25,334 nt of DNA from Myxococcota bacterium (lineage in GTDB: Bacteria; Myxococcota; JACRCW01): assembly GCA_040752415.1 (NCBI GenBank), contig JBFMGU010000157.1, positions 1-25,334 of the forward strand. The letters are read 5' to 3'. Positions 1 through 25,334 of the stretch are shown piece by piece (position 1 is the stretch's first letter; each line of letters begins with the position of its first letter). The translations under genes and the position numbers were made by a program. The notes under the pieces are model-generated. The model saw only the letters and a list, made by a program, of their open reading frames with translations, was not told the DNA's origin and did no database searches.

Positions 1-170
1 GTTGAAGACGCACTCGACGCTGGCCAGGGCGGTGACAGGCCACCGCACTCCAGGTCGTGGCCCGCTCACGAGGTCTGCAATCCCGCTGGGCATCTTGTTC
101 TGGCGCAGCCCCTCAGGCGCTCGCCAGCGTCGTCGACTGGGCAGACGACACGAGACCCAGCCCCTTAGTC

Positions 171-941
171 CTACTTCGTGCAGGCCCCCGCGCCGGCGCC
201 AATCCACTTCCCCACCAGCTCCACCTCGTCGGGGGAGAGCGTGCCACCCAGCGGCATGACCGCCCCGCGCGCCGGTCCCTGCGTCCCGCTCAGCTTGCGG
301 TAGAGCAGGGAGGCCTCGGCGTTGCCCGGCACCACCAGCGTGTCCTCGGGCCACTGCGCGCTGCGACGGTTCACCAGGCTCGTCGGAAAACCCGCCACCA
401 GCTCCAGTTGCGCCTGCGCCGTGGGGCCCGCATGACAGGAGGAGCACCGCGTGATCATGACCTGCTGCACCGCGCACGGCCCCTCCCCGCCGGGCCGGTA
501 GCCCACCCCGCGCGCCATGGCCGCCGCCACGAACACCATGCCCACCACCACCGCCACCTCGACGTGGTTGATCCAGCGGAACAGGCGCACCCGCGAGAAA
601 TCCAGCGGACGGCCCCGCGCCTCGTCGACGCGCCAGCGGATGAAGGTGACCATGGGCCACAGCTCGAGGAGGAAGATCACCCCGAAGAGCGTTGCCTTCA
701 GGTGGAACAGCGGATTGCCCAGGTACCACGCCGTGGCCTTCTCCACGCCACCCAGCAGTCGCCACAGTCCCGTTCCAATCCACAACATGGCCGCAACGCC
801 CCACACGTTGTCCGCCTGCAGCAACAGCCGGCGGTTGGAGGCCACCGTGGGGTCGCGCAGCCCCAGGCCACGGATGAACACCCCCGGCAGACCCAGGGCC
901 AACGAGAGCAGGTGCAGCGCGGAGGCAATCGCCGAGGACAT
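171..941 (-). CDS. DUF2214-like membrane protein fused to a C-terminal c-type cytochrome domain
   Basis: Last 256 aa of ORF 171..3698, from ATG at 941 ([17 protein letters not shown]). Four hydrophobic helices carry DUF2214-like motifs (ADNVWG..A, TGLWRL..G.EK...[27 protein letters not shown]). They are followed by CSSCH (CxxCH), [15 protein letters not shown] and MPLGG...KWI..GA. Confidence 0.8.
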
Positions 942-1145
942 GGCGGTCACCGTAGGAAACGCGCACCCGCCAACGCAAATCCTGCCGCGGCACCGCCCGC
1001 GCCCGAGGAGCCCCGCAATCCCCGCTGGCGACGACGGCGCAGGTGGGGTCCGCCCGGCTTGGCCCACCGGCTGCAGCGCGAACGCATGTCGGCCAGACCG
1101 GTTTCGACCTTTCCTGCTACAAAGCGCGGTCCCGGGAGGAAGCCC

Positions 1146-3806
1146 ATGAGCAAGTACGTGTACACGTTTGGCGGTGGTGGGGCGGATGGTCGCGCCAACA
1201 TGAAGGAGCTGCTGGGTGGCAAGGGCGCAAACCTGGCGGAGATGAGCGCCATTGGTCTGCCGGTGCCGCCGGGCTTCACCATCTCCACGGAGGCGTGTCG
1301 CTTTGTCTCCGAGCACGCGGGGGCGTTCCCCGAGGAGCTGACCGCGCAGGTGGATGCGGCGCTGGCCTTTGTGGAGCGGACCCTGGGCGCGCGGTTTGGC
1401 AGCGCGGAGAACCCGTTGCTTTTCTCGGTGCGCTCCGGCGCGGCCATCTCCATGCCGGGCATGATGGACACCGTGCTCAACCTGGGCATCAACGACGAGG
1501 TGGTGGCCGGACTGGAGCGCAAGACCGGCAATCCGCGCTTTGCCTGGGACACCTACCGCCGCTTCATTGACATGTTCTCCGACGTGGTGATGGGCGTGGG
1601 CCACCACCTCTTCGAGCACGCCATGGACGGCCTGAAGCGGGAGGTGGGCGCGCGCTCCGACCCCGAGCTGAACGCGGAGCACCTGAGGGAGCTGTGTCGT
1701 CGCTACCTGGACGTGTACCGACGGGAGACCGGCAACCCCTTCCCCACCCACCCGCGCGAGCAGCTGGACCGCGCCATCCGTGCCGTCTTCAACTCCTGGG
1801 ACAGCGAGCGCGCCGTGAAGTACCGCGAGATCAACAAGATCCGCGGGCTGCTGGGCACCGCCGTCAACGTGCAGGCCATGGTGTTCGGCAACATGGGGGA
1901 GACCTCCGGCACCGGCGTGTGCTTCACGCGCAACCCCGCCAACGGCACGCCCGAGCTGTACGGTGAGTACCTCATGAACGCGCAGGGTGAGGACGTGGTG
2001 GCGGGCATCCGCACCCCCGAGCCCATTGCCACGCTGCGCGACCGCAACCCCGAGGTGTTCGAGCAGCTGCTCGCGCATTGTCGACGGCTGGAGCAGCACT
2101 ACCGCAACATGCAGGACATCGAGTTCACCGTGCAGGAGGGGCGGCTGTTCATGCTGCAGACCCGCAGCGGCAAGCGCACGGGCCCGGCCGCGGTGCGGAT
2201 TGCGGTGGACATGGTGAACGAGAAGCTGGTGACGCCGGAGGACGCGGTGCTGAACCTGGTGGAGCCGCGCCACATTGACCAGCTCTTGCACCCGCGCTTC
2301 AAGGACGAGGAGGCCTACCGCAGGGAAGGGCGCATCCTGGGCAAGGGCCTGCCCGCCTCCCCCGGCGCCGCGGTGGGCCGCGTGGTCTTCACCGCCGACG
2401 ACGCGGAAGCGTGGAACAAGCGCGGCGAGCGCGTGATCCTGGTGCGCGCGGAGACCAGCCCCGAGGACGTGGGCGGCATGCACGCGGCCGAGGGCATCCT
2501 CACCTCCCGCGGCGGCATGACCAGCCACGCGGCGGTGGTGGCGCGCGGTTGGGGCAAGCCGTGCGTGGCGGGATGCGGTTCCATCGTCGTCGACGCCGCG
2601 GCGCGGCAGCTGCGCACGCCCAGCGGCACCGTGGTGAAGGAGGGGGAATGGCTCAGCCTCAACGGCGGCACCGGCGAGGTGGTGCTGGGCCAGGTACCGC
2701 TCATCACCCACGCGCTGGCGCCGGAGCTCACCACGTTCATGGCCTGGGTGGACGCCGCGCGGCGTCTCAAGGTGCGCACCAACGCGGACACCCCGCGCGA
2801 CGCGCGCCTGGCGCGGGAGTTCGGCGCGGAGGGCATTGGGCTGTGTCGCACCGAGCACATGTTCTTCGAGGGGGACCGCATTGCCGCCATGCGCGAGATG
2901 ATCCTGGCCGACGACGAGGAGGGGCGCCGGCGCGCGTTGGCCAAGCTGCTGCCGTACCAGCGCGCGGACTTCGTGGGGTTGTTCGAGGCCATGGACGGTC
3001 TGCCGGTCACCATCCGCCTGCTGGACCCGCCGCTGCACGAGTTCCTCCCCGAGACGCAGGCCCAGCAGGAGGAGCTGGCGCGCGAGATGGGCATCTCCCG
3101 CGAGCGCGTGCGGCTGCGCGTGCTGGCGCTGCACGAGGCCAATCCCATGCTCGGGCACCGCGGGTGTCGCCTGGGGATCAGCTATCCCGAGATCACCGAG
3201 ATGCAGGCGCGCGCCATCTTCGAGGCGGCGGCGCAGGTGCAGAAGGCGGGCGGCAAGGTCTTCCCCGAGGTCATGGTCCCGCTGGTGGGCACCGTGGAGG
3301 AGCTGCGGCACCAGAAGGAGATCATCCTGCGCGTGGCCCACACCGTGACGACGGAGCAGGGCGTGAAGCTCCAGTTCCAGGTGGGCACCATGATCGAGGT
3401 GCCGCGCGCGGCGCTGATGGCGGAGAGCATTGCCGGCGAGGCGGAGTTCTTCAGCTTTGGCACCAATGACCTGACCCAGATGACGCTGGGCTTCTCCCGT
3501 GACGACGTGGGATCCTTCCTGCCCAGCTACCTGCAGCACAAGATCCTGGTGGAGGACCCGTTCCAGAGCATCGACGTGGCGGGCGTGGGGCAGCTGGTGC
3601 GCATGGCGGCGGAGCGCGGTCGCAAGGAGCGGCCCAACCTCAAGCTGGGCGTGTGTGGTGAGCACGGCGGCGACCCGGCCTCGGTGGCGTTCTTCCACGG
3701 CGCGGGGCTGGACTACGTGAGCTGCTCCCCCTTCCGCGTGCCGGTGGCGCGGCTGGCGGCGGCGCAGGCGGCCCTCAAGGAGAAGAAGGCGCAGAAGGCG
3801 GGTTGA
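1146..3806 (+). CDS. ppdK: pyruvate, phosphate dikinase
   Basis: 886 aa from MSKYVYTF. Motifs [45 protein letters not shown], catalytic [55 protein letters not shown]. Confidence 0.98.
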
Positions 3807-3833
3807 TTCGCGTCACTTCGTCTGTCTTCGCGG

Positions 3834-5096
<1,263 letters not shown>

Positions 5097-5210
5097 GCGG
5101 CTGAGGGTATCAGATCCCGCAGTGTGGTGGCGACGGAGGACCTCCCTTGGCAATCCGCTGGAGCAACCGCGACTGGCGTTCTCCCCCGCGTTTCCCGTAA
5201 GAGCGCGCCC

Positions 5211-5957
5211 ATGAAAGCCTTCACCTGGTCTCCGCGCGTCCGCTCCTCGGAAATCGGCCCCGACGGGCTGCTCAAGCCGCTCTCCGCGCTGCACCTGTTG
5301 CAGGAGACCGGGGTGCTCGCCAGCGAGGCCAACGGCTACGGACCGCAGCGCTATCTCGAGATGGGGATGACCTTCATGGTCTACCAGCTGGACGTGGTGT
5401 TCGACGGACCGGCGCGCCTGGGTGACACGCTGGTGGCGAAAAGCTGGGTCAGCGACTTCAAGCTGGTGCGCTCCCGACGGGAGACGGTGGTGACCACGCA
5501 GGACGGCGCACCGGTGTTCCGCGCCAACGTGATGTGGATCTTCATGGACGCCGCCACGCGAAGGCCGGCGAAGATGAAGGAGAAGTTCCGTGCCGCCTTC
5601 CTGCCCGCGCCCGGCACGTACGCGCACCAGGAGCCGTCACCGCCCACGCCCGCGCTGCTCGCGCCGCCCGTCGTGGGAGACCGCACGCCGCGCTACACGG
5701 ACCTGGACGGACTGGCGCACGTGAACCACGCGGTGAGCCTGTCCTACGTGCTGGATGACCTGGCCGAGCGCAACGCCGGGGCGCTGGGCACACTCCGGCG
5801 CGTGATGGCCACCTATGCCGGACAGCTCAGCCTGGGGGAGTCCGCGGAAGTGATCACCCTCGGGGAGTTGCGCGAGGGCAACCGCGTCACCACCAGCCAC
5901 GAGGTGCGCTCGCCCCAGGAGCAGGTGTTGACCGCCACGGTGGTGCGTGAGGTCTGA
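5211..5957 (+). CDS. acyl-ACP thioesterase family protein (double hot-dog fold)
   Basis: MKAFTWSPRVRSSEIGPDGLLK..ALHLLQE, WIFMD..TRRP, and second-domain motif RYTDLDGLAHVNHAVSLSY. Stop codon abuts the next ATG. Confidence 0.85.
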   Translation: MKAFTWSPRVRSSEIGPDGLLKPLSALHLLQETGVLASEANGYGPQRYLEMGMTFMVYQLDVVFDGPARLGDTLVAKSWVSDFKLVRSRRETVVTTQDGAPVFRANVMWIFMDAATRRPAKMKEKFRAAFLPAPGTYAHQEPSPPTPALLAPPVVGDRTPRYTDLDGLAHVNHAVSLSYVLDDLAERNAGALGTLRRVMATYAGQLSLGESAEVITLGELREGNRVTTSHEVRSPQEQVLTATVVREV

Positions 5958-7559
5958 ATGCGAAGCGGTTGGCTCCTCCTCCTGGCCCTGACGGCGGCGT
6001 GCCCCAACACCTGCAACCAGACGCGCCCGGAGGACTGCACCGCCGAGGCCGACGAGGACGGTGACGGCGCCGCCAACTGCAGTGACTCCGACTGCGCGGA
6101 TCACACCGCGTGTCGCACCAACCCCACCCGCTGCGGTGACGGCGTGGCCGACCAGGGCGAGGAATGCGACGGCACCGATCTCGTCGGGCAGCGCTGCGCC
6201 AGCCTGGGTTTTGACACCGGGACCCTGACGTGCCTGGCGGACTGCACGCTGGACACCAGCGACTGTCGACACATCCAGTGCGGCGACGGCCGCCGCGACG
6301 GAAACGAGGGCTGTGACGACGGAAACCGCGAGGGTGGCGACGGGTGCAGCACGCAGTGTCGCGTGGAGTATTGCGGGGACGGGCTGGTCAACAACCACGA
6401 CACCGAGGAATGCGACGACGGCAACACCTTCAACGGTGACGGCTGCACCGCGCAGTGCGTGCGGGAGGAACCGGTGGGCTGCGGCACCGGCGTCATTGAC
6501 GTGGGGCTGGGCGAGGTCTGTGACGATGGGAACACCGTGGCCGGTGACGGGTGTCGCGCCGACTGCCGGGGTGAGGAGGAATGTGGCGACGGACTCCTCG
6601 ACGAGGTCACCGGCGAGGCCTGCGACGACGGGAACACCGCGGACCTGGACGGCTGCACCGGCGCCTGCGTGCGGGAGCGCTGCGGCGACGGCGTGGTGAA
6701 CAACGCGGGGCAGGAGCAGTGCGACGACGGGAACACCACCAACGACGACGGCTGTGATTCCACCTGCCAGCGCGAGGGCTGCGGCAACGCCGTGCTGGAG
6801 GAGGGCGAGGTCTGCGACGACGGGAACCTGGAGGCCGGGGACGGCTGCCGCGCCGATTGCCGGGGCGAGGAGGAGTGCGGCGACGGGCTGCTGGACGAGG
6901 CCACGGGCGAGGCGTGCGACGACGACAACACCGTCTCCGGCGACGGGTGCACGGCCGCGTGCGTGGTGGAGCGCTGCGGCGACGGGGTGGTGAACAACGC
7001 CGGCCTGGAGGACTGTGACGACGGAAACAACGACGGGACCGACGCCTGCCCCGCCGACTGCGTGTTCCCCTGCGGCCACGGCAGCGGCGCCACCGGCGCG
7101 GTGCTGCACGCGGAGACCGGGCACTGCTACCTGGGTTTCTCCTCGGCGCTGGGCTGGTTCGCCGCGCAGGGCGACTGCGTGGACCGTGGCGGGAACCTGG
7201 TGTCCGTCGAGGATGCCGAGGAGAACACGCGCGTGCGCAGTGTCCTCACCGGCGCGCTGTGGCTGGGCGCCACCGACCAGATCCAGGAGGGCACGCTGGG
7301 CTGGATCACGGGTGAGCCGGTGGTGTTCACGGACTTCACGTCGGGGCAGCCGGACAACGTGGGCAACGCGGACTGCGTGCAGATGCTCCCCGACTCTGCG
7401 CAGTGGGATGACAGCACCTGCGCCACCGCGCTTCCCTACGTGTGTGAGCTGGCCACGCCGGTGTGCGGCAACGGCGCCTTCGAGGAGGGTGAGCAGTGCG
7501 ACGACGGGAACACCGATCCGGGCGACGGGTGCGACGCCACCTGTCAGCCGGAGACGTGA
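5958..7559 (+). CDS. secreted/lipoprotein with myxobacterial cysteine-rich (DUF4215-type) repeats and a C-type lectin domain
   Basis: Signal MRSGWLLLLALTAAC; about ten CGDG/CGNG...E.CDDGN...GDGC...C repeats. C-type lectin motifs: HCY..F.....WFAAQGDC...GGNLVSVED.EEN, WLGATD...EG...W.TGE, GQPDN....DCV, WDD..C....PYVCE. Confidence 0.9.
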   Translation: MRSGWLLLLALTAACPNTCNQTRPEDCTAEADEDGDGAANCSDSDCADHTACRTNPTRCGDGVADQGEECDGTDLVGQRCASLGFDTGTLTCLADCTLDTSDCRHIQCGDGRRDGNEGCDDGNREGGDGCSTQCRVEYCGDGLVNNHDTEECDDGNTFNGDGCTAQCVREEPVGCGTGVIDVGLGEVCDDGNTVAGDGCRADCRGEEECGDGLLDEVTGEACDDGNTADLDGCTGACVRERCGDGVVNNAGQEQCDDGNTTNDDGCDSTCQREGCGNAVLEEGEVCDDGNLEAGDGCRADCRGEEECGDGLLDEATGEACDDDNTVSGDGCTAACVVERCGDGVVNNAGLEDCDDGNNDGTDACPADCVFPCGHGSGATGAVLHAETGHCYLGFSSALGWFAAQGDCVDRGGNLVSVEDAEENTRVRSVLTGALWLGATDQIQEGTLGWITGEPVVFTDFTSGQPDNVGNADCVQMLPDSAQWDDSTCATALPYVCELATPVCGNGAFEEGEQCDDGNTDPGDGCDATCQPET

Positions 7560-7638
7560 GCGTGGGCGCAGCTTCCTTGACGGGGCCAGCGTCCTTCCAA
7601 CAGCATCACCGCGCCTGCACGGGCAAGGAGCGTTCTGC

Positions 7639-8181
7639 ATGGGCTTGATGGGAAGAGCGGTGGCGGGGGCATCCCTGCTGCTGGGACTGACCGCGTGTGG
7701 CCCCACCGGCAACAGCCTGGGGCTGGATGGTCGCTACAACGGCACGCTGAAGCAGGTCTCCCGCATCAAGGAGACGTTGTTCCTGGGTTTCATCACCACC
7801 ACCAGCGAGCGCACCGTGACTTCGGAAACCGAGGGTGCGGTGGTGGTGATCGGCCGCGGCTATGACAGCGACGCCATCTGGATCACCCGCGACTGCGACG
7901 TGCCGCTCAAGGTCAACGGCACGGCGCTGGTCCTCCAGGAGAAGACCGAGTGCAATGAGAGCAGCACCGACGCCACCACCGGCAGCAATGACAAGGACGA
8001 GGACACCTCCACCACCGTCCACCGGGACGCCACCGCGGAGTCCGACGGGCAGCCCAACACGCTGAAGATGGAGGGTGAGTCTGAGACCACCACCATCTCG
8101 CTCTCCAACGGCACCAAGACGCGGGAAACCATCACCACCACCGAGTGGGAATTCGAAGGCGACAAGGTTGCCGAGGACTGA
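7639..8181 (+). CDS. uncharacterised lipoprotein, paralog 1 of 3
   Basis: AAGGAG RBS at 7625-7630, ATG 7639, LLLGLTAC lipobox; shares motifs with the next two genes. Confidence 0.85.
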   Translation: MGLMGRAVAGASLLLGLTACGPTGNSLGLDGRYNGTLKQVSRIKETLFLGFITTTSERTVTSETEGAVVVIGRGYDSDAIWITRDCDVPLKVNGTALVLQEKTECNESSTDATTGSNDKDEDTSTTVHRDATAESDGQPNTLKMEGESETTTISLSNGTKTRETITTTEWEFEGDKVAED

Positions 8182-8191
8182 GGAGGAACGC

Positions 8192-8677
8192 ATGAGAACA
8201 TCACTGGGCCTGGTTGCGTTGTGCCTCACCGTGGTGGGCTGTGGACCGCGCGGCAACACGCTGGGACTGGACGGCAAGTACCGCGGCAAGTTCGCTTTCG
8301 AGCTGATCAGCTCCGACGACCCCAATGACCGCTACGCCGTGGAGTACGACGGATACGTGGTCACCATCACGCGCGGCTATGAATCCGACGCGGTGCTGAT
8401 CACCGACTTCTGCGACGTGATGCTGAAGGCCGACGGCATGAAGCTGGTCAGCGACGGCGACAGCGAGTGCGAGACCACCACCACCACGCAGCAGGACAAC
8501 AACCGTGACGTGACGGTGTCGGCCTCCACCTTCTCCGACGTGGAAGCGCAGGGCAGCCCGCCCGGCAACCTGGAGCTGGAGGGTGAGATCGAGAGCCGGT
8601 CCAAGCACAACGACGACCCCGAGACGCGCAGCAAGTACAAGTTCACCTTCTCCGGCTCCCGCGTGGCGGATGACTGA
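8192..8677 (+). CDS. uncharacterised lipoprotein, paralog 2 of 3
   Basis: GGAGGA RBS just after the previous stop, ATG 8192, LTVVGC lipobox; GNTLGLDGKYRG and TRGYESDAV motifs. Confidence 0.85.
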   Translation: MRTSLGLVALCLTVVGCGPRGNTLGLDGKYRGKFAFELISSDDPNDRYAVEYDGYVVTITRGYESDAVLITDFCDVMLKADGMKLVSDGDSECETTTTTQQDNNRDVTVSASTFSDVEAQGSPPGNLELEGEIESRSKHNDDPETRSKYKFTFSGSRVADD

Positions 8678-8685
8678 GGCCAGCC

Positions 8686-9234
8686 ATGATGCGCTCATTT
8701 GTCGTCGTGACCTTGTTGTCCACCGCCGGCTGCCTGTTCGTGCCGCCCCCGCCCGGCAATGCGCTGGGCATGGAGGGCAAGTACGTGGGGGAGGCGGAGT
8801 CCACCACGCGCCGCAAGTACACCAGCTTCACCGGCGGGACCTCCACCACCGAGACCACGTTCACCGACGAGGGAGACCGCATCACGGTGTTCATCTCCCG
8901 CGGGTATGAGAGCGACGCGGTGCTGGAGATCTTCTCCGCGTGTGCCGTGCCGCTGCGCGCGGCGGGCATGCGGCTGGAGCTTGTTGACGAGGCGCACTGC
9001 ACCTCCCAGAGCGACTCGACCTACCAGTTCGGCAACCAGACCAGGACCTACCGCTCGGAGAACGACCTCACCATCACCAAGGCGGTGGTGGAGCCCGACG
9101 GGGCGCCCGGCAACGTCAAGATCACCGTCGAGACCGAGTCCAGGAGCGAGGGGTTCACCGACGAGCAGAAGACCAGCGAGTCCACCGAGACCATGGAGTG
9201 GGAGTTCAAGGGCACGCGCGTCTCCGACGAGTGA
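8686..9234 (+). CDS. uncharacterised lipoprotein, paralog 3 of 3
   Basis: GAGG RBS, LSTAGC lipobox; GNALGMEGKYVG, SRGYESDAV and WEFKGTRVSDE motifs. Confidence 0.85.
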   Translation: MMRSFVVVTLLSTAGCLFVPPPPGNALGMEGKYVGEAESTTRRKYTSFTGGTSTTETTFTDEGDRITVFISRGYESDAVLEIFSACAVPLRAAGMRLELVDEAHCTSQSDSTYQFGNQTRTYRSENDLTITKAVVEPDGAPGNVKITVETESRSEGFTDEQKTSESTETMEWEFKGTRVSDE

Positions 9235-9409
9235 GGGCTCTCACCCGACCCTGTGGCGGGGACATTCTTGTCTGTGAGGACCGCGCCGACTCGCCTGTGG
9301 GCGCGCGCCGGAGTACGGATCCGGTCCGCCATGGCAAAGCCCACTCGCAACCGAGCCGCGGGCCAGGCGCTCGCCCACCCAGACCCTGGCCAACGCCACC
9401 GACGAGCTG

Positions 9410-9703
9410 ATGGCGGACATGAACATCCCGGAGCTGCCGCACCAGCTCCCGCAGCGCCTCGTCGAGGCGGTGGTGGCGCGCGTGGAGTCGCTCCTGTTCC
9501 ACCTCCGCCAGGCACGCACCGAACGCTACGTGCGCGCGCTGGAGGTGCGCCTGGTCCGGGATGCCCACCAGGCCGTACTGACCGCGCATGAGCTGCACCT
9601 TCCCGACGCCGAGGTGTCCTACGCGCAGTTCCGCAAGCTGGTGGAGGAGCTGGGTTACGAACGCACCGACATCGGGTTCCGCAAGCTCTCCGACGACGAG
9701 TGA
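9410..9703 (+). CDS. small hypothetical protein (97 aa)
   Basis: Coding-like GC3 bias and protein-like composition; its stop overlaps the next start (GTGA). Start position uncertain. Confidence 0.65.
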   Translation: MADMNIPELPHQLPQRLVEAVVARVESLLFHLRQARTERYVRALEVRLVRDAHQAVLTAHELHLPDAEVSYAQFRKLVEELGYERTDIGFRKLSDDE

Positions 9704-11217
9704 CGCGACCCATGCAGGACGCGCGCGACCGCCTCGAGCCGTTGTGGCCTCCTCTCCTGGAGAAGGCGCTGTGGCTGCTGTTGGGGTGCGGCGCCACCCT
9801 GCCGCTCCTGTTGCCGGAGCGCATTGCCAGCGTGGACCTGTGGAACCACGTGGCCATCCACGAGGTGCAGCGCCAGGCCCTGCGGGGTGAAGGCCACATG
9901 GTGCCGTTCTACGCGCTGCACCTGGACGCCTATCCCTACTATGCGGGCTACGTGGTGCTGGGCCTGTGGCGACTCCTGCTCCCGCCGGAGATGGCCGCCC
10001 ACGCCGCCCTGGCCAGCGCGCACGTGTTGTGGGTAGCGGCGGTGTGGTGGTTGTGTCGGGTGTGGGGTTGTCGACGGGAATTGGCGCTGCTGGCGTTTGC
10101 CGGGTGCTACAGCATGTCCACCTGGTACGGCTTCCTCAGCTACGCGCTGGCGCTCCCGCTCGTCGTGGTGGCGGTGGTCTGGGCTACGCGCCTGATGGAT
10201 GCGCCGCGCGCGGACCGCGTGGTGATCACCGCGCTGGTGCTCCTGCTGCTCTACGAGGCGCACGTGGAATCCTACGCCGCGGGCGGGGTGCTGGCCGGCG
10301 GCACCGCGCTGTTGCACCGCGACCGGTGGCGACGTCTCTCCTGGCTTCTGGCTGCCTCCCTCCCCTCGCTGCTGCTTGCCGCGTGGTGGTGCGGCACCCT
10401 GGATGACGACGAGAAACCGAAGAACCTGCAGTACCTCTACGGCCCGCTGAAGGACCGCCTGGGTGAGTGGCACGCGGCGCACCTGTGGCAGGAGGGCTGG
10501 GCGGGGATGGTGCCGGGCCTCGTCCTCACGGTGGCCGCCGCGGCGTTGGTGCAGGCGCGCTGGGGCATTCCGCTTCCGCCGCGGATGCGCCCCGCGTTGG
10601 GGTGGGGAGTGGGCGCGTTGGCGCTGCACCTGCTGTTGCCCAAGGAAGTGCACGGATCCACGTGGGGACTGAGCCTGCGCACCGGGCCGTTCCTGGTGCT
10701 GGCGGCGCTGCTGTGTTGGCAGTGGCTCCCGCGGTGGTGCCTGCGGGTGGGAATTCCCGTCGTGGCGGCGGTGTGCCTGCTTCGCGACGTGCAGGCCTGG
10801 TCCTTCCACCAACGCTTCTCCGAGTACACCGCGCCGGTGGTGGAGCAGCTGAAGCGGACGCCGCCGGGGGCCCGCGCGGTGGTGGTGAACCGCGACGATC
10901 GTGTCCTGGGCAGCCGGGTGCATCACCTCGGGCACGTCGCCGCGTTGTGGGTGGTGTACGGGGCGGTGACGCGGCACATCTTCGAGTTCGCCGGCTCGCA
11001 CCTCGGGGTGGTGCGGGAGATCTGGTTGCCGCCCGCGTCGGTGACCATGGACGAGCCGCCGGACCGCTGGGCGCACCGCCTGGACCGCATCCTCCTCCAG
11101 GGTCACGACGAGGAATTCGTGCAACGGGCCCTGGCCGCGGGCTACGAGCCCATCTGGCAGCATGACCGCTGGATCATGTTCGCGCCGGCGTCACCGTGGG
11201 ATGTTTCCAAGCGGTAG
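9700..11217 (+). CDS. polytopic membrane protein, possibly a GT-C fold glycosyltransferase
   Basis: About 10 hydrophobic segments. The first TM is followed by a loop with D.WNH; later motifs YGFLSY.LALPL and a soluble C-terminal domain. Alternative start at ATG 9712. Confidence 0.6.
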   Translation: MTRPMQDARDRLEPLWPPLLEKALWLLLGCGATLPLLLPERIASVDLWNHVAIHEVQRQALRGEGHMVPFYALHLDAYPYYAGYVVLGLWRLLLPPEMAAHAALASAHVLWVAAVWWLCRVWGCRRELALLAFAGCYSMSTWYGFLSYALALPLVVVAVVWATRLMDAPRADRVVITALVLLLLYEAHVESYAAGGVLAGGTALLHRDRWRRLSWLLAASLPSLLLAAWWCGTLDDDEKPKNLQYLYGPLKDRLGEWHAAHLWQEGWAGMVPGLVLTVAAAALVQARWGIPLPPRMRPALGWGVGALALHLLLPKEVHGSTWGLSLRTGPFLVLAALLCWQWLPRWCLRVGIPVVAAVCLLRDVQAWSFHQRFSEYTAPVVEQLKRTPPGARAVVVNRDDRVLGSRVHHLGHVAALWVVYGAVTRHIFEFAGSHLGVVREIWLPPASVTMDEPPDRWAHRLDRILLQGHDEEFVQRALAAGYEPIWQHDRWIMFAPASPWDVSKR

Positions 11218-13119
11218 CACCACGTTTCCCTCACGGTCCTCCACGCGGTGCTGGACCTCGACGTCACCCGGCATCTCCAGCGTCGCGTCCACCCACTGCG
11301 GGAGACCGGCTTGCGCGTATTCGTCGGGCCAGGTGCGGCGGACGCAGGTCTCTCCCGCGCAGAACACGTGGGTGAGCGGCGTGGGGTTGCGGTTGGCAAC
11401 CACGTCCAGGCGCACCACCACGCGCACCTGGTTTCCCGTCGAGAACGCACCCGCGTGCGTCACCGTGCGTTGCATGGGCCCGTGCGTGAAGGAGCGCGGG
11501 GAGATGGGCTGCGCGGCCCGTTTCATCCGCTCGCGCTCGACGTGGAACCACAGCGCCAGCGGTTTTCCGTCGGGGGAGGTGGTCAGCAGCACCGTCTCCC
11601 AGCCCGGGGGCGGAGCGCCGGACGCGGTCATGCCGGTGACCACGCGGAAGTCCAGTGCGCCATCGACGTCGCGCGGGCGCTCGCGGATGACGTCGACGTG
11701 ACGCCCGGTCACCCACGCCAGGTGCACCAGGTTCCACAGGTTGAGATGCGCCTCGTCGACGCCGGCGTCCGCCTGCAGGAGCGCGCGCGTGGTGTTGTTG
11801 CCCCACCGCTCCACTGCGGCACGCATCAGCTGCTCCGCCACGGAATCACGACGGTCCGGCGTGTGGCGCAGGTATCCCTGCTGAGCCCACAACAGCACCG
11901 GCCCCACCGCGATGCGCTCTGGCAGCACCGGAACGCCCCACTGGATGGCAAGCACGCTCAGCACGGAGAATGACGTCGTCACCAGCGCCGCGGCGCGACC
12001 ACGCAGGAGCCATGCGCCACACAGCGCGGCGTAGACCAGCGCGCCAATGGTGTAGCGCGCGTCCTTGTTGGGAAAGAACGGCCACGCCAGCACGGACACC
12101 GCCAGCGAGGTCACCACCCACGTTCCCACGTCGCGCGCGCGCCGGAGCAGCAACACCGCACCCACGAGCGCCAGCATCCAGAGCGGTCCGCGCAGCGTGA
12201 TGTCGGCGAGCCAATGCAGGTGCGCGAGCAACCCGTCGACGTAGGTGATGGCATCCCCTTCGCGCGCCGCGTCGGCGGACTGGGAGGCGAACATGCGCGA
12301 GATGCCCCGCCCGACGCTGACCGCGTAGGGACCACACACCAGCAGCGCGGCCAGCGCGGCCCAGCCCAGGTTGCGCCGCCGCTCCCGACCTTCATTCCCC
12401 CGCCACGCGAGCACGAGCGACCACAAGAGCGGCCCAACGACAAACACCGCCGGCACCGCCGCCTTCACCACCGCCAGCGCACCGGTGCCCACGCCGGCGA
12501 GCACCGCGGGTCCGCGCCAGCGCATGAACCGCGACCACACCACGCACGCCGCCGTGGCCGCGGTGAGCGAGAGGATGGGCAGATCCAGCAATGCGTCCTT
12601 GGCCAGGTCCGCCACCATGGGGCTCGCCAGCGTCAGCGCGGCGGCCGCCACCCCCGCCCACGACGAGCCCAACGCCATCCGACCCAGCGCGAACATGCTC
12701 ACGACGAGGAGCGGGGTCCACAGGAGCACACTGGGCAACGCGGTCAGGTCGGGCGCGCGACCCCAGATGGCGTGCAGGATCGTCGACGGCAGGTAGCCCA
12801 CCACGCCGTATTGCTGGTCGTGCCAGGCCAACGTGTCGCCGAGCTTCTGCAGGGTCCAGGGCTCTTCGCGGAGGAAGGCGAGGAGGCGCAGCGCATTCCA
12901 GGCGTGACGGGCCTGGTCCCACTGCAACGCCTGCGTGTCGACGTGGAGCCACCATGCGCCGGAACAGATGGAGAACACCACCAGCAGCGCAAGGACCCGT
13001 TGCGGCGCGCGGCCTTCATCCCGTTGCGCGGGAAGCACGGAGAACGCCGGAGCGTCCGACGACGGAAACCAAGCGCGCCACACCGCGCTGTGATGCACGA
13101 GCGGCGGAGGTGGTGTCAA
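11191..13119 (-). CDS. ArnT/PMT-like (GT-C) membrane glycosyltransferase
   Basis: WDQARH after the first TM, AAALTLASP, LLDLP, G.LAVVK and PNKDARY motifs, multiple TMs and a C-terminal soluble region. Start uncertain (TTG 13119, GTG 13098 or GTG 13083). Confidence 0.75.
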   Translation of the reverse strand: MTPPPPLVHHSAVWRAWFPSSDAPAFSVLPAQRDEGRAPQRVLALLVVFSICSGAWWLHVDTQALQWDQARHAWNALRLLAFLREEPWTLQKLGDTLAWHDQQYGVVGYLPSTILHAIWGRAPDLTALPSVLLWTPLLVVSMFALGRMALGSSWAGVAAAALTLASPMVADLAKDALLDLPILSLTAATAACVVWSRFMRWRGPAVLAGVGTGALAVVKAAVPAVFVVGPLLWSLVLAWRGNEGRERRRNLGWAALAALLVCGPYAVSVGRGISRMFASQSADAAREGDAITYVDGLLAHLHWLADITLRGPLWMLALVGAVLLLRRARDVGTWVVTSLAVSVLAWPFFPNKDARYTIGALVYAALCGAWLLRGRAAALVTTSFSVLSVLAIQWGVPVLPERIAVGPVLLWAQQGYLRHTPDRRDSVAEQLMRAAVERWGNNTTRALLQADAGVDEAHLNLWNLVHLAWVTGRHVDVIRERPRDVDGALDFRVVTGMTASGAPPPGWETVLLTTSPDGKPLALWFHVERERMKRAAQPISPRSFTHGPMQRTVTHAGAFSTGNQVRVVVRLDVVANRNPTPLTHVFCAGETCVRRTWPDEYAQAGLPQWVDATLEMPGDVEVQHRVEDREGNVVLPLGNIPR

Positions 13120-13123
13120 ACCG

Positions 13124-14614
13124 TCACTTCCAGATGGCGCGCTCCGGGTCGGTGGCGCGGCACACGTGCAGCTCTCCGACGACAAACCGCTCCAGTCCCT
13201 CCGCGCACGGCTCCGGCTGGATGTCCACGGCTTCCGCGAGGTGGTCGCGGTAGCCCTGCTGGTACGCGCGGATGCGTGCCGGCCGGGTGCTCGTGGCCAC
13301 GCGGATCTCCTCGTTGGAGAGGAAGGAGATGGGATACGCGGTCCAGTAGTCGGAGAGCGCGTGGTGGATGCCCTGGCGTTTCAGCTCGTCGACAACGGGT
13401 TGGAAGTGCGGCGCGGGGGGATGCGTGTATGCCTCACGCCAGAACGTCACATGCGTGCCGAGCTGCAACACCGCCGCGACGACACACACCGCGGACACCA
13501 CCGCTCGCGCACGCGGCAGGTCCTGCATCACCAGCTCCGTGATGCCCACCAGCAGCAACAACGCGAGGAGGATGAAGCGCACCATGCCACCGTCGGGCGC
13601 CCAGGGAAGCACCAGCACAAACGCCAACATGCTCTGCACGCCCGCTCCGACGAGGTACAGCGCATGCCCGCACGACGCCAACGCCGGCACACCCCCGCGC
13701 AGACGACGCAGCGTGAGCCCCGCGAGCAGACACCCGCCCAGTGCCAGCAACAGGTACATCACCCCCGCCATGCCCGGCGTCCCGGATGGCCCATCCGCGC
13801 GGATGCCCGTGTGTCGCAGCTCACCGGGCGCCACGCCCAGCAGCGCGGGCAGCAGGTTCTCGACGAGAAACACCAGGTTCCGCGCCGCGGACTCCAGCGT
13901 GGGCGGCTCCAGCCACGGGCGCGTGCCGCGGTAGTCGACGGAACGACGGGCCAATTCCACGAACACCGTGTTGATGACGACGTAGGCTGCCAGCGTGCGC
14001 GCCCGTCGCACGAGGTAGGCGCGGGACAGTTGACGCTCGAAGGCCAGTTCCACCACGAGCAGCGCGGTCACGCCAAACAGCGTGAGCTCCCGGTTGAGCA
14101 CGCCAAACGCGATCACCACGCCGAGCAGCGCGCCCTTTTGCCGCAGCTCCCACAGCAGCAGGATCCAGAAGAACGGCTGGATGTTGCCGCCGGTGGACTC
14201 GACGAGTCGCGTCCCGGTGACCACGGAAGGGAGCACCAGCCACGACGAGGCGGCGAGCGCCTGCCAGGGCGTCAGGCCCGCATCCCGCACCAGTTGCCGC
14301 AGCAGCAGCGCCAGCGTGGCAAGGTTGAACAGCAGCTCGATGCTCTTCAGCACCGCGATGGATGCCCCGGTGACGACGAAGATGGGCGCGGCCAGGTACG
14401 CGGTGGGCGCCATCATGTACTTCTGGCCGTACATGAAGATCGGGAAGTCCTCGAGGTGCGCGAGGCGCAGCGCCATGAGGCCAATGGTGGCCTGGTCGGC
14501 GTCGAAGTGGATTTCCGGGAAGAGCAGGAAGGGAAGGCTGCGCAGGAAGATGAACACCGCGCCCACCGCCCACGCTGTGAGGATCATGCGTTGGCTCGAC
14601 GGGTTCGTGTCCAT
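13124..14614 (-). CDS. GT-C-like membrane glycosyltransferase (uncharacterised family)
   Basis: FDADQATIGLMA...FPIFMYGQKYM...AYLAAP loop after TM1, many TMs, C-terminal L...GI....SDYWTAY.ISFLS.E. Confidence 0.7.
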   Translation of the reverse strand: MDTNPSSQRMILTAWAVGAVFIFLRSLPFLLFPEIHFDADQATIGLMALRLAHLEDFPIFMYGQKYMMAPTAYLAAPIFVVTGASIAVLKSIELLFNLATLALLLRQLVRDAGLTPWQALAASSWLVLPSVVTGTRLVESTGGNIQPFFWILLLWELRQKGALLGVVIAFGVLNRELTLFGVTALLVVELAFERQLSRAYLVRRARTLAAYVVINTVFVELARRSVDYRGTRPWLEPPTLESAARNLVFLVENLLPALLGVAPGELRHTGIRADGPSGTPGMAGVMYLLLALGGCLLAGLTLRRLRGGVPALASCGHALYLVGAGVQSMLAFVLVLPWAPDGGMVRFILLALLLLVGITELVMQDLPRARAVVSAVCVVAAVLQLGTHVTFWREAYTHPPAPHFQPVVDELKRQGIHHALSDYWTAYPISFLSNEEIRVATSTRPARIRAYQQGYRDHLAEAVDIQPEPCAEGLERFVVGELHVCRATDPERAIWK

Positions 14615-14674
14615 GCAGGGACGCGGTGGGGCGGCTTGTCAGCTCCCAACGCGGTGTGCTCCGGTCCGGGGCGC

Positions 14675-16165
14675 ATGACGTTAGTGACCACCCCGCAGGT
14701 GAACAAGGGTCCGTTTCTCGGCGTGGGACGCGCGGCCTGGACCCTCAGCGTGCTGGTCCTGTGGCTGTGCCAGGGCATCCTCACCCGCGCGGCGCTGGAG
14801 CGCTTCCACTACGAGGACCTCGCCGAGTCCATCCGCAATCCCTACTGGCTCTCCCACCACATCCTCTACGACGGAACCTCCTCCAACGTCGGCTGGTACG
14901 GCACGCTGCTCGCGCTGTACGAGACTTTCGGCTTCTCGTTGTCGACGGCGAAGGTCTTCCGCTGGGCGCTCCAGCTTCCGAGCCTGCTGTGCCTGGCCGC
15001 GTTGCTCCGTCGGCACCTTCCGGAGAACCGCGGGCTGGTGCTGCTGTGGCTCGTCGGGCTCTCGCCCACGCTGCAGTTCTTCACGTCCATGCAGACCAGC
15101 TTCGGGATCGACCTGCAGCTGGTGCCCATCCTGCTGTGGCTGCTGGTGCAACCCCACGTGTTCGATGTCGGGCCGCGCGGCGGGCTGTGGAATGTCGTCG
15201 TGGGCGTGCTGGTGATGTGGGGCTCGTTCTCCTATCCGGTGATGCTGCTCTACGGCCCTCCGCTGGCGGCGCTGTACCTGTTCCTGTGGCACCGCTCCGG
15301 GACGTCGCCACGCGCGCTGGTGCAGGGTGTCGTCGGGGTGGTGGGGGGGATGGCGGTGGTGCTGGGCGGCGCGTTGGCGTGGCTGCGCTACCCCATGAAC
15401 CTGCTGCGCGACCCGCATTCCGGCGAGTGGAGCCTCTTCGTCGGCGGGGGCGGGGCGATGCACCTGCATCCGCGCGTCCTGCACTGGGGCATGGTGAAGT
15501 CGTTCACGGACCTGTTCGTGCGACCGCTGAGCTACGCGTTCGACCTCCCGCACGTCGAGTTCGGGACGCCGCTGGGATGGATTGGCGTCGGAGTCATCAC
15601 CGTGGTGACGCTGCAGCAGTATCGCCAGCGCTGGTCCCGCCGCGACGTCACCTTCTGGGTCCTTTCCGTCGCGCTGCTGGCCTTCTTCGTCGGGCTCATC
15701 ATGCCGCACACGTCGCAGAACACGCCGGGTCTCCGTCGCGCCACGCCGATGCTGGTGGGCGCGTGGGCCGCGGCGGGTGTGCTCCTGGCCCTTCCCCCGA
15801 CGGAGAGGGCCGCGCGCGCGATGTGGCGGGCGTGCCAGCTGCTGGTGCTGCATCACGTGGTGGTGTTCCCGCTCAACGTGGTGGACCTCGCGCAGCTGCC
15901 GCGCAGCAATGATCACTTCCTGGGGCTCGCCGGCACGCCGTCGGAGAGTCTTTCCGTCGTCATGGAGCGGGTGGCGCGCGGGGAGCCGCTGCGGTGCGAG
16001 AAGCTGGGCGGGGAATGCCGCTACTCGGAGATCTACGGCGCGCTCTCCGGGTACCGACGGTGGAATGACCTCCCGCTGCTCAAGGTGACCGCCTGGGATC
16101 CGGACCGCCAGGAGCTCCTCGAGCTGACGCCGTCCGTCTGGGAGAGCTATCGGCTGGCGCACTGA
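14675..16165 (+). CDS. polytopic membrane protein, possibly a GT-C-like glycosyltransferase
   Basis: Coding part of ORF 13166..16165 from ATG 14675, divergent from the previous gene with a 60-bp gap. Acidic loop after TM1 (HYEDLAES), FGFSL..AK, LSPTL..F, PGLRRA and about 10 TMs. Confidence 0.6.
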   Translation: MTLVTTPQVNKGPFLGVGRAAWTLSVLVLWLCQGILTRAALERFHYEDLAESIRNPYWLSHHILYDGTSSNVGWYGTLLALYETFGFSLSTAKVFRWALQLPSLLCLAALLRRHLPENRGLVLLWLVGLSPTLQFFTSMQTSFGIDLQLVPILLWLLVQPHVFDVGPRGGLWNVVVGVLVMWGSFSYPVMLLYGPPLAALYLFLWHRSGTSPRALVQGVVGVVGGMAVVLGGALAWLRYPMNLLRDPHSGEWSLFVGGGGAMHLHPRVLHWGMVKSFTDLFVRPLSYAFDLPHVEFGTPLGWIGVGVITVVTLQQYRQRWSRRDVTFWVLSVALLAFFVGLIMPHTSQNTPGLRRATPMLVGAWAAAGVLLALPPTERAARAMWRACQLLVLHHVVVFPLNVVDLAQLPRSNDHFLGLAGTPSESLSVVMERVARGEPLRCEKLGGECRYSEIYGALSGYRRWNDLPLLKVTAWDPDRQELLELTPSVWESYRLAH

Positions 16166-16247
16166 ACGTCGTCACCGTGGCGGGCGGAACGCCGACGCGT
16201 GGCGCGACCCCGTCCGTGGGAACAGGGGATCCCCGAGGTGCGCTGCC

Positions 16248-16276
16248 TTGACACCCTCGGAACGCGCTCCTAAACA
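16248..16276 (+). promoter_or_regulatory. putative sigma70-type promoter for the graspetide-like locus
   Basis: Perfect -35 TTGACA (16248-16253), 17-nt spacer, imperfect -10 TAAACA (16271-16276), about 50 nt upstream of ATG 16327, which has an AAGGGGAG RBS. Confidence 0.5.
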
Positions 16277-16326
16277 CCGCTCCTCACGTGCCCATTTTTC
16301 GGCACTGTGAAAGGGGAGCGGTACCC

Positions 16327-17379
16327 ATGACGAAGGTCACCGGCAGCGTGAAGGATTTCCAGTCGGCCATCCGCAAGTTCCAGAAGGCGGACAGCGCCAG
16401 CGCCCACAAGCTCACCAAGGCAGAAGTCTCCACCGCGCTGGAGATCCTCCAGAAGAACGGCGTCAGCGCGCCGGAAAAGGCGGCCGCCAAGGACGTGCTC
16501 AGCAAGGCGCAGCTCACCAAGGGCGCCAAGGAGCTGCTGGAGAACTTCGTCGCCGACGCGGGCAGCACCAGGCCCGAGGGACCCATCAAGCTCAAGCCGG
16601 AAACCCGCGCCAAGATGACCGAGGTGTTCCAGAAGGCGAACCTCGCCGGGACCATCCCGTGGCGCGACCAGCACTCCGTGCCCGCGGGCCTGGCGCTCCG
16701 TCGTGAGCCGCTGTTCGCGGAGCGCCACCCCGACGGCTTCAGCTACGTGGCCCTCATTCCCAACGGCAGCGTGGACCCGCGTCACATGGGCGCCAAGGAT
16801 CCCAACAAGGCCACCTACTTCTTCGTCGAGCGCAGCGGTGGCTTTGCCGGCCTGACCCAGGTGGCGGGCCCGTTCCAGATGGCGGACCTGAACACCGGCA
16901 AGACCGCCAAGGACGTGAAGGCCATGCTGCAAGGCAACGACGAGCTGCGCTGGAACGTGTTGCGCTCCGCGTTCCCCAGCTACACGCGCTCCGCGCCCCC
17001 GGTCATGGCCGACGTGCGCAAGCTCGACGACGGCAACTTCGCCGTGAAGGTGCAGCTGGTGCACTTCCGCACGCGCGAGGTGCAGGGTGAGCAGGAGATC
17101 AAGATCAACGCCGACGGCAAGGTGCTGGGCAAGCTCGAGGGTGGCTTCGAGACCGAGGCGGTGAGCGAGATCCCAGGCGGCGGCGTCACCACCATGGCGG
17201 TGGGTGAGGAGGGCGGCGGGGGCGGCGGTGGTGGCGGCGGCGCCTCGACGGAGGCCGTGGGTGAGGAGGGTGGCGGGGGCGGCGGTGGTGGTCGCGTGAC
17301 CACGCTGGCGCTGGGTGAGGAGGGCGGCGGCGGCTGGCGCGGGGGCGGCGCGGTCACGCTGGCCATCCCCGAGAACTGA
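16327..17379 (+). CDS. large putative graspetide precursor protein with C-terminal plesiocin-type TTxxxxEE core repeats
   Basis: 350 aa, RBS AAGGGGAG, no evident signal peptide. C-terminal tail after LGKLEGG contains ETEAVSEI, TTMAVGEE, STEAVGEE, TTLALGEE and VTLAIPEN, separated by Gly-rich linkers. The adjacent gene is an ATP-grasp ligase. Confidence 0.8.
   Translation: MTKVTGSVKDFQSAIRKFQKADSASAHKLTKAEVSTALEILQKNGVSAPEKAAAKDVLSKAQLTKGAKELLENFVADAGSTRPEGPIKLKPETRAKMTEVFQKANLAGTIPWRDQHSVPAGLALRREPLFAERHPDGFSYVALIPNGSVDPRHMGAKDPNKATYFFVERSGGFAGLTQVAGPFQMADLNTGKTAKDVKAMLQGNDELRWNVLRSAFPSYTRSAPPVMADVRKLDDGNFAVKVQLVHFRTREVQGEQEIKINADGKVLGKLEGGFETEAVSEIPGGGVTTMAVGEEGGGGGGGGGGASTEAVGEEGGGGGGGGRVTTLALGEEGGGGWRGGGAVTLAIPEN
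17149..17376 (+). repeat. array of core-like motifs (T/S)TxAxGEE with poly-Gly spacers
   Basis: Full copies at 17188-17211, 17245-17268 and 17299-17322; degenerate copies at 17149-17172 and 17353-17376. Confidence 0.9.
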
Positions 17380-17406
17380 TTCCTCGTCGGTCCTTTGCGG
17401 AATCCT

Positions 17407-17441
17407 GGGCCAGGCGCTCCTGAAGGCGGGGTGCCTGGCCC
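17407..17441 (+). terminator. stem-loop between precursor and ligase (weak terminator or mRNA stabiliser)
   Basis: GGGCCAGGCGCTCC-tgaaggc-GGGGTGCCTGGCCC forms a 14-bp stem with two G-U pairs, followed by a poor U tract (GTGTGTTTA). Confidence 0.6.
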
Positions 17442-17480
17442 GTGTGTTTAGGGACCTTTCGCCATCATTCGGAATGCACC

Positions 17481-18512
17481 GTGCGCATTGGCATCTTCGG
17501 CTCCCAACACGACACCCAGACCCAGGCGGTGGCCAGCGTCCTCAAGAAGAAGGGCGCCGACGTGGTCCTGGTGGACGCGCAAGGCCTCAACCGCGGTGAG
17601 CCGGTCACGTTCGACGGGGAGCGCTACACCTGGAAGGGCCAGCGCCTGGACGACGTGCACGGCTGGTACCTGCGCCACATTGCCGACCCCTACGCACCCG
17701 CCTTCGAGGCCGACGGGCAGTACCACCTCTACCGGGATTGGCTGGTGGACTACATGCAGCGTCGGGAGCGCAGCGCGTTCCAGCTCTCCTGGCTGCTCAC
17801 GCTGACCATGCAGGGCATCCCGGTGGTGAACCCGCCGGAGCACGGCAGCGTGGCGCAGCTCAAGGCGTTGCAGCTGGCGGCGGCGCGCAAGGTGGGGCTG
17901 GCCATCCCGCGCACGCTCATCACCAATGACCCCCACGCGGTGCGGCAGTTCGCCAAAAGCGTGGGCGAGGTGGTGTACAAGCCGTCCATGGGCGGAGGTC
18001 TGTGCAAGCCGCTCACCGACGAGGACCTGGCGCGGTTGGAGCTCATCACCGCCGCGCCGGTGACGTTCCAGGAGCGCGTGCGCGGCACCGCGGTGCGGGT
18101 GACCGCCATTGGGCAGAACCTGGTGAGCTGTGTGCGGATTCCGTCGGAGTATCTCGATTACCGCGCGGACCCCGAGTACTCCGGAGGCAAGCAGGTCTAC
18201 GACCTGGCCACGTTGCCCATGGACATCCCGGACAAGTGTCGCGCGTTGATGCGCGAGTGCGGGTTGTTGTTCAGCGGCATGGACTTCATCCAGCGCGACG
18301 ATGGGTCCGTGGTGTTCCTGGAGGCGAACTCCTCGCCGATCTACCTGGACGTCGAGCGGAAGACCGGCGTGCCGATCACCGACGAGTTGGCGGGTTACAT
18401 CCTGAAGCTGGCCAACCGGCCCGCGGACTACCAGCGCGCGGTGCAGGAGGCGGGGCTGGTGAAGAGCTTCTGTTCCTACGCGTATCCGTTCGCGCCCACG
18501 GAGTTCACGTAA
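17481..18512 (+). CDS. ATP-grasp ligase of the RimK/graspetide synthetase type (PsnB-like)
   Basis: GTG start (VRIGIFGS..D), VVNPP, K..QL.AA..VGL.IPRTLITNDP..VR.F, VYKPSMGG, APVTFQERV.G..VRVT.IG, LDYR, GLLFSGMDF, VFLEANSSP. Confidence 0.88.
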   Translation: MRIGIFGSQHDTQTQAVASVLKKKGADVVLVDAQGLNRGEPVTFDGERYTWKGQRLDDVHGWYLRHIADPYAPAFEADGQYHLYRDWLVDYMQRRERSAFQLSWLLTLTMQGIPVVNPPEHGSVAQLKALQLAAARKVGLAIPRTLITNDPHAVRQFAKSVGEVVYKPSMGGGLCKPLTDEDLARLELITAAPVTFQERVRGTAVRVTAIGQNLVSCVRIPSEYLDYRADPEYSGGKQVYDLATLPMDIPDKCRALMRECGLLFSGMDFIQRDDGSVVFLEANSSPIYLDVERKTGVPITDELAGYILKLANRPADYQRAVQEAGLVKSFCSYAYPFAPTEFT

Positions 18513-18513
18513 C

Positions 18514-18559
18514 GTTGGTGGCGACTCGGGGTTGGTGGCGACTCGGGGTTGGTGGCGAC
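18514..18559. repeat. tandem 17-bp direct repeat GTTGGTGGCGACTCGGG, about 2.7 copies
   Basis: Units at 18514-18530 and 18531-18547, plus a partial unit at 18548-18559. Confidence 0.9.
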
Positions 18560-18857
18560 ATGGCCCCCCCACCCGGCCGCCCCTGATTTCACCGCTTTCA
18601 CGACGACGGCGGCCGACCTCCCCCACGGCGTGGGGAGGCGTAGATGTGCCGCGCCGGTGGGACGCGCAGATCATTCCGCGGCACGGGACCCAAGGATGCC
18701 TTGTGCCGCGTCGAGTCCAATGAACCCCACCGGCGCGGCACATCTACGCCTCCCCACGCCGTGGGGGAGGCCGGCCGCCGTCGTCGTGAAAGCGGTGAAA
18801 TCAGAGGCGGCCGGGTGGGGGGGCCAGATCGCCACCCAACCCCGACCCGCCACCAGC
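18531..18857. repeat. long imperfect inverted repeat (about 130-bp arms, 64-nt spacer), REPIN/MITE-like
   Basis: 18531-18661 is the near reverse complement of 18726-18857, e.g. CTGATTTCACCGCTTTCACGACGACGGCGGCCG vs CGGCCGCCGTCGTCGTGAAAGCGGTGAAATCAG. It fills the gap between two convergent genes. Confidence 0.92.
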
Positions 18858-18858
18858 C

Positions 18859-20448
<1,590 letters not shown>

Positions 20449-20591
20449 CCATGGGGCGGGTGAAGGGGGCGCATCATGCGCAAACGTGCAAACGCCGCGT
20501 CAAGCGGGCCGGCGCGGATTATCGCGGGGAAATGCAGGGAAGGCGGTGCACCGGGCGGAAGGCTCAGGGGCCCGGCGCACTGCGCTCCTGC

Positions 20592-22082
20592 TCACTGGCA
20601 CATGGCCGGCGTGTCCAACGAGAGCTGCTCGATGGGCTTGCACACGCCGTCGTCGCAGACGGAGAGCGCGCCGCAGATCTCTTCTGGAGCGCACGGCTGT
20701 CCGTCGGCAATGGGCTGCTCGCAGCGTCCCGGTCCGCCGTCACCCAGGCGACACCACAGCGGCGCCTCGCATCCGTCGGTGCTCCCGCACGGCGCGCCCA
20801 CGCCGCCGCGCTGGCCGCACGTGTAGTTGCCGTTGCCGCGGTGCACGCACACGTCGCCGGCGTCGGCACATGGCTGCTCCGCGTACGCAGTGCAGGGCTC
20901 CCCGGTGCCGGGCGGGTTGGAGGACGGGCCGGTGCCGCAGGTCCCGTCGCTGCCGCCGTCGGGGATGTTGCAGGCGGCGCCCACCTCGCACACCGGGTGC
21001 GCGCCGTAGCTGAATCCGCCGGTGTAGTCGCCGAAGTACTGGTCGTAGTTGAAGCCGTTGGAGCACGCCTGGCCCGCGGTGGCATGGGGACGACAGCGCC
21101 CGTGCGAGAAGTCCGGGTAGCCGGCGTCGGTGGCGGGCACGCAGCTGAGCCCGCGCTGGCAGCTCACGTAGCTCGACGAGCCTCCGGTGTAGCCGCACCC
21201 CTCGCCCAGCACCGGATTGGGCACGCACGTGCCGCGCCCGCCGTCCACGCCATTGCAGCGGAACCCGCACCCGCCCGAGCACAGCTTGAACCCCGCGCCG
21301 CACTCCTCGCCGCCGCCGACGTAGGAGAGACACTTGTGCGAGACCGCGGAGTCGCACACCAGCCCGCTCTTGCAGTCCAGGTAGCGCGAGGAGCCACCGT
21401 CCGGCTCGAAGTAGCAGGTCTCCCCCTCGTCCAGCGGATCCTCGTCGGGGCTCTCCCCCACGCCGCAGGTGCCGCAGCCGCCGTCGGGACGGTTCTCGCA
21501 GTTGCGGCTGCCGCACACCTCGTTGCCCGCGCAGCTGTTGCCCTGGGCCACCTTGCCCTCCAGCACGCTGTTGCAGTCCGAGAGGAACGGGGAGCTGCGC
21601 GGCACCGGCTTGCCGTCCTCACAGGTGGGCGCCGCGAAGGGGTCGTAGCCGTAGAGCTCCACGTAGAGCTCCCGCTGCGAGCGTGTGTCGCACCGGCTCT
21701 CCGTGATGTAGGAGAAGAAGCGGTTGTAGTGGTCCACGCACTCCCCGGAGCCCTCCGCGTGGTACTCCACCAGCCCCTGGCTCTGCCACGTCGCCACCTG
21801 CGCGCCGTACTCGTTGCACAGGCGGTCGTACGCGGCCCGGCAGCGCGCCTCGTCAAACGGTGCGCACGACGGTGAATTGCAGAACGCCCCGCCGTACGCC
21901 GCCTTGCAGAACTCCGCGAAGGTGGCCAGGTCCGGTGAGCCCGACGACGAGCCGCCCCCGCCCGAGCTGCCCCCGCTGCCGCTGGTGGAGCTGCTCCCTC
22001 CACCGGGGTTGCTGCACGCGCCCGAGGTCACCGCCAGGCCCACCGCCAGCACACCGCCCACTGCACGCCACACCGCTCGCAT
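20592..22082 (-). CDS. cysteine-rich secreted lipoprotein of myxobacterial type
   Basis: GGAGG RBS, ATG 22082, signal ending TSGAC, Gly/Ser linker, then repeated G(E/Q/A).C....C..(G/P)L.C....G.C modules. Confidence 0.8.
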   Translation of the reverse strand: MRAVWRAVGGVLAVGLAVTSGACSNPGGGSSSTSGSGGSSGGGGSSSGSPDLATFAEFCKAAYGGAFCNSPSCAPFDEARCRAAYDRLCNEYGAQVATWQSQGLVEYHAEGSGECVDHYNRFFSYITESRCDTRSQRELYVELYGYDPFAAPTCEDGKPVPRSSPFLSDCNSVLEGKVAQGNSCAGNEVCGSRNCENRPDGGCGTCGVGESPDEDPLDEGETCYFEPDGGSSRYLDCKSGLVCDSAVSHKCLSYVGGGEECGAGFKLCSGGCGFRCNGVDGGRGTCVPNPVLGEGCGYTGGSSSYVSCQRGLSCVPATDAGYPDFSHGRCRPHATAGQACSNGFNYDQYFGDYTGGFSYGAHPVCEVGAACNIPDGGSDGTCGTGPSSNPPGTGEPCTAYAEQPCADAGDVCVHRGNGNYTCGQRGGVGAPCGSTDGCEAPLWCRLGDGGPGRCEQPIADGQPCAPEEICGALSVCDDGVCKPIEQLSLDTPAMCQ

Positions 22083-22299
22083 TCCGCCCTCCTGAGGTTG
22101 GTCCGTGTGCGGCCCAGCGTGTCCTCCGCCCCGCGGCGTGGTCAATTCGCGCTCAGGTCGTGAGCTGTGCTTCCGGGGTGGTGGGACCTGTGGCGTTGTG
22201 CCCGACGCACGACGTGACGGCCCGGGTCCCAGCTCAAGGCCGTCCGCCCCGGCGCGGCGCATTGCCTTGACCGCCCATCCCCCCCATCATCCGCCCACC

Positions 22300-24456
22300 A
22301 TGTCCCGCATCCTGCGACGCCTGGGGCGCTACGAGCTGCTGGAGAAGCTCGCCACCGGCGGCATGGCGGAGATCTACCTGGCGGTGGAGCGCGGCGTGCG
22401 CGGGCTGGAGCGCCTGGTGGTGATCAAGCGCATCCTGCCGCACCTGGCCAGCCACGAGAGCTTCGTGGACATGTTCGCGCAGGAGGCGCGCTTCATTGCC
22501 CGGCTGAGCCATCCCAACGTGGTGCAGATCCACGAGTTCAGCCAGGAGGACGGCGAGTACTACATCGCCATGGAGTACATCCCGGGCAGCAGCCTGCGGG
22601 AGGTCACCGTGGCCGCCGCCGCTTCCGGGAAGCCCATCCCCGTCGACGTGGCGGTGAGCATGACGGTGCAGGCGTGCCGGGGCGCGCACGCGGCGCATGA
22701 GCTGAAGGACCCCGCCGGCCAGCCCCTGGGCCTGGTGCACCGCGACATCAGCCCGCACAACCTGATGGTCACCAGTGAAGGCAACGTGAAGCTGCTGGAC
22801 TTTGGCATTGCCAAGGCCGCCCAGGGTGACTTCGAGCAGACCGCCACCGGGACCCTCAAGGGCAAGTACGCGTACATGTCGCCGGAGCAGTGTGAGCACC
22901 GCCCGCTGGATCGTCGCAGCGACGTGTTCGCGCTGGGCATCGTGTTGTGGGAGCTGCTGGCGGGGGAGCGGCTGTTCCGTCGTGAGAGCGAGATGGCCAC
23001 GCTGAACGCCATTGCCCACGAGGACGCGCGCGACATCCTGGACGCCCGCCCCGACGTGCCCCGCCCCGTGGCCACCGCGCTGATGACCAGCCTGCGCCGC
23101 AACCGCGACGAGCGCCCCGCCACCGCGGAGGACCTGCGCAAGGCGCTCAGCGCGGCGTGCGCGGAGCACGGGCTGCAGGTGAGTGAGGACGTGGTGGCGC
23201 CGTGGCTGCGCGAGCTGCTGGGCCCCGCGCACGAGGCGCGCAAGGCCGCGGTGCACGCCGCCATGGAGAGCACGCTGGCGCGCACGCCCTCCGACGCCAT
23301 TGCCGACGTCACCCGCCGCGACCGCACCGAGGCCGCCGCCACCGTGATCCACCCCGACGACGAGGGAGAGGCGCGCACCACGCCGGGCAAGCGTGCTTCC
23401 CCCGCCGGGCTCACCACCGCGGAGGCGCCCCTGCCGGTGAACCCGGAGGCGCAGCAGGCGCGTCGCTCGCGCGGGGGGAGCGGTGGCGCCCCGACGCGGC
23501 GGGTGCCCATCCTGGTGGCGGCGGCGCTGGCGGGCGCGGTGGTGGCGGGCGGGATGTTTGCGTACCTGGTGCCGCCGCCGGAGAAGCCGCTGAGCGGTCC
23601 GCCGCTGACCCTGGGCCTGGCGCCCATCCACGACCCGGTGCTGCTGGCCGAGGAGATGGAGCCGCTCCGGCTCTACCTGCAGCGCTACACCGGCCGCCCG
23701 GTGCAGTTCACCGTCACCGCCGACTACGAGGATCTGTCCCGCAAGGTCATTGCCGGTGAGCTGAAGTTCGGCAGCTTCCCGCCCTACCTCTACGTGATGA
23801 CCCACGCACGCGACCCGCGGGTGCAGGTGCTGGCCTTCAAGCTGTTCGAGGGCAGCACCGGCACCGACGGCGTGATGCTGGTGCCGGAGGACTCCCCCGC
23901 GTCGTCGCTGAAGGACCTCAAGGGGAAACGCTTCTGCTACACCGACCGCAACTCCACCTCCGGCTACGTGCTGCCGCGCGGCAAGCTGCGCCAGGAGGGT
24001 CTGGACCCGGACACCCACCCCGGGGACGTGCACTTCTCCGGCGGGCACCTGCAGCTCCTCAAGGACCTCAACGCCGGCCTGTGCGACGTGGGAGCCACCT
24101 ACAGCGGCGCGTACCTGGCCGCCGACCGCGCCGGGGTGAGCGTGACGCGGATGCGCACCCTGGCCATCACCGGGCGCTCCCCGCAGGACGCCATCTGCGC
24201 CGGCCCCGCCGCCACCCCCGACGAGCGCGCGCTGGTGGGCGCCGCCCTGCTCAAGTTCGACCCCAAGAAGGAGACGGGGGTGGAGACGCTGGGGGCGGTG
24301 CAGCGGATCAGCGGCTTTGCGCCGGGCCGGGACAGTGATTATGAGGCGCTGCGACGCGCGCTTCCCCCCGAGGTGAAGCCCGCGCCCGGGGAGCCGGCGG
24401 GACATGGTGCTCAAGGGTCAGTTTCTGGAGCGGATGACCACCGTCCTCAACGGTGA
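22300..24456 (+). CDS. Hanks-type Ser/Thr protein kinase with a TM helix and a C-terminal phosphate/phosphite/phosphonate-binding (PhnD-like) domain
   Basis: Kinase motifs LATGGMAEIY, VVIKRILP, HPNVV, HRDISPHN, DFGIAK, GKYAYMSPEQ, SDVFALG. TM ILVAAALAGAVVAGGMFAYLV. Then PL..YL...TG.PV, DYEDL, SL.DLKGKRF.Y.D..STSGY.LP and FSGGH. Confidence 0.92.
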   Translation: MSRILRRLGRYELLEKLATGGMAEIYLAVERGVRGLERLVVIKRILPHLASHESFVDMFAQEARFIARLSHPNVVQIHEFSQEDGEYYIAMEYIPGSSLREVTVAAAASGKPIPVDVAVSMTVQACRGAHAAHELKDPAGQPLGLVHRDISPHNLMVTSEGNVKLLDFGIAKAAQGDFEQTATGTLKGKYAYMSPEQCEHRPLDRRSDVFALGIVLWELLAGERLFRRESEMATLNAIAHEDARDILDARPDVPRPVATALMTSLRRNRDERPATAEDLRKALSAACAEHGLQVSEDVVAPWLRELLGPAHEARKAAVHAAMESTLARTPSDAIADVTRRDRTEAAATVIHPDDEGEARTTPGKRASPAGLTTAEAPLPVNPEAQQARRSRGGSGGAPTRRVPILVAAALAGAVVAGGMFAYLVPPPEKPLSGPPLTLGLAPIHDPVLLAEEMEPLRLYLQRYTGRPVQFTVTADYEDLSRKVIAGELKFGSFPPYLYVMTHARDPRVQVLAFKLFEGSTGTDGVMLVPEDSPASSLKDLKGKRFCYTDRNSTSGYVLPRGKLRQEGLDPDTHPGDVHFSGGHLQLLKDLNAGLCDVGATYSGAYLAADRAGVSVTRMRTLAITGRSPQDAICAGPAATPDERALVGAALLKFDPKKETGVETLGAVQRISGFAPGRDSDYEALRRALPPEVKPAPGEPAGHGAQGSVSGADDHRPQR

Positions 24457-25126
24457 CCTGGAGCTGGAAGGCCTCTTCCACGAGGGGCGCGGCCCGAAAG
24501 ACGTGCCCTGCCTGGTGTGCAGCCCGCACCCGGTGTTCGGCGGCAGCATGGACAGCCCCATCTGCGCCGAGCTGGCCTGGGCCATCACCCGCACCGGCAG
24601 CGCCACGCTGCGCTTCAACTACCGCGGCGTGGGGGCCAGCCAGGGGCGGGGGCACCAGACCAGCCCGCAGGCGCTGGAGGAGCTCAGCGACCTGCGCGCC
24701 GCCGCCGCCCAGCTCCGTCGCACCGCGGGCAATGAGCGCGTCAGCCTGGCGGGCTACTCCTTTGGCGCCTGGCTGGCCTCCTACGTGGCGGCGGAGCCGG
24801 AGTTCCCCATCCATCGCCTGGTGCTGGTGGCGCCGCCCATCAACATCATGCCGTTCGACTTCGCGGCCCTCAGCGCGCGCGGCGTGGAGACGGCCATCCT
24901 GGCCGGGCAGCATGACCAGTACCTGGACTGGGACAAGCTGCTGGAGGTGGGCCGGCTGCCCAGGATGCGCGTGGAGAAGATCCCGGATGCGGACCACTTC
25001 TTCATGCGTGGGCTGGCTCAGCTGGGTCGGCTGGCGGCCAACCACGTCTCCGACGGTGCGCTGGGCCACGAGGGCGACCTCGAGCTCCCCGAGGACGACG
25101 GGCCGCCGCTGGAGCTGGACACCTGA
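24404..25126 (+). CDS. alpha/beta fold hydrolase (COG2945-like)
   Basis: LEGLF, CSPHPVFGGSMD, TLRFNYRGVGASQG, GYSFG nucleophile elbow, G.HD and ADHFF; overlaps the kinase 3' end by 53 nt. Confidence 0.88.
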   Translation: MVLKGQFLERMTTVLNGDLELEGLFHEGRGPKDVPCLVCSPHPVFGGSMDSPICAELAWAITRTGSATLRFNYRGVGASQGRGHQTSPQALEELSDLRAAAAQLRRTAGNERVSLAGYSFGAWLASYVAAEPEFPIHRLVLVAPPINIMPFDFAALSARGVETAILAGQHDQYLDWDKLLEVGRLPRMRVEKIPDADHFFMRGLAQLGRLAANHVSDGALGHEGDLELPEDDGPPLELDT

Positions 25127-25186
25127 GGCTGCCCCTGTTGCGCGGGCCAGTTACCACCGTGCGGCGCAAGCGCACGGGAGGGAAAC

Positions 25187-25334
25187 ATGGGCGCGGACAA
25201 GGCGTGGCTCCTGGTGGGTCTGCTCGCGGGTTGTCTTCCCGCCACGCGGGGCGGCGGACCCCTGGCCACGCCACCGCCCGCCACCGCCACCCTCCCGGAC
25301 GAGCGCCAGCCGCCGCCCACGCCCGCCGACGTGC
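25187..25334 (+). CDS. putative lipoprotein, 5' fragment truncated by the window edge
   Basis: GGAGGG RBS and ATG 25187; manual translation gives MGADKAWLLVGLLAGC (LAGC lipobox) followed by a Pro/Thr-rich linker, open to the end of the window. Confidence 0.7.
   Translation, partial: MGADKAWLLVGLLAGCLPATRGGGPLATPPPATATLPDERQPPPTPADV

Follow-up and report, generated by a model that had tools for sequence, protein, structure and literature searches.

RiPP enzymes are normally tied to the leader peptide of their substrate, a dependence that chemists bypass by fusing the leader to the enzyme. In the group 2 graspetide system of plesiocin, from Plesiocystis pacifica (PsnA2/PsnB; PDB 7drm-7drp), the precursor PsnA2 is said to be a short peptide of <100 aa, and in the ligase PsnB Arg213 escorts the ring-forming carboxylate and Arg101 binds the second Glu (group 2a). 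The N-terminal leader of PsnA2, LFIEDL, is needed for activity (10.1101/2021.03.09.434688), and an engineered, leader-fused PsnB (LP_PsnB) modifies leaderless cores (10.1101/2021.03.09.434688; PMC13003496). In a further group 2 system, RcpA/RcpB of Rheinheimera, a PsnB-like ligase modifies TT....EE motifs and variants such as VT....ED, with ≤5 water losses reported (PMC11626197). Larger precursors are also on record. The corallotide system CorA/CorB of the myxobacterium Corallococcus (graspetide group 15) was characterized in 2026. CorA (~22 kDa) begins with a helical domain of ~86 residues, after which come repeated cores that are served by a TIGR04187-type synthetase (PMC13097080). Corallotide cores are KxxxD isopeptides that are hydroxylated by a 2OG oxygenase, a beta-lactamase-like gene is described as always present, and other graspetide groups with long precursors are named in the same report (PMC13097080).

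The window analysed here is a 25,334 nt stretch of DNA from a Myxococcota bacterium (contig JBFMGU010000157.1). It contains a pair of genes, both on the + strand, that we think is probably a group 2 graspetide operon in which the tail of a protein is stapled, the leader motif is carried by the ligase and the product is likely to be a protease inhibitor. A reading made earlier from the sequence alone (the sequence-only reading) had called this a graspetide-like two-gene system, and every testable element of that call held, namely the profile matches, the match to PsnB, the predicted fold and the recurrence of the pairing at a second locus. The precursor gene (16327..17379, stop included) encodes 350 aa from an ATG at 16327 and was identified from the ORF list and by its homologues; the protein had no Pfam or NCBIfam family match. 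A purine-rich RBS, aaaggggag (16310..16318, + strand), lies 8 nt 5' of the ATG. The earlier reading had also given the unit its own candidate promoter (16248..16283, + strand). TTGACA (16248), the 17 nt spacer and TAAACA are indeed present, but a sigma-70 consensus scan of 16000-18900 returned 0 sites and did not recover it. Between the genes, where 101 nt separate the end of the precursor from the ligase start, a stem-loop with 15 pairs, 11 of them G-C, and then a T-rich run (17406..17452, + strand) may be a partial terminator; the terminator-like scan of the region that located it found 3 sites, compared with 1.8 expected from shuffles.

The multicopy TT....EE cores of PsnA2, which end in A-[IVL]-G-E-E, have direct counterparts in the C-terminal tail of the 350-aa protein (aa 273-350; 17143..17376). 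This tail is Gly-rich, is predicted to be disordered and, as had been claimed, holds five core-like octapeptides: ETEAVSEI (17149-17172), TTMAVGEE (17188-17211), STEAVGEE (17245-17268), TTLALGEE (17299-17322) and VTLAIPEN (17353-17376). ORF and motif positions confirmed two exact TT....EE cores, one ST....EE core and two degenerate copies, the first (E-T....E-I) and the last (V-T....E-N), in the second of which one Thr-Glu pair is possible. As variant motifs are modified in RcpA, partial stapling of the V-T-L-A-I-P-E-N copy is supported. Much of the tail is a tandem array with a 54/57-nt unit in ~3.1-3.2 copies (17176-17363; Tandem Repeats Finder). In the 11-Mb genome, the pattern [ST]T.[AS][VIL]GE[ED] had three matches in the precursor ORF, two in a single small ORF on contig C59 and two isolated ones elsewhere, and with genome-wide counts so low the cluster in the precursor is not due to chance. 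The K[IV].A[DE]DP repeats of corallotide-like proteins are absent from the ORF, and no 2OG-Fe(II) oxygenase or beta-lactamase-like gene was found among the neighbours.

The ligase gene (17481..18512, + strand; ORF list, profile matches and homologue alignment) encodes 343 aa from a GTG at 17481, which we prefer as the start because homologues begin M-R-[IV]-G-I-F-G. The reading frame is open from an upstream GTG at 17442 as well. Profile searches gave E-values of 2e-36 for TIGR04187, 5e-25 for MvdC and 1.2e-23 for MvdD, compared with 4.6e-14 for RimK and 5.7e-9 for LysX, with scores under the NCBIfam curated cut-offs (125.8 vs 350 bits for TIGR04187), and the ligase is therefore a divergent member of the graspetide maturases. 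Among solved structures the best match was PsnB (7drm, 4.6e-34), with RimK at 6e-4. The D-Y-R motif noted earlier in this ATP-grasp ligase was also borne out, as D226-Y227-R228 (18156..18164, within L-D-Y-R at residues 225-228) aligns with the D-F-R loop of PsnB, with Tyr standing for the Phe/Trp of the D-x-R loop. Using PsnB numbering mapped via a chain offset of 20 inferred from the alignment, R65, R95 (in R-E-R-S) and R206 (opposite the Arg of V-R-V) correspond to PsnB R72, R101 and R213, and the hydrophobic leader pocket of PsnB, Y171/I193/L196/V201/F203, has Y166/L186/I189/V194/F196 as its counterpart in the ligase; roles for these Arg, D-F-R and pocket residues in PsnB have been reported (10.1101/2021.03.09.434688). 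D226, R228 and R206 are invariant in the homologue alignments, as is R95, the equivalent of the group-2a-specific Arg101, among aligned homologues. Together with the finding that ligases 45-50% identical to this one adjoin precursors built of TT.A[VIL]GEE units, these matches support its assignment as a graspetide ATP-grasp macrocyclase with a predicted chemistry of the group 2 (plesiocin) type.

Pfam reported only RimK and GSH-S ATP-grasp domains in the ligase, which would fit an alpha-L-glutamate ligase of the RimK/LysX type, lengthening or decorating the Glu-rich tail without making rings. We regard this as extremely improbable, since the E-values of the graspetide maturase models are >20 orders of magnitude better than that of RimK, PsnB likewise outscores RimK among solved structures, and the ligase has both an Arg213 equivalent and the D-[FWY]-R loop specific to graspetide enzymes.

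The alignment with PsnB covers only residues 3-306 of the ligase and leaves a conserved C-terminal extension (aa 312-343; 18414..18509) unmatched. Homologue alignments and a tree show that this extension is absent from the sister clade, while the ligase's own clade shares ~30 aa with the motif F..Y..P (F330..Y333..P336), which here lies in the leader-like S-F-C-S-Y-A-Y-P-F (aa 329-337; 18465-18491). Across 25 tail-bearing ligases, F330 and Y333 never vary, and conservation is ≥90% at A334, P336 and F337. When the tails were left out of the tree, the ligases that have them still formed one clade (56 rows, SH-aLRT 99) of ~53-59 sequence clusters from several phyla, including Myxococcota, Sericytochromatia, Anaerolineae and other MAGs.

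The same motif serves the small precursors of the tail-less sister clade as an N-terminal leader. It was defined after leaders and tails had been viewed and its counts are partly post hoc, with F..Y..P found in 44/61 long ligase tails (mean 0.6, maximum 4, over 300 shuffles) and ahead of the first core in 30/60 precursors beside tail-less ligases, or 44/60 when a looser form is allowed. The remaining 16 lack even the loose form, and some of these are truncated ORFs. At metagenome loci, 11/15 precursors beside tail-less ligases have the motif and 14/15 the looser form. It was found in 0/12 precursors beside tail-bearing ligases, a set that includes close kin (L151 with L072; L156 with L071) and does not amount to 12 independent cases. 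The 350-aa precursor has no match to F..Y..P or to [FLMI]..[YF]..P along its whole length. An 11-residue profile built from 37 leaders placed 13/63 ligase tails above the 99.9th percentile of shuffles, a weak separation, and the tail of the ligase in the window scored 7.3, with the null at -9.9 (sd 5.8), a suggestive but not decisive difference. A complex prediction of ligase residues 1-311 with its own residues 312-343, run without controls, scored 0.13 against a mark of 0.32 and weighs in neither direction.

We infer from sequence that the ligase tail is a natural leader-on-enzyme arrangement, which would free the substrate from needing a leader. LP_PsnB is a laboratory construct, whereas here a fusion at the C-terminus would have arisen in nature and been kept across a clade; no natural fusion of a leader to the ligase was found in the literature searched. 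It is this conserved leader-like extension on the ligase that is new here.

The pairing of a large precursor with such a ligase, proposed previously as something to look for, recurs in a metagenome contig (L152), where a homologous precursor of 357 aa (36% identity, 96% coverage) lies directly upstream of a tail-bearing ligase that is 49% identical to the ligase in the window. The nearest ligase in the genome set (G029, 54%) is paired with a precursor of only 69 aa, and a large carrier is thus not a fixed feature of the ligase clade. Elsewhere in the same genome, C59:7651-7998 encodes a small two-core precursor that has a P-F-F-S-Y leader-like motif and no adjoining ligase. The ligase in the window could in principle serve this leader-bearing peptide, its position beside the 350-aa protein being incidental and the tail of that protein unmodified. 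This seems very unlikely to us, however, because the tail-less ligase paralogue on contig C514 (36-37% identity) would suit a leader-dependent partner better, the pair recurs at L152, and in 12/12 cases where a tail-bearing ligase has a core-bearing ORF (69-397 aa) that ORF is upstream and on the same strand.

PsnA2 carries its LFIEDL leader ahead of the cores. In the 350-aa protein no such leader was found, and the cores are preceded by a protein that AlphaFold2 predicts to be folded. The previous estimate of about 270 aa is matched by ~275 residues, with pLDDT mostly >90 for aa 1-275 and <50 for aa 279-350. Three modules were distinguished in the model. Module A (aa 1-84; 16327..16578) is a four-helix N-terminal domain (helices 6-20, 31-43, 48-60 and 65-78; pLDDT mostly 79-96) that has separate matches in relatives by local HMMs. 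Module X (aa 85-190; 16579..16896), one helix and a four-stranded sheet, is the family's most conserved part and keeps HPDG...DPNKA...ERSGGFAG...AGPF. Module B (aa 191-272; 16897..17142) has two helices and a four-stranded sheet and matches relatives independently. Foldseek returned no match at E <= 1e-3 for the whole carrier model or for modules X and B alone. Its weak top rows were M4/M36 metalloprotease propeptides (3nqy_A, E 4e-3, prob 0.77; 4k90_B), latexin and PepSY-like proteins, and VIA-align gave at best Z 5.8 (module B, to a designed cystatin fold) and Z ~7 (module A, to generic helical repeats). With matches this weak, neither a fold family nor an inhibitor function can be assigned to the carrier modules. 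The idea that module X might be emfourin-like was dropped, as no Pfam match at E <= 0.1 supported it.

The sequence-only reading knew of no characterized precursor with this architecture. CorA, characterized in 2026, is now a precedent for the size (PMC13097080), and a large precursor alone is therefore no longer unprecedented. Both precursors are large, with a TIGR04187-type ligase and a helical N-terminal domain, which in the 350-aa protein is predicted, and the one described here is larger than CorA and has two extra alpha/beta modules. As residues 1-86 of CorA, which are helical, bind the synthetase CorB in pull-downs (PMC13097080), Module A, similar in size and also helical, might dock the ligase in the same way, leaving the ligase extension to serve dimer contact, autoinhibition or stability. 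Module A is also present in P0094 and P0115, two proteins with corallotide-like K[IV].A[DE]DP repeats, and at the end of its last helix lies a conserved x-F-[VI]-x-[DE] that loosely resembles the LFIEDL leader of PsnA2. When P0094 was used in a CorA-like search of 401 genomes, matches were found in only 4, because the scoring was crowded by low-complexity candidates. Against such docking, Module A is found in many core-less proteins, with a ligase within ~8 kb in 0/11 examined, and the N-termini of other precursors of tail-bearing ligases are unrelated to it: helical in L069, beta-rich in L070, almost non-existent in L071, WXG100-like in L072 and Pro-rich in L074, L076 and L077. We consider corallotide-like recognition rather unlikely, at perhaps one chance in a handful.

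Judged by sequence, modules A, X and B make up a small family of proteins found mainly in Myxococcota, and it can be defined as a modular carrier-domain family that displays three types of graspetide core, as some members bear microviridin-, plesiocin- or corallotide-type cores. A search for related loci with one relative (P0005) returned none in the genome contigs and none in the metagenome contigs. Core-less relatives have the same modules and retain Gly-rich tails, from which it follows that the folded part has its own function. A giant leader, one of two options offered previously, is not favoured, since the N-terminal modules occur in 11/11 core-less relatives without a nearby ligase and the recognition motif appears on the ligase.

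The 350-aa protein could still be nothing but a giant precursor, with a protease encoded elsewhere cutting the Gly linkers to release free, active graspetides and the folded part discarded. That would follow the usual RiPP logic, in which Gly-Gly is a common graspetide cleavage site (PMC8939145, PMC11626197), and poly-Gly linkers do lie between and around all of the cores. The neighbours of the two genes, however, are PMT-like membrane proteins and an esterase, and no protease or peptidase, exporter or C39 transporter was found in the neighbourhood, in contrast to RcpA, a short, leader-bearing precursor that has a GG cleavage site and a C39 transporter. The potency of plesiocin reportedly rises with the number of linked cores (PMC13097080), and the retention of modules and Gly-rich tails by core-less relatives also speaks against a discarded carrier. 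We therefore hold this to be unlikely, though a reading that deserves some weight.

On the reading that we favour, a stapled protein tail with the leader motif on the ligase, the ligase would phosphorylate core Glu side chains and close Thr/Ser-to-Glu ester rings, with a nested pair possible in every one of the three full cores and at most one ring per degenerate copy. Stapling would take place on the disordered Gly-rich C-terminal tail of the A-X-B protein. This precursor would have no leader peptide, and F330..Y333..P336 of the ligase extension would be supplied instead, filling the ligase's own leader pocket and keeping the enzyme switched on, as in the engineered leader-fused PsnB. Modification could thereby reach every accessible array of cores, those on folded proteins included. 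The likely product would be a multi-headed serine-protease inhibitor, displayed on the folded carrier or freed by proteolysis. For this pair of genes the analysis shows the anatomy, the homologies, the predicted order and disorder, the recurrent pairing and where the motif occurs; that esters form, that the ligase tail activates its own enzyme and that the product is an inhibitor is what we infer.

If correct, this would explain how full-size folded proteins can be substrates, give protein engineers a ready-made enzyme for ester stapling without a leader, and suggest that genome mining which insists on short precursors with a leader may be systematically blind to such systems. A broader proposal is that a whole clade of PsnB-like ligases captured the leader motif onto the C-terminus, becoming self-activated and leader-independent, with the cores as a portable module open to attachment to proteins of any kind. 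We put this at a little under an even chance. It would make RiPP chemistry a general means of post-translational protein stapling, acting on A-X-B, WXG100-like and other unrelated domains.

Some of these precursors may be listed already in the group definitions and supplements of Ramesh et al. 2021. The supplements of PMC13097080, which cover >20,000 predicted graspetides, may also include the family found here. Many cores on one polypeptide, beside ATP-grasp enzymes, are also seen in multi-core microviridin precursors, namely AMdnA and the X-module proteins of Myxococcota. In the latter, module X is the N-terminal domain of 312-471-aa microviridin-type precursors with PFF.RFL and T.K.PSD..[DE], and the canonical PFF.RFL leader is kept between module X and the cores, whereas the 350-aa protein has no leader, plesiocin-type cores and a single ligase. 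These X-module precursors lie directly upstream of ATP-grasp genes in 6/6 cases, with two ligase ORFs in five of them and one in L056.

The precursor gene (16327–17379, forward strand), in a window of approximately 70% G+C, begins with ATG, has a purine-rich ribosome-binding site upstream and encodes 350 aa. Its C-terminus consists of five octapeptides with poly-Gly between them, namely E-T-E-A-V-S-E-I, T-T-M-A-V-G-E-E, S-T-E-A-V-G-E-E, T-T-L-A-L-G-E-E and V-T-L-A-I-P-E-N, and all three cores and two degenerate copies claimed in the sequence-only reading are thus present in this ORF. Tandem Repeats Finder detected a 54/57 nt unit, in approximately three copies, in the core region. Across the 11 Mb assembly, the core pattern is clustered in only two places, this precursor and a small ORF on contig C59. 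The ligase gene on the same strand (17481–18512; 343 aa) was assigned the GTG start at 17481 because related proteins begin M-R-[IV]-G-I-F-G. A candidate promoter proposed for the pair is present as sequence but failed a consensus scan. Between the two genes lies a strong stem–loop of 15 pairs with a T-rich tail (17406–17452). Partial terminators are often found between RiPP precursor and enzyme genes, and the stem–loop could act as one and set the precursor:enzyme transcript ratio.

Pfam recognized only generic RimK and GSH-S ATP-grasp domains in the ligase. With NCBIfam, graspetide maturases came first (TIGR04187, 2e-36; MvdC, 5e-25; MvdD, 1.2e-23), ahead of RimK (4.6e-14) and LysX (5.7e-9), though all of these matches fall under the curated cut-offs. 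The best solved-structure match was 7drm–7drp (4.6e-34), followed by 9bou, MdnC, MdnB, AMdnB and CdnC, with RimK at 6e-4. The structural study identifies 7DRM, 7DRN and 7DRP as complexes of the plesiocin macrocyclase PsnB (10.1101/2021.03.09.434688). When PsnB was mapped onto the ligase using an inferred chain offset of 20, every named residue landed on the right letter: Arg72, Arg101 and Arg213 correspond to R65, R95 and R206, the D-F-R loop to D226-Y-R228, and the leader pocket Tyr171/Ile193/Leu196/Val201/Phe203 to Y166/L186/I189/V194/F196. As the PsnB residues are kept and neither NCBIfam nor the solved-structure ranking groups the protein with RimK or LysX, the outcome named beforehand as refuting, we conclude that the ligase is of the graspetide type.

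The precursor is predicted to fold over most of its length, the core-bearing tail being disordered. For the whole precursor, AlphaFold2 with a 50-row alignment gave a mean pLDDT of 80, with residues 1–275 mostly above 90 and residues 279–350 below 50; residues 85–275 alone reached 92. This agrees with the earlier proposal that the cores hang off approximately 270 aa of folded protein. The predicted modules are A (aa 1–84; four helices), X (aa 85–190; one helix and a four-stranded sheet) and B (aa 191–272; two helices and a four-stranded sheet). None of them corresponds to a family in Pfam or NCBIfam, and fold searches with the carrier returned only weak, inconclusive likeness to protease propeptide, PepSY and cystatin-like alpha+beta units.

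Ligases 45–50% identical to that in the window, mostly from Archangium, Pyxidicoccus, Myxococcus and related MAGs, adjoin multi-core precursors of 70–350 aa that start with a short conserved motif (e.g. S-F-V-K-Y-E-S-P, P-F-T-R-Y-E-L-P or N-P-F-T-D-Y-A-L-P) of the pattern F..Y..P. This is comparable to the leader LFIEDL of the plesiocin precursor PsnA2, the Phe15 of which enters the PsnB pocket. No leader motif of the F..Y..P type was found in the window precursor. The window ligase is approximately 30 residues longer than the ligases beside leader-bearing precursors, and the extension (aa 312–343) ends K-S-F-C-S-Y-A-Y-P-F-A-P. Of the 92 ligase clusters with E ≤ 1e-40, nearly all of the closest (P0135–P0193; 47–60% identity, 97–100% coverage) have the extension. 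F330 and Y333 are invariant in 25 aligned tail-bearing ligases, and A334, P336 and F337 reach at least 90% conservation. Of 61 long ligase tails, 44 contain F..Y..P, whereas 300 composition-preserving shuffles gave 0.6 on average and never more than 4; the motif was noticed by comparing leaders with tails, which makes these counts partly post hoc. When the tails were removed and a quick maximum-likelihood tree of the ligase bodies was built, the tail-bearers lay in one clade of 56 rows (SH-aLRT 99); 53 of these rows were labelled tail-bearing, and a regex labelling miss accounts for one of the other three.

Beside tail-less ligases, a strict F..Y..P precedes the first core in 30 of 60 precursors in the genome set (44/60 in a looser form) and in 11 of 15 in the metagenome set (14/15). 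Beside tail-bearing ligases, neither form was found in any of 12 precursors, from loci that include near relatives and are not independent (the window, L069–L072, L074, L076, L077, L150–L152 and L156). All 12 precursors are upstream of the ligase on the same strand, and the loci are spread over Sericytochromatia, Anaerolineae, one Chlamydiae-labelled MAG and Deltaproteobacteria/Myxococcota MAGs. With an 11-residue profile made from leaders alone, only 13 of 63 ligase tails exceeded the 99.9th percentile of shuffles, and the window tail exceeded the null by approximately 3 SD. Structure prediction of the ligase in complex with its extension was uninformative.

Module A might instead be the leader domain for the ligase, a reading that we keep alive, as the helical 1–86 domain of CorA binds CorB in the corallotide system (PMC13097080). 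However, the precursors beside tail-bearing ligases have mutually unrelated N-termini. A-X-B modules are present in the window and L152. The N-terminal part is helical over 250 residues at L069 (372 aa), beta-rich at L070 (397 aa), WXG100-like at L072 (4129–4923) and L151 (Pfam E 1.2e-4, below cut-off), Pro-rich at L074, L076 and L077, and almost absent at L071 and L156 (69 aa). WXG100 is a type VII secretion substrate fold, and on the Anaerolineae-type contigs L072 and L151 the WXG100-like N-terminus is joined to plesiocin-type cores, with a tail-bearing ligase encoded downstream.

The ligase extension looks flexible and has a conserved, leader-like motif. In the PsnB study, the leader activates PsnB, with Phe15 binding a hydrophobic pocket, the core adds to binding via its Glu residues, and leader-fused PsnB modifies leaderless cores (10.1101/2021.03.09.434688). 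As the pocket and the core-binding arginines are kept, a leader-type motif is on the extension and the substrate is leaderless, we propose that the extension serves the ligase as a leader of its own. Its motif would activate the ligase in cis or across a dimer, and the self-activated enzyme would staple any accessible TT....EE array; that of the window, on its disordered tail, would be able to reach the active site. As in plesiocin, the inner Thr–Glu ring would close first and the outer one second. By analogy with RcpA, in which VT....ED takes one ester (PMC11626197), the degenerate V-T....E-N copy could also take one. Inhibition of serine proteases by plesiocin is reported to rise with the number of heads (PMC13097080), and the product here may act likewise.

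The sequence-only reading knew of no characterised example of a large-precursor architecture and left its novelty to a search. Corallotide is a characterised large graspetide precursor, and Carter et al. also describe the precursors of groups 15, 34, 35 and 41 as long or large (PMC13097080); the graspetide system call stands. No natural leader-on-ligase arrangement was found in the literature searched, which includes few subscription journals, and engineered leader-on-enzyme versions are known (PMC13003496). Relative to known large precursors, the self-primed ligase would be the new, still unproven, element.

The proposed pairing of large precursor and ligase is conserved. Metagenome locus L152 (67% G+C) encodes a 357 aa precursor homologue with eight cores, directly upstream of, and on the same strand as, a ligase 49% identical to that of the window. 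The homologue is near-identical to P0004, which shares 36% identity with the window precursor over 96% of its length. With residues 1–275 as the query, HMMER run in full against 1.84 billion representatives gave only 111 clusters at E ≤ 1e-3. Within the phylum, 47 of 401 genomes have a precursor match and 197 have a ligase match (E ≤ 1e-10), the latter tally including G195, which is flagged as unpublished and supports no other statement here.

Architectures, assigned by local HMMs for the three modules plus core patterns, are combinatorial. Plesiocin-type cores follow A-X-B (window precursor and P0066) or A-B (P0004), or a series of A, microviridin-type cores and X (P0005 and P0006); in P0032 (789 aa), folded domains and cores are interspersed. 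In approximately 14 A-X proteins, module A contains one inserted T-[LM]-A-[ICV]-P-E, others join X to microviridin-type cores, and P0094 and P0115 are A-B with corallotide-like K[IV].A[DE]DP repeats. Many proteins are core-less A-X(n) or A-B(n), several with Gly-rich tails.

Ligases were found nearby for 6/6 X proteins with microviridin-type cores (directly upstream of ATP-grasp genes, with two ligase ORFs in five loci and one in L056), 2/3 corallotide-like repeat proteins, which adjoin the ligase, and the single A-X protein with embedded T-M-A-C-P-E (L042, directly upstream), but within approximately 8 kb of 0/11 core-less proteins. The modules therefore constitute an independent protein family, which in some lineages acquired graspetide cores together with a ligase. 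For A proteins with microviridin cores and X the count was 0/3, on short contigs.

The microviridin-type precursors with module X have a PFF.RFL leader between it and the cores; those at L052–L057 (G252, G273, G309, G235, G286 and G222) are 312–471 aa with 7–16 T.K.PSD..[DE] cores. No description of module X was found in the graspetide literature covered. In the A-X proteins of approximately 300 aa (L042:5541–6452, on G032:C5, and P0009–P0013), a single T-[LM]-A-[CI]-P-E, the octapeptide type at the end of the window precursor, is in a loop of helical module A. One of these genes abuts an ATP-grasp gene, and the folded protein may thus contain one internal ester staple. One precursor at L043/L137 (G034:C20), adjoined by two ATP-grasp ORFs, alternates corallotide-like K-V-R-A-D-D-P with TT.A[VL]GEE, and core types are therefore mixed within one polypeptide. 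The core-bearing precursor at L094:4404–4946 (a Polyangiaceae MAG) starts with a lipoprotein-like signal (a hydrophobic stretch, then A-C) and has V-T-[ML]-A-I-P-E-[DE] units, like the last octapeptide of the window precursor.

Directly 3' of the ligase stop, an exact 17 nt unit in 2.7 copies (18514–18559) leads into a 117 nt inverted repeat (18545–18661/18726–18842; 95% complementary, 64 nt spacer); it could form a large terminator hairpin or represent a small mobile/REP-like element. Three large ORFs for multi-pass membrane proteins precede the pair (11191–16165), two with weak PMT/PMT_2 (protein mannosyltransferase-like) matches under Pfam cut-offs, and a Ser-rich esterase-domain protein is encoded downstream on the opposite strand (18859–20448); neither has an evident link to the graspetide pair.

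Elsewhere in the same genome, contig C256 (1545–4453, reverse strand) encodes a second giant graspetide precursor, of approximately 580 aa. Its N-terminus is long and charged/helical, and it has a K-P-F-F-A-R-F-L leader and T.[KR].PSD..[ED] cores, of which at least 12 match by regex (approximately 16 by eye); the gene immediately downstream is of the ATP-grasp type, 30% identical to the window ligase. C477 (17579–18499, reverse strand) encodes an A+X paralogue (50% identity) that has no cores, ends in a Gly/Arg-rich tail and is not accompanied by a ligase. The small two-core precursor on C59 (7651–7998, forward strand) has a leader-like P-F-F-S-Y motif and no adjoining ligase, and a tail-less ligase paralogue (36–37% identity) is on C514 (11966–13147, reverse strand); these two could form an unlinked, leader-dependent system.
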